From the IMG/VR virus record IMGVR_UViG_3300045988_063194, positions 1 to 40,041 of that record: a DNA stretch of 40,041 nt; one strand, given 5' to 3'. Position 1 is the stretch's first letter, and the number at the start of each line of letters is the position of its first letter. The translations under genes were made by a program, and so were the position numbers. This document shows, one piece after another, positions 1 to 40,041 of the stretch. This stretch comes from a virus. The notes beneath the pieces were generated by a model. The model did no database searches. It saw only the letters and a list, made by a program, of their open reading frames with translations, and was not told the origin of the DNA.

Positions 1-55
1 TCTGGCGGTTTCCAAAAGTGCCTCCAGCGGGACTCGAACCCACCGGCGAAAAGCC
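1..55. repeat. attL core: 55-bp direct repeat identical to 39987..40041
   Basis: tctggcggtttccaaaagtgcctccagcgggactcgaacccaccggcgaaaagcc occurs at both ends. Positions 19..55 are a duplicated tRNA 3' fragment (variable arm, T-arm, acceptor 3' strand). The integrase stop codon (56..58) directly abuts the repeat. Confidence 0.9.
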
Positions 56-1225
56 TCAGCCACCAACCGTTTCAACGGTTCCATCGACACCTTGCGTCAC
101 GTTTGCCCACATTTTGCCCACATTCCGCGAAAAAAGCAAACCACCCATCCTCTCCGACAACTCGTCCAGATCATCGTCGAAAAGGTCGGCATACACGTCG
201 AGCGTCATGGCGGCGGACTTGTGCCCCAATTGCCTTTGCACGGTCTTGACATTCGCGCCGGACTGCACCATGAGCGAAGCGGCCGTATGTCGTAGATCGT
301 GAATCGTCATGTGGCCACGCTCCACGCCCGCGCGACGAAGAGCCACCGCGAACCATCCATCGCTTCGCGTCGGATTCCAGCCGTTTCCCATCGGCTCGTC
401 CAAAGGCTCGCCGGGAGCGGTGAAAAGGAAATCGGACGGCCTGCGCCCCTCGCATTGCCTGGCGAGCAGTGGACGCAACACCAGTGGGAACATCACCGAA
501 CGTCCATCATGGGTTTTCGGATCCGTCTCCACCATCTCGCTGGACAGTCTGGTGATGCTACGCCAGATGTGGAGCCTGCATCGTTGCAGGTCAACGTCCT
601 CCACACGCAGTGCGACGAGTTCGCCCCAGCGCATGCCGCACAGGCCCAAGGTCAGCACGATCGGCTCACGCCAACCGCACTGCATCGCCACACGAGACAA
701 TTCGTCGGCCGACAGATAGACATGCTTCCGCACCTGCTTTCGCGGCAGCTCGATGCCGTCGCATGGATTGTCGTGGATGCACCGATCGGCCTTTGCCCTC
801 TCCATGAGACTGCGGAGCAGATTCTCGGCGCGAATCGTCACGGACGCGCTGCGCCGTCCGGCCAGATCGGTGACCCACCGCTGCACTTCGTCGCGTGTGA
901 TTGACTGCATCTCCCTCATGCCCCACTGCGGCTCCACATGCACGCGCCAAGCGTCTTCCAGCGACTTGATGTAGCTTGGCTTCGCTTTGGTCTTCTTGGC
1001 GGCCAGCCACGGCTCCCAGAAGTCCTCCACGAGCCTGCGCCCGGCCTGTGGGTCGATGTAGGCTCCGACGCTTTTCGCGGTGGTCACATTGGCCGCTCCC
1101 CACGCATCGGCGTCCATCTTGCGTTTGAAGCCACGCCTTCCGGTGGATGAGCCGTCGGGCTTGCGGTAGCGCACCTCGTATCTTTTTCCGGCTTTGGTGG
1201 CGTATTGGCGGATCGTGTAGGCCAT
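56..1225 (-). CDS. int: Tyrosine site-specific integrase
   Basis: 389 aa. N-terminal SAM-like/arm-binding region (AYTIRQYATKAGKRYEVRYRKPDGS). C-terminal catalytic region with RWGEL, HDLRHTAAS and LGHKSAAMTLDVYADL (R..HxxR..Y). RBS GAAGGGGAGAG precedes the ATG at 1225. Confidence 0.95.
   Translation of the reverse strand: MAYTIRQYATKAGKRYEVRYRKPDGSSTGRRGFKRKMDADAWGAANVTTAKSVGAYIDPQAGRRLVEDFWEPWLAAKKTKAKPSYIKSLEDAWRVHVEPQWGMREMQSITRDEVQRWVTDLAGRRSASVTIRAENLLRSLMERAKADRCIHDNPCDGIELPRKQVRKHVYLSADELSRVAMQCGWREPIVLTLGLCGMRWGELVALRVEDVDLQRCRLHIWRSITRLSSEMVETDPKTHDGRSVMFPLVLRPLLARQCEGRRPSDFLFTAPGEPLDEPMGNGWNPTRSDGWFAVALRRAGVERGHMTIHDLRHTAASLMVQSGANVKTVQRQLGHKSAAMTLDVYADLFDDDLDELSERMGGLLFSRNVGKMWANVTQGVDGTVETVGG
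102..123. repeat. Putative integrase arm-type binding sites (tandem TTTGCCCACAT x2), left arm
   Basis: A perfect tandem 11-mer lies 47 bp inside attL. The 17-mer gcccacattttgcccac recurs at 39881..39897, inside attR. In the circular phage both would flank the core, as P and P' arms do. Confidence 0.55.
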
Positions 1226-1298
1226 GCTCTCCCCTTCGTTTGCGTGGCATCAAGTCTATCAATCCACTGATTTTTCCTGTGTTTTCTTGTGTTTTGAC

Positions 1299-1327
1299 TT
1301 GCATTACTTTATTTACTGTGCTAATAT
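1299..1327 (+). promoter_or_regulatory. Candidate sigma70-type promoter (TTGCAT-17-TAATAT with TGC extended -10) for the plus-strand mini-operon
   Basis: -35 TTGCAT at 1299..1304. TGCTAATAT at 1319..1327. It lies in the AT-rich int-divergent intergenic region, about 28 nt upstream of the ATG at 1355. Confidence 0.45.
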
Positions 1328-1354
1328 AGTTTATATCAAGGAAAGGAGGTGAAC

Positions 1355-1474
1355 ATGACACCATCGGAGATAATCACCAGCATCTCGCTTCTCGTCGCGA
1401 GCATCGCGGCCCTCATCAAAGCAGTGACCGGACTCATCAAGGAGATGAGACGGAAACCGAAGAAGAGGAAGTGA
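1355..1474 (+). CDS. 39-aa hydrophobic peptide with a basic tail (MTPSEIITSISLLVASIAALIKAVTGLIKEMRRKPKKRK)
   Basis: Below the ORF-track length cutoff. Very strong RBS AAGGAAAGGAGGTGAAC before the ATG. One predicted TM helix followed by an RRKPKKRK tail. Confidence 0.6.
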   Translation: MTPSEIITSISLLVASIAALIKAVTGLIKEMRRKPKKRK

Positions 1475-1479
1475 GCAAG

Positions 1480-1508
1480 GGTTCCGGCCAGACCTAGGGG
1501 CCGGAACC
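1480..1508 (+). promoter_or_regulatory. Perfect 10-bp stem-loop (ggttccggcc / ggccggaacc) between the two small ORFs
   Basis: Inverted repeat read directly. No U-tract follows, so it is more likely an attenuator, processing site or stabiliser than a full terminator. Confidence 0.4.
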
Positions 1509-1522
1509 CCATATCTCCGATT

Positions 1523-1678
1523 ATGCCATGGGACATCATGAGAACGGAATCGATAGTCAGCGCGGTGTTCGCGCTCGGAACCGCCGCCAGCGCATGGTTT
1601 GGCTGGCCGTTCGCACTCACCGCCGGATGTGCCATCGTCAGCGCCGTCTTCGCGCTCATCGCCGGAAGGAAGGACTGA
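1523..1678 (+). CDS. 51-aa small membrane protein (MPWDIMRTESIVSAVFALGTAASAWFGWPFALTAGCAIVSAVFALIAGRKD)
   Basis: Below the ORF-track cutoff. Two hydrophobic segments. It stops 1 nt before the ATG of the next gene. The start could instead be the internal ATG at 1538. Confidence 0.45.
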   Translation: MPWDIMRTESIVSAVFALGTAASAWFGWPFALTAGCAIVSAVFALIAGRKD

Positions 1679-1679
1679 C

Positions 1680-1892
1680 ATGGCCGTCGAATACCTGAGC
1701 GTCACCGACGTGGCCAAGCGCCTCGGCATCAGCACCGCCGCCGTCAGCGCCTACAAGCTCCCCCAGCCGGACGCCACCATCGGACGCACGCGCGGCTGGC
1801 TCCCCGAGACCATCGACCAATGGAACGCGCAGCGCCCAGGACGCGGCGTCGGCGGAGGCAGGCCACGCAAACGCAAACACAAGACCGAATAA
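1680..1892 (+). CDS. Helix-turn-helix DNA-binding protein, excisionase-like
   Basis: MAVEYLSVTDVAKRLGISTAAVSAYKL... is an MerR/Xis-type HTH followed by a basic tail (GGGRPRKRKHKTE). RBS GGAAGGAAGGA. Its position next to int fits an excisionase. Confidence 0.6.
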   Translation: MAVEYLSVTDVAKRLGISTAAVSAYKLPQPDATIGRTRGWLPETIDQWNAQRPGRGVGGGRPRKRKHKTE

Positions 1893-1937
1893 ACACGAAA
1901 ACGCCCCTCCCCCAGCTTAAGAGCTGAGAGAGGGGCG
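1893..1937 (-). terminator. Intrinsic terminator after the N6-methyltransferase gene (also closes the plus-strand xis-like operon)
   Basis: Stem cgcccctc...gaggggcg with an inner cagct/agctg pairing. On the minus strand it is followed by TTTTCGTGTTT. Confidence 0.6.
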
Positions 1938-1990
1938 ATGTTACATGTGGGCGCAAAATATTCCAACAGGATTTAAACTGCGCGATTTTT

Positions 1991-2755
1991 TCATGCGAGG
2001 TTTTCGATGATCCGCTTCTCGGAATCGCTGAGCGGCCATACCGTCACATCTTCCGCGGCCTTCAGTTCCGCGGCCTTAGCTTCGCTCAGGAGATAGCCGC
2101 CGCCGTAGATGGCCTTCTTCACGGCCTTCTGCGAGTCGAGAGCCCTCGTGAACGCAACGTCCGAAGCCTTGACGCAGAACTCGACCTGCCTGCCGATCTT
2201 CCCGAGCCTGCTCACGGTAAGCAGTTCACGCGGATACGCGTATTTCGGCGGATGCCTGCGCTGCTCTTTCCTGACGCGCTTCACGGTCTCGTCGATCGCG
2301 TTGGCCAGATCCGGCGCGGTGCGGATCAGGTCATCACCGAAACTCGTCACGAACGACGTGTTGACCTGCGCGCCGTTCGCGTATTCGATGGTCGAATCCG
2401 TGACGATCATGTGCGCCCCATTGCGCGACGTGCTGGAGAAGATCGTGAGATACGGCGCGAACAGGAAGAACGGAATTTGCTCCGTCCGATAGAACGTGCA
2501 GATCTTCGACAGGATGCTGAACGGCGGATTATCCACAACCACCGCACCGCCCGAATAGTCGAACCGCTCGTAGTCGCCGCCCGGATAGAACGGGCGCACC
2601 ACCTTGCTGGGGTCTATACCGTATTCCCGGCAAGCCCAGTCTTTTATCACCCCATACACTGCGGGGGGGGTGTAGCAGTCATCCGTGGTCTTCTTCGGCT
2701 TGAATTTCTCCACGAACGACCCATAATCGTCAATCGTCTGCTGTCTGATGCCCAT
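1991..2755 (-). CDS. Orphan N6-adenine DNA methyltransferase (phage Dam-like family)
   Basis: Start taken at MGIRQQTIDDY (RBS AGGA). Motifs TDDCYTPPAVY and the catalytic VVDNPPFS (NPPF, motif IV). No cognate nuclease is adjacent. Contains a C8 tract (2663..2670). Confidence 0.8.
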   Translation of the reverse strand: MGIRQQTIDDYGSFVEKFKPKKTTDDCYTPPAVYGVIKDWACREYGIDPSKVVRPFYPGGDYERFDYSGGAVVVDNPPFSILSKICTFYRTEQIPFFLFAPYLTIFSSTSRNGAHMIVTDSTIEYANGAQVNTSFVTSFGDDLIRTAPDLANAIDETVKRVRKEQRRHPPKYAYPRELLTVSRLGKIGRQVEFCVKASDVAFTRALDSQKAVKKAIYGGGYLLSEAKAAELKAAEDVTVWPLSDSEKRIIENLA

Positions 2756-2765
2756 TTTGAAAGTC

Positions 2766-2803
2766 CTAAAAGCAAAGCCCCTCCTCCATGATGGAGAAGG
2801 GGC
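2766..2803 (-). terminator. Strong intrinsic terminator between the holin and the methyltransferase gene
   Basis: On the minus strand: GCCCCUUCUCC-AUCA-UGGAGGAGGGGC followed by UUUGCUUUU. It ends about 10 nt before the methyltransferase RBS. Confidence 0.7.
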
Positions 2804-2893
2804 AAAAGTTAAAAAACGGGTGTAAAAAATTCCACGGACACTACAGTGCCGCAAATTTTTCCACATCCGAGTTTGAGTCTCACGCCAAAAAAA

Positions 2894-3172
2894 TTAATCA
2901 CGGCGCAGCGGATTGTAGGCTACTCCGAGACCGCTGGCGATGAAGCCGGCCACGGTCGAAATGTAGCCGCCGATCGCGGCGTCGCCGAAGGTCATGAAAC
3001 CCAAGCCGACGCATGAAGCGATAAGACCGGCAACGTAGACCACGGTGCGCACGCCCTTGGAAAAGACGGGCGTGTAAGCCGTCGGCTGCTGGTTGTCCTG
3101 ACCATCCTCACGCTCGTTGGTCAGATTATTGACGGTGGTCTCCAAAGTCGTCGGAGCTGCATGCTGAGCCAT
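2894..3172 (-). CDS. Holin-like membrane protein (2 TM)
   Basis: Start at MAQHAAPTT (RBS GAGGGAGGA). Hydrophobic segments VVYVAGLIASCVGLGFMTF and GGYISTVAGFIASGLGVAY. Lies immediately downstream of the endolysin. Confidence 0.6.
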   Translation of the reverse strand: MAQHAAPTTLETTVNNLTNEREDGQDNQQPTAYTPVFSKGVRTVVYVAGLIASCVGLGFMTFGDAAIGGYISTVAGFIASGLGVAYNPLRRD

Positions 3173-3182
3173 CTGTCCTCCC

Positions 3183-3983
3183 TCAGAATCGGTTTTGATT
3201 GAGTGCTGTCTGCAAGGCCCGAGCCGTGCCGGGGCCGAAGCTCGCATCCTGCGCCAGACCGTAATGCGCCTGGATGGCGCGAATGGTGGCCGGACCGAGC
3301 AGTCCGTCAGCGCCGCAGCCGAGTCGGCGTTGCACGGCGCGGATCAGATCACTGCCGCCAGCACCGTAGCGGACCACCGAGCTGTCGATTGCCGGACGCG
3401 CGTAGGTCCTGCCGTCCGGCACCTGCTGGCCGCTGATGATGCCATCCACCGTAGTGCCCATGACCTGCTGCCAACGGCGGACAGTGGCCGGACCAACATT
3501 GCCGTCCACTGCGATAGCACCGGAATTGGCGGCTGGAGCGGAAGACTGGGCGCCCTGGTATCTCAGATAGCAATTCCACGGGTAGCTGTAATAGCCCCTG
3601 ATATTGGTCTCGCGGCCGGTCTGGTCTCCGGCCTTGCCGTATGCGGTGCCACGCTCGCTGATGGACGCCTGCGCGAGCCTGCCGCCACCAAGATAGACCG
3701 CGACGTGGTGCACATCGTTAAGCAGGATGTCGCCCGGCTGCGGATTGCCATTCGCGGGCAGACGCTTCCAGCCGCGACGAGTCAGATTGTCGCTCAGATT
3801 GCCGGTGTAGGTGGCCGTGCCGGTATCGAATCCCGCCTCGCGCAAGGCGTGGATGACCAGACTGGAGCAGTCGCAGTTGCCCGCCGATGGGTTGAAGTTC
3901 CAGCGGTCCGCCTGCGAATAGCCCAAGTTGGCCACGGCGCACCAGTAGCGCATGCGGTTGATCAAAGTGCCGACGCTCGCCAT
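3183..3983 (-). CDS. Endolysin: NlpC/P60-type cysteine peptidase plus two peptidoglycan-binding repeats
   Basis: N-terminal CDCSSLV...HHVAVYLGG (Cys/His peptidase). C-terminal VDGNVGPATVRRWQ and ADGLLGPATIRAIQ are PG_binding_1-like repeats. Confidence 0.85.
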   Translation of the reverse strand: MASVGTLINRMRYWCAVANLGYSQADRWNFNPSAGNCDCSSLVIHALREAGFDTGTATYTGNLSDNLTRRGWKRLPANGNPQPGDILLNDVHHVAVYLGGGRLAQASISERGTAYGKAGDQTGRETNIRGYYSYPWNCYLRYQGAQSSAPAANSGAIAVDGNVGPATVRRWQQVMGTTVDGIISGQQVPDGRTYARPAIDSSVVRYGAGGSDLIRAVQRRLGCGADGLLGPATIRAIQAHYGLAQDASFGPGTARALQTALNQNRF

Positions 3984-3985
3984 GC

Positions 3986-4105
3986 TCAGTCCTCCAATCC
4001 CTCTACGGCCTTGGCCGCATCCTCCTCGGACACGACCGGAATGTCTGCGGGCGGCAGACTGTCGCCCTGCGGTGTCATTTCAGGTGTCATGACGGTATCG
4101 TCCAT
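3986..4105 (-). CDS. 39-aa acidic protein (MDDTVMTPEMTPQGDSLPPADIPVVSEEDAAKAVEGLED)
   Basis: Below the track cutoff. RBS GGAAGGGAGAG. Stops 2 nt before the endolysin ATG. Confidence 0.4.
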   Translation of the reverse strand: MDDTVMTPEMTPQGDSLPPADIPVVSEEDAAKAVEGLED

Positions 4106-4135
4106 GACGCTCTCCCTTCCGCCCCTTCACGGGGC

Positions 4136-4164
4136 AAATAGAAAAGCCACCCCGTAGGGTGGCC
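4136..4164 (-). terminator. Intrinsic terminator between the small-ORF module and the lysis genes
   Basis: GCCACCC-UACG-GGGUGGC followed by UUUUCUAUUU on the minus strand. A second short hairpin, GCCCC-GUGAA-GGGGC, follows. Confidence 0.6.
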
Positions 4165-4186
4165 TTGGTTTTGAAAAAAATCGATG

Positions 4187-4270
4187 TCAGCGCATGTGCG
4201 CCGAATGGTTGAAGATCAGGATGAGCGCGAGCAGGATGAGATACGCGCCCAATGCGACTGGGCCGCTCAT
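4187..4270 (-). CDS. 27-aa hydrophobic peptide (MSGPVALGAYLILLALILIFNHSAHMR)
   Basis: Below the track cutoff. Its ATG overlaps the upstream stop (ATGA). A single TM helix. Confidence 0.4.
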   Translation of the reverse strand: MSGPVALGAYLILLALILIFNHSAHMR

Positions 4271-4656
4271 TGCCGGTCCTCCAAGTATTTTTCGGCGGCA
4301 GCGACTATCCAGCATTGCGCGTCCAATTTCTCAAGCTTCGACAGCTCGTAGCTGACGGCCTCGCTGTGGTCGGTGTCCTTGTCGCCGTAGATCAGGCTGA
4401 TGATCGTGTTTTTGATCGTGTCCCGGCAGAGTTCGTCCATACGGTCGTCGATTTTCGATGTCCGCTCTCCCAAGGTCCGGGTCTTGGCGAAATGCTGCGA
4501 GAGCGGACTGTCGTATGGCAGGCGTTCGGGCCGCACGTGCGCGTACAGGCCGGTCGCCAACGCGTCCAAAGCGCCCGGCCAAACTTTAAGTCCGAGCGTG
4601 ATGAGGGCGCACGCGCCGCCCACACCGCCGAAACCGGCTAGAAAATTCTGCAACAC
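4267..4656 (-). CDS. N-terminally membrane-anchored protein (holin-like or lysis/exclusion accessory)
   Basis: A GTG start 7 nt after AAGGAG gives MLQNFLAGFGGVGGACALITLGL (TM helix), then a soluble domain of about 100 aa. Function not recognisable. Confidence 0.5.
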   Translation of the reverse strand: MLQNFLAGFGGVGGACALITLGLKVWPGALDALATGLYAHVRPERLPYDSPLSQHFAKTRTLGERTSKIDDRMDELCRDTIKNTIISLIYGDKDTDHSEAVSYELSKLEKLDAQCWIVAAAEKYLEDRQ

Positions 4657-4675
4657 ATTGCATCTCCTTAAAAAA

Positions 4676-5086
4676 TCAGTTTTGCCGTGGCATGATGTCG
4701 CCGTCGAACCAGTCAAGGCCGTACTGCTGCAAGCGTTTCCAATCGTCCTGCGAGTACAAGCCGATCCGGTTGACCGTCGCTGAAACGCCCTTGCCGCCGC
4801 TGCAGTGCAGCGAGCAATTGCCTGTGCCCTTGTAGACGCCAGCCAATGTCGTGGAACTTTTATATATCACCTGGCAGCCTTCCAGGTCGAAGGCGTCGCG
4901 TCTGTCCGTGTTGAAATCAACCGCAATCACACAGCCTTGTTTGATTCCGTTCAATACCGCAGCCCAGACGTTGGCGTTGCCGGTGTAGACGTATTTGCCG
5001 TCGCTGTTTTGATTGGCGTCACAATTCCAATTGTCGAGTTGCCGCAAGGCTTTTGGATCGGCATATAGGTTGGTGATGAGGCTCAT
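4676..5086 (-). CDS. Small paralogous tail-associated (receptor-binding/CBM-like) protein, copy 3
   Basis: Start MSLITNLYADPK (RBS GGGGGTGA). Ends WFDGDIMPRQN. Shares N- and C-terminal motifs with 5106..5474 and 5502..5999. Confidence 0.6.
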   Translation of the reverse strand: MSLITNLYADPKALRQLDNWNCDANQNSDGKYVYTGNANVWAAVLNGIKQGCVIAVDFNTDRRDAFDLEGCQVIYKSSTTLAGVYKGTGNCSLHCSGGKGVSATVNRIGLYSQDDWKRLQQYGLDWFDGDIMPRQN

Positions 5087-5105
5087 GCCATCACCCCCAA
5101 GAGGG

Positions 5106-5474
5106 TCAGGCGCGCGGCATCGTATCCCCGGTGAAATATCCGATGCCGTCGAGCAGGGTCTTGTTCGCCTGGTATTCGCCCAGCTCGCACAGGACCATGC
5201 TCGACACCTTGACGGTCGGACTGCCGGATATGACATTGTAGTTCATGCTCATCGGATTCGATGCCGTGGCCGTGAAGGCCCATCCGATGCGTTGACTCTT
5301 GCTGAAGATGCCTGGACAGGAGGCTATCGTGATGGAGCCGCCCGACACGTCCAGCCAGACCGTGCACCAGTATGCGACGCCAATCTGCTTTCCGACGGTC
5401 GAAATCGGCGTGTACTCGCCCGGCTTCAGCGTGACGTTGCGTCTTGGATTGCTTATCAGGTTCGTGATTATCAT
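5106..5474 (-). CDS. Small paralogous tail-associated (receptor-binding/CBM-like) protein, copy 2
   Basis: Starts MIITNLISNPR and ends GYFTGDTMPRA. The core is divergent. Confidence 0.6.
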   Translation of the reverse strand: MIITNLISNPRRNVTLKPGEYTPISTVGKQIGVAYWCTVWLDVSGGSITIASCPGIFSKSQRIGWAFTATASNPMSMNYNVISGSPTVKVSSMVLCELGEYQANKTLLDGIGYFTGDTMPRA

Positions 5475-5501
5475 CGGACATCACCCGCCCGACGGACGCT
5501 C

Positions 5502-5999
5502 CTATGCGCGCGGCATCGTGTCGCCCGCGAAGAAGCCCGGAAGCCCCCCCCCAACGGCGGCGTCATACGTGTCGGCACGCTCGATGAGAATATCGCTCAT
5601 CATGCCTATCGCGCCGACCACGCGGCCTGCTGCGATTCGGACGAGCAGCTGGTCAGTGTTGGATGGGATGGTGATGTTCTGGTTGATCGTGATGGTCATG
5701 TCGTCACCTACCGGCACGTCCAATAACATGCGGTACGTGCCGTCCACTCTGGCGTAGATTTGAAAATCGGCGGTGGCTTTCTGCGCGTAGGTTAGTGCGT
5801 GCACGTGGTAGGTTCCGGCAGGCTGCAGTCGCGATTCCAACAGGGTGTATTGTCCGTAGTTGTTACCGGCCGCGACGCTGGTGGCCCGCAACCAATTGCG
5901 GTTGTTCACGACCGGGTAGTCGATCTTCGCGTTGTTGCCCGTCTCGATTTTCATGGTGCCGGTGATGAGCGGGTCGGGAAACCAGTTAATCCTCTGCAT
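5502..5999 (-). CDS. Small paralogous tail-associated (receptor-binding/CBM-like) protein, copy 1
   Basis: Start MQRINWFPDPLITG (RBS GGAGG). Ends GFFAGDTMPRA. A G9 coding-strand tract (5544..5552) lies 12 codons before the stop. Confidence 0.6.
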   Translation of the reverse strand: MQRINWFPDPLITGTMKIETGNNAKIDYPVVNNRNWLRATSVAAGNNYGQYTLLESRLQPAGTYHVHALTYAQKATADFQIYARVDGTYRMLLDVPVGDDMTITINQNITIPSNTDQLLVRIAAGRVVGAIGMMSDILIERADTYDAAVGGGLPGFFAGDTMPRA

Positions 6000-6174
6000 T
6001 CGCAGCCTCCTTATCAAGGCTGTTATCGAGACTGTCGAGCACATCCTGCGGGATCAGTTTCATGGCCGCCGCGAGTTGGCTGGTCAGGATTGCGATTTGC
6101 TTGTTGAGTGCGCCGATCTGTTGCGAGAGCTGGTCGATGACGTCGTTCGCGTCGGCTGGAATCTGCTGAGTCAA
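5986..6174 (-). CDS. 62-aa coiled-coil protein
   Basis: TTG start 5 nt after AAGGAG. Heptad-like sequence LSQQIGALNKQIAILTSQLAAAMKL. Confidence 0.5.
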   Translation of the reverse strand: MTQQIPADANDVIDQLSQQIGALNKQIAILTSQLAAAMKLIPQDVLDSLDNSLDKEAANAED

Positions 6175-6185
6175 AATGTCTCCTT

Positions 6186-6223
6186 AAATACGAAACCCCC
6201 GCAATCCGTGTGGATTGCAGGGG
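6186..6223 (-). terminator. Intrinsic terminator inside the late region
   Basis: CCCCUGCAAUCC-ACAC-GGAUUGCGGGGG followed by UUUCGUAUUU on the minus strand. Confidence 0.6.
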
Positions 6224-6245
6224 TTGAAAAACCGGGAAATACGGG

Positions 6246-6680
6246 TTAGTCGGCGGCGGTCATCGTGTCGATACGAGTCACGGCCTTAAGCTCTTCCAAG
6301 GTGAGGGTGCGTCCGAGATTCGTCTTCACGTCCGTGATTGTCACGGTCTTGCCGGTCTGGTCGAACGTGGCGAGCACGCCACGCTGGTAGTCGCGCCACG
6401 ATTCGGCGGTGCCGTCAGCGCTGGAATATTCGAGTCCGAGGCGGCACAATTCCGCCTTCAGGCTCTCGGACGGCGGGCGCAGGTCAAGCACGCCGGAAGC
6501 CGACACGTCGGAATCATCCTTGCCATCACGACCGGCAAGAGCGGTGACGTTCCCCGCCTGCACGCTGTCCGCAGTCAATTTGTCCGTTGCCACAGCGTCG
6601 GCCGTCAGCTTCACGGTCGTCACGCCGTTGGCCGCGATCTTGTCCGCCGTGGTCGCATTCTCATTGTTTTCGTCAGCCAT
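6246..6680 (-). CDS. Tail-fibre-like protein carrying the same V-T-x-x-K-L-T-A-D repeats as the large fibre
   Basis: Start MADENNENATTADKIAANGVTTVKLTADAVATDKLTADSV (RBS AAGGAG). Confidence 0.55.
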   Translation of the reverse strand: MADENNENATTADKIAANGVTTVKLTADAVATDKLTADSVQAGNVTALAGRDGKDDSDVSASGVLDLRPPSESLKAELCRLGLEYSSADGTAESWRDYQRGVLATFDQTGKTVTITDVKTNLGRTLTLEELKAVTRIDTMTAAD

Positions 6681-6691
6681 AATCAATCTCC

Positions 6692-7246
6692 TTAATTCTG
6701 TTGGCTTTGCCTTGGCATGAGCGCTTCGTAGAAGCGTTCCTCGCATTCGTCCAAATCAGCACGCATGGCTTCGGTGGCGAAAAGCCTTCCGATGGCCTTG
6801 GAGTCCACGCAATCCGTGTCGATGCCGGTTGTCGGCGTCGCATCGGCCGCTTCACCCGACAGCATGGCCGCCTGGACGGCCGCATCCGCATCGTTGGTAA
6901 TCGGCGGCAGTCCCAAAGCCGTCCTCGTCCGGTTGCGTGCGGCCGTCATCGGATCGTCCTGCACCTCGCCACTGTCGGACATCATGGACACGGATTCCGC
7001 CGCAGTATCCGACAAGGCCGCCTCCAAACCCTCATAGGCGGTCGTGTACGCGTTACGTCCGGTCTGCGGATCGTACGAGCCGGCCGATTCGCGCGCCTGC
7101 ATCATGGCCGCGCACGTCTCGGCGACGCTCGTCGTGCCGAGCAGAGCCCGCCATGCGGCGATAGCGTCCATGCCGCACACAAGCCCCTGTTCTCCGTTTT
7201 TCTCCGCGCGGATGATGAGGTTTCCACCTTCCACGACCGTTTGCAT
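6692..7246 (-). CDS. Hypothetical tail-associated protein
   Basis: RBS AAAGGAGGAA. Ends FYEALMPRQSQQN, which shares the MPRQ-encoding 3' DNA (TCATGCCAaGGCAAA) with 4676..5086. Confidence 0.5.
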   Translation of the reverse strand: MQTVVEGGNLIIRAEKNGEQGLVCGMDAIAAWRALLGTTSVAETCAAMMQARESAGSYDPQTGRNAYTTAYEGLEAALSDTAAESVSMMSDSGEVQDDPMTAARNRTRTALGLPPITNDADAAVQAAMLSGEAADATPTTGIDTDCVDSKAIGRLFATEAMRADLDECEERFYEALMPRQSQQN

Positions 7247-7256
7247 GATTCCTCCT

Positions 7257-10200
7257 TTATTTGGTCAGCCAGGCGATGGCATTGACGTACATGTCGCCCT
7301 TATAGGTGCCGTTTCCGGCGTTGTATCCAATGACCTGCATCGATCCAGCGCCGCCGGTGTTGCACACGTGCATGAAGATCGATCCAAAGTTGAGGTCGGC
7401 ATTGCACACGCCGTAGTAGCGTCCGTATTTCGTCGGCGTCCATGACCACGTTGTCTGTGGCACGGTGAAGTCCGCGGTCAACGTCGCGTTCTGGTAGATT
7501 CGCCAATTGGTGCTTTGGAATGTGTGGCGGCCGTTGATGCCGCCGAGATATCCACCAAGATACACGTATCCGGTGCTGATGTCCGAGACCACGCCGACCT
7601 CGCCGTTCGCATCCGACGCGGTGCACCACGTCTTCGCTTTCGCACCGTATGCCTTGACGCCGATTTCGCAGAGCAATCCAGAATCGCTGCGCACGTCCAA
7701 ATACGCGCTTGCGCCTGATCCGCCGACGCCCTCCATGTCGAGCCAGGCACTGCTCTTCTTGCTGGCGTCCGCCTCTTCCCAATTCGTGCTAGCTGAAAGG
7801 TATGCCTTCGAGGTGATGCCGCTGCCGGTCGCGCCCTTCGACCGTGGCATCGACTGGAGTCGGAGCTGCGTGCCCGGATCGTTCTTTGCCACATGTCCGC
7901 TCCACAAGTCCAGCTCGCTCATCGTGCCGACCTCACTCGACTGGATCACCGACGCGATGGCCGGATACCGGTAGTAGCCGGTCGAGCCGTTGTAGGCGGG
8001 GAATTCAATGCCGTCGCCCACGAACGTCTCCGAGCCGCTGATCGCATACGACTGGTAATCCGGGCTGATTCGGATTCTGTGCCCACTCGTGCGTGTCTGG
8101 AACGTACCAGTCAGCACATTCGACTTGCCCTCGCCGTCAAGATAGACGGTCTGGTTATGGTTGGAATCCCACATTTGCAATGCGGTCGAATTAAGCTTCA
8201 CGCCAGTGTTCGCAGCCTCGCTGGACTGGAATATCGCGCCGGTGAAGACATAGCCCTTGAACTGGCCTGCCGCCACCTTGTCGGACGTGATGGTGCCCGC
8301 CGCGATCTTGACGGCCGTCACACTGTTTGCCGCGAGCTTGTCGGCGGTTATGGCACCGGTCACAATCTTGGACGCATTGACCGAATTAGCAGCCAATTTG
8401 TCGGCATTCACGACACCAGCCGCCAAGGCAGCAGTGGTCACGGCATTAGCCGCAATCTCCCCGGCCTGAATCTTGTGGACGTTGAGCAAGGCCACGGTCA
8501 TATCTTCCGTGACCTTGAGCTTCGCGGTGGTGACGCTGTTCGCGGCAATCTTGTCTGATGTGATGGCCAGTGCGACGATGTTCCGAGCCTGCACCGAGTT
8601 GGCGGCGAGTTTCGCGGCGGTCACCGCATCAGCCACCAATTTCTCCGTCGTGACGGAGTTCGCGGCGAGCTTGTCCACTGTGATGGCATTGGCCTTGACC
8701 TTCTCGGCGGTCACGGAGTCGGCGGCGAGATGCTTCGCGGCCACCGTGCCAGCAGCGAGGATGTTGTTCGCCACGAGGTCGAATGGCTCGAATCTCGTAC
8801 CGTCCCACGTCAGGACTTCCACCACACGATCGGACAAGGGCACCAGCACGCTCGGAGAAGCGTTTGGCGCGCCGGTCCAGTACGTGTAGAAGTCGGCGAG
8901 CAGTGAGGGGCTTGCGTTCTTCTCGCCCTGCCAGCGAGTCCAATACTTTTGTGTGCGCCACCACATGTCGCCCGGCTTCAAGCCGTCATGCGCGGGTTCG
9001 TCCGGACCACGGTAGATCAGGTTCTTGCCGTCCGCCGTGGTCTGAGCCTTTTTCGCGGCGGCCTGCGCCTGATTCGCCTGAGACTGCGCGTTCGCGGCGG
9101 CGGTCGAAGCCTTGTCGGCGGTGGACTGCGCGGTTTTGGCCGCATCATTCGCCTTGACAGCCGCATTCGCGGCATCGGTCGCGGCCTTGTCGGTCACAGC
9201 CACCCAAGCACTGCCATTCCAACGCTTCGGCGTGTTCGCGCCTCCAGTCGTGTCAATCCACAAGGTCGAAGCCTTGCGCATCGACGTGGCCGGTGCCGTG
9301 CTCTGGATGAGCACGTCGGCCTTGCCGTTAGCCACGCCAGCCGCCGCCGCAGCCGCCGTATTCGCCTTCTGCGCAGCGTTGGCCGCGTCCGTGGCGGACT
9401 GGGCCGCACTGTCTGCGGTGGCCTTCGCCTGCGTGGCCACGCTCGAAGCGTTCGAAGCGGTGGCCTTCGCATCCGAAGCGTCCGTCTTGGCCGAAGCCGC
9501 GTCAGACTTGGCAGCATTGGCCGAAGCATTGGCGGTGTTAGCTAGCGTCTCAGCATTGCCAGCGGTCTTCTTGGCGCTCTCGGCGGCGGTCTGGGCGGCA
9601 TTGGCCGCGTCCTTGGCCTGACCGGCGGTCGCGGTGGCGCTCTTCGCAGCCGTCTGAGCCGCATTGGCGGTGTCCTGTGCGGTCCTGGCCGCACCATTCG
9701 CCGTGTCAGCCGTGCCCTGAGCCGTCTTGGCGGCAGCAGCGGCATTCTCAGCAGCCTTCTTCGCGTCGGTGGTCTTCGCGGCGTTATCCGCGATGTCGGA
9801 CTTCGCCTGAGCGATTTCGTCGGCATTGCGCTCCACGTCGGCATAGCCGAGATGGTTCCATGCAGAGCCATCCCAGACAAGCGTGTCAATCACGCGATCA
9901 GACAATGGCACAAGCACGCTGGGCGAGGCGTTAGGCGCGCCCTGCCAGTACGTGTAGAAGTCAGCCAAGAGGCTCGGTGAGGCGTTCTTCTCTCCCTGCC
10001 ACCTCGTCCAATACTTTTGCGTCTTGAGCCACAAGTCACCGACAATCAGATTGTCCTTCGGCTCGTCAGGCCCACGGAAAGTGTGATTCTTCGAATGTGC
10101 TTCGGCATACGCCTGAGCCGCCGACTCCTTCGCCGTGCTGATCTCGCCATTCGCGGCGGTCAGGTCGCTCTTGGTCTGCGCGATATCCTTCCGGGCCTGC

Positions 10201-12212
10201 GTCAGGTCGGTCTGCGCCTGGGCGAGCGACTTGGACGCCGCGTCAAGATTAGACTTGTTGGCTTGGATGTCCTTCTGCGCCTGCGTCAGCTTCGCCGCAT
10301 TATCCTTCAACACCGTCTGATTGTCAGCCAAATCCTTTTGAATCTGCTTGACCTCATCAGGCGACACGGCGGACGCCACGGTCACAGTGGCAATCGCAGA
10401 CCAGTCGGAGCGGTTGCCCGCATGGTCCACGGAACGCAAAGCATAGGAGTGCTGCGAGCCTGCGGTCAGACCGGTGATGACGTAATCGCCCTGCCCCGAC
10501 TGGGTGGCGCTGATGACCTGCATTCCAGCCGCATTGATGCCCTCGCCCACCTCGATATGGTCGAAGTCAGGCTCCATCTGCGCGCCGGCAGCGGTCTTGC
10601 CGTCCCAATGGACGGTGACCACGCCTAGCTTGGATGAGACTGTCGGCTTCGACGGCACGGAGCACGGGGTCACGTCGGATTCGACGGTGGCCACGACGAT
10701 GCTCGACCATTCGCCGAGCTTGTCGGAATACGTTGGCACGGCGCGTACCCTGACCTCGATCTGAGTGCCGCAGTCAAGGTTGCCGAAGCCCAGCTGCGTC
10801 TTGTCCGTCGTTCCGGCCGAATGCCACGGCGCACCGTCCACGTACTTGCGCCACTCGACGGAATAATTGCTGATCTCAATGGCCGTGTCATTGGTCGCTT
10901 CGGTCACTGCGGACCACATGGCGGTGGCCAAGCCGTGGGCGAAACCGTCGCTGCCGATATACGCATCAGTTTGCACCACAAGGCCGAGCGGCGCTTTCGG
11001 CACGCGATGGTCATGGTCAGTGGAGACGGTGGTTCCGCTCTCACTGCCAGCCAATGCCGCGCCACCGGTAATGCCCTTGATCTTCTTCGCCTGCCTGACC
11101 GAGGCATCATACTTGATATCATTCAGAGCGATGGAGGCGCTTAAACCCTCATTCTGGCGCATGGACAGGTCGATTTCCTGCACGCGCACCTTCTCGCCGT
11201 GGGCCACGGTAGGTGCGGTGATCCAATCGCCCGCATGATAGTCGATGAGCGGCAGATTATCCACATTCGCGGTCACCAGATCGCGCGTGTACTGGCCACG
11301 CACCCTGGCCGCGTCATCCAAAGTGATCTGCATGAATGCCTGGGCAGTGTCCTTGTCGGACACGCCGCCCTGCGAGCTGTAGGACTCCCACTTGCCCCAA
11401 GGCGTCGGTGCAGCCGGATTGTCCATGCGGAAGAGCAGATTATTGTCACCCTCGACAAGGATGGTGCTGGCCAGATCCGCGATGGACTCCTCAAATGGCG
11501 CCTCGCTGATGTCGCGCGCCAATTGCAGCACGACACTCTTGCTCAAATCACGGCTCAAGGCGGCACTGTCCGCATTCCACAGCTTCAAGGCGCGGCCCGA
11601 TGTGCGCCAGTCGCAGCCGCCACCATTGACCAGGGCGTCCAGGATGGTCTGCAAATCGGTGCCGAGCGAATAGTACAGAGTGTACTTCTTCGCCCAATTA
11701 CTGCCAGCCGAGTCCTTGGCCGTGTCGAAGCCCAAGGTCAGACCAGTGGCCACGCCACCACGCGCCCGGTTTTCGTCAAGCAGGGTCTTGAGAATCGTGC
11801 CCGGATTGGAAGAATAAAAAGGCCTTTTACCCTTGTTATCGCCATCGGCGATGAGATGGCTCGCGTCGTTGTTTTCGGCCTTAGACAGCAGCCAGCCAAT
11901 CGACTGACCGGAATAGGTGATGGTCTTGGTGCGGTCATCCGTCTTGCCGGAACGGCCGGTGATCACGAAACGCGCATTATCAGGCTCCTGATAGCCGGTG
12001 CCGTCCGACACTTCCACGGCCACTTCTAGGCCGTCCGTCAGCTCTCGGTCGAATGCCTGCGCGTCACCGGACAGCATGGAGTATTCGATGCTGATCGCGC
12101 CATCGTCATCGTGCAGCATCGAAGCGCTGAAGCTCACCGGCTCAGCCAATACGCCGATACGCGCGCCGAAAGGCCGGTAGGCCACGAGACGAGCATGCAA
12201 AGATTTAGCCAT
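7257..12212 (-). CDS. Large tail fibre / tail-associated (Tal-like) receptor-binding protein, 1651 aa
   Basis: Start MAKSLHARLV, just after the Dit stop. It has a prophage-tail N-terminal domain, FN3-like segments and a long Ala-rich coiled coil (AAKTAQGTADTANGAARTAQ...). A module of about 80 aa is duplicated. There are about 15 copies of an A-N-S-V-T-x-x-K-L type repeat and a unique C-terminal domain. Confidence 0.85.
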   Translation of the reverse strand: MAKSLHARLVAYRPFGARIGVLAEPVSFSASMLHDDDGAISIEYSMLSGDAQAFDRELTDGLEVAVEVSDGTGYQEPDNARFVITGRSGKTDDRTKTITYSGQSIGWLLSKAENNDASHLIADGDNKGKRPFYSSNPGTILKTLLDENRARGGVATGLTLGFDTAKDSAGSNWAKKYTLYYSLGTDLQTILDALVNGGGCDWRTSGRALKLWNADSAALSRDLSKSVVLQLARDISEAPFEESIADLASTILVEGDNNLLFRMDNPAAPTPWGKWESYSSQGGVSDKDTAQAFMQITLDDAARVRGQYTRDLVTANVDNLPLIDYHAGDWITAPTVAHGEKVRVQEIDLSMRQNEGLSASIALNDIKYDASVRQAKKIKGITGGAALAGSESGTTVSTDHDHRVPKAPLGLVVQTDAYIGSDGFAHGLATAMWSAVTEATNDTAIEISNYSVEWRKYVDGAPWHSAGTTDKTQLGFGNLDCGTQIEVRVRAVPTYSDKLGEWSSIVVATVESDVTPCSVPSKPTVSSKLGVVTVHWDGKTAAGAQMEPDFDHIEVGEGINAAGMQVISATQSGQGDYVITGLTAGSQHSYALRSVDHAGNRSDWSAIATVTVASAVSPDEVKQIQKDLADNQTVLKDNAAKLTQAQKDIQANKSNLDAASKSLAQAQTDLTQARKDIAQTKSDLTAANGEISTAKESAAQAYAEAHSKNHTFRGPDEPKDNLIVGDLWLKTQKYWTRWQGEKNASPSLLADFYTYWQGAPNASPSVLVPLSDRVIDTLVWDGSAWNHLGYADVERNADEIAQAKSDIADNAAKTTDAKKAAENAAAAAKTAQGTADTANGAARTAQDTANAAQTAAKSATATAGQAKDAANAAQTAAESAKKTAGNAETLANTANASANAAKSDAASAKTDASDAKATASNASSVATQAKATADSAAQSATDAANAAQKANTAAAAAAGVANGKADVLIQSTAPATSMRKASTLWIDTTGGANTPKRWNGSAWVAVTDKAATDAANAAVKANDAAKTAQSTADKASTAAANAQSQANQAQAAAKKAQTTADGKNLIYRGPDEPAHDGLKPGDMWWRTQKYWTRWQGEKNASPSLLADFYTYWTGAPNASPSVLVPLSDRVVEVLTWDGTRFEPFDLVANNILAAGTVAAKHLAADSVTAEKVKANAITVDKLAANSVTTEKLVADAVTAAKLAANSVQARNIVALAITSDKIAANSVTTAKLKVTEDMTVALLNVHKIQAGEIAANAVTTAALAAGVVNADKLAANSVNASKIVTGAITADKLAANSVTAVKIAAGTITSDKVAAGQFKGYVFTGAIFQSSEAANTGVKLNSTALQMWDSNHNQTVYLDGEGKSNVLTGTFQTRTSGHRIRISPDYQSYAISGSETFVGDGIEFPAYNGSTGYYRYPAIASVIQSSEVGTMSELDLWSGHVAKNDPGTQLRLQSMPRSKGATGSGITSKAYLSASTNWEEADASKKSSAWLDMEGVGGSGASAYLDVRSDSGLLCEIGVKAYGAKAKTWCTASDANGEVGVVSDISTGYVYLGGYLGGINGRHTFQSTNWRIYQNATLTADFTVPQTTWSWTPTKYGRYYGVCNADLNFGSIFMHVCNTGGAGSMQVIGYNAGNGTYKGDMYVNAIAWLTK

Positions 12213-12214
12213 AA

Positions 12215-13033
12215 TCACTCCCAGGAAGGTTTGAAACGGCACGTCACCGCAGACGTACTGGACTGTTTGACCTGCAGCGCGTAGCTGCCGGAATCGGCGG
12301 CAGGCCACACCTGCAACGGTTCGCTCGTCCAATCAATGCCAGCAGTCACATCAGTGCCACCAGTCCAAGCGTTATTGCCACCTGCGGTCCACGCGCGACG
12401 ATTACCGGCATCAAGATAAAGATTCGACGCATTCGGCCCGCTCCACTTAATATCCGTGCCGGTCACCGGGTCGGACACAGTCACGGACGACACGTTAGAA
12501 AAACGGAGGATGAGATTAAGCAGCGGAGCATTGGAATACCACCCCTCACTGCCGGGCTTGGCCTCGCCGTGAAGGAATACGCCGCCCGCAGCGGGAAGCG
12601 TGGCAGTCTGCCAATCACCCTGCCAAAACACGTCAGGCAGTTGAAAGACAGCCGTGGCGGCACGGTGGTCATTCCACGGTATTTCGTCACCGTCCGGCTG
12701 ACATGACGTGCACACCGCGCTAGCGGTCATGCGGCGCGCCAGACCGGTGGACACGTCACGCTCCACACGAGTCAACTCGGACGCGAGGCGGCAGAGACGA
12801 TAGAACCGATGCATCAGAGCATCCGCACCACTGCCATCCGTGATGAATTTCAGCGTGATTTCAGGCGCGTCGAAAGCCACCGGCCCAGCCGGAAGCATGA
12901 CGCCGTTCCGGCCGTTCACGGTCACGGAATTGATGCGCGGGCTGATGCTCGTGAAATGGGTGGTGCCGACGATCAGACTCGAATGCTCACCGGTCAGCTG
13001 CTGACCATTGATGAGATAATCCGTGAGAATCAT
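12215..13033 (-). CDS. Distal tail protein (Dit-like)
   Basis: 272 aa, located between the tape measure and the Tal/fibre gene. RBS GGGTGGTG. Confidence 0.65.
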   Translation of the reverse strand: MILTDYLINGQQLTGEHSSLIVGTTHFTSISPRINSVTVNGRNGVMLPAGPVAFDAPEITLKFITDGSGADALMHRFYRLCRLASELTRVERDVSTGLARRMTASAVCTSCQPDGDEIPWNDHRAATAVFQLPDVFWQGDWQTATLPAAGGVFLHGEAKPGSEGWYSNAPLLNLILRFSNVSSVTVSDPVTGTDIKWSGPNASNLYLDAGNRRAWTAGGNNAWTGGTDVTAGIDWTSEPLQVWPAADSGSYALQVKQSSTSAVTCRFKPSWE

Positions 13034-13057
13034 TGCACCACCCTTTTCGCTCGTGTG

Positions 13058-15889
13058 TCACCATTGCGGCATCGCAGCCGTCTGCAATTTCTGCTGCGTG
13101 CTTATCGACGTCGGCGAAATCGCCGGATAATTAAAAGTCTGCGTGACGAAAGTGTTGCCACCACCGCCAGCATTGAGATTCGCGCGCCCCGACTTCGACG
13201 CATCCACATCAAAACCGCCATTAATCTGCGCATTCATGCCGTTCACGGTGCGCTGCACGTCCCTCCAGCCTTCCTTGAGGCTCTTGTCAAAGCCCTGCAT
13301 GATCGCCAAGCCAGCAGGCTTAAGCATCACCTTGTCGTAGCTGAGCGGACCCTTATGCCTGACGATCCAATCGCCGATACCGCTCACAAAGCTCTTCACT
13401 TGGCCGAATTTGGATAGCAGGCCATTGAGCAGACCGGTGATAATGCTCCTGCCGGCATTCAACAGCCATGTGCCGGCACCAGCGAACACGCCAATGATGG
13501 CACTGCCGATGCCACCAAGGAAGCCAAGCACACCCTGCACGACACCATGCACAATTTGACTAAAGCCATTCCACGCCTGACTCCAATTGCCATGAATCAG
13601 GCCGGTCACCAGATTGATGACGCCTTGGATGACATTGACGATGCCCTTGACCACCATCGTGATGCCATTGATGATGCCTTGAATGAATGGCAGCATCGCT
13701 TGGATAGTCGGCAGCAGTGTCGAGCTGATGAAGCCGACGATCGCGGAAATGATCGTGGACACCAATGGCGCGAGAGCCTGAATCACCGGCATGAGCGCCT
13801 GAATCACGGCCATGACCTCATTGATCACGGTAATGACGATCGGCTGGATGCCTTGGATGACCGGAGTGATCGCCTGAATGACGGTGGTCACCACGGTCAG
13901 AATGCCCTGAATGGCAGGTACCAAAGCACCCACCAAAGTGGAAATGATTGGTGTTAGCAGTGGAATGATCTGGCCGACGAGATTGGTGATGACAGGCATG
14001 ACAGCGGCCGCCAATTGACTCAAAGCCGTCATGAGCGCCTGAATCGACGGCTGCAACATTTGGAATGCCTGCTGCAAGCTGACGAAAACGTTCTGCAGCA
14101 TCGTGCCGAACTCGCTACGCAATTGCGGGCTCGTGGCGATCAATCCCGCCAGAGCGCCAATCACAAGCGTGATAGGGCCACCAAGACCAGACAGGACGCC
14201 ACCGAACTTCGACAGCAAGCCGCCAATCACCGGCACGCCGCTCAAAGCGCCACCAAGACCAGCCGCGCCAAGCAGACCAGTCACGGCGGCGATAGGACCG
14301 GACAATCCAGACAATTGGCCAGTGAAGCCGCTGAAATTGATTTTGCCAATCTTGTCAGCGACAGCACCAAACACTTTCTCAAGCGGCGGGCCGATCTTCT
14401 CGGCCAGTGCGGCCACCTTGTCGAAAAACGCGGTGATGAGCGGTTCGACGGCCTGCACCATCTTGATGACCGCGCCGCCGACACCACCGAAAGCCGCGAT
14501 CAGATCATTGCCGACCGAAGTCTTCAATCCAGCGATTTCATGCTGTAGGATGGTCATCTTGCCCTGCGGCGTGTCCGCCAAGGCCTTGTTGATGCCGCCG
14601 AAATTCGCTTCCAGGACCTTCGCGGCCATCGCGGCCTTCTCGGACGCGCTACCCTCCTGAAGGACCTTCTTCTGCGCGTCCGTCATGGTCACGCCATATT
14701 TGCTCAGCGCGGTAGCCGAGCCTGTCATGACCTTGCCAAGCAGATTCGCTATCTGCACGCCATCCTGCGCCGTCGCGTTATAACCCTTGTTGTTGGCGAT
14801 CATGTCCGCCAAAGCGGGCGTCAACGTCTTGACCTGATCCGCCGTCAGCGCGAAGGTGCCGAGCTGCGCCTGGGCGGCCTTCAACGTGCCGCCGGATATG
14901 ACGCCGGTCTGGCCAAGCGTCTTATTCAGGCTGAGCAGCGACTTCTGCTCCTCATCCGTCCAATTGTTGTTCTTGGCGACCTGCTGGAATTTCGCGGTCA
15001 CCTCTCCGGCCTTGAGCGCCGCATCGACGGACTGTCGTCCGAAGTTGACGAGGTATGCGGCCGCTGCGGTGGCCGCGCCGGACACGACGGTGGCCATGCC
15101 TTTCGCGGCGTTGCCGATACCGGACACGGCCTTGGACGCGAAGCCGGACGCCTTGCTCAACCCGGAGTGCAAGGCACTACCGGCCTTCGTCGCCGCGTTC
15201 CTCGCCCCTTCCGGCAGCGCGTTCCACACGGCAGAGAATTTGCTTTTGATGTTGGACGTGACCTCGCCGGCCGTCGAGCTGATCTTCCGCATCGCGGAAT
15301 TCACTCCGGGGATCGTGCCTGCGACCTGCCGTCCCACCGAAACGAATCCCGACGCCATGCGGGAGAAAACGTTCCTGGACTTGTCCGCTTCGGACGCCAA
15401 TTGCGTTTCGAGGTCCTTGAGCCGTCCCTGCGCCGTTTTGAGATTGTCGGACGCCGCCTTGAGATTGTCGGATGCCGCCTTCTGCCGGATCTGCGCCTGC
15501 TCCAATTTGATGGCCGCAGCCTGAGCCTGGGTAGAATCGGCCCCGTATTTTTGCGTGGCAGCGTTCAGCTTCTCCTGAGCTGCCTGCACCTGCACGGACG
15601 CGTCCTTGAATTTCAGCAGCGCGTCAGTATTCTTCTGGCTCGCCTGCGCAACATCCTTCTTAAAGGATTTCAAAGCATCGGAATTCAACTCGGCGGCACC
15701 ACTGTTGAACCCGTTCTTGAAGGCGCTGCCGGCCTTCTTGCCCTGCTGCGCCCCGTTAAACCCTTTGGAAAAGGCGTTTTTCAGGTCGGAGACTGCCTTG
15801 CCGGTTTCTTTCGCCACGTTCTGGCGGAAGCCATTCATCTGCGGGAAAATGCTCACATGAGCGGAACCAAGCTCACTGCCGCCAGCCAT
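13058..15889 (-). CDS. Tail tape measure protein
   Basis: 943 aa. Coiled-coil N-terminus. Central Gly/Ala/Ile-rich hydrophobic repeats (VITNLVGQIIPLLTPIISTLVGALVPAIQGIL...). Canonical position after the chaperone genes. Confidence 0.9.
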   Translation of the reverse strand: MAGGSELGSAHVSIFPQMNGFRQNVAKETGKAVSDLKNAFSKGFNGAQQGKKAGSAFKNGFNSGAAELNSDALKSFKKDVAQASQKNTDALLKFKDASVQVQAAQEKLNAATQKYGADSTQAQAAAIKLEQAQIRQKAASDNLKAASDNLKTAQGRLKDLETQLASEADKSRNVFSRMASGFVSVGRQVAGTIPGVNSAMRKISSTAGEVTSNIKSKFSAVWNALPEGARNAATKAGSALHSGLSKASGFASKAVSGIGNAAKGMATVVSGAATAAAAYLVNFGRQSVDAALKAGEVTAKFQQVAKNNNWTDEEQKSLLSLNKTLGQTGVISGGTLKAAQAQLGTFALTADQVKTLTPALADMIANNKGYNATAQDGVQIANLLGKVMTGSATALSKYGVTMTDAQKKVLQEGSASEKAAMAAKVLEANFGGINKALADTPQGKMTILQHEIAGLKTSVGNDLIAAFGGVGGAVIKMVQAVEPLITAFFDKVAALAEKIGPPLEKVFGAVADKIGKINFSGFTGQLSGLSGPIAAVTGLLGAAGLGGALSGVPVIGGLLSKFGGVLSGLGGPITLVIGALAGLIATSPQLRSEFGTMLQNVFVSLQQAFQMLQPSIQALMTALSQLAAAVMPVITNLVGQIIPLLTPIISTLVGALVPAIQGILTVVTTVIQAITPVIQGIQPIVITVINEVMAVIQALMPVIQALAPLVSTIISAIVGFISSTLLPTIQAMLPFIQGIINGITMVVKGIVNVIQGVINLVTGLIHGNWSQAWNGFSQIVHGVVQGVLGFLGGIGSAIIGVFAGAGTWLLNAGRSIITGLLNGLLSKFGQVKSFVSGIGDWIVRHKGPLSYDKVMLKPAGLAIMQGFDKSLKEGWRDVQRTVNGMNAQINGGFDVDASKSGRANLNAGGGGNTFVTQTFNYPAISPTSISTQQKLQTAAMPQW

Positions 15890-15904
15890 GACAGCCTCCT
15901 CTAT

Positions 15905-16638
15905 TCACTTGTCTTTTTTGAATCCGAAGATGCTGCTCATCGACGCCAAAGCCGCACGACGCTCCTCATCGGTCACTTCGACGTGCTTTCCACCAGCTTT
16001 TTCGGGCGCGAGGTCGCCAAGAATCGACGTGCCACCAGACTGAATCGCGGTGATGATAGCCGTCGCATCCATCGGCAGCACCATATGCACGGCAGACATG
16101 CCGCAATACGTCGATGGATCCGCCGAAAGGCTCTCCCACAAGGCGATCGCGTCCGCGAAACGGAGTCTGCCGCCCAAGTCGGTCTGCAGACTCCATCCAC
16201 GCGCCGCGAAATCAGCCCTTATTCGGTCGCCGTCTTCCCCTCGGAGAAGCTGGCAGAAGCCGACGATTTTCCCAAATCAGCGCCCTGCACCTTGGCAATG
16301 ATTTCGCCATAAGCGCTGAGGATGTTCATCGGCACCATGACCGGCTCCTTCGCCAGCTCCTTGGCCGCATCCTCACCAGCGAAAGCAGTCAGCATGTCCT
16401 TCAACGTCTGAATCTGCTCGACATCCGACTTAATGTCGGACAGCTTAACGAAATCATCAATCGACAGCGCCAAAGGCAGCTTGTAAATGTGGCCATGCGG
16501 TGCCAAAAACCACACGGAGCCGTCCTTGATGAGATGCTTCACGTCCATCTGCGCGGCGACAGCCTCAAGCGCCTTGTCCTCATCCTCCTGAGTCCATGCG
16601 TCGAAATCGGCGGCGGAGGGCATCACGTTCTTGGTCAT
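15905..16638 (-). CDS. Tail assembly chaperone, -1 frameshift fusion product (gpGT-like)
   Basis: The -1 frame is open from the slippery site GGGAAAA (16267..16273) to the stop at 15905. It reads ...GKIVGFCQLL...GGRLRFADAIALWESLSADPSTYCG... Confidence 0.7.
16219..16638 (-). CDS. Tail assembly chaperone (gpG-like)
   Basis: 139-aa acidic protein between the major tail and tape measure genes. RBS AAGAAGGAAG. Confidence 0.75.
   Translation of the reverse strand: MTKNVMPSAADFDAWTQEDEDKALEAVAAQMDVKHLIKDGSVWFLAPHGHIYKLPLALSIDDFVKLSDIKSDVEQIQTLKDMLTAFAGEDAAKELAKEPVMVPMNILSAYGEIIAKVQGADLGKSSASASFSEGKTATE
16267..16273 (-). promoter_or_regulatory. Programmed -1 ribosomal frameshift slippery heptamer G GGA AAA
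   Basis: X XXY YYZ heptamer in the zero frame (TTG GGA AAA TCG), 16 codons before the gpG-like stop. Confidence 0.65.
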
Positions 16639-16752
16639 TTCTTCCTTCTTTCAAACGACTGTAAAAATTCCTTTACTCCACTGAATGAAGAGGAAGAATC
16701 CCAGCACATGCGAAGAAAGGAAGAAAGAAACACATGCTAGGAAGAATCAATG

Positions 16753-17406
16753 TCAGTCGGCGACCGGCTGAGACTCGGAATCATCAGCCTGATGATCTTC
16801 GGTATGAGAATCGGATGAAACAGTCGGAGTCACGAAGGACTCCAAATACTTGCTGTTACCGGAATCGCAGACGTCATCCTGAATCCATTCGATGGTCCAA
16901 GCGTCACCGGTGTTCTTGCCGGAGGTTTCCTGCCCCTGCTCGTTGCCGGTCAGATTCACGACACCCAGACGGCGGCGGTGCGTTCCGTTTTTGAAAACGG
17001 TCTCCTTGTAGCAGAACCACTTGCCATCCTGAATCACATCGGTCACGTGATAGACGCCATTGGTGTCCGGCGTTCCGATGGTCATCTGGCGCGTGATGCT
17101 GTTATCCTCGGCCACGGTGAACTGTTCGGTCAGCGAAGCCGTGCCATTAACGCTGTAGCCAGGCTGATGGAACTTGATCGCATCATCGGCGTCGCGACCG
17201 GGCTGCGGCGCGCCATCCTCGGTGATAAGACCGACGAAACCGCCCTTGCTGAAAATCTTGTCCAAACCGGTCTTCACGTCGGCCACGGTCGGCGCGATGA
17301 GATCAGCGGTCAGCTTCTGAGTCGCGTCATAAGGGGCGAAGCGGAAGGCGCTTGTAACCACGATCTTCGCGGCGCTCAGGTCATTGCCTGCTGCATCAGC
17401 TGCCAT
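16753..17406 (-). CDS. Major tail protein
   Basis: Start MAADAAGNDLSAAKIVV (RBS GAAAGGA). 217 aa. Canonical position upstream of the chaperones. Confidence 0.7.
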   Translation of the reverse strand: MAADAAGNDLSAAKIVVTSAFRFAPYDATQKLTADLIAPTVADVKTGLDKIFSKGGFVGLITEDGAPQPGRDADDAIKFHQPGYSVNGTASLTEQFTVAEDNSITRQMTIGTPDTNGVYHVTDVIQDGKWFCYKETVFKNGTHRRRLGVVNLTGNEQGQETSGKNTGDAWTIEWIQDDVCDSGNSKYLESFVTPTVSSDSHTEDHQADDSESQPVAD

Positions 17407-17475
17407 ATTTTGTCCTTTCAAACAAAAAAGGCGCTGAAACAAACGTTTCAACGCCTAAAATTAAGAATTATTGAA

Positions 17476-17895
17476 TTATTGGAATTCTCCAATAGCGGAG
17501 AATTCGAGAGTCAGATAGCATCTGGCGACATTCGCGTCCTCGGCCACGAAATACGGGCCATTGCACCCGTCCTCTTCGATTGACGCGATCGGAGAACCGT
17601 CAAGCGAGCAAATATCAGGGTCGGTGAGCAAACCGTAGATTCTGGATGCCAAGTCACGGCATGGTTTCGGAGCGGCACGAGCCCCATAACGCACGGTCAC
17701 GCCGACGCTCCGGTCGAAGAGCACGCGATTCGACTGCGATCCGCCATCGTCACGCACCACGACGAGCGGCCGTGAGCCGTCGTAATCGTCCGGCTCACGA
17801 TTCGAAACGATGACCGTCGGGAAAGACGGCTTAAGCCTGGCACGCAGAAAAGAGCAGATCCACAATTCAATGTCTGGCGGCAGGACTGCTGTCAT
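17476..17895 (-). CDS. Tail terminator / neck protein (DUF3168-like)
   Basis: Start MTAVLPPDIELWICSFLRARL, overlapping the upstream stop (ATGA). Assigned by position and size. Confidence 0.5.
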   Translation of the reverse strand: MTAVLPPDIELWICSFLRARLKPSFPTVIVSNREPDDYDGSRPLVVVRDDGGSQSNRVLFDRSVGVTVRYGARAAPKPCRDLASRIYGLLTDPDICSLDGSPIASIEEDGCNGPYFVAEDANVARCYLTLEFSAIGEFQ

Positions 17896-18176
17896 GTTTT
17901 GCCTGCCTTCAACGCCTTGCGGAGATTGCCCGTCTTCGATTCCACGAGCAGTGTCTTCGGGTCGGTGCCGACCACCATGCATGTGGTCCGATGCTCGTGC
18001 TGCACCTCCTCGATTTGGAGGCCGTCGCGATACGCGCCCGTATCAACCGGAGCATGCGCTTTCGCATATTCGAGCGTCTTCTCGGCGGCACGACGTGTCA
18101 TGGCCTTGACGCCAGCCGAATTCATCAATTCGTCAAAATATCGGTCGTTGAATTTGACCATCACACCCAAAGCCAT
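17892..18176 (-). CDS. HK97 gp10-like tail-completion/neck protein
   Basis: FNDRYFDELMNSAGVKAMTRRAAEKTLEYAKAHAPVDTGAYRDGL is a typical gp10-family signature (PVDTG..R). Its start overlaps the upstream stop. Confidence 0.6.
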   Translation of the reverse strand: MALGVMVKFNDRYFDELMNSAGVKAMTRRAAEKTLEYAKAHAPVDTGAYRDGLQIEEVQHEHRTTCMVVGTDPKTLLVESKTGNLRKALKAGKT

Positions 18177-18571
18177 CACCCCCGATATTCGGATAATGGA
18201 ATCTCGACCGTCGGCTGCCATGACACAAAAGCATTCGCGTCACGACTCGGATAGCCGGACACCTCCCAACATCGCCCGTCATCCGGCAACGCTCGAATCC
18301 TGTCACCCGGCATGATGTCGAGAGTCGGATCAGGAGCCGTGAGGTAAGCCGTGCTCGTGGTCTGCTCGCGCAGACCGTCTGGCGTGCGCGTGCTGCTGGA
18401 GCTGGCGAGAGCGCCGGTAAAATCCAAAGTTTCCGGATTAGACCAGTCCTCGCCAGCCTGCTCGCCGGAATACGGGTCATCGACCTTCCGAGCACGAAGT
18501 CGCCGCCACTTGGTCACGCCCGGCATGCTGAAGGACGAGCCATGGCCGAGATAATCCAACGCGGAAGTCAC
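18176..18571 (-). CDS. Head-tail adaptor / head closure protein
   Basis: The GTG start overlaps the upstream TGA (GTGA). An alternative GTG lies at 18586. Assigned by position and size. Confidence 0.5.
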   Translation of the reverse strand: MTSALDYLGHGSSFSMPGVTKWRRLRARKVDDPYSGEQAGEDWSNPETLDFTGALASSSSTRTPDGLREQTTSTAYLTAPDPTLDIMPGDRIRALPDDGRCWEVSGYPSRDANAFVSWQPTVEIPLSEYRG

Positions 18572-19113
18572 GGCTTCACCCCCCACGACAAGCGGTAAGG
18601 CTGCAGCGTGCGCTTCTCGGAATCGAAAAGCGCCACGTTAGGCACGCCACCATCGGAACCTGACCGGTAGGTGACGCTTGAGCCATTCGTGGATTGTGAG
18701 GATACGGTGCCGGGCACCTGCATCACACGAGACGCGATGTCCAGCAGGATCATCTGCACTTCCGGCACATCCTCCAAATCCCAGCCATCAGTGATGGTCG
18801 CTTCCACACTCCCCGGCAAATCAGGGAAGGTGGCGCCATTGACCAGCACAAGGCTCCCAGCCTCGCTGAAACGCACATCCTGCACGTGCTCCACGCCATC
18901 AAGCTTCAGACTCGAAAGCGCGGTCACATGCTTGGATGGCAAGAGAAGCGAGTCACCGCCATGACCATCCAAGCGAATAGTGCGGGTGACGGAAGGCGCG
19001 ACATGCCAGCCGCAATGCTTGCGAATCGCAGCCTGAGCGGCCCTCATCTTGAAACCGGCATCGACTTGGAAAGAGTCGGCGCTTGGAATCAGATCACCAA
19101 TCACGGCAGTCAT
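18568..19113 (-). CDS. Head-tail connector (gp6-like)
   Basis: 181 aa. RBS GGGGGTG. Its position downstream of the capsid genes fits a connector. Confidence 0.55.
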   Translation of the reverse strand: MTAVIGDLIPSADSFQVDAGFKMRAAQAAIRKHCGWHVAPSVTRTIRLDGHGGDSLLLPSKHVTALSSLKLDGVEHVQDVRFSEAGSLVLVNGATFPDLPGSVEATITDGWDLEDVPEVQMILLDIASRVMQVPGTVSSQSTNGSSVTYRSGSDGGVPNVALFDSEKRTLQPYRLSWGVKP

Positions 19114-19130
19114 GCCGCACCCCCAATCAC

Positions 19131-19367
19131 TTACTTGGCTGCCATCAGGCCAGCGGCCACCAGAGAATCGATAAGCGCATCGAATTCCTGCTTGGTCGGC
19201 GCGTCAGAAGCTGCCTTCGGCACATTATTCGCCACCGGAAGAGAGACGGCACCGCCGATAGTGACCGGCTTGCCCTTGGCGTCAAGCGCCACAAGCTCCG
19301 CCACGTCCTGCGTCTTGTCGACGTTCGCCTCTTTCGGAGTGGCGAAGCGCACATACTTCTGCGTCAT
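19131..19367 (-). CDS. Small head-associated protein (decoration/head-fibre-like)
   Basis: 78 aa, immediately after the major capsid gene. C-terminus EFDALIDSLVAAGLMAAK. Confidence 0.4.
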   Translation of the reverse strand: MTQKYVRFATPKEANVDKTQDVAELVALDAKGKPVTIGGAVSLPVANNVPKAASDAPTKQEFDALIDSLVAAGLMAAK

Positions 19368-19369
19368 GA

Positions 19370-20554
19370 TCAGGCCGCCTTACCGAGAGTGACCTTCACG
19401 AAGGCCTTCGGATACTTGACCTGCAGGCCCAGACGCTCGGAGACGCGGCACTTCTGCTTGAAGTGCAGGAAATCGTCAGTGTCGGAGTCGGTCATCTTCA
19501 CGACCAGACCACCCTTGCGCAGCACCTTGGCGCTCTTGAAAGCGCCGACCAGCGCGGTGCCTTCGGTGATGGCGGCGGTGGCCACGGTCGGGATGTTCCA
19601 CAGCTTGGCCCCATCGGTCAGGTTGAGGTAGTTGCCGTTCGCATCCTTGGCGATGGTCAGCTTCCAGAAGTCAAGCGGATTCATCACGTAGGCGTCGGCT
19701 TGGAAGTTGGTGGTGGTGGTGATCTGCAGGGCCGCCTTGGACAGACGGTCGGCGTCGGACAGTTCATCCTTATCCATCGTCTGAATTCCACGGTTGAACA
19801 GGCCGGTCAGATTGTTTTCACTGCCATCACCGGACAGCAGCTGCGTCTCCTCCTGCAGCTTCAGGTCATACTGCGCGGCATCGTTGATTTCGCCGATGAC
19901 CCAGGACAGATCATCCATCATGTCCTCGCTGATGCCGAAGAAGCTGGCCACCTTGCCGATCTTGTCCTGCTTCCAAGTCGGGTCCTTCCAATGGACCTGC
20001 GGGGCGGCGCCGGTCTCCTCGACCATCGTGGCGTTGCCTTCCAGCTCATCGAAAACCGGATACTGCAGGACGGTGCCGGTGATGGCGCCGGCAGAGAACA
20101 GGTCGGCCACGACCAGCGGACGCTGATACGGGCGAGCAGGCTCGGTATCGGTCTGGGTCAGATACGGCGTGTAACCGGCAGACGGCGCACCCTCGACATT
20201 GGTGTCGGTGTTCGCCTTGCACTCGACCTCGTAGCCATGAGCGATGGCGGACTTCACGTCAAAGCCAGCCGTCTGCATGGACTGGACGTAATATTCGCCG
20301 ACGCTCTTGGCATGGATGGCATCGGAGCCACCGACATGCTGCACGCCAGACTTGGCATTGAGCTGGCCGATCTGCGTGAGCAGATCATCGGTCTGCTTCA
20401 TACCGTCCATCTGACGGTCGATGCCCTCGATCTCAGCCAGCGCGTTCTTCACGAATGCGATGGTGTCGCCATCCGCCTTGCCAGCGGCCAGCAGGCCCTG
20501 CTTCTCTTCGAGCTGCTTAACAAGCGCGGCTCGCTTTTCCTTGAGAGATGCCAT
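19370..20554 (-). CDS. Major capsid protein, HK97 family
   Basis: Start MASLKEKRAALVKQLEE (coiled delta-like N-terminus, RBS GGGGAG). 394 aa. Follows the prohead protease. Confidence 0.9.
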   Translation of the reverse strand: MASLKEKRAALVKQLEEKQGLLAAGKADGDTIAFVKNALAEIEGIDRQMDGMKQTDDLLTQIGQLNAKSGVQHVGGSDAIHAKSVGEYYVQSMQTAGFDVKSAIAHGYEVECKANTDTNVEGAPSAGYTPYLTQTDTEPARPYQRPLVVADLFSAGAITGTVLQYPVFDELEGNATMVEETGAAPQVHWKDPTWKQDKIGKVASFFGISEDMMDDLSWVIGEINDAAQYDLKLQEETQLLSGDGSENNLTGLFNRGIQTMDKDELSDADRLSKAALQITTTTNFQADAYVMNPLDFWKLTIAKDANGNYLNLTDGAKLWNIPTVATAAITEGTALVGAFKSAKVLRKGGLVVKMTDSDTDDFLHFKQKCRVSERLGLQVKYPKAFVKVTLGKAA

Positions 20555-20559
20555 TACGG

Positions 20560-21363
20560 TCACTCCCCTTTCCGCCCAACTTGGGCAATCTTGATTGCGA
20601 GTTGCAACGCTTCCGCTTCGGAAAAACCGTCCGGCTCCTCGGACTTGGCCCCTTCAGGCTCCTCGTTCTTGGCTGCGCCGGCATCCGATGCCTTCGCATC
20701 GTCACTCTGGTCATTGTCATCATTGTTGTCGGACTGAGTGGTGTTCTCAGCCACGAAATCCTTGAGTTTCTTCGCCTGACCTGTCAGGTCATCGGCGATC
20801 TGCGAGAGAATGTCTAGATTCTTCTGCGAGAGGGGGCGTCCGGTCTTCAATCGGCTCAGCGCGTCCTTCACGTCAACGATGCCGGTATCCTGATTCGCGC
20901 CGATCGGCACGAAGGACGCCTCATACACCTTCAATTCGCGCAGTTCGTTCGCCTTGGTGCCGTCATCAAGCTCAACCTCGCCCTCGTCCACCACGTCGAA
21001 CGCGAAGGACAGTTGACTCAGACGCTTTTCCTTGATCAGGTGGTAGACCTGCGCGGCCTTCGGAGAGTCCATGTCGAAATGGCCTTTAATCCACCAGCCG
21101 TGATCGTCCTCGCCCATCGAATCGACGCCGCCGATGTTGTAATCGGGGTCATCCATGCGATGCCCATACAACACCGGCAGCGTGTTGCCGCTGTCCTGCC
21201 ATGCCTTGATCGTCTTGCTGAACGCGCCGTTCGCCACCACGTCACCGTAACAGTCGGGTTCGCGGGTGAAAGTGGAAGGGTAGGCGATGAATTCGCCGTC
21301 CTTGAGCGCCGAGTCCTCGCCGTCGGCCTTGAATCGGCAATCGAAATCCTTAAAATGCATCAT
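20560..21363 (-). CDS. Prohead serine protease (HK97 family) with an acidic scaffold-like C-terminus
   Basis: DCYGDVVANGAFSKTIKAW...LPVLYGHRMDDP. RBS AAGGAGGTG. C-terminal DNNDDNDQSDD low-complexity tail. Confidence 0.85.
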   Translation of the reverse strand: MMHFKDFDCRFKADGEDSALKDGEFIAYPSTFTREPDCYGDVVANGAFSKTIKAWQDSGNTLPVLYGHRMDDPDYNIGGVDSMGEDDHGWWIKGHFDMDSPKAAQVYHLIKEKRLSQLSFAFDVVDEGEVELDDGTKANELRELKVYEASFVPIGANQDTGIVDVKDALSRLKTGRPLSQKNLDILSQIADDLTGQAKKLKDFVAENTTQSDNNDDNDQSDDAKASDAGAAKNEEPEGAKSEEPDGFSEAEALQLAIKIAQVGRKGE

Positions 21364-22861
21364 GCACCTCCTTGGAATGCGTTCGCATGTCCTCCGTCTC
21401 CTGCAATGCCCTCACACCGGCATCGAACTGTCCCAAACCGGCCTTGATGGTCAGGTCGGCCTGCAGTTCGTTCTGCCATTTGAGCCATTTGATGTCATCG
21501 ACGCCCATACCGGCGCCGAAACGTGATCTGACGCTCTTCTCCAAGCGTTCGCGCCAAGCATTGACGATTGCCGCTGTTTTCTCACCGTCGTCCGATTCAA
21601 TGGCCGAACCGTCGGCTGGACGCGACGGGTCACCGCCATCCTGCGGGCTTGACTGGCCGCCCTTGGTGACATTGAGCGGCACAACCAGTTCGTCACCGCC
21701 ATCGACGCGTGGCAGATTCTGACTGGCGCGCGCCTCGTTCGGCGTGATCCACGGAGCTCCCACCGAAGTGCTCATCACACTGGCCTGTTCCTCGAAATCG
21801 CCGGAAAGCTTGCTGCGGATGTCGAATTCGATGTAATTCACGTCCGGCGCACCGACCTTCGGAGCGAGGAAGGTGTTTATCCTGTCCTCGATCATGCGCA
21901 TGGTCGGACCAAGCGTCTCGGAATACAGCATCTTGCGGAATTCCTTGGTATTCGAGAAATTCGCGTTATCAAGGATGCCGACCATGACCGGCGAGACGTG
22001 GTAGACGCTTGCGACGGTGGACAGCGAAAGCTTCGTGACCTCGCTGAATTCCTCCTCACGAGCAGTGAAGCCCAAACGCTTCAACTCCATGCCATCCTCA
22101 AGCAGCGGCGTGGCACCGGCCTGCGCTCCCCTGTCGGTGAATTCCTTCCACCCGCGCTTGAAACGCTCTCGGTCGGCGTCATCCCATTCCGGCGCATCCT
22201 TCGGACGCACCAGCACGCTGCCGATACGGCCGCCGCGCTTCCACACCTGAGTGCGATACGACCATGCCTGGATCTGCTCGTTGATAATGTCCTTCAAGGC
22301 TCTCACGGGAGTAACGCCCTGCGTCGGGTCATCCGGATTCCACCCGTGGAACACAAGCATGTCATCGGCCGGCACATCATAGTATGACGTGCCCAAATCA
22401 GGATAAACGCGATAATAGGCCGGCTGGAACACACTGCCATCACGCTTCGCCTGCACCCAGCATGGCGGAATCGGCTGAATCTGCCAGCTACCGAACTTGT
22501 CGGCATCCCGATCAGGCGTCTGCATGACAACCCAGTAGGCGTTATCGTAAAGCGCCAGGTCAGCCACAAGCTGACGCATCAGCTCATAGCCCGTCATCGT
22601 GCCGTTCGGCTGCTTCAGCAGATTTATCAGCACATCATCGGTCACACGCTGCCTGTCCGTGTCGCTGACACGCTCGAATTCCTTCAAACCGACCTGAGCG
22701 ACATTCCGCGCCAGGAAAGTAATCACGGTACGCAAATGCGGCTGCGTCTTGAAAAGCTCGGCCTCCGTCTGACCCTGAATCACGGCCATCTGGTCAGACA
22801 AATCAAAGGAAATGCTGTAGCGCGGCTGGAAAACGTTCCTCAAGGCGCTCCAAAGGCCCAT
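21350..22861 (-). CDS. Portal protein (HK97 family)
   Basis: 503 aa, between TerL and the protease. RBS GGAGGTG. Confidence 0.9.
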   Translation of the reverse strand: MGLWSALRNVFQPRYSISFDLSDQMAVIQGQTEAELFKTQPHLRTVITFLARNVAQVGLKEFERVSDTDRQRVTDDVLINLLKQPNGTMTGYELMRQLVADLALYDNAYWVVMQTPDRDADKFGSWQIQPIPPCWVQAKRDGSVFQPAYYRVYPDLGTSYYDVPADDMLVFHGWNPDDPTQGVTPVRALKDIINEQIQAWSYRTQVWKRGGRIGSVLVRPKDAPEWDDADRERFKRGWKEFTDRGAQAGATPLLEDGMELKRLGFTAREEEFSEVTKLSLSTVASVYHVSPVMVGILDNANFSNTKEFRKMLYSETLGPTMRMIEDRINTFLAPKVGAPDVNYIEFDIRSKLSGDFEEQASVMSTSVGAPWITPNEARASQNLPRVDGGDELVVPLNVTKGGQSSPQDGGDPSRPADGSAIESDDGEKTAAIVNAWRERLEKSVRSRFGAGMGVDDIKWLKWQNELQADLTIKAGLGQFDAGVRALQETEDMRTHSKEVHDAF

Positions 22862-22887
22862 AAGGCACCTCCAATCGCTTCAAAAAA

Positions 22888-24507
22888 TCAAAGAATCATC
22901 AGTCCATGCCCCGAATAGGCGGAAGCCTTAGCCGGTTCGGCATCCACAGCCTGCATGGTCTCCAAGGCGTACAATGCCTGCGATTCGGCGACCAAGCCGG
23001 AAATCTGCAATGCTGATTTCGTCCTGTCCCACACCTCGACCTCGCCGAGCCGTCGGGACACGGCCACACTTACCTGCTGTTCGATGGCGGGCTGCGGAAG
23101 ATGCCGTAGCTTGCCCTCGCGCACGCGGTCGAGGAAGCGGCCGCAGCACGCGCCCAGACGGAAGCCTTCGATGAGATGCACCGTCCACCCTTTTTCGGTG
23201 AGCGGGTCGATGAAGTCCACTGCCGGACAGCCCTTTGACTGCACTGCTATCTCGCAGATGCCCGGCCAGCTCTCACGAAGCAGGTCGAGATAATGCGGAA
23301 CCCACAGCATGCCGTCACGACGGGCTATCAGCTCCACATGCGGCAACCCGTCCGCACGCATTCCGGCAGCGGCCACATACGTGGTCTTACGGTCCGCGCT
23401 CGTGTCCACGGACAGCACGACGCGATTACCGTCAGGAATCATGGAACGCGAGTCGATGCCGCTGGCCCACATTTTCGGATTGATGAAAGGAATGATGTCA
23501 GCCGTGACCCACTGGCACAGGACTTCCGTACGGAACGCGGCCTCGGTCATGCCATCGATATCGGACCGAACCGACATGACGGTCATCGGCCCGTAGCCGA
23601 GCGACGGATTCGCCTGGCGAATAGCGTCGGCGTCATCCACCGGACACTTGTCCGGAGCGCTCCATTCGAAATATCCGAAAGAACCGTCCCGTTCGCCGGA
23701 CAGGAACACGTCGGCCGGATTTCCACCATCGGCGCTCAGACGAGTCCACTCGTCAACAAGCTTGCGGCCCTTGTCCACCTGCTTGCGCAACGCGACACTG
23801 CGATAATCGCCCGCATTGCTGATGCCCCACAACTGGCTCGACCACACAGCCTTCGTGGTCTGGCTGACGGCATTCCAGCCATCATCATTATGCTGTTCAC
23901 GCAACTCGTCGAACACCACGCGCGCGGCCGATTTCGCTCGAATGTTCTTGTCGGCGCGGACGATATATCGGGCCTTCGAGCGGGTGATGATCGCTTCCTC
24001 GCCGTTGGTGTTGACGAATTTTTGCGTCATCGCGGCGAGATCCGGAATCACCAGATCCGCTTCCTCATCAGTCGCCGGAGCAGGATTGCACCACTCCTTG
24101 ACCTGATTGTAAGGGCCCTTGGCATTGTCCAACGTCTGCGCCGCACCGACCACCAGGAATTTGACGGGCGGCACGCGGTCGGGATGCTTGTTGGAGTCCA
24201 CGAACAGCCACCATGCGGCCAAAACGCCCATGAGCGTGGTCTTGCCGTTCTGACGGGCGACAAGCACGATGACCTTGCGGAAGCGATAGCTGCCGTCCTC
24301 AAGCAACTCCAAGGCATGCACCAATAACCATTGTTGCCACGGATACAAATGCACGTGCAGCATGATCTCCGCGAACGCGATCACCGCGAAACCATTCGAG
24401 GTCTCCTTGGTCAACGGCCTGAGCGGTGGCGTGAAGATGCGCGGCAAGGTCACGCCATGCCTCTCATCATCGACGGCACCGAAAACCGTAAGATTCTCAG
24501 CCGCCAT
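22888..24507 (-). CDS. terL: Terminase large subunit
   Basis: 539 aa. Walker A VLVARQNGKTTLMG. C-terminal nuclease region. RBS GAGGAGG. Confidence 0.93.
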   Translation of the reverse strand: MAAENLTVFGAVDDERHGVTLPRIFTPPLRPLTKETSNGFAVIAFAEIMLHVHLYPWQQWLLVHALELLEDGSYRFRKVIVLVARQNGKTTLMGVLAAWWLFVDSNKHPDRVPPVKFLVVGAAQTLDNAKGPYNQVKEWCNPAPATDEEADLVIPDLAAMTQKFVNTNGEEAIITRSKARYIVRADKNIRAKSAARVVFDELREQHNDDGWNAVSQTTKAVWSSQLWGISNAGDYRSVALRKQVDKGRKLVDEWTRLSADGGNPADVFLSGERDGSFGYFEWSAPDKCPVDDADAIRQANPSLGYGPMTVMSVRSDIDGMTEAAFRTEVLCQWVTADIIPFINPKMWASGIDSRSMIPDGNRVVLSVDTSADRKTTYVAAAGMRADGLPHVELIARRDGMLWVPHYLDLLRESWPGICEIAVQSKGCPAVDFIDPLTEKGWTVHLIEGFRLGACCGRFLDRVREGKLRHLPQPAIEQQVSVAVSRRLGEVEVWDRTKSALQISGLVAESQALYALETMQAVDAEPAKASAYSGHGLMIL

Positions 24508-24517
24508 CGCAACCTCC

Positions 24518-24859
24518 TCAGCCGAAACGCTTCATGAAATCATCCATCGCGATAACCTTGTCGCTCTTCGCTTCCTCAGCCCTGACTTCGAGCTTCTGCC
24601 TAGCCGGACGCCCGACCTTCGCTGGAGCGTCCAAAGTCAATCCGAGAGACTGGCAGTATTTCAGGAAAGTCGGCAGAGTCACATTGTCGATCTTCCCGTT
24701 CACGTCAACGAATCCGGTGGCATTCAGGAAGTCAATCCGACCAGCCAGTACGCGGGCGGCCGCGACCACTGCGGAATTCACGGCCTTCAGCCCATCGGCG
24801 TTCTTCAATGAGCGCTCCAAAGCCTCCGCCACATTATGGCTCGGAAATTTCGCCGACAT
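24518..24859 (-). CDS. terS: Terminase small subunit (P27-like)
   Basis: 113 aa, directly upstream of terL and downstream of the HNH gene. RBS GAGGTGAAG. Confidence 0.6.
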   Translation of the reverse strand: MSAKFPSHNVAEALERSLKNADGLKAVNSAVVAAARVLAGRIDFLNATGFVDVNGKIDNVTLPTFLKYCQSLGLTLDAPAKVGRPARQKLEVRAEEAKSDKVIAMDDFMKRFG

Positions 24860-25003
24860 GCTTCACCTCGAATCTGCAATCGCGCGCGCGACCCCCGGTC
24901 AATTTCGGCCATCGGGGAGAGGAAGAGCAACCACGCGGGACGTGGGTCGGTTCGGGGTGGTTTTCAGGATTTCACCGCCCCTATCCCTTTGGTGGTTGAT
25001 GTT

Positions 25004-25312
25004 TTAGTCGCTTGTGTTGATCCATTGTCGGCTTAGTGTGCCGATGGGTGTTGGTGGGTCTTGGTTGCTTCTGAGTCTGTTGCAGCTGGTGTGGCTTGGC
25101 TTGAAGCCTGCCGGGTCGAACTGCAGCTCGGGGTGCTTCGAGACGGGATAGAGGTGATCGAGATTGAATGAATCATCAGTGGTGTTCTTCGTCGCCTCGT
25201 AGTCTATCGGCATTCCGCAGAGCCAGCAGACCGCATGGCTTGCCTTGCACTTTGTGAAGAATGCGGCCTTGTCTTTCTCGAATTGGCGTGTGGTCTTGCG
25301 GACTCTTGGCAT
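25004..25312 (-). CDS. HNH endonuclease (packaging-associated)
   Basis: CWLCGMPI...NLDHLYPVSKHP...PSHTSCN has HNH and zinc-finger motifs. Classical HNH-terS-terL arrangement of cos phages. Confidence 0.85.
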   Translation of the reverse strand: MPRVRKTTRQFEKDKAAFFTKCKASHAVCWLCGMPIDYEATKNTTDDSFNLDHLYPVSKHPELQFDPAGFKPSHTSCNRLRSNQDPPTPIGTLSRQWINTSD

Positions 25313-25329
25313 GTGGTCACCGCCTTGTG

Positions 25330-25489
25330 TGGTGCTTCGGGCTGGAGTCGAACCAGCGCTTGTGTGGGGCGCACTGTCTTTTTATCATCACGGGCATTCG
25401 ATTTAAAGAAGTAGGAAGCCATGGCCGGTAAGGTATCCGTCCTAGGTATCTGTGCTATCCCTCGTGCTCTGCCACTGAGCTACCGAAGC
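25330..25489 (-). ncRNA. Aberrant 160-nt tRNA-like gene: canonical acceptor, D and T arms plus encoded CCA, but about 108 nt between position 26 and the T stem
   Basis: The minus strand reads GCTTCGG-TA-GCTC-AGTGGCA-GAGC-A-[108 nt]-GCTGG-TTCGACT-CCAGC-CCGAAGC-A-CCA. The acceptor stem is a perfect 7 bp. U8, A14, G18G19, A21 and the T-loop are conserved. No 5/7/5 anticodon arm could be found by eye. Confidence 0.65.
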
Positions 25490-25545
25490 TGGATATGAAT
25501 AATGGTCCAACCATTTCTGGCTGAACCATTCTACGAACATACGAC

Positions 25546-25573
25546 AGTATAGCATTTCAACGGTGACAGTCAA
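25546..25573 (-). promoter_or_regulatory. Near-consensus promoter TTGACT-16-TATACT (candidate late promoter)
   Basis: -35 at 25568..25573 and -10 at 25546..25551 on the minus strand. It overlaps the 3' end of the upstream CDS and lies about 50 nt upstream of the tRNA-like gene. A nested hairpin (AATGGT...ACCATT) sits in the leader. Confidence 0.5.
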
Positions 25574-26312
25574 GTAGTGCGGCCAACTCGCCGAGGTTGA
25601 ACTTGTACTGCCGCTTGTGTTCCGTCGGCGTGGCGTGCGACAGTTTGCCGCGTTTGAGCCATTGGCTGATGAGGTTGCGTGATACGGTCAGGCCGTATCG
25701 TTTCAGCTCTTTGGCCGCGCCGCTGGGTGTGCTGATGATTTGCACTTGCCATAGTCTTTCGTCTCGTGCTGCTTTGATTGCTGGCGCAGCCCATTCCATG
25801 TGGCAGTCTTGGCATGTGACCGATTCGGCTTCTGGCGTGCCGGTGAGCAAGCTGTGGCAGTTTGGGCAGGTGCCGAGGATTATGAGCTCGTCTTCTGGTG
25901 TCAGTGCTTGTTCGTTGCGTCTGGTGATGTGTTGCAGGCTGGCGTAGTCGTCGGCTGCTGTGCTCATGTTGAGGATGGCGTGCCGGTTGCTGATGATGGC
26001 GTACCATGCTTTCCGCCAGTCGTATGCGGCGTATGCCGTTCTGATTTTCCCTGCCTGTTCGGCTAGCCAGGCTTCAGAATCTGCGATGAGGTCTTGAGCG
26101 TGGGTGTCGATGGGCAGTGGCGCGTTGCCTTTGTTTGGCGTGTGTTCTGGGGTGCCGATGTGCGCCTGACGGAGCATGATGCTGCGCAGGGCGGGCAGTT
26201 GGACGTGTCCGAGCTGGCGGATGAGCGTCCAGTAGGTTTCACGGCAGTTCTGGCAGAGCATGTTCGCCGATGCCGGTTTCATTGGCTTGTGGCAGTGCTG
26301 GCAGTCGGTCAA
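25557..26312 (-). CDS. Zinc-ribbon / HTH DNA-binding protein (candidate late-gene regulator)
   Basis: TTG start 7 nt after AAGGAGG, overlapping the upstream stop (TTGA). CQHC...CQNC and CPNC...CQDC pairs. C-terminal HTH AAKELKRYGLTVSRNLISQWLKRG. It is the last early gene before the late promoter. Confidence 0.5.
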   Translation of the reverse strand: MTDCQHCHKPMKPASANMLCQNCRETYWTLIRQLGHVQLPALRSIMLRQAHIGTPEHTPNKGNAPLPIDTHAQDLIADSEAWLAEQAGKIRTAYAAYDWRKAWYAIISNRHAILNMSTAADDYASLQHITRRNEQALTPEDELIILGTCPNCHSLLTGTPEAESVTCQDCHMEWAAPAIKAARDERLWQVQIISTPSGAAKELKRYGLTVSRNLISQWLKRGKLSHATPTEHKRQYKFNLGELAALLDCHR

Positions 26313-26452
26313 AGTCTGGCCTCCTTGTCGTACTGGTGGATGATGGCCGCGATTTCGGCTTTCGGGACTTGTGGCACGAGTGGCGCGATCTCGTCGAGTG
26401 CATAGCCGGCCTGATGCCATTTGATGATCATGTTTTCGAGTATTTTCTTCAT
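26309..26452 (-). CDS. 47-aa small HTH-like protein
   Basis: MKKILENMIIKWHQAGYALDEIAPLV... RBS GGAGG. ATGA overlap with the upstream gene. Confidence 0.45.
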   Translation of the reverse strand: MKKILENMIIKWHQAGYALDEIAPLVPQVPKAEIAAIIHQYDKEARL

Positions 26453-26607
26453 TTGGTGGCCTCCAGATATGGATTGTCGCTTGTGTGTGGCGGGAAGTCG
26501 CATTCCTGGTCTTTCCATCCTGCGGCGTAGCCTTCTCGCCATGCTTTGGCCATGCGTCGGTGGTATTCGGCGTCTGTGAGATGGTAGATGAGTTTGGGTT
26601 CTATCAT
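26449..26607 (-). CDS. 52-aa hypothetical protein
   Basis: MIEPKLIYHLTDAEYHRRMAKAWREGY... ATGA overlap with the upstream stop. Confidence 0.45.
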   Translation of the reverse strand: MIEPKLIYHLTDAEYHRRMAKAWREGYAAGWKDQECDFPPHTSDNPYLEATK

Positions 26608-27398
26608 TGTGTGTTCTGCTCCTTGTTGAGTCGTTCTGCGAGTTGGCAGGCTTGTTGGTCTGGCGTGGCGGTTTCCTTGTCGCGTCCGAGCGCTTCGAGC
26701 ACGTGCGAGCATTTCCACGTGTGCACGTGTGGTTTCGAGGGTGGTATGCCGCTCATGCGTGCCCTGCGTTGGCACCAGCCCTTCCATAGGCGGCACCAGT
26801 CGCTGACGGTGCGTGTCTCGCCGTAGTGGCGAGCGGCGAAGGCATTCCACGCGTCCGTGAGGTCGAGATTCGGGTAATCGCGGATTATGGAGGCATTGGC
26901 GTGGGCTTTCTCCCTGACCAGCTCGAAGTCGTTCAGCCCGATTTCTTTGGATGAAGAAGAATATTCTTCTTCATCTTTCTTTTGGGTTCTGGGGTTCTGG
27001 TGTTCTGGTGTTTGTCCCGATTCTGTTTCGATTCTGCCGGCAGTCTGCGCACTTTCTGCCGGCAGACTGCCAGCAGAATAACGGTCATGCTCACGCTTGC
27101 GCTTGGCCATCACCTGCTGACGGCTCCGATTATGCTCGAGGTAATCGTGGATGACATAGCCGCCATCCACGGCCTCGATCAATCCGACCTGCTGCAAAGC
27201 GTCAAGCTCCTGTGTGGTGATGTCGAGCACGAATTCCGCCGTATCATCGTCCACATAACCGTCCGTGAGATTGTCACCGCAGTAGGAAAGCATGACGACG
27301 AACGCACTGACGGCAGAGGGCATGGTACGGCGCAGACGGCGCACCTTACGGTTAAGGTAGAAGCCGTTAGCTAGCTGCACGTAGCCTCGTCTGGCCAT
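26604..27398 (-). CDS. Replisome organiser / replication initiator-like protein
   Basis: The N-terminus (YVQLANGFYLNRKVRRLRRTMPSAVSAFVVMLSYCGDNLTDGYV) resembles a phage replisome-organiser N-domain. A low-complexity linker is encoded by the repeat cluster. The C-terminal domain is Trp/Cys-rich. Confidence 0.55.
   Translation of the reverse strand: MARRGYVQLANGFYLNRKVRRLRRTMPSAVSAFVVMLSYCGDNLTDGYVDDDTAEFVLDITTQELDALQQVGLIEAVDGGYVIHDYLEHNRSRQQVMAKRKREHDRYSAGSLPAESAQTAGRIETESGQTPEHQNPRTQKKDEEEYSSSSKEIGLNDFELVREKAHANASIIRDYPNLDLTDAWNAFAARHYGETRTVSDWCRLWKGWCQRRARMSGIPPSKPHVHTWKCSHVLEALGRDKETATPDQQACQLAERLNKEQNTQ
26950..27065. repeat. Ori-like repeat cluster: 26-bp perfect palindrome plus about 8 TTCTG-type iterons and two CTGCCGGCAG palindromes
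   Basis: gatgaagaagaat|attcttcttcatc at 26950..26975. GGTTCTG at 26985, 26993 and 27001 (period 8). CGATTCTG at 27018 and 27029 (period 11). CTGCCGGCAG at 27034 and 27056 (period 22). Confidence 0.5.
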
Positions 27399-27589
27399 CA
27401 ATCCTCACCTCTTGTGATGCCGTTGAATTCCATCCAGATTGCCTCCTGCCGTGGCGTGGTGCATGGAAGGCCGTCGAAGTTGAGGTTCGCCCAACCGCTG
27501 CCGACGTGCGGCTTGGCCATGATGTCCAATGCTTCCGCGATCTCCACCAAGTCCGGTGGCGGCGTGAGAAGAATTCCAACATCTTCCAT
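27398..27589 (-). CDS. 63-aa hypothetical protein
   Basis: MEDVGILLTPPPDLVEIAEALDIMAKPHVG... TGATG overlaps at both ends. Confidence 0.45.
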   Translation of the reverse strand: MEDVGILLTPPPDLVEIAEALDIMAKPHVGSGWANLNFDGLPCTTPRQEAIWMEFNGITRGED

Positions 27590-27765
27590 CACATGCTCCC
27601 GAATCGCTTGTAGAATTCGCTGTCGGTCATGCCATACAGCGGATCCATGCCAGTTGTCGGCTTGCGCGCGGCCAACTTGTATCCGCAGTACGGGCAGGTC
27701 ACGTAATATGTGCCGACGGTCTCGCCGCAGTGGGCGCACTCGACATATCGGATTGCCTTGCTCAT
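27589..27765 (-). CDS. 58-aa zinc-ribbon protein
   Basis: MSKAIRYVECAHCGETVGTYYVTCPYCGYKL... (CxxC-x11-CxxC). Below the track cutoff. ATGA overlap upstream. Confidence 0.55.
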   Translation of the reverse strand: MSKAIRYVECAHCGETVGTYYVTCPYCGYKLAARKPTTGMDPLYGMTDSEFYKRFGSM

Positions 27766-28082
27766 TCGTTTACCGCCTTCCGTGCGATTTCGAGCATTTC
27801 CTTGGCCTGTCTGATATATTCCTCCTGGAAGCCGGGAATCTCACCGGCATAATTCCATGCGTCATCCTCGCCTTTCGCCACACAGTCACTTTCGACACCA
27901 TCCCACTTCTTGCAGCTTCTCCATAGCAAGCGTTTTGCCACGGCCTCCACCTCGGCATCAGTTGGTGGAGCGGAACGTCCGGCCATGTACGCTGTACCGG
28001 CAAGCTCCCGAACCGTCTGAAACGTCAAATCATCATCCATGCCACGCTCGTAAGCGTCGGCCTCGTCCAGCAGGATGCTCAA
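27762..28082 (-). CDS. 106-aa hypothetical protein
   Basis: TTG start after AAGAGGA, overlapping the upstream stop (TTGA). MSILLDEADAYERGMDDDLTFQTV... Confidence 0.45.
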   Translation of the reverse strand: MSILLDEADAYERGMDDDLTFQTVRELAGTAYMAGRSAPPTDAEVEAVAKRLLWRSCKKWDGVESDCVAKGEDDAWNYAGEIPGFQEEYIRQAKEMLEIARKAVNE

Positions 28083-28558
28083 TTCGTCCTCTTTCCGTTC
28101 GCTTTGACCATTGCCCAGAGAATTTCGCTTGCCGGACGCCTCCTGTATGACAGGTCGTTGTAGGACTGCACATAGTCGAGAATCAGTTTCGAGCCGGTCG
28201 AATCCGGTGTCAGGATCGCGTTCACTCGCGGCGGCACCATCTTCTGCCATACGATCTCGTCGCACAGTTCCTTCGTGCAGACCAGATAGTTCTGATCGCC
28301 GTAGAACGTCAGTCCGTTGCCGCTAGTGAAGTCAGCCATGCATGACTTGACCTCGTAGAACTCGAAGCAGCCTTTCTCGACGCTTGCGGGCACCGGCTCA
28401 CCGTTGATGTTCCAGGGCTTGAAGCCCACGTAGTCCACGCGCCTTTCGTCGGGCGTGTTACGGTCGAAATTGACCTCGCTCGCCCAAAAAGCGGTCTGAT
28501 TCCTCAACCTCTTCTCCACCAGCTTGGACAGCATGGCGGTGGTTTCAGCCCTGCTCAT
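28079..28558 (-). CDS. PD-(D/E)xK nuclease, MmcB-like
   Basis: RRVDYVGFKPW...CFEFYEVKSCMADF...YLVC matches the D...E.K pattern typical of MmcB/restriction-fold nucleases. Confidence 0.55.
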   Translation of the reverse strand: MSRAETTAMLSKLVEKRLRNQTAFWASEVNFDRNTPDERRVDYVGFKPWNINGEPVPASVEKGCFEFYEVKSCMADFTSGNGLTFYGDQNYLVCTKELCDEIVWQKMVPPRVNAILTPDSTGSKLILDYVQSYNDLSYRRRPASEILWAMVKANGKRTN

Positions 28559-28794
28559 TTCGTATCCTTCCCCTTGTACTCGTCCACGAGTTCTTTCCAC
28601 TGCCTGCTTGCGAGTGCGGCGTGGCTGAACCAGCTGGTAGAGATATGTCCACGTGAACATTGGAGCCGGTAGACTGTGAGTGTTGTCCTTACTTTGCGGC
28701 TCTCGTGGTATTTTTCCGTTTGCCATGCCTTGATTACTGGTAGTCTGCCGCACATTGGACACCCATATTCGTTGCGTCTGCGTTTGAACCACAT
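28555..28794 (-). CDS. 79-aa Cys-containing hypothetical protein
   Basis: MWFKRRRNEYGCPMCGRLPVIKAW...LQCSRGH. Possible zinc-binding protein. Confidence 0.4.
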   Translation of the reverse strand: MWFKRRRNEYGCPMCGRLPVIKAWQTEKYHESRKVRTTLTVYRLQCSRGHISTSWFSHAALASRQWKELVDEYKGKDTK

Positions 28795-28796
28795 AA

Positions 28797-29036
28797 CTAT
28801 TCCTTCGCGTCCTCGCTTTGGTTAGGCACCTCGGAAGGCATGGAGCCGGTGTAGCCGAGCATGGAACAGCAAAGCTCTAGAATTTCATGGAATGCGTTAA
28901 CTTGGCCGTCATAGAAGTCTCGGTCGCTCTTTCTGCGGACATCGAATCTGGAAAGTCCGGCTTCATGACAGCGACTTTTCGCCCAGTCGATGATCTCGTT
29001 GAGCGTCTTGTCTTTCTCGGTCACGTTCGTAGCCAT
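28797..29036 (-). CDS. 79-aa hypothetical protein
   Basis: Start MATNVTEKDKTLNEIIDWAKSRCHEAG (RBS GAAGAGGAA). Confidence 0.45.
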   Translation of the reverse strand: MATNVTEKDKTLNEIIDWAKSRCHEAGLSRFDVRRKSDRDFYDGQVNAFHEILELCCSMLGYTGSMPSEVPNQSEDAKE

Positions 29037-29038
29037 GG

Positions 29039-29434
29039 CTAGTGTTCCTCTTCTTCGATTCGGATGGTGATGTGGTAGACGCCTTTTTCGGTGCTTGGCT
29101 CGCCTAGCCGGTAGTCCGGGCCAAGCACGTAGTCGGCGTTGTCGTCGGGCCAGTATCCTGACTGGGTGATGCCGTCGAGTATCGCCTTTACCATTGGGGC
29201 CGCGTTTTCCGGGTCGAAGCGTCCGTGGGTCAGTGGGTGGATGATGGCGGTCACATGCACCGGCCAATGCTCGGGCTTTTGGAGCTTGCCACTGTTGATG
29301 AGATCTCGGAAGGTGAGCAGGCTCATCATCTTGACCGGCTTCTTCCTCCGGTAGGGCACCGCCCAGCTGCGGCTTCGACGGTTCTGTGTCCACCACAGTG
29401 GCTTGCTGATGGCGAGGTCAATGTCATGCCGCAT
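29039..29434 (-). CDS. rusA: RusA-family Holliday junction resolvase
   Basis: Start MRHDIDLAISKPLW (RBS AGGAGG). Acidic catalytic cluster DPENAAPMVKAILDGITQSGYWPDDNADYV. Confidence 0.7.
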   Translation of the reverse strand: MRHDIDLAISKPLWWTQNRRSRSWAVPYRRKKPVKMMSLLTFRDLINSGKLQKPEHWPVHVTAIIHPLTHGRFDPENAAPMVKAILDGITQSGYWPDDNADYVLGPDYRLGEPSTEKGVYHITIRIEEEEH

Positions 29435-29564
29435 GGTCGGCCTCCTGTTCTTCGGCTTCGATTTCGCATTCGGGGCATGGGATGGTGCGCGCCGGATACA
29501 ACGCGCACCCGTGGATTGGGCATACCGGTTCCACGTCCGGCGGTTCAATCCATTCGCACATCAT
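29424..29564 (-). CDS. 46-aa zinc-ribbon protein
   Basis: [36 protein letters not shown]... Below the track cutoff. TGATG overlap with the ssb stop. Confidence 0.45.
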   Translation of the reverse strand: MMCEWIEPPDVEPVCPIHGCALYPARTIPCPECEIEAEEQEADHAA

Positions 29565-30052
29565 CAGAAGTCAGGCTCTCCGGCTGGCGCGCCCCACGGA
29601 TCATCGGCAGGAGCCTGCGACTGCTGCCGTGCCTGCTGCGGCTGCTGATAGCCGCCACCGTTGGCGTTGCCGCCCTGGTATCCGCCTGACTGCATCTTCT
29701 GCACCTGAGCCGTCGCATACTTGAGCGATGGGCCGATCTCATCCACCTGCAACTCGATCACAGTGCGGTTGGAACCGTCCTGCGCCTGGTAGGAACGCTG
29801 CTGCAAACGGCCCTGGGCGATAACACGCATACCCTTCGCGAGACTCTGCGCGCAATGAGTGGCGAGGTCACGCCAGGCGGAACAGCGGAGGAACAACGCG
29901 TCGCCGTCCATCCACTGCTGCGACTGCTTGTCGAACGTGCGCGGCGTGCTCGCGATGGTGAAATTCACCACCTCACTACCATTGCTCAAAGTGCGAATCT
30001 CGGGATCGGCGGTCAGATTGCCAATGATCGTGATAACGGTCTCTCCGGCCAT
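29564..30052 (-). CDS. ssb: Single-stranded DNA-binding protein
   Basis: [35 protein letters not shown] (OB fold). Gly/Gln-rich linker. Acidic tip [13 protein letters not shown]. Confidence 0.93.
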
Positions 30053-31032
30053 CACTCACCATCCTCCACATCGGTATCAGCCTCGGCCTCGGTGTCCGGT
30101 TCGATGACCTCGGCTGGTTCCTCTTCGGGCTCCTGCTGCTTGCGGTATTCGTCCAATGCCTGAGTGGTCCTGCGGCGCAGGAAGTCCTCATTGGCGAGGA
30201 GATTGTCTGCATCCAATGCGCTGATGTGTGTCGGGTCTGTCAATCCGTGGGCGCCGGTGTGGGCGAACATGACGGCTTCGGCCTCCTCCTTGGATGAGAC
30301 GCCGCATTCACGAAGAATCTGGTAGATTCGTTCGGCCTGTTCGCGTCGGCATGGTGCCTTGTCCGGCATTTGCCGGGCACGAGTGCCATAGCTTTTCCGC
30401 TTGGTTTCCTCTTCTTCCACGACTTCGGCCTGCACGTCATCCATCGACGTCTCATCGCTGGTGTAGACGCCTGAGAGGTCTTGTGGGAAAGCCTTGCGCA
30501 AGGCCAATGCTTCGGCGCATTTCGCGATCATCAAGGCGGGTTTCGTGCCCCAGACGCCGGTCGGCACCTGCTGGCCGCTGCCACGGTCGAGACGTGTCGG
30601 ACAGTATTCCGAGAAGAGTGCGACAGCGCTGAATTTCGAGTCTCCACGGATGATGGTGGCTTTCGCTGCGGTCGGCGGCACTTTCTTGAGCCACACGTCG
30701 TGCCATTCGCCGTCATCGCCGCACCAGAGCACGTCCTGCTCTTCAAGCTTTTCGTGATTACGGTCAGCGACTCGGCGGGCGATGAGACGAAAGCCGTCGA
30801 TGCCGGTTTGGATGGTCTGCTTCATCACGTAATTGCCGCGCGAGTCCTTGCTTCGACGGGCGATCATGTAGATCTGTTTCGCGAATGGGTCAAGGCCGGT
30901 GCGCTGGCATTGATGCAGGAACACGGCAAGGTCTGCCTGTGTGGCGTCCTGAACGCCGATCTGCGTCAATGCGGCCAATTGGCGTTGGGTGAAAGTGTCT
31001 TGGGTGTCGGTGAGAGTGAGTTCGTTGCTCAT
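30052..31032 (-). CDS. recT: RecT-family single-strand annealing recombinase
   Basis: Start [11 protein letters not shown] (RBS AAGGAG). QLAALTQIG...[20 protein letters not shown]...GIDGFRLIA...[13 protein letters not shown]. Confidence 0.85.
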
Positions 31033-31574
31033 TTGTCTTCTCCTTTTTCTGGCGTGGCGGTGAGTAGCATGCGCATGGTTTCGGCTGCGAGTTCGGTGCT
31101 GAACATTTTGTCCACAAAGCCTTTTGCGGCTCGGAATGTGACTGTGGCTGGCCGTCCGGCCTTGTATTCCACGCCGTCCGGGAGTTCGCCACCGTGGTCG
31201 GCCACCATGTCTTCGATGTACTGCTGGTCCATGGCTTCCGGACGTGGCATCCATGCCTGTTCGGCTGCCGGCTGTCCGCCTGGAATGGTGAAGCCGCAAT
31301 CATGGAGGAGCGCACCGTATTTTTTGGGGTCGGTGACCACGTATTTTCCTTCGGTGCCTTTGCTGAGGCTGATTTCCCCGGCTTCGAGGCTGCCGATGTT
31401 GACCGTCTCCTTGTCCCCGCCGTCATGGTCGTGTGCCCACTCATCCTTCACGATTTTGAAGACGTCTGTGGCTCTTTTGACGATTCCGGCAATACCGCCG
31501 ATGTATTTGTTCTGCTCGTCCGGCCGCATTTGGCTGTATTGGTCTCTGATGCTGTTTTCTGACTGTTTGTCCAT
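31029..31574 (-). CDS. Hypothetical recombination-module protein (possibly Gam-like; no nuclease motifs seen)
   Basis: 181 aa, directly upstream of recT with an ATGA overlap. The function assignment is by position only. Confidence 0.35.
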   Translation of the reverse strand: MDKQSENSIRDQYSQMRPDEQNKYIGGIAGIVKRATDVFKIVKDEWAHDHDGGDKETVNIGSLEAGEISLSKGTEGKYVVTDPKKYGALLHDCGFTIPGGQPAAEQAWMPRPEAMDQQYIEDMVADHGGELPDGVEYKAGRPATVTFRAAKGFVDKMFSTELAAETMRMLLTATPEKGEDK

Positions 31575-31575
31575 T

Positions 31576-31752
31576 TCAGGCTCCCTGCTGATTGCTTGGC
31601 TTGTTTATGTCTGCTTTGATGATGTCGGCGTCGAAATAATTGACCACGAGATTGGCGATATCCAACGCGGACGTTCTGAGCTTGATGGTTTCCGCCAAGG
31701 ACTCTGGCTTGATGGTGAAAACGCCACTCTCGCTATTGGACTTGAGCCTCAT
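31576..31752 (-). CDS. 58-aa hypothetical protein
   Basis: MRLKSNSESGVFTIKPESLAETIKLRTSALDIANLVV... Below the track cutoff. ATGA overlap upstream. Confidence 0.4.
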   Translation of the reverse strand: MRLKSNSESGVFTIKPESLAETIKLRTSALDIANLVVNYFDADIIKADINKPSNQQGA

Positions 31753-32429
31753 TTCGTGTCCTCCTTGCTGTAGTTGGCTTTCAGATCCATGAGTTCGCCG
31801 TTGAGGAGTTTCGTGGCGAATCCGTAGACGACTTTGTCGTTGGCTTGGAACGCGGTTCGCTGCAATGCGCTGATGGCGTCGAAAATGCCGGTCAATGCGT
31901 TGGAGATGATGGCGCGTGGATTGGCTGTGGCTTGTGGCGTGCTGGTGGTAATTCCGGTGGTGACGTCGTTTGGCGTAAGTTTCGATTCGGTAACGTCGGC
32001 CGCCGTGATTTTCGATTCGGTGATGTTGGCTGCTGCGATTTTCGATGCGGTGGTCATGGTTTCTTCCTTCTTTCCGGTTGTGGAGTTTTTCGTGTTTTTG
32101 CGTGTGCGGGGTGAATGCTGGTTGAAGGCCGGCAGAAGTCCTTCCTTGCGGAGTTGACTGATGATGTTGCCGACTGTTTTCTGGCTCATGCCGAGCGCTT
32201 CGGATGTTTCCTTGCCATCGAACGGTTGGCCTTGGTCGATGCGGTTTCTGCAGTGCGCGAGGATGAGGTCTCGCTTCGACGGTTCTTCCGGTTTCGACGG
32301 AAGGCCATTCGTGAGGAGTCCGGCCTTGCGTAACGCCCGCATTTCCGTGATGTCGAGTCCTGCTTCGCCCGACTCGTCGTAGATTTTCTTCAGTTCGGCG
32401 AGTTCGTCAAACGTGTATTCGTGTTTCAA
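31749..32429 (-). CDS. Winged-helix DNA-binding protein with a central decapeptide tandem repeat
   Basis: TTG start (TTGA overlap). wHTH ETSEALGMSQKTVGNIISQLRKEGLL. The repeats SKIAAANITE/SKITAADVTE/SKLTPNDVT are encoded by 30-bp tandem repeats at 31975..32056. An internal in-frame ATG at 32057 has its own RBS. Confidence 0.55.
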   Translation of the reverse strand: MKHEYTFDELAELKKIYDESGEAGLDITEMRALRKAGLLTNGLPSKPEEPSKRDLILAHCRNRIDQGQPFDGKETSEALGMSQKTVGNIISQLRKEGLLPAFNQHSPRTRKNTKNSTTGKKEETMTTASKIAAANITESKITAADVTESKLTPNDVTTGITTSTPQATANPRAIISNALTGIFDAISALQRTAFQANDKVVYGFATKLLNGELMDLKANYSKEDTK

Positions 32430-32605
32430 CGTGTTCCCTTTCTGAGTCTTTCGATCAATCGCCTGTTTTTGCGAATGAGCTCATCAACGTCGATTCCTTG
32501 CTGTGTGAGGGTCGGCTTGCCGGCGTCGAAGCGTGCTTTCCAGTCGCTTTTGACGTTTGGGTGGCTTTTGCACTGTGTCGCCGGAACGAACGTGCCGTTT
32601 TTCAT
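32426..32605 (-). CDS. 59-aa hypothetical protein
   Basis: MKNGTFVPATQCKSHPNVKSDWKARFDAGKPTLTQQGIDVDELIRKNRRLIERL. ATGA overlap upstream. Confidence 0.4.
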   Translation of the reverse strand: MKNGTFVPATQCKSHPNVKSDWKARFDAGKPTLTQQGIDVDELIRKNRRLIERLRKGTR

Positions 32606-32820
32606 CTCGCCACCGTCCTCTGGTACTTGTGTGCTAAAGCCCACCGTTCGGCCACGGCGCGTTGGTATCTGACCTTGCGCCTGTCCTGATGGCCTTCTGG
32701 CGGTTCCACGCCGATTTTCACGTATGGCGGGCCCTTGCCGGTGCTCCGCCAGTTGGCGAGGGTGCGCACGCTCATGCCGAGCATGATGGCCAGTTCGTCT
32801 GGCGTGAGCAGGTCGGTCAT
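32602..32820 (-). CDS. 72-aa MerR/Xis-type helix-turn-helix protein
   Basis: MTDLLTPDELAIMLGMSVRTLANWRSTGKGPPYVKIG. ATGA overlap upstream. Confidence 0.6.
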   Translation of the reverse strand: MTDLLTPDELAIMLGMSVRTLANWRSTGKGPPYVKIGVEPPEGHQDRRKVRYQRAVAERWALAHKYQRTVAR

Positions 32821-33125
32821 GACCGGGCGTCCCGAATGTCGCACATCGGGTCGATGTGGATTCCGGTGAGCATTTCCGGGGTGTCGCCGCCGCCGCGTTC
32901 GAGGTGACGTTTGAGCGCCTTGTCGATGGCCTGGCATGCGACTCGGGCGGCAAACGCGGTGGCCTCGCCCATGTTGCCGGGCAGGGAGACGCCGATCAGT
33001 CCACCCTTGAAGGGGTCCAGCGGCATGTCGAGTTTGCAGATGAGTGCGGGGCCGGATTCCTGGTTGTCGGGGTCGATGTCGACGCAGAGCGCCCATGTTG
33101 CCACCTGTGGTTTGTTTTCGTTCAT
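32817..33125 (-). CDS. 102-aa hypothetical protein
   Basis: MNENKPQVATWALCVDIDPDNQESGPALICKLDMPLDPFKGG... ATGA overlap with the methyltransferase beta ORF stop. Confidence 0.5.
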   Translation of the reverse strand: MNENKPQVATWALCVDIDPDNQESGPALICKLDMPLDPFKGGLIGVSLPGNMGEATAFAARVACQAIDKALKRHLERGGGDTPEMLTGIHIDPMCDIRDARS

Positions 33126-33475
33126 GATGTGGTTTCCTTCCTGAAAAGTTCCTTGTTGTCTTCAACGAGTTGAATTCCTTCGCCGATCCATCTCATGACC
33201 GGAACGGCCATTGAATTCCCCAACGCCTTGTATCGTGGCCCATCCGGCGCGTGCTCCCTGCCGCGCCATTGGATGTCAGTCCACCCATCAGGGAAGCCCT
33301 GGAGCCGTTCGCATTCCAATGGGGTGAGCCTGCGAACCGTTAAACCTTTCATTGGATCCTCCATGTATAAGGACTGGTCGTTGTGCGTGCTGAGCGTGGC
33401 GGAAAGCTCTTCCTGTCCCAGGAATCCCTTACCCCCCCCCGTTCCTCCACCGCGTATCTTGAAGGTAAGGGCCAT
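33122..33475 (-). CDS. C5-cytosine DNA methyltransferase, C-terminal ORF (last TL-type target-recognition motif plus motifs IX-X)
   Basis: ...ELSATLSTHNDQ...LTVRRLTPLECERLQGFPDGW...YKALGNSMAVPVMRWIG. Its ATG overlaps the TAA of the upstream ORF (TAATG). A G9 tract (33432..33440) lies at codons 12-14. Confidence 0.8.
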   Translation of the reverse strand: MALTFKIRGGGTGGGKGFLGQEELSATLSTHNDQSLYMEDPMKGLTVRRLTPLECERLQGFPDGWTDIQWRGREHAPDGPRYKALGNSMAVPVMRWIGEGIQLVEDNKELFRKETTS

Positions 33476-34644
33476 TAGTCTCTCCCATCGGCTGTCGGAT
33501 AGATGAATGGGGCGTCTTTCCCCGCATGTGCCATCAGTGTCGGCGCAAGATTAAAGCACCGTGCCGCGTTCGATTGACTGTCCGCCCGGCACATCACTTC
33601 TCTCTCTCTCTCGATTTCAGCCACCGCATGTCTGTCAGTGGAAGTCAATGTGAAAGCGCCGTTTTCGTCCGGGTCGGCAACACCAAGCTGGTGTCCGCCG
33701 TTCATTTGTCCGCGACCGACGATGTTTCCTGCCACATCGTAGACGGCTGGATTATGGTCAGTGCTCAATGTCGGATTCAACGCTTTCACAAGTGGGACAT
33801 TGTTCCCACCGGTTCCCATGTGAGAGGTGAGAGTGTTTGACAGGTCCGGATGCTCACTGACCTTGAACCTTCCGTCCTGCTGATGGAAGTCCAACATGAC
33901 AGCCGACTGATCCTGCCCACCGTTCCCACGAGCCTGCAATGTCGGGGCGATTCCGTCAGACGAGTACACTCTCCGAGGCTGGTTCTCACCGTGGGTCAAG
34001 TTTCCAATGCCTGAATCTGCGTTTCCAACGCCGCCAGCAGTTCCACCGGCAAGGCTTTTCCTCTTCTCTCGGCTCGACTGATGATCCCAGCACAGGCTTT
34101 CGCGCTCAAAAAGAACCGGGGCGGCACGTCGCCAGTCTCTAGTGTTGACGACAAGGAACACACGCTCGCGTCGTTGGGCCACACCGAAGAACTGAGCGTC
34201 CAACACTCGCCATGCACCCCCCCCATCAGGCCAGAGTTCGGCCACGGCTTCAAGGAGCGACTGGAAAGCCCGTCCGTGTTCAGCCGACAGTACTCCGGGC
34301 ACGTTCTCCCAGACGATCCATTCCGGATCAATTTCTGCGCAAGCTCGGAGATATTCGAGCATGAGCTGGCCGCGTGGATCGTCCAGAGCCTTCCGGAGTC
34401 CGGCGATGCTGAATGCCTGGCAGGGGCTTCCTCCCACAACGACATCTGCCGCATGGTGGTATTGTTTCCAGTCAACTTTGGTCATGTCTCCTAAATCTGG
34501 TACTTCCGGGTAGTGTTGTCTGAGCACGGCTTTGGGGAATGGTTCGATTTCCGCGTATGCTATTGGCTTCCACCCGAGCTGGTGCCATGCGACGGTGGCG
34601 GCTTCGATTCCGCTGAACAGGCTGATGTAGCGTATCGTGCTCAT
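33475..34644 (-). CDS. C5-cytosine DNA methyltransferase, N-terminal ORF (motifs I-VIII plus several TL-type target-recognition motifs)
   Basis: Motif I ISLFSGIEAATVAW. Motif IV GGSPCQAFSIAG. Motif VI ENVPG. Motif VIII QRRERVFLV. Then PTLQARGNGG, NTLTSHMGTGGNN, PTLSTDHNPAV, FTLTSTDRHAV and PTLMAHAGKD. Contains a G8 tract (34217..34224) and (GA)7 (33599..33612). Confidence 0.85.
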   Translation of the reverse strand: MSTIRYISLFSGIEAATVAWHQLGWKPIAYAEIEPFPKAVLRQHYPEVPDLGDMTKVDWKQYHHAADVVVGGSPCQAFSIAGLRKALDDPRGQLMLEYLRACAEIDPEWIVWENVPGVLSAEHGRAFQSLLEAVAELWPDGGGAWRVLDAQFFGVAQRRERVFLVVNTRDWRRAAPVLFERESLCWDHQSSREKRKSLAGGTAGGVGNADSGIGNLTHGENQPRRVYSSDGIAPTLQARGNGGQDQSAVMLDFHQQDGRFKVSEHPDLSNTLTSHMGTGGNNVPLVKALNPTLSTDHNPAVYDVAGNIVGRGQMNGGHQLGVADPDENGAFTLTSTDRHAVAEIEREREVMCRADSQSNAARCFNLAPTLMAHAGKDAPFIYPTADGRD

Positions 34645-34691
34645 GCTTCACCTTCGATGCGTGCGTTGATGTGGTTGAGGTTGTCGCTCAT
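34641..34691 (-). CDS. Possible 16-aa leader ORF (MSDNLNHINARIEGEA) coupled to the methyltransferase
   Basis: RBS AAAGGAAACACA before the ATG. Its TGA overlaps the methyltransferase ATG (ATGA). Very short, so speculative. Confidence 0.25.
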   Translation of the reverse strand: MSDNLNHINARIEGEA

Positions 34692-34751
34692 TGTGTTTCC
34701 TTTGCTTGTTGCAAGTTGTGTGCCCCGTCCTGACGAGTGGATGGGGCTGAG

Positions 34752-35051
34752 TGGCTGGCATCGGAGTCGAACCGATGCCGTCCTTGGATTCCGAGCGCCC
34801 CTTTGACTGTTGGAACGCGACCTGAACGCGTTCGCGGCCGGTGGCGCGACCGACGGCGATGGAAGCCGTCAGGCATACTTGAAAGGGTTGCAAACACCGG
34901 AGTGCCTGCGTTTTTGATAGAGAGAGAAGAGATTGGAATCCGTGGACGGGCGAACCGTCGCCCAGCCGAATGCGCCGACAGTGTATGTACGGCAGAGAGA
35001 TGGTCGGCGCGTGGATAATAATCGATATTCAGTTATATGGTCCCGCCAGCC
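34752..35051 (-). ncRNA. Candidate structured ncRNA with a tRNA-like T-arm/acceptor 3' module
   Basis: The 3' end reads GGACGGCATCGG-TTCGACT-CCGATGCC-AGCCA (T-loop identical to the 25330..25489 element). The 7-nt strand GCCAGCC is complemented only by GGCTGGC at 35045..35051. Several strong internal hairpins are present. Only Arg-rich shadow ORFs cover the region. The boundaries are uncertain. Confidence 0.35.
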
Positions 35052-35129
35052 GACATGAGTGAACGTGGATGCCCGCGAAAACATCCCAATTGGTTTGTTT
35101 TGTTGGACTGTCGGCTGGTGGGAAGTCTT

Positions 35130-35333
35130 TTAGTCGCGTGGCGCGAATCTGACGATCAGCCACAATGCGGTGGCGATGTACACGCCTTCCACCATGAGCG
35201 CGGCGGTGGTGCTGCCGCCATGCCATGTGAGCATGATGGTCAGGCTGGAGATGAGGCCGATGCTGACGATGGCGAAGAGGATGCGGCGGCGCGTGTAGTT
35301 CGGCTTCCGCCGGGGTTCGATATTGTTGTCCAT
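35130..35333 (-). CDS. 67-aa two-TM membrane protein
   Basis: MDNNIEPRRKPNYTRRRILFAIVSIGLISSLTIMLTW...AALMVEGVYIATALWLIVRF. Weak RBS. Confidence 0.5.
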   Translation of the reverse strand: MDNNIEPRRKPNYTRRRILFAIVSIGLISSLTIMLTWHGGSTTAALMVEGVYIATALWLIVRFAPRD

Positions 35334-35369
35334 GATGTCTTCTTGCTATTTGGAGGGAGGTGATTTTAG

Positions 35370-35597
35370 ATGAAAACGGAGTATCGGATGGTCACGTTCC
35401 ACGTCGCCAGTTCACAGCTTTTTCCTGCCGAGGTCGGTGCTGTCAGGAGCCTTACCCTTGATTTCCTTGGCTCGGCGCCTGAACTGGCCGAGCAGATGGA
35501 TGGTTGGGAGCCGGTCGGCTTCCAACTTCTCCCACAAGGTGAGACGACCTTCATTGCCGTGATGTTGAAGCAGTCGCTCAATCTTTCCGATTGTTGA
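35370..35597 (+). CDS. DUF4177-like small protein, opposite in orientation to the early operon
   Basis: MKTEYRMVTFHV...LAEQMDGWEPVGFQLLPQGETTFIAVMLKQ follows the DUF4177 pattern (M.EY..v.....L...GWE.V......vf.KR-like). Very strong RBS GGAGGGAGGTGA. The alternative minus-strand ORF is Ser/Cys-rich and has no RBS. Confidence 0.55.
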   Translation: MKTEYRMVTFHVASSQLFPAEVGAVRSLTLDFLGSAPELAEQMDGWEPVGFQLLPQGETTFIAVMLKQSLNLSDC

Positions 35598-35835
35598 TCA
35601 TGTTCCGGGCCTGCGTGCGGAATAGTTCGCCGATTCTGTCTAGTTCCTCGGCGGTGAGTTCCGCACGCGAGTCGTTCAACGTCAGAACGAACCTTCCATC
35701 GAGGTACTGGCTCAGCAAGATGATCGTCTTGTCTACTTTCTTGTCGATCCTGAATGTGCTGGCGAGGATGCTGGTCGGCTGGATGCGGCTGGTCGAGAAG
35801 CCCTGCTGTTCGTGAATGGTGATCGTGTCAGTCAT
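35578..35835 (-). CDS. 85-aa hypothetical protein
   Basis: MTDTITIHEQQGFSTSRIQPTSILASTFRIDKKVDK... Its start overlaps the upstream stop by 8 nt. Confidence 0.5.
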   Translation of the reverse strand: MTDTITIHEQQGFSTSRIQPTSILASTFRIDKKVDKTIILLSQYLDGRFVLTLNDSRAELTAEELDRIGELFRTQARNMINNRKD

Positions 35836-36187
35836 CGTTACCGTCTCCAGTGTTCACTCGCTTTAACGGGAAGGCTTCAGGCGGGAGCGTTTCGCAGACA
35901 GTCGGCCACTTCACATACTGTCTATCGCCATTCCAGATGGGATTAACCAAGTCACAACGTGTGCGCGCCGACCAGTCACCATCAGCGTCCTTAAGCAGGA
36001 GCAGACCATCATTCGCGGTGGCATAGAAGCCCCGCTCCTTCGGCTCTTCAGGAAGCGGCTTCTGTTCGGCTGACTTGTCGAGTTCCGTGAGTTGGTCGAG
36101 CAGGTGGTTGGTTCTCTCTTCGTCGAGGTCCTTGCATGCCGCGATGAGGCCTTCGATGATTTTTTCTCGCTGTTGGAAGATGTTCAT
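35828..36187 (-). CDS. 119-aa hypothetical protein
   Basis: MNIFQQREKIIEGLIAACKDLDEERTNHLLDQL... ATGA overlap upstream. Confidence 0.5.
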   Translation of the reverse strand: MNIFQQREKIIEGLIAACKDLDEERTNHLLDQLTELDKSAEQKPLPEEPKERGFYATANDGLLLLKDADGDWSARTRCDLVNPIWNGDRQYVKWPTVCETLPPEAFPLKRVNTGDGNDD

Positions 36188-36378
36188 TTCTTGTCCTTCT
36201 TCTGGTTGAGTTCTTTGAGTGTTCGTCCGATTTCGCGGCGGAGGTTCATGAGGTCGGTTTTGTTGAGCATGTGTTCCTGGTATCCGCCTGCCATGTCGAA
36301 TCTGAGTCCGATGAGGCAGCTGTGGTCACTGCTGTGCGTGCCGTCCTCGATGATTCGCAGTTCGAATGATTGGCTCAT
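36184..36378 (-). CDS. 64-aa hypothetical protein
   Basis: MSQSFELRIIEDGTHSSDHSCLIGLRFDMAGGYQEHML... ATGA overlap upstream. Confidence 0.5.
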   Translation of the reverse strand: MSQSFELRIIEDGTHSSDHSCLIGLRFDMAGGYQEHMLNKTDLMNLRREIGRTLKELNQKKDKK

Positions 36379-36602
36379 CGCATGTTCCCCAAGTCGTCGT
36401 TGAGGCTGTAGGCGAAGTTGTCGAGGGTGCTTTCGGGGATGTCCGCAAGGACTTCCTCGCCGTCCTCGTGGAGTTCGATGAGTTGGCCGCTCTTGTCTTC
36501 CTGGATGCGGATGGCGTAGCCGGTGGTGCCGATGAGTTCGATTCTTGGTTTCATGGTTTTCCTCGATTCCGGTGGCTTCGGCGGGTTAAGCAACTGACTC
36601 AT
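36375..36602 (-). CDS. 75-aa hypothetical protein (alternative start at 36554)
   Basis: MSQLLNPPKPPESRKTMKPRIELIGTTGYAIRIQEDKSG... RBS AAGGAAG. The internal ATG at 36554 also has a GAGGAAAA RBS. Confidence 0.45.
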   Translation of the reverse strand: MSQLLNPPKPPESRKTMKPRIELIGTTGYAIRIQEDKSGQLIELHEDGEEVLADIPESTLDNFAYSLNDDLGNMR

Positions 36603-36613
36603 GTTCGGCTTCC

Positions 36614-36862
36614 TTAGGCTTTGAATTGTTTGATGCTGTCGATTGGCTGGATGAGGAGCATGAGCAACTGCATGGAGTCCATGTCGAAGACCGGTGCGGC
36701 TTCTTCGATTTCCTTGATGCTTATCGAGATGCTTCCGTTGAGCCTTTGGTCGACGGTCTTGAGGGTGCATCCCCAAGCGTTTGCAAGGTCGGCACGCGTC
36801 TTGCTGCGTCTGGCGAGTTCGGCTTTGAGGTTTCTGCTGGCGGTTTCGGTCAGACCGGCCAT
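36614..36862 (-). CDS. Cro-like HTH regulator of the early operon
   Basis: 82 aa. SKTRADLANAWGCTLKTVDQRLNG is an XRE-type HTH. Divergent from the repressor gene. Confidence 0.6.
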   Translation of the reverse strand: MAGLTETASRNLKAELARRSKTRADLANAWGCTLKTVDQRLNGSISISIKEIEEAAPVFDMDSMQLLMLLIQPIDSIKQFKA

Positions 36863-36978
36863 TCATCCTCCTCGATTCCCTGTTTGGTGAGGCAGGCGCG
36901 CCAGTCGTGCCAGCCGGGGCCGCGCATGTGGCCGCATGGGTAGTGGTCGGGGGTCTTGGTCTTCTTTGTGCTCAACAT
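36850..36978 (-). CDS. 42-aa Cys/His-containing small protein, first ORF of the early operon
   Basis: MLSTKKTKTPDHYPCGHMRGPGWHDWRACLTKQGIEEDEWPV. RBS AAGGAAAA. Below the track cutoff. Overlaps the Cro-like start by 13 nt. Confidence 0.35.
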   Translation of the reverse strand: MLSTKKTKTPDHYPCGHMRGPGWHDWRACLTKQGIEEDEWPV

Positions 36979-37006
36979 CTCGGTTTTCCTTTCGACACCT
37001 CTCAGT

Positions 37007-37084
37007 GTATTTAATTGACTACATTTGTGTATTCAATTACTTACATCTTCACAATTCGCACACAAAAAGGTATTTAATTGGCTA
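37007..37084. promoter_or_regulatory. Genetic-switch operators: three copies of GTATTyAATTrnCTwA
   Basis: gtatttaattgacta at 37007. gtattcaattactta at 37029. gtatttaattggcta at 37070 (14/15 identical to the first, 63 bp apart). TAATTGA/TCAATTA half-sites form an inverted pair. Confidence 0.55.
37008..37036 (-). promoter_or_regulatory. Candidate early (lytic) promoter TTGAAT-17-TAAATA
   Basis: -35 at 37031..37036 and -10 at 37008..37013 on the minus strand. Both hexamers lie inside operator repeats. Confidence 0.4.
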
Positions 37085-37094
37085 TACTGGAGTT

Positions 37095-37457
37095 ATGGGA
37101 AGTAAAGCAAACGAGATGACGCCACTAGCCACGCAGATCATGCGCGAGTGCGTCAGACTGCAAAAGAAAAGCGGCATGACGGTCGCAGAATTCGCCAAAG
37201 CTTGCGGTTTCAGCCGCGACTACTGGTACAAACACGCGAACCTCAGCCGCCCACTGACCTTGAGCGACCTTGAGCGCATCAGCGAAGTCACCGGCGTATC
37301 GCCAGGTGATATAGTGATCGACTCGCAACGCCACGCAATCGAGGAAACCGAGGCGAAGGCGCGGTCTGGTGGTTATGGTCTTGCCGCCTATAACGTTCAG
37401 GGCAAGCAGGAGGCCATCAATGGAGAGGCGGGGCCGGATTACGACGAGCCTGCCTGA
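37095..37457 (+). CDS. XRE-family CI-like repressor
   Basis: MGSKANEMTPLATQIMRECVRLQKKSGMTVAEFAKACGFSRDYWYK (HTH_3). A TATACT -10 at 37083..37088 lies only 6 nt before the ATG, so the mRNA may be leaderless. Confidence 0.8.
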   Translation: MGSKANEMTPLATQIMRECVRLQKKSGMTVAEFAKACGFSRDYWYKHANLSRPLTLSDLERISEVTGVSPGDIVIDSQRHAIEETEAKARSGGYGLAAYNVQGKQEAINGEAGPDYDEPA

Positions 37458-37872
37458 CCTGCCAATCAACCGGAACATGACATACGGTGACATGCGCAGG
37501 GCGATCGTCCACCTGCCGGTCACCGTATCCAGCGCAATCCTTCCTGACGGACTGTGGGGCTGCTACGACGATGAGAATCATGTAATCCTCATCGATAGAC
37601 GGCTCACATATGCAGCGAAACGCTGCATATTGGTGCATGAGCTGACGCATTGGCGGCATGGCGATTCCTCGTGCGAGCGTGTGGCGAGGAACCGCGAGGA
37701 GCATCGAGCCAGACGCGAGACGGCACTCACGCTGATAGACCCGCTCCATTACGGACTGCTCGAACAGATGTACGATGGCAATTCGTGGAATATCGCCCAG
37801 GAATTGGAGGTTACCCAGCAGGTGCTGGGTGACTTCCGGCAAATCATGGCCGAGCATGTCTGCATCGTCTGA
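37420..37872 (+). CDS. ImmA/IrrE-family zinc metallopeptidase (anti-repressor protease)
   Basis: HEXXH motif LVHELTHWRHGD. RBS AGGAGG 6 nt before the ATG at 37420. Overlaps the repressor 3' end. An alternative start is at 37477. Confidence 0.75.
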   Translation: MERRGRITTSLPDLPINRNMTYGDMRRAIVHLPVTVSSAILPDGLWGCYDDENHVILIDRRLTYAAKRCILVHELTHWRHGDSSCERVARNREEHRARRETALTLIDPLHYGLLEQMYDGNSWNIAQELEVTQQVLGDFRQIMAEHVCIV

Positions 37873-37911
37873 GCGAGATAAAATCAAGGAAAAAATGAGA
37901 AGGAAGTAATC

Positions 37912-38202
37912 ATGGCAAAGCGACCACAGCCCGCACCAGGAGCGGTTTACGAGTGCGATAGGCTTGACGACCCGATGTTTCTGGCGATTCGTCTGTATGC
38001 GAACCGGCTGGAATTGGACAGGGGCACCACGTATCTGCACCGGTATAAGAAGACCGAAGCCTACAAGGTGACCGATCTGCAAGGGGTGACGATCAAGAAG
38101 CGCACCGTCACATGGAGGTACAGCGCGCTGCGCTCCTTGCCCCTGAAATTCAAGAAGGCCGAGGACGCGCAGGAATTCTACAATGCCGTGAACAGCCTCT
38201 GA
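37912..38202 (+). CDS. 96-aa hypothetical protein in the lysogeny operon
   Basis: MAKRPQPAPGAVYECDRLDDPMFLAIRLYANRLELDRG... RBS AGGAAG. Co-oriented with the repressor, so probably expressed in lysogens. Confidence 0.55.
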   Translation: MAKRPQPAPGAVYECDRLDDPMFLAIRLYANRLELDRGTTYLHRYKKTEAYKVTDLQGVTIKKRTVTWRYSALRSLPLKFKKAEDAQEFYNAVNSL

Positions 38203-38210
38203 TAGCATGA

Positions 38211-38238
38211 AGCCCCACGATTGTGGGGCTTTTATATT
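38211..38238 (+). terminator. Intrinsic terminator of the repressor operon
   Basis: agccccac-gatt-gtggggct followed by tttatatt. Confidence 0.7.
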
Positions 38239-38270
38239 GCCTTATAAGCCTTTATAAGTCTTTATAAAGC

Positions 38271-39056
38271 TTATATCTGCTTCAAATGCTCGAAGATTTG
38301 CGCTGTCTGTGCAGCATCGTCGGCGGCACGATGACGCTCGGTCTTGGCGATGCCGAAGTAGCGGATGAGGTCTACCACGCGATGATGGTCGAGCTGCGGC
38401 AGCAATGCCTGGGATAATTCCATCGTGTCATAAAAGCTCACGTCCGGCATTCCGGCACCGACCCTCTGCGCTTCCCTGGCAATCACCGGAATGTCGAAGC
38501 GGCGAATATTATGCCCTATCCACGTATCACGCCCACAGAAAGCGTAGAATTTGGGCAATGCCTTGTCGATGGTGGGCTGGTGCCGCACGTCCCGGTCGGT
38601 GATGCCGGTGATCTGCGTGACCTTGGCCGGTATCGGAATCTGTGGATTGACGAGCTGGCTGTATGACGCGACTTTGCGTCCGTGCCTGATTCTCACGGCT
38701 CCCAGCTCGATGATTCGAGCGTCACGACCTAGGCCGGTGGTCTCAATATCCACAGCCACGTAATCGTCCTCCACGCCACTATTCGCGTTGACGTGGGTGA
38801 TTGGTGCCGTTTCCGCCGTTGGAGCGTCTGAGGCGGCTTCCGACGATGATTCAGGCGCATTCGTCGCTTGATGCTTATGGCGCGGCTCCGGCTTGAGGAA
38901 GAGATGCATGAAAAGCCATGCAAGGAAGGCCGCAAACAGGACCGCCATAATACTCGCCACCAGATCATCCTGCTTCGTCACGAAGATGTCATAGACGCCA
39001 TAGACGCTTGTCAGCGCGAAGAGTATTGACGCAATGAGATAAATCAGCTTCTTCAT
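38271..39056 (-). CDS. Membrane-anchored DEDDh 3'-5' exonuclease (DnaQ/epsilon-like domain)
   Basis: Start MKKLIYLIASILFALTSVYGVY (RBS AAGGAGAAAG). It has two TM helices and a Ser/Ala/Pro/Thr linker. Exo I is VAVDIETTG, Exo II is GHNIRRFDIPV, and Exo III is HRAADDA. Confidence 0.8.
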   Translation of the reverse strand: MKKLIYLIASILFALTSVYGVYDIFVTKQDDLVASIMAVLFAAFLAWLFMHLFLKPEPRHKHQATNAPESSSEAASDAPTAETAPITHVNANSGVEDDYVAVDIETTGLGRDARIIELGAVRIRHGRKVASYSQLVNPQIPIPAKVTQITGITDRDVRHQPTIDKALPKFYAFCGRDTWIGHNIRRFDIPVIAREAQRVGAGMPDVSFYDTMELSQALLPQLDHHRVVDLIRYFGIAKTERHRAADDAAQTAQIFEHLKQI

Positions 39057-39113
39057 TTTTCCCCTTCTTTCTCCTTGCTTCAAGCTACCGCAGATGGGGA
39101 TTGGACGTGCCGA

Positions 39114-39151
39114 TTCTTTCATTTTCAGCGCATTGTCGCTGTATGAAAGAA
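39114..39151. promoter_or_regulatory. Nested palindrome TTCTTTCA-n4-CAGCG-n6-CGCTG-n2-TGAAAGAA in the exonuclease 5' region
   Basis: Read directly. It lies 58 nt upstream of the exonuclease ATG and could be an operator or a 5'-UTR hairpin. Confidence 0.4.
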
Positions 39152-39187
39152 TGAAAATAATGTTACATATGTATATATGCATATTTC

Positions 39188-39275
39188 ATGTTTGCAAGTT
39201 AGTATTTTCCGCTTGCAAGGTTAATATGCGCCCTTGTTTACAACACGCCATACACACATGTTTGCAAGTTAGTAT
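39188..39275. repeat. Two perfect 19-bp direct repeats CATGTTTGCAAGTTAGTAT plus a degenerate third copy (GCTTGCAAGGTTAATAT)
   Basis: Copies at 39188..39206 and 39257..39275, with the degenerate copy at 39211..39227. They lie in the AT-rich divergent intergenic region. The second copy runs into a TATAAT box. Confidence 0.6.
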
Positions 39276-39391
39276 ATAATGTGTTTCAGAACAAAAAACC
39301 TCCGCAGTGTTAACGGCACCGCGGAGGTAAAACATGAAGCCTCACTCAAAGACTTCCAAAACCATTGTAACGCATGGCTTGGAGGTCGGAA

Positions 39392-39874
39392 ATGGACCGT
39401 GAAATGGGATACCGCAACATGCTGGCAGTCGAAGAACTCGCAAGCCAAGGGAAACTCACCGTCACCCACAAGGGCGCACGCAGCTTCGACTTCGCGCAAT
39501 ACGCCCTGCTCAGCCGCATGGCATGGCTCACCGCTGACTGGCCGCTGGACAAGGCAGCAAAGGAGAAGCACATGATGCCGCGCACCTACGCTTCCGGCTG
39601 GCTCAAAATCGCCATCGATTGGGGCATGACGCTCCCACAGTCAATGGATGAGCTCGTGGCGATCGGCAATGAACCGCGCAATCCGAAGCGCGAGCAGCTG
39701 GCCTACAACCGCATCGGCAAAATCGCCAAGAAGCTCGAAGCCGCAGGACTCATCAAATGCCTTCGCAAGGGCAACGTGCAGCGCAAGAACAATGCCGTCT
39801 GGCTTCTGACCATCGGCACTCCAGAGGAAAACGCTGAGGTCGAAGCATACGTGCGACAGCACATGTACCTTTGA
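39392..39874 (+). CDS. 160-aa putative winged-helix DNA-binding protein
   Basis: Start MDREMGYRNML (RBS GGAGG). C-terminal YNRIGKIAKKLEAAGLIKCLRKGNVQRKNNAVWLL is MarR/wHTH-like. It is the last gene before attR. Confidence 0.5.
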   Translation: MDREMGYRNMLAVEELASQGKLTVTHKGARSFDFAQYALLSRMAWLTADWPLDKAAKEKHMMPRTYASGWLKIAIDWGMTLPQSMDELVAIGNEPRNPKREQLAYNRIGKIAKKLEAAGLIKCLRKGNVQRKNNAVWLLTIGTPEENAEVEAYVRQHMYL

Positions 39875-39878
39875 TTCC

Positions 39879-39899
39879 GTGCCCACATTTTGCCCACGT
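39879..39899. repeat. Putative integrase arm-type sites, right arm (GTGCCCACAT TTTGCCCACGT)
   Basis: Shares the 17-mer gcccacattttgcccac with 105..121. It lies 88 bp inside attR. Confidence 0.55.
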
Positions 39900-39961
39900 T
39901 TTATAGAGAAATGACGTGATTTGGAGTGAATTAGAGTGAAATAGGAAAGCTTGAAAACCGT

Positions 39962-39997
39962 TGGAAAATAAAGGAAAACCGCCATTTCTGGCGGTTT
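39962..39997 (-). terminator. Intrinsic terminator of the host tRNA gene; its distal half belongs to the att core
   Basis: On the minus strand: AAACCGCCA-GAAA-UGGCGGUUU followed by UCCUUUAUUUUCC. Confidence 0.6.
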
Positions 39998-40041
39998 CCA
40001 AAAGTGCCTCCAGCGGGACTCGAACCCACCGGCGAAAAGCC
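39987..40041. repeat. attR core: 55-bp direct repeat identical to 1..55
   Basis: Exact identity over all 55 nt, up to the window edge. Confidence 0.9.
40005..40041 (-). tRNA. 3' part of a class II tRNA (Leu-like: long variable arm, discriminator A); the gene continues beyond the window
   Basis: The minus strand reads GGCTTTTCGCC (variable-arm hairpin)-G-GTGGG-TTCGAGT-CCCGC-TGGAGGC-A. The anticodon is outside the window, so the identity is inferred only. Confidence 0.7.

What the first reader, a model, noticed from the sequence alone, without database searches (positions are those of the whole stretch)
25330..25573. tRNA-like gene with perfect acceptor, D and T arms and encoded CCA but a 108-nt insert in place of the anticodon arm, heading the late operon
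**What the sequence shows.**
- The minus strand from 25489 to 25330 has a perfect 7-bp acceptor stem (GCTTCGG/CCGAAGC).
- It also has U8, D arm GCTC-AGTGGCA-GAGC (A14, G18G19, A21), T arm GCTGG-TTCGACT-CCAGC, discriminator A and a genomic CCA.
- Between position 26 and the T stem there are about 108 nt, where a normal tRNA has about 22.
- I could not find any 5-bp/7-nt/5-bp anticodon arm. CGAGG has no CCTCG-type partner.
- The insert is visibly AT-richer than the surrounding DNA. It contains the palindrome GCCATGGC and direct GATACCT repeats.
- It is too short for the group I introns (over 200 nt) known in bacterial tRNA anticodon loops.

**Context.** The element lies about 50 nt downstream of a near-consensus promoter (TTGACT-16-TATACT). 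Its CCA end is 17 nt upstream of the HNH/terS/terL genes. It would therefore be the first structured element of the late transcript.

**Possible interpretations.**
- A tRNA with a novel small intervening sequence.
- An anticodon-less tRNA mimic, acting as a decoy for anticodon nucleases or tRNA-targeting defences, or as an RNase P/Z processing handle for the late mRNA.
- A decaying tRNA gene.
Basis: partly seen in the sequence, partly recalled or inferred. Interest (0 to 1): 0.72.

Follow-up and report, generated by a model that had tools for sequence, protein, structure and literature searches.

The report
tRNA-shaped RNA heading prophage late genes
A family of Bifidobacterium prophages from the human gut carries, just before its DNA-packaging genes, a conserved 160-base RNA gene with the frame of a tRNA but a branched ~95-base domain where the anticodon arm should be; it matched no Rfam family and its function is unknown.

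Summary
On the minus strand, 25489→25330 has a 7-bp acceptor stem, canonical D and T arms, discriminator A and CCA, with 106 nt in place of the anticodon arm.

It is not a decoding tRNA, an intron-containing tRNA, a tmRNA or a Y RNA. ARAGORN and Rfam find nothing. ARAGORN's intron mode gives contradictory anticodons in near-identical copies.

It is a conserved structured RNA.
- More than 150 contigs from human-gut Bifidobacterium prophages carry it, as two diverged subtypes (A and B).
- It evolves more slowly than synonymous sites: identity 0.90 against 0.77.
- 92% of proposed pairs form, against 29–39% in slid controls.
- Compensatory changes occur in the T stem and in a long arm that replaces the anticodon stem.

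It always follows an invariant near-consensus promoter and a conserved terminator-like hairpin, and it precedes HNH–terS–terL.

The slot is exchangeable. Sister phages carry an unrelated structured RNA, deletion remnants or a plain terminator. No uninterrupted tRNA was found in this slot.

Best reading: a tRNA-derived accessory RNA excised from the late leader by tRNA-processing enzymes, with the insert as the working part. Its function was not determined.

The parts
25546..25573 (-). Late promoter: -35 TTGACT (25573-25568), 16-nt spacer with an extended -10 TG, -10 TATACT (25551-25546). It overlaps the last codons of the upstream gene.
   Evidence: the only sigma-70-like site in 24400-27000, 10 of 12 matches, TG present.: -35 invariant and -10 near-invariant (one variant) in 37 aligned relatives; the -35 motif is present in all 45 printed of the 80 loci found through the upstream protein. 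Transcription from it is inferred.
25501..25530 (-). Leader hairpin AAUGGUUCAGCC-AGAAAU-GGUUGGACCAUU, followed by a U-rich tail (UAUUCAUAU; UUUUUCAUAU in many relatives). It is terminator-like or a regulator target.
   Evidence: dG -19.2 kcal/mol, z = -4.5; one compensatory pair (UA/CG) and several G-U changes; present upstream of every cassette type printed. It does not reach the terminator scan's U-tract criterion.
25330..25489 (-). The tRNA-shaped RNA gene, 160 nt (family subtype A).
25483..25489 (-). Acceptor stem, 5' strand GCUUCGG. The inferred RNase P site is 5' of G at 25489.
   Evidence: pairs 1-6 are kept in 84-86 of 86 distinct sequences. Pair 7 is G-C in subtype A and A.A in subtype B.
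25466..25480 (-). D arm GCUC-AGUGGCA-GAGC (A14, G18, G19, A21).
   Evidence: 99% paired; loop variants AGUGGCA, AGCGGCA and AGCGGUUA all keep GG.
25452..25461 (-). Long arm, 5' strand: GGGAU, bulged A, GCAC. It takes the place of the anticodon stem.
   Evidence: five of nine pairs show changes on both sides (GC/AU 28 cells, AU/GC 13 cells, and others). In the window copy A32.C121 is a mismatch and U33.G120 a wobble.
25443..25451 (-). Junction strand J1, AGAUACCUA. It is unpaired in the model. AUACC is shared by most copies of subtypes A and B.
   Evidence: C44 and C45 invariant, T42 and A43 nearly so. Conserved unpaired bases suggest a recognition surface; this is inference.
25423..25442 (-). 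Hairpin H1: GG-A-CGG, loop AUACCUUA, CCG-G-CC.
   Evidence: 93% paired. The stem G-C pairs almost never vary. The loop varies in sequence and length (AUACCAAA, AACAGA, ACCCCAAA).
25390..25422 (-). Hairpin H2: base AUGG/CCGU, inner CUUC/GAA(U)G, variable loop CUACUUCUUUAAAUC.
   Evidence: base pairs kept (U.G becomes U-A in 29 sequences). The inner part and loop are replaced in subtype B. The loop is deleted in L305.
25375..25389 (-). Junction strand J3, GAUGAUAAAAAGACA: GAU, a variable run, then AGA(C/U)A.
   Evidence: A pseudoknot with the H2 loop (UUCUUU:AAAGA) was tested and is not supported (77% paired, broken in subtype B).
25366..25374 (-). Long arm, 3' strand: GUGC then GCCCC.
   Evidence: as for the 5' strand.
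25358..25365 (-). Variable-region equivalent, ACACAAGC (6-9 nt in relatives). Only the last C is invariant, at the position of C48, the usual partner of base 15.
   Evidence: invariant C before the T stem.
25341..25357 (-). T arm GCUGG-UUCGACU-CCAGC.
   Evidence: 100% paired in 86 distinct sequences. Two pairs show compensatory changes, with three pair types at one of them (UA 42, CG 28, GC 16).
25330..25340 (-). Acceptor stem 3' strand CCGAAGC, discriminator A, CCA.
   Evidence: of 96 copies found without reference to the 3' tail, 85 end in ACCA, 6 in ACUU, 4 in GCUA and 1 in ACAA.
25004..25326 (-). Shine-Dalgarno AAGGCGGUGA (25326-25317) and the HNH endonuclease gene (25312-25004), the first late gene. 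terS (24859-24518) and the likely terL (24507-22888) follow.
Evidence: phrog_338, HNH.
25557..26309 (-). Upstream gene: zinc-ribbon protein with a C-terminal helix-turn-helix-like tail (phrog_908, function unknown). It is a candidate late-gene regulator by position only. The real start is probably the Met giving 251 aa.
   Evidence: Weak homologues sit in the same position in Propionibacterium phage B3 and a B. imperatoris prophage.

Best explanation
The element is a functional RNA gene derived from a tRNA. It is not a decoding tRNA.

**Proposed mechanism.**
1. It is transcribed as the first large structure of the late transcript, from the near-consensus promoter at 25573-25546, after a conserved leader hairpin.
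2. Its intact acceptor/T-arm minihelix, D arm and 3' ACCA make it a substrate for the host's tRNA-maturation enzymes. RNase P would cut 5' of G at 25489, and 3' trimming would stop at or near the encoded CCA.
3. These cuts would release a stable RNA of about 160 nt and separate the leader from the HNH-terS-terL message.
4. In that RNA the tRNA body acts as a processing and stability scaffold.
5. The ~95-nt domain that replaces the anticodon arm is the working part. It is a long arm ending in a three-way junction, with two hairpins and conserved unpaired strands, and it binds a partner not yet known.

**Likely role.** The cassette is exchangeable and dispensable among sister phages, so it is most likely accessory cargo for host interaction or counter-defence, rather than an essential regulator.

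**Shown:** the tRNA frame, conservation, covariation, fixed context and exchangeability.
**Inferred:** transcription, processing, stability and the trans-acting role.
For: **tRNA frame.**
- Read directly from the sequence.
- The family's covariance model cross-detects ordinary tRNAs at 20-54 bits.

**Family size.**
- 54 and 114 IMG/VR loci.
- Bifidobacterium ruminantium DSM 6489.

**Selection.** Element identity is 0.898, against 0.767 at HNH third codon positions and 0.93-0.94 at positions 1 and 2.

**Structure.**
- 92.3% of cells are paired, against 29-39% when partners are slid.
- 109 cells show double-sided changes, against 33 in shuffles.
- The compensatory changes lie in the T stem and the long arm.
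- Indels fall in loops.

**Subtypes.** A and B are about 70% identical yet keep the same architecture.

**Fixed context.** 93 of 96 copies found with a frame-only pattern have the promoter and hairpin directly upstream.

**Accessory nature.** The slot holds subtype A, subtype B, an unrelated structured RNA (type E, 7 compensatory pairs), deletion remnants (types C and D) or a terminator (L320). These combine freely with three HNH types.

**Precedent.** phiC31 has a true tRNA-Thr directly before gp29, gp30 (HNH), terS and terL.
Against: - No expression or end-mapping data were available. Processing by RNase P is inferred only from the shape.
- Subtype B has a non-canonical T loop (UCCGACU) and an A.A mismatch at acceptor pair 7, so strict tRNA mimicry is not maintained across the family.
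- 11 of 96 copies lack an encoded CCA.
- No partner, target or associated protein gene was identified. No significant antisense target exists in the window.
- In more distant relatives the same slot holds an intrinsic terminator, which hints at a cis-regulatory role for the slot.
- The family is narrow, so most inner stems never vary and are uninformative.
Confidence: 0.55

Rival explanations
1. A purely cis-acting leader element. The tRNA shape serves only as a punctuation site: RNase P and 3' trimming cut the leader from the late mRNA. Alternatively it is a structural barrier that replaces the terminator of an antitermination-controlled late operon. The released RNA would have no function of its own.
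For: - The element is always in the late leader, never elsewhere.
- Relatives lacking it have a promoter, a small hairpin and an intrinsic terminator in the same slot (for L320).
- A conserved zinc-ribbon/HTH gene sits where lambdoid Q genes sit.
- -10-like hexamers (TAGAAT or TAAAAT) follow the promoter in all variants.
Against: - A plain tRNA or a hairpin would suffice for punctuation, yet the ~95-nt insert, including unpaired strands, is under purifying selection.
- There is no U-tract terminator at the element's 3' end.
- Types C and D show that phages persist with the element truncated or almost entirely deleted.
- An unrelated structured RNA (type E) can replace it.
Confidence: 0.2
2. 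A genuine tRNA gene interrupted by a new kind of small (~75-85 nt) intron in the anticodon loop. The intron would be spliced out to give a decoding tRNA.
For: - ARAGORN in intron mode reports tRNA-Ala(UGC) with an 83-nt intron for the window copy.
- In that model the 5' exon ends in U and the intron ends in G.
- Another unrelated phage contig (L266) has a tRNA frame with an insert of similar size.
Against: - The calls are inconsistent among near-identical copies (Ala UGC, Thr AGU, Ala AGC, Ala GGC) and absent for subtype B.
- The putative anticodon stem has mismatches.
- U3-A70 in the acceptor stem is incompatible with alanine identity (G3.U70 is established knowledge).
- The size is far below the group I minimum, and no Rfam intron or ribozyme matches.
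- Covariation supports the long arm that continues through the supposed splice sites.
Confidence: 0.04
3. A decaying tRNA pseudogene or a neutral remnant of an insertion into a tRNA gene, conserved only because the phages are recent relatives.
For: - Truncated and deleted versions exist (types C and D, and L362).
- The folding energy of the whole 163 nt is not exceptional (z = -0.77).
- Subtype B has lost some canonical tRNA features.
Against: - The element is much more conserved than synonymous sites in the adjacent gene (0.90 against 0.77).
- Compensatory changes maintain the T stem and long arm across subtypes.
- Variation is concentrated in loops.
- No intact parental tRNA was found in the slot.
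Confidence: 0.05
4. A miniature tmRNA-like or otherwise aminoacylated RNA that enters the ribosome.
For: It has an acceptor stem, a T arm and a CCA end, with a large domain in place of the anticodon arm, as in tmRNA.
Against: - No G3.U70.
- No conserved tag reading frame. Loop indels of 1, 4 and 5 nt break every frame, and the ATG-initiated ORF stops after 6 codons in relatives.
- ARAGORN's tmRNA mode and Rfam find nothing.
- It has a full D stem, unlike tmRNA.
Confidence: 0.03

Closest known systems
Phage-encoded tRNA at the head of the late genes (phiC31 tRNA-Thr, AJ006589 40702-40777)
   Same: Both are actinobacterial temperate phages with a tRNA-shaped gene immediately upstream of the first late genes. 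In phiC31 these are gp29, gp30 (HNH), cos, terS and terL.
   Different: The phiC31 gene is an ordinary 76-nt tRNA with a CGU anticodon. The element here has no anticodon arm and cannot decode. There is no sequence relationship beyond the generic tRNA frame.
tmRNA (SsrA)
   Same: A tRNA-like acceptor/T-arm module with a CCA end, carrying a large structured domain where the anticodon arm would be.
   Different: tmRNA has G3.U70, a tag reading frame, pseudoknots and no D stem, and it works with SmpB. None of these is present here, and this RNA is only 160 nt.
Bacterial Y RNAs of the YrlA type (PMC4201824)
   Same: A non-coding RNA containing a tRNA-like module (D arm, T arm, acceptor stem). The family occurs in bacteria and phages, including actinobacteria, and M. 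smegmatis YrlA is cut by RNase P.
   Different: The YrlA Rfam model does not match. The GNCGAAN0-1G motif is not conserved here. No Ro60/Rsr gene was seen among the 29 window proteins scanned. Here the RNA ends lie at the acceptor stem, with an encoded CCA in most copies.
Intron-containing tRNA genes (bacterial group I introns in anticodon loops; archaeal bulge-helix-bulge introns)
   Same: A tRNA frame interrupted between the D arm and the T arm.
   Different: The insert is too short for group I and matches no intron model. No consistent splice sites or anticodon exist. The insert replaces the anticodon stem-loop rather than interrupting it.
C4 antisense RNA of phages P1/P7 (RNase P-processed RNA from an operon leader; my own knowledge, not checked here)
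   Same: A phage regulatory RNA cut out of the leader of the operon it precedes, by RNase P acting on a tRNA-like feature.
   Different: C4 is about 77 nt, is not a cloverleaf, and pairs with sites in its own transcript. No such complementarity was found here, and the downstream gene varies.
Engineered 'tRNA scaffold' RNAs (my own knowledge, not checked here)
   Same: The same design: a foreign structured RNA replaces the anticodon arm, so that the cell's tRNA enzymes process and stabilise it.
   Different: Those are man-made. This would be a natural counterpart, and that is unproven.

Membership tests
Decoding tRNA | 7-bp acceptor stem, D arm with G18 G19, T arm with the T-loop consensus, discriminator and CCA | tested here: met
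   Read directly. The family model cross-hits real tRNAs at 20-54 bits.
Decoding tRNA | Anticodon arm: 5-bp stem and 7-nt loop with U33 and a conserved anticodon | tested here: not met
   None can be drawn. ARAGORN's standard mode finds nothing in the window or in 41 family members. Rfam's tRNA model does not match even at E up to 10.
tRNA with group I (or other known) intron | Intron matching a known self-splicing or ribozyme family, at least ~200 nt for group I | tested here: not met
   The insert is 75-106 nt. Rfam gives no hit at gathering or E-value thresholds.
tRNA with group I (or other known) intron | The same exon junction and anticodon in all homologues | tested here: not met
   ARAGORN -i gives four different anticodons and several junctions, and nothing for subtype B.
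tmRNA | G3.U70 alanine identity pair | tested here: not met
   U3-A70 in 85 of 86 distinct sequences and U.G in one.
tmRNA | Conserved tag reading frame with a stop codon; detection by ARAGORN or Rfam | tested here: not met
   Frame-breaking indels. ARAGORN -m finds nothing. Rfam finds nothing.
YrlA / bacterial Y RNA | Match to the Rfam YrlA model; conserved GNCGAAN0-1G motif | tested here: not met
   No Rfam hit. The motif is absent or not conserved (window AUCGAAUG; relatives UUUGAAUG). Motif definition from PMC4201824.
YrlA / bacterial Y RNA | Encoded next to a Ro60/Rsr (TROVE) gene | tested here: inconclusive
   None among the 29 window proteins scanned, but not every ORF was scanned.
Intrinsic terminator (as in the same slot of relatives) | G+C-rich hairpin followed by a U run at the end of the element | tested here: not met
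   No minus-strand terminator-like site in 25300-25560. The 3' flank is ACCACACAAGG.
Phage attachment site overlapping a tRNA | Adjacent integrase; a tRNA 3' part duplicated at the prophage ends | tested here: not met
   The integrase is at 56-1225, 24 kb away. The element lies between the early and late modules in all loci.
RNase P substrate (tRNA-like processing signal) | Cleavage 5' of G1 by RNase P; a mature 3' CCA end | not testable with these tools
   Only the substrate shape is shown: a 12-bp acceptor/T minihelix, a T loop and RCCA.

The most novel reading that the evidence does not exclude
The late-operon leader of these Bifidobacterium prophages is a slot for exchangeable RNA cargo. 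The element would be a natural 'tRNA scaffold'. The phage borrows the host's tRNA-maturation machinery to make large amounts of a stable ~160-nt RNA late in infection. Its ~95-nt three-way-junction domain, or its anticodon-less tRNA body, would sequester or misdirect a host factor such as a tRNA-directed defence enzyme. The unrelated type E RNA would be an alternative cargo for other hosts.
Probability: 0.3. Interest if true: 0.85.

Novelty: new variant of a known kind. Interest (0 to 1): 0.66.

Why it matters
Bifidobacteria are key members of the human gut flora, and their prophages are poorly understood.

This element would be a widespread RNA gene that matches no Rfam family, and I found no description of it in the papers searched. 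It is carried by many of these prophages and placed where it should be strongly expressed during lytic growth.

It would add a third natural design to the known tRNA-like RNAs (tmRNA and Y RNAs): a complete tRNA body with the anticodon arm swapped for an effector domain. That is the design RNA engineers invented as the 'tRNA scaffold'.

Sister phages put an unrelated structured RNA, remnants or a terminator in the same slot. This gives a ready-made natural experiment for testing what such leader RNAs do, and whether phages use RNA cargo in host-phage conflicts.

Tried and rejected
- **Standard tRNA/tmRNA detection and Rfam.** At gathering and E-value thresholds, on the window and on loci of the other cassette types, nothing was found except a chance T-arm match.
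- **Intron reading.** ARAGORN -i makes a call, but the calls are inconsistent across the family.
- **Kink-turn or box C/D reading of CGUGAUGA.** Rejected. CCGU is the 3' strand of hairpin H2, with U.G changing to U-A in relatives, and the GAUGA part is variable.
- **Pseudoknot between the H2 loop UUCUUU and J3 AAAGA/AGAGA.** Not supported: 77% paired, broken in subtype B, and the loop is deleted in L305.
- **Small ORF starting at the ATG in GCCATGGC.** Not conserved: there are frame-breaking indels and an early stop in relatives.
- **Antisense target within the phage.** Only one 11-mer match was found, at chance level.
- **Attachment-site reading.** The integrase is 24 kb away.
- **Host tRNA of origin.** No representative Bifidobacterium genome has a tRNA with this 5' end. 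The closest real tRNAs with the same 5' half are mostly tRNA-Phe from other phyla and phages.
- **Uninterrupted tRNA in the same slot of relatives.** None found, only deletion remnants.
- **Distant homologues through the upstream protein and HNH.** Only close relatives were found, plus two loci (B. imperatoris and Propionibacterium phage B3) with terminators in the slot, and one (B. miconisargentati) with a different, coding neighbourhood.
- **Literature.** Searches for bifidobacterial prophage tRNA-like elements found nothing relevant. The phiC31 genome paper is not held.
Full report
**1. The observation**

Read on the minus strand, 25489→25330 is a 160-nt tRNA frame.
- Acceptor stem GCUUCGG/CCGAAGC, then U8 and A9.
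- D arm GCUC-AGUGGCA-GAGC.
- T arm GCUGG-UUCGACU-CCAGC.
- Discriminator A and CCA.

Between the D arm and the T stem lie 106 nt with G+C 0.50. The frame has G+C 0.63 and the window 0.58. The GCCATGGC palindrome and the two GATACCT copies are present.

The promoter TTGACT-16-TATACT, with an extended -10 TG, lies at 25573-25546. It is the only promoter-like site in 2.6 kb. The CCA end is 17 nt from the ATG of an HNH gene. That gene is followed by terS and a 539-aa ORF taken to be terL from its position (no Pfam hit for the latter). So the description holds.

ARAGORN finds no tRNA or tmRNA in the window. Rfam finds nothing at gathering thresholds. At E ≤ 10 it gives only a chance match to the T arm.

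**2. A conserved family in Bifidobacterium prophages**

- A 27-mer from the 5' part is absent from the representative genomes but occurs in 54 IMG/VR contigs.
- An inner motif finds 114 viral contigs. It also finds a prophage in Bifidobacterium ruminantium DSM 6489 and a MAG labelled Collinsella.
It returned 67 copies of subtype A and 25 of a diverged subtype B, mostly from human-gut assemblies.
- The upstream protein has 284 homologues, one of them named from B. catenulatum.
- The only GenBank phage record carrying the element is an unannotated faecal contig, MT836208.
- Papers on bifidobacterial prophages do not mention it.

**3. It is under selection and it is structured**

In 77 subtype-A loci that share the same HNH gene, mean pairwise identity differs by site class:

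| Region | Mean pairwise identity |
|---|---|
| Element | 0.898 |
| HNH codon position 3 | 0.767 |
| HNH codon positions 1 and 2 | 0.93-0.94 |

Differences and indels fall in loops.

Subtypes A and B are about 70% identical and align over their whole length. I proposed a structure with an acceptor stem, D stem, long arm, two inner hairpins and T stem.
- On that alignment, 91.9% of cells pair, against 30-42% when partners are slid.
- On 86 distinct sequences aligned to a covariance model, 92.3% pair, against 29-39% in slid controls.
- There, 109 cells show changes on both sides, against 33 in shuffles.
- The T stem is paired in every sequence, with three pair types at one position.
- Five of the nine pairs of the long arm show compensatory changes: GGGAU/AUCCC becomes GGAAU/AUUCC, and GCAC/GUGC becomes GCGC/(A)CGC. 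A further subtype has AGGAC/GUCCU.

The alignment fitted to the model leans towards the structure, and the family is narrow, so most inner-stem pairs never vary and say nothing. The model also detects ordinary tRNAs in unrelated contigs at 20-54 bits through the shared frame. It finds exactly one copy in the window, at 169 bits.

**4. What it is not**

*Not a decoding tRNA.* No anticodon arm can be drawn.

*Not an intron-containing tRNA.*
- ARAGORN's intron mode does return 'tRNA-Ala(UGC) with an 83-nt intron' for the window.
- Across 41 representatives the same mode gives Ala(UGC), Thr(AGU), Ala(AGC) or Ala(GGC) with shifting junctions. It gives nothing for subtype B.
- The acceptor stem has U3-A70, not the G3.U70 needed for alanine.
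- The covarying long arm runs straight through the supposed splice sites.

*Not a tmRNA.* There is no G3.U70, no conserved tag frame and no detection by ARAGORN or Rfam.

*Not a YrlA-type Y RNA.* There is no Rfam match, the GNCGAAN0-1G motif is not conserved, and the ends lie at the acceptor stem (for the definition).

*Not an attachment site.* The integrase is 24 kb away.

*Not coding.* Frame-breaking indels rule it out.

*No intact parent in the slot.* No uninterrupted tRNA occupies this site in any relative found. The only short versions are deletion remnants that ARAGORN does not accept.

The 5' 30 nt are identical or nearly so to several phage and bacterial tRNA-Phe genes. That suggests, but does not prove, a tRNA-Phe-like ancestor.

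**5. Context: a late-leader slot with exchangeable contents**

I collected 80 loci through the upstream protein alone, at 80-92% identity. The -35 motif is present in all 45 loci whose sequence was printed. A 13-bp leader hairpin is present in 44 of them; the remaining locus is cut off at its end. The hairpin has dG -19 and z -4.5, and it is followed by a U-rich tail.

What follows the hairpin differs from phage to phage:

| Slot content | Loci | Notes |
|---|---|---|
| Subtype A | about 40 | the element in this window |
| Subtype B | 12 | diverged homologue |
| Type C | 3 | ~72-nt deletion form |
| Type D | 3 | almost complete deletion, fusing the 5' 32 nt to the ribosome-binding site |
| Type E | 19 | unrelated RNA closed by an 11-bp stem; 7 compensatory pairs in five sequences; no Rfam match |
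| Type F (L320) | 1 | hairpin plus U run |

Three non-orthologous HNH genes follow these cassettes in shuffled combinations. The joint lies at or within a few nucleotides after the acceptor 3' strand.

In more distant relatives, Propionibacterium phage B3 and a B. imperatoris prophage, the same slot holds a promoter, a small hairpin and a classic intrinsic terminator. In these relatives the slot likewise lies between a zinc-ribbon/HTH gene and HNH.

In phiC31 a true tRNA-Thr sits directly before gp29, gp30 (HNH), terS and terL.

**6. How it most likely works**

Established knowledge of tRNA maturation says that a 12-bp acceptor/T minihelix with a T loop and a 3' RCCA is what bacterial RNase P recognises. 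The element keeps exactly these parts. Both subtypes keep the acceptor stem, and 85 of 96 copies keep ACCA.

I therefore infer the following steps.
1. The late transcript is cut 5' of G25489.
2. It is trimmed at the 3' side.
3. This releases a stable ~160-nt RNA and detaches the leader from the packaging-gene message.

The insert, including unpaired strands such as AGAUACC, is conserved beyond what a mere processing signal needs. This points to a specific partner. Truncated and deleted forms exist, and an unrelated RNA can take the element's place. This points to accessory rather than essential function.

My best reading, at confidence about 0.55, is a tRNA-scaffolded accessory RNA. A role in host interaction or counter-defence is the most attractive specific version, but it is conjecture at about 0.3.

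The main rival, at about 0.2, is a purely cis-acting punctuation or barrier element of an antitermination-controlled late operon. The terminators in relatives support it, as do the position of the upstream gene and the -10-like hexamers after the promoter.

**7. Limits**

- No expression data were available.
- The family is shallow.
- Processing, stability and any trans action are all inferred.
- The whole-element folding energy is not exceptional on its own (z = -0.77). The case for structure rests on comparative evidence.

**8. Verdict**

This is a real structured RNA family derived from a tRNA, with no match in Rfam 15 and no mention in the papers searched. It is a new variant among tRNA-like RNAs, sits in an interesting exchangeable position, and has unknown function.

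Noticed in passing
L341:1985-2190 (also L298, L310, L314, L317, L318, L333, L335, L338, L342, L343, L346-L348, L350, L353, L359, L365, L370): Type E. In 19 of 80 sister phages the same slot holds an unrelated RNA closed by an 11-bp stem (UGUCCGGCAUG/CAUGCCGGACA). It has 46 predicted pairs, 7 with compensatory changes in only five sequences, and no Rfam match. It looks like a second undescribed structured RNA.
   Followed up: partly
window 25501-25545 (minus strand): The conserved leader has two features. A -10-like hexamer (TAGAAT here, TAAAAT in others) lies 13 nt after the real -10. A 13-bp hairpin with a U-rich tail follows (dG -19.2, z -4.5, one compensatory pair). Together with the upstream zinc-ribbon/HTH gene this resembles a lambdoid late-promoter, pause and terminator arrangement.
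   Followed up: partly
L307, L308, L339, L380, L391 (type C); L313, L328, L331 (type D); L362; L305: Natural deletion variants of the element exist: a ~72-nt form joined at the microhomology CGGTC, near-total deletions that fuse the 5' 32 nt to the ribosome-binding site, a 3'-truncated copy, and a copy lacking only the H2 loop. They would serve as ready-made mutants.
   Followed up: partly
downstream of the element in L030, L040, L058, L076 (HNH type 2) and L038, L063, L102, L105, L112 (HNH type 3): Three non-orthologous HNH endonuclease genes follow the same leader cassette. The recombination joint lies at or within about 6 nt after the 3' end of the acceptor stem.
   Followed up: partly
L266:13101-13261: An unrelated low-G+C viral contig carries another tRNA frame (7-bp acceptor stem, D and T arms) with an insert of about 85 nt between them. 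ARAGORN accepts it only in intron mode. Frames with inserts of this size may recur in phages.
   Followed up: partly
L144:1836-1985 and L140:2260-2398: In a B. imperatoris prophage and in Propionibacterium phage B3, the interval between the homologous zinc-ribbon/HTH gene and HNH holds a promoter, a small hairpin and a strong intrinsic terminator (CCCCGG...CCGGGGUUUU).
   Followed up: yes
window 25557-26420 (minus strand): The mechanical ORF is 287 aa, but nearly all of the 120 listed homologues are 240-254 aa and align from the Met at about residue 37. The protein has two CxxC zinc ribbons and a C-terminal W-KRG helix-turn-helix-like tail. It falls in phrog_908 (function unknown), and one source names it 'PhnA protein'.
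   Followed up: partly
window 33122-34644 (minus strand): Two adjacent ORFs, of 389 and 117 aa, both match cytosine-5 DNA methyltransferase families. They may be one gene split by a frameshift or a genuine two-part enzyme.
   Followed up: no
L135/L143 and L142 (MAGs labelled Collinsella): Contigs carrying this Bifidobacterium-type prophage module, or its HNH gene, are binned as Collinsella. This is either mis-binning or a wider host range within Actinomycetota.
   Followed up: no

What the first reader, a model, noticed from the sequence alone, without database searches (positions are those of the whole stretch)
34645..35129. About 480-bp ORF-poor, hairpin-dense region with a tRNA T-arm/acceptor mimic between the C5 methyltransferase and a small membrane-protein gene
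**No credible coding.** In this otherwise tightly packed operon, where genes overlap by ATGA/TTGA, this stretch has no credible CDS. The only track ORFs are Arg-rich shadow frames.

**tRNA-like 3' module.**
- The minus strand ends with GGACG-GCATCGG-TTCGACT-CCGATGC-CAGCCA. This is a T-arm with the same GGTTCGACTCC 11-mer as the tRNA-like gene at 25330.
- It is followed by a 9-bp hairpin (GCCCCAUCC...GGACGGGGC).
- The 7-nt acceptor-like strand GCCAGCC has its only complement (GGCTGGC) about 290 nt upstream, at 35045..35051.

**Strong helices in between.**
- GGGCGA-CGGT-TCGCCC.
- GCGCCGAC...GTCGGCGC (8 bp).
- The palindrome GAACGCGTTC.
- GGAUUCC/GGAAUCC (7 bp, long range).
- An AT-rich patch (ggataataatcgatattcagttatatgg).

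**Interpretation.** This looks like a structured non-coding RNA of about 300 nt with a tRNA-like end, or a tRNA 3'-half remnant such as a secondary att site. It is not spacer DNA.
Basis: partly seen in the sequence, partly recalled or inferred. Interest (0 to 1): 0.62.

Follow-up and report, generated by a model that had tools for sequence, protein, structure and literature searches.

The report
Structured tRNA-like RNA of Bifidobacterium phages
The 480-bp "gap" is a conserved, folded, non-coding RNA element found in at least 130 Bifidobacterium phage genomes; it combines a tRNA-shaped domain with a copy of the leader of the host's ribosomal protein S1 mRNA, matches no described RNA family, and has no tested function.

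Summary
Window 35123..34695 (minus strand) has no credible gene and folds far better than shuffled sequence (z = -5.5).

**Distribution.** The same ~440-nt element occurs in more than 130 IMG/VR contigs and in Bifidobacterium prophages. On 74 distinct copies, 20 of 93 base pairs show compensatory changes.

GGCTGGC at 35045-51 is not the acceptor partner. It covaries with a local partner inside a 5' hairpin.

**Revised anatomy.**
- The acceptor strand CCAGCC pairs with GGCUGG at 34967-62. This closes a 216-nt tRNA-shaped four-way junction with a 12-bp acceptor+T stack and a D-like hairpin with a YGGU loop.
- An enlarged "anticodon" arm carries at its tip the invariant loop UUCAGGU, identical to the host tRNA-Leu(CAG) anticodon loop.
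- Two divergent lineages keep this frame through compensatory changes.
- The AT-rich patch is a near-exact copy of the conserved leader motif of host rpsA (ribosomal protein S1).

**Tests.** Rfam and ARAGORN find nothing: it is not a tRNA, tmRNA or other described family.

**Reading.** Most likely a phage RNA that mimics host translation RNAs. Function is inferred, not shown.

The scan noted the same gap once before on other DNA (e1-1941458).

The parts
35041..35123 (-). H1: long 5' hairpin (UCCCACCAGCCGACA / UGUCGGCUGGCGGGA, 14 bp with one A.C). It begins 6 nt after the stop codon of the 67-aa two-TM gene. Its interior holds an A/C-rich single strand and the invariant CCACGUUCA.
   Evidence: 6 of 14 pairs have compensatory changes (CA/UG to UG/CA in 10-11 sequences); 97% of cells are paired. 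Present in the MFE fold. Coordinates.
35011..35036 (-). rpsA-leader-like motif AUAACUGAAUAUCGAUUAUUAUCCAC, single-stranded between H1 and H2.
   Evidence: 96% identical over 25-29 nt to a block 35-40 nt upstream of the 30S S1 gene in Bifidobacteriaceae (S1 identity by NF005911, E = 1e-242). The 15-mer is invariant in 20/20 loci that were ascertained by an unrelated word.
34972..35010 (-). H2 hairpin GCGCCGAC...GUCGGCGC (8 bp, 23-nt loop).
   Evidence: Two pairs are compensatory in 16 sequences (GCGCCGAC/GUCGGCGC versus GCCACG/CGUGGC).
34752..34967 (-). tRNA-shaped four-way junction (216 nt). Components: acceptor GGCU(GG)/(CC)AGCC plus discriminator-like A 34752; D-like hairpin 34963-34948 (GGGCGA-CGGU-UCGCCC); P helix 34947-34935 with 34792-34780; T arm 34779-34757 (loop UUCGACU).
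   Evidence: The MFE of the single sequence gives this junction. The acceptor is 100% paired, with 30 G.U cells. Lineages B (L075) and C (L064) keep the frame with other letters: GGCUGC/GCAGCC; GGCCG/CGGCC; CACA-UGGU-UGUG; UAACAGG/CCUGUUG. Acceptor + T = 12 bp in all three.
34910..34934 (-). CU-rich, variable single-stranded stretch (AAUCUCUUCUCUCUCUAUCAAAAAC) at the entry of the inner domain.
   Evidence: Length-variable and pyrimidine-rich in all copies. No partner found in the phage.
34890..34909 (-). Ha hairpin GCAGGCAC-UCCG-GUGUUUGC with a UNCG-type tetraloop.
   Evidence: 98% of cells paired; G.U to G-C exchanges at three pairs and 2 pairs with compensatory changes.
34849..34874 (-). Hb hairpin GCC-U-GACGGC ... 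GCCGUC-GGU.
   Evidence: G-C to U-A compensatory change in 13 sequences (GACGGC/GCCGUC versus GACUGC/ACAGUC).
34795..34848 (-). Hc: long irregular hairpin. Its tip, 34833-34813, is GAACGCG-UUCAGGU-CGCGUUC. The loop at 34826-34820 is invariant and has the format of an anticodon loop.
   Evidence: Three tip pairs are compensatory in 13-16 sequences. The loop is identical in lineages B and C and identical to the anticodon loop of host tRNA-Leu(CAG).
34722..34747 (-). 3' hairpin GCCCCAUCC-ACUCGUCA-GGACGGGGC with an invariant 8-nt loop.
   Evidence: Stem replaced by GCCAUGCUCC/GGAGCAUGGC (L022) and by GGGCGGG/CCCGCCC (L048 type) with the same loop. No U tract follows, so it is not a classic terminator.
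34695..34721 (-). Conserved A/C-rich linker and ribosome-binding site (AAAGGAAA) of whichever gene follows. Sequence similarity between phages ends here.
   Evidence: The downstream gene varies.
34641..34691 (-). 16-codon mini-ORF (MSDNLNHINARIEGEA) overlapping the methyltransferase start by ATGA. It belongs to the methyltransferase cassette, not to the RNA element.
   Evidence: Travels with the methyltransferase in other prophages (L138, L136: MSDNL.. 16 aa).

Best explanation
The region encodes a conserved composite structured RNA of about 430 nt, read on the minus strand. It sits in the early region of a family of temperate Bifidobacterium phages, between a small two-TM gene and a slot for variable accessory genes.

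**Modules**
1. A 5' module that copies the leader of the host rpsA (ribosomal protein S1) mRNA: a GC hairpin, then AUAACUGAAUAUCGA..UAUCCAC, followed by a second hairpin.
2. A 216-nt tRNA-shaped four-way junction. Its acceptor and T helices stack to the canonical 12 bp, and its D-like loop carries GG. Its 'anticodon arm' is expanded into a three-hairpin domain; one tip displays the anticodon loop of host tRNA-Leu(CAG).
3. A 3' hairpin with an invariant loop, directly ahead of the next gene's ribosome-binding site.

**Proposed mechanism (inferred)**
- The RNA acts by molecular mimicry of host translation RNAs.
- The leader copy binds whatever binds the rpsA leader. By analogy with E. coli, that is free S1 or the 30S subunit.
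- The tRNA-shaped module is recognised by tRNA-handling enzymes. RNase P at the 5' side and RNase Z at the CCA-less 3' side would cut the RNA out of the polycistronic transcript. That would leave the downstream mRNA with a protective 5' hairpin.

**Shown:** conservation, non-coding nature, base-pair covariation, the tRNA-like frame in three lineages, and the sequence identities with the host rpsA leader and the tRNA-Leu loop.

**Inferred:** transcription, strand, binding partners, processing and biological role.
For: - **Fold:** z = -5.5.
- **Spread:** Hosts are Bifidobacterium.
- **Covariation on 74 distinct copies:** 95.4% of cells paired against 93.0% in shuffles (0/500); 150 compensatory cells against 42.8 (0/500); slid registers give only 28-46% paired.
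- **tRNA frame:** kept with different letters in lineages B and C, with Acc+T = 12 bp in each.
- **T loop:** UUCGACU / UCCGACU / UUCGACA.
- **UNCG tetraloop:** present in Ha.
- **rpsA-leader identity:**. The exact 13-mer occurs about once per Bifidobacteriaceae genome, while the reversed control gives about 0. A type C sublineage has AUAACUGAAAACAGA at the same position, resembling the host variant AUAACUGAAGAACGA.
- **Anticodon-loop identity with host tRNA-Leu(CAG):**
- **No coding signal:**
- **Modularity:** natural deletion variants remove the tRNA-like module (L048 type) or the leader motif (L213, L225).
Against:
- Thermodynamics do not decide the strand. alifold gives -123.5 for plus against -115.2 for minus. 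Internal G.U cells outnumber A.C cells only 182 to 89.
- Within the core family the acceptor, D and P helices vary only on one side or not at all. Their compensatory support rests on two divergent lineages, one of them a single sequence.
- Several T-stem and P1a cells are A.C mismatches.
- S1 binding to the Bifidobacterium rpsA leader is itself untested.
- The leader motif sits about 310 nt upstream of the next start codon, not 35-40 nt as in the host.
- Deletion variants show that each module can be lost.
- The anticodon-loop identity is 7 nt (rough chance about 1%).
- No promoter or terminator consensus was found.
Confidence: 0.55

Rival explanations
1. It is a purely cis-acting leader or riboregulator of the gene that follows. 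The folded RNA, perhaps with S1 recruited to the rpsA-like enhancer, sets translation or mRNA stability of the accessory gene placed after it (often an antirepressor-like Bro-N protein). The nearest analogy is the c4 RNA upstream of icd-ant in P1. The tRNA shape would be only a stabilising or processing scaffold.
For: - Similarity between phages extends exactly to the ribosome-binding site and stops there.
- The 3' hairpin and linker are kept even when the tRNA-like module is deleted.
- About 34 of 112 copies are followed by a Bro-N/antirepressor-like gene.
- RNAalifold pairs the 5'-terminal UUCC with the GGAA of the RBS.
Against: - The downstream gene is highly variable (methyltransferase, pentapeptide protein, 100-aa family, exonuclease), so there is no common target.
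- No loop is complementary to the RBS region with covariation. The UUCC/GGAA pairing is 4 invariant pairs.
- No match to Rfam C4.
- 430 nt with a full tRNA frame is far more than known leaders need.
Confidence: 0.22
2. It is a decoy for tRNA-targeting host defences or toxins, such as VapC-type or other anticodon or acceptor nucleases. The RNA would offer a tRNA elbow and a tRNA-Leu(CAG) anticodon loop as a sacrificial substrate or inhibitor.
For: - The invariant loop is identical to the host tRNA-Leu(CAG) anticodon loop.
- It has a tRNA-like elbow.
- The same phage carries a second tRNA-shaped RNA at 25330-25495 (note e1-3453181), and lineage C has a further one.
Against: - No nuclease or defence partner has been identified.
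- The loop sits more than 25 bp from the junction, unlike a tRNA.
- This reading does not explain the rpsA-leader module.
- It is entirely inferential.
Confidence: 0.1
3. It is a DNA-level element: a module-boundary or recombination sequence, a secondary att or satellite target, or a single-strand origin whose hairpins form in DNA.
For: - It lies at a hot spot where accessory genes are exchanged.
- Several recombinant joints fall inside it (L138, L048 type, L213, G036).
- Hairpins are equally possible on both strands.
Against: - The features are RNA-specific and strand-specific: T-loop sequence, UNCG tetraloop, anticodon-loop identity, and the rpsA leader in mRNA sense.
- The phage's att core is at the contig ends.
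- An origin-like repeat set was noted elsewhere in the phage (e1-3453186, not tested here).
- Covariation keeps long-range pairs 170-210 nt apart, which double-stranded DNA does not need.
Confidence: 0.08
4. It is a decaying tRNA or tmRNA gene, or an unrecognised small protein gene, with no present function.
For: - It has a T-arm-like 11-mer and an acceptor-like strand.
- Long stop-free frames exist.
Against: - ARAGORN (also run with introns) and Rfam find no tRNA or tmRNA.
- Conservation and compensatory changes across more than 130 copies argue for selection.
- There is no codon periodicity and no protein family.
Confidence: 0.03

Closest known systems
Canonical tRNA, and phage-encoded tRNAs
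   Same: - A four-way junction with an acceptor helix and a T arm whose loop is UUCGACU.
- Acceptor + T stack of 12 bp.
- A D-side loop carrying GG.
- An A after the acceptor strand.
- One hairpin tip with a 7-nt loop identical to tRNA-Leu(CAG).
   Different: - 216 nt long.
- The anticodon arm is replaced by a three-hairpin domain of 133-142 nt.
- The D arm is a 3-6 bp hairpin with a 4-nt loop.
- The helix split is 4+8, 5+7 or 6+6 bp instead of 7+5.
- No CCA is encoded.
- It is not detected by ARAGORN or Rfam RF00005.
tmRNA (SsrA)
   Same: - A tRNA-like acceptor/T module whose 'anticodon arm' is replaced by a long helix leading to a large structured domain.
- GGAC precedes the T arm.
- tmRNA is an S1-binding RNA (general knowledge).
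   Different: - No G3:U70 (the pair is C-G).
- No CCA.
- No conserved tag reading frame, since indels shift the frames.
- Hairpins instead of pseudoknots.
- A D-like hairpin is present.
- ARAGORN and Rfam are negative.
P1/P7 C4 and P4 CI RNAs (RNase P-processed immunity RNAs upstream of ant)
   Same: - A structured RNA inside a phage operon, often just upstream of an antirepressor-type gene.
- A tRNA-like substrate shape that could be cut by RNase P.
   Different: - Five times larger.
- No Rfam C4 match.
- No complementary target boxes found in the phage.
- The downstream gene is not constant.
Bacterial Y RNAs (YrlA) with a tRNA-like module
   Same: A non-coding RNA that embeds a T-arm/D-arm tRNA mimic. 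Such RNAs are found in bacteria and phages.
   Different: - In YrlA the ends lie in the anticodon-side stem and it works with Ro60/Rsr.
- Here the ends lie at the acceptor.
- No TROVE/Ro60 gene is present in the phage.
- No Rfam match.
Autoregulatory leader of rpsA mRNA (E. coli S1 operator)
   Same: - The phage 5' module copies the conserved hairpin-plus-AU-rich block of the host's own SD-less rpsA leader.
- In E. coli the rpsA leader is where free S1 represses its own translation (Boni et al. 2001, as cited in PMC4679880).
- PMC4679880 reports TAACTGA repeats ahead of S1 genes in Beggiatoaceae.
   Different: - The Bifidobacterium leader is not a described family (Rfam none) and its ligand is untested.
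- In the phage no start codon follows the motif.
Large ornate prophage RNAs (GOLLD, ROOL)
   Same: Several-hundred-nt, highly structured RNAs of unknown function carried by prophages, often next to tRNA genes.
   Different: No sequence or structure match (Rfam). This element is smaller, and its modules are recognisable mimics of host RNAs.

Membership tests
tRNA (Rfam RF00005 / ARAGORN) | Detected as a cloverleaf by the tRNA covariance model or ARAGORN | tested here: not met
   ARAGORN finds 0 genes in the window and 0 with introns allowed at default threshold. The only call at an 80% threshold is in another register with mismatches. Rfam shows no tRNA hit even at E <= 10.
tRNA (Rfam RF00005 / ARAGORN) | T arm with a T-loop, stacked on the acceptor helix to about 12 bp | tested here: met
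   Loop UUCGACU. Acc+T = 12 bp in three lineages. T-stem pairs covary.
tRNA (Rfam RF00005 / ARAGORN) | 5-bp anticodon stem with a 7-nt loop at the canonical distance from the junction | tested here: not met
   Replaced by the P helix plus a 133-142-nt three-hairpin domain. An anticodon-like loop exists, but at the end of a hairpin of about 54 nt.
tmRNA | G3:U70 alanine identity pair, encoded or added CCA, tag ORF with resume and stop codons, pseudoknots | tested here: not met
   Pair 3:70 is C-G/U.G (columns 197-437). The acceptor is followed by CUC. No frame is conserved. ARAGORN tmRNA search gives only a spurious permuted call on the other strand at a 70% threshold. Rfam finds none.
C4 antisense RNA family (P1 C4 / P4 CI) | Match to Rfam C4, and complementary target sites in the same operon | tested here: not met
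   No Rfam match at E <= 10. No complementary sites for the conserved loops in the window.
Bacterial Y RNA / YrlA | Ro60 (TROVE) partner gene, and a Ro-binding stem formed by the RNA ends | tested here: not met
   No TROVE domain in the phage. The ends close the acceptor, not an anticodon-side stem.
GOLLD / ROOL / other Rfam 15 families | Covariance-model match | tested here: not met
   0 matches at gathering score in the window and in six related or host loci. Only noise at E <= 10.
Host rpsA-leader motif (undescribed; defined here from 29 Bifidobacteriaceae leaders) | GC hairpin followed within 0-8 nt by AUAACUGAA(U/G)A(U/A)CGA ... UAUCCA | tested here: met
   Phage: H1 hairpin, 4 nt, then AUAACUGAAUAUCGAUUAUUAUCCAC. 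Host leaders.
Host rpsA-leader motif (undescribed; defined here from 29 Bifidobacteriaceae leaders) | Start codon of an SD-less ORF 35-40 nt downstream | tested here: not met
   No ATG/GTG/TTG lies in that position in the phage; hairpin H2 follows instead.
Host rpsA-leader motif (undescribed; defined here from 29 Bifidobacteriaceae leaders) | Binding of S1 or the 30S subunit | not testable with these tools
   Needs EMSA, filter binding or toeprinting with Bifidobacterium S1/30S.
Intrinsic terminator / sigma-70 promoter | GC hairpin plus U tract; -35/-10 hexamers | tested here: not met
   None on the minus strand of 35129-34645.

The most novel reading that the evidence does not exclude
The phage makes a chimeric 'translation-factor sponge'. 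A single RNA presents the host rpsA operator together with a tRNA elbow and a tRNA-Leu anticodon loop. This would let it capture free ribosomal protein S1 and tRNA-binding factors, the same host set that tmRNA and Qbeta replicase exploit. On infection or induction it would thereby reprogramme host translation or evade tRNA-directed defence. That would be the first case of a DNA phage mimicking a ribosomal-protein autoregulatory leader.
Probability: 0.25. Interest if true: 0.88.

Novelty: new variant of a known kind. Interest (0 to 1): 0.68.

Why it matters
**Why bifidobacterial phages matter.** Bifidobacteria are key gut commensals, and their temperate phages are poorly understood.

**What is new here.**
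- The element is abundant in human-gut viromes (more than 130 contigs) and is absent from Rfam.
- It is built from recognisable copies of host translation RNAs.
- The same phage carries at least one more tRNA-shaped RNA (25330-25495), and a related phage lineage (type C) carries another. tRNA mimicry therefore looks like a recurring strategy of this phage group.

**Spin-off for the host.** The work also exposes an undescribed, strongly conserved leader motif of the bifidobacterial S1 gene. That makes S1 autoregulation in Actinobacteria directly testable.

**If the mimicry reading holds.** It would add an RNA-based way for DNA phages to tap the host translation apparatus.

Tried and rejected
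- **Rfam 15:** searched at gathering score and at E <= 10 on the window, relatives and host leader; nothing found.
- **ARAGORN:** default, with introns, and relaxed. No credible tRNA or tmRNA.
- **GenBank phage collection:** blastn found no match.
rejected by covariation.
- **Host tRNA as source of the T arm/acceptor:** the only near-identical host hits are inside a histidine-kinase gene (KRFVSDASHELRTPL), so they are chance matches.
- **A 20-nt host hit to the Hc tip:** it lies antisense in a TnpB-like coding region, so it is chance. The phage stem changes are non-synonymous yet compensatory.
- **Promoter reading of the AT patch:** no conserved -35 at a fixed distance in host or phage, and the would-be -10 is replaced in a phage sublineage.
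- **Antisense targets of the conserved loops in the phage:** none.
- **Strand assignment by energy or G.U/A.C counts:** inconclusive.
- **Protein families for the shadow ORFs and neighbouring small genes:** none.
Full report
**Context**

- The window is a complete IMG/VR virus record of 40,041 bp. Its first 56 bases repeat at its end, and that repeat carries the 3' end of a tRNA gene, so it is the phage att core.
- Divergent HTH repressor genes lie at 36.6-37.5 kb (PHROG 4583/8/3).
- Genes to their left run on the minus strand, so the finding lies about 1.5 kb into the early (lytic-direction) gene block.
- It sits between a 67-aa two-TM gene (35333..35130) and a split C5 methyltransferase (34644..33122).
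- The host genus is Bifidobacterium. The element occurs in prophages of B. ruminantium DSM 6489 and of an uncultured Bifidobacterium MAG.

**Check of the observation**

- As a single strand the 485 nt fold to -175.5 kcal/mol. Dinucleotide shuffles give -140.3 +/- 6.4 (z = -5.5). The plus strand gives z = -4.5.
- ARAGORN finds no tRNA or tmRNA. Rfam 15 finds nothing at gathering score, and only noise at E <= 10.
- The stop-free frames in the region show no coding signal:
  - variable alignment columns are spread 89/80/88 over the three codon phases;
  - gap runs are mostly not multiples of three;
  - the frames match no Pfam family.

**Conservation**

- The exact 23-nt T-arm word found 22 IMG/VR contigs. 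blastn showed 78-94% identity from the 3' half of the two-TM gene through the whole gap. Identity stops at the ribosome-binding site of the next gene.
- A third, lineage-independent pattern (GTTCAGGTC-N35-55-GGTYCGACWCC) again hit the limit and added about 35 more loci.
- The downstream gene differs between phages:
  - Bro-N/antirepressor-like: about 34 of 112;
  - a 100-aa family: about 45;
  - a pentapeptide-repeat protein: 13;
  - the methyltransferase cassette: about 10.
- One deletion-variant lineage is followed by a YqaJ-type exonuclease.
- The element is therefore a conserved unit sitting in front of a variable accessory-gene slot.

**Structure**

I aligned 74 distinct full-length copies (A1) and counted a curated structure of 93 pairs in 14 helices.

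| Measure | Observed | Shuffles | Shuffles reaching observed |
|---|---|---|---|
| Cells paired | 95.4% | 93.0% | 0/500 |
| Pairs with changes on both sides | 20 | 14.3 | 1/500 |
| Compensatory cells | 150 | 42.8 | 0/500 |
| Covariation score | 0.116 | 0.077 | 0/500 |

Sliding the 3' partners by 1-3 columns drops pairing to 28-46% and the covariation score to 0.02-0.04.

Clear compensatory exchanges occur in these helices:
- H1: CCAGCC/GGCUGG to CUGGCC/GGCCAG.
- H2.
- Ha.
- Hb: GACGGC/GCCGUC to GACUGC/ACAGUC.
- The Hc tip: GAACGCG/CGCGUUC to GAACAUG/CAUGUUC to CAGCAUG/CAUGCUC.
- The T stem: AUCGG/CCGAU to ACUGG/CCAGU.
- The 3' hairpin.

**Correcting the fold**

That heptamer instead covaries with 35115-35110 inside hairpin H1. 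The acceptor strand stays unchanged in those sequences, so the long-range stem is refuted.
- CCAGCC pairs instead with GGCUGG at 34967-34962. The single-sequence MFE already shows this. It closes a four-way junction of 216 nt made of:
  - the acceptor helix;
  - a D-like hairpin, GGGCGA-CGGU-UCGCCC;
  - a long P helix, GUCC-AC-GGAUUCC / GGAAUCC-AA-GGAC;
  - the T arm.
- Within the core family these helices are nearly invariant or vary through G.U. The acceptor is 100% paired, with 30 G.U cells.
- Two divergent lineages supply the compensatory evidence:
  - Lineage B (L075): GGCUGC/GCAGCC, ACA-CGGU-UGU, GGACGGC/GCCGUCC, CGCGGG/CCCACG.
  - Lineage C (L064 and relatives): GGCCG/CGGCC, CACA-UGGU-UGUG, GGAUUCA/UGAAUCC, UAACAGG/CCUGUUG.
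- In all three lineages:
  - acceptor plus T stems sum to 12 bp, the length of the tRNA acceptor/T minihelix;
  - the D-side loop is YGGU;
  - the T loop is UUCGACU or UCCGACU;
  - the base after the acceptor strand is A.
- The inner domain (133-142 nt) holds:
  - a CU-rich single strand;
  - Ha, with a UCCG (UNCG-type) tetraloop;
  - Hb;
  - the long hairpin Hc.

**Two identities with host RNAs**

*First: the rpsA leader.*
- A DNA search of 236 Bifidobacteriaceae genomes gave 96%-identical 25-29-nt hits to the AT-rich patch in nine genomes.
- In all 7 of these loci that carry the exact 13-mer, the match lies 35-40 nt upstream of a gene that NCBIfam identifies as 30S ribosomal protein S1 (NF005911, E = 1e-242).
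- The exact 13-mer AACTGAATATCGA occurs about once per genome, while its reversed control is almost never found.
- Leaders from 29 species share one architecture: a GC hairpin that varies by compensation, then AUAACUGAA(U/G)A(U/A)CGA...UAUCCA(Y)CC, then an A-rich stretch, then an AUG with no Shine-Dalgarno sequence.
- The phage copies both the motif and the hairpin-then-motif arrangement: H1, 4 nt, then AUAACUGAAUAUCGAUUAUUAUCCAC.
- In the 20 loci ascertained only by the T-arm word that cover this stretch, the 15-mer is invariant. Its conservation is therefore not an artefact of how the loci were found.
- A lineage C sublineage carries AUAACUGAAAACAGA at the same position. This is close to the host variant AUAACUGAAGAACGA.
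- Rfam has no family for this host leader.
- In E. coli the SD-less rpsA leader is the site of S1 autoregulation. TAACTGA repeats precede S1 genes in Beggiatoaceae, where S1 was proposed as the binder (PMC4679880). S1 or 30S binding in Bifidobacterium is therefore an inference.

*Second: the tRNA-Leu(CAG) anticodon loop.*
- The invariant 7-nt loop of the Hc tip, UUCAGGU, is identical to the anticodon loop of the host tRNA-Leu(CAG). The stems are unrelated.
- With about 45 anticodon loops per host and a few 7-nt loops in the element, chance identity is of the order of 1%. I treat it as a lead, not a finding.

**Modularity**

Natural variants delete single modules:
- The L048 type keeps H1, the leader motif, H2 and the 3' hairpin (same loop ACUCGUCA, different stem) but lacks the whole tRNA-like junction.
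- L213 and L225 lack the leader motif.
- A Bifidobacterium genome (G036) keeps only a minimal cloverleaf.
- Lineage C adds a second tRNA-shaped unit downstream.
- The same phage has another tRNA-shaped gene at 25330-25495.

**Strand, and RNA versus DNA**

- Energies do not decide the strand. alifold gives -123.5 for plus against -115.2 for minus on 25 sequences.
- Inside helices, G.U cells outnumber A.C cells only two to one (182 to 89).
- The minus strand is inferred from four features:
  - the T-loop sequence;
  - the UNCG tetraloop;
  - the anticodon-loop identity;
  - the mRNA-sense orientation of the rpsA motif, together with the direction of the flanking genes.
- No promoter or terminator consensus lies in the region.

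**Interpretation**

*Established:*
- It is a widespread, selected, non-coding, highly structured element.
- It has a tRNA-shaped domain and a copy of the host rpsA leader.
- It is not a member of any Rfam family, not a tRNA, tmRNA, C4-type RNA or Y RNA (no Ro60 gene), and not a tRNA remnant.

*Inferred:*
- It is transcribed with the early genes.
- RNase P and RNase Z cut at the tRNA-like borders.
- The leader copy engages S1 or the small subunit.

*Alternatives:*
- A purely cis-acting leader for the following gene.
- A decoy for tRNA-directed nucleases.
- A DNA-level recombination element.

None of the conserved loops has a complementary target elsewhere in the phage.

**Relation to earlier notes**

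Noticed in passing
window 25330-25495 (-): A second tRNA-shaped gene: GCUUCGG-UA-GCUCAGUGGCAGAGC ... about 90-nt insert ... GCUGGUUCGACUCCAGC-CCGAAGC-ACCA. ARAGORN calls it tRNA-Ala(UGC) with an 83-nt insert only with the intron option. It shares the 11-mer GGTTCGACTCC with the present element.
   Followed up: partly
window 1-56 and 39986-40041: A 56-bp terminal direct repeat carrying a tRNA 3' end (GGUUCGAGUCCCGCUGGAGGCA on the minus strand). It is the phage att core; the repeat marks a circular assembly or an excised prophage.
   Followed up: partly
window 34641-34691 (-) and 33122-34644 (-): A 16-codon mini-ORF (MSDNLNHINARIEGEA) overlaps the start of a C5 methyltransferase by ATGA. The methyltransferase is itself split into 389-aa and 117-aa ORFs. 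The mini-ORF plus methyltransferase travel together as a cassette in other prophages (L138, L136).
   Followed up: partly
L149, L145, L180-L209 (host genomes): 35-110 nt upstream of rpsA: An undescribed, strongly conserved leader of the bifidobacterial ribosomal protein S1 gene. It consists of a covarying GC hairpin, then AUAACUGAA(U/G)A(U/A)CGA..UAUCCAYCC, then an SD-less AUG. No Rfam family exists for it.
   Followed up: partly
L064 (and L084, L120, L029), about 40-150 nt downstream of the lineage C element: A further tRNA-shaped unit (GACGUGG ... GCGGG-UUCGACU-CCCGC-CCACGUC-C) followed by a GC hairpin. ARAGORN does not call it.
   Followed up: no
L138 (Bifidobacteriaceae genome G061), about 1490-1580: A recombinant joint inside the T arm. 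A truncated Bro-N-like gene runs directly into ...CCGAUACCAGCC-A, then the 3' hairpin and the methyltransferase cassette. This shows the 3' end of the element acts as a module boundary.
   Followed up: no
window 35370-35597 (+): A 75-aa plus-strand gene with a very strong RBS (GGAGGGAGG) interrupts the minus-strand early block 36 bp upstream of the two-TM gene. No PHROG or Pfam hit was obtained here.
   Followed up: partly
L169 (host genome G039), about 140-175: A 20-nt similarity to the Hc tip lies antisense in a TnpB-like C-terminal motif (CDKCG..DRDLNAAINI). Judged a chance match.
   Followed up: yes
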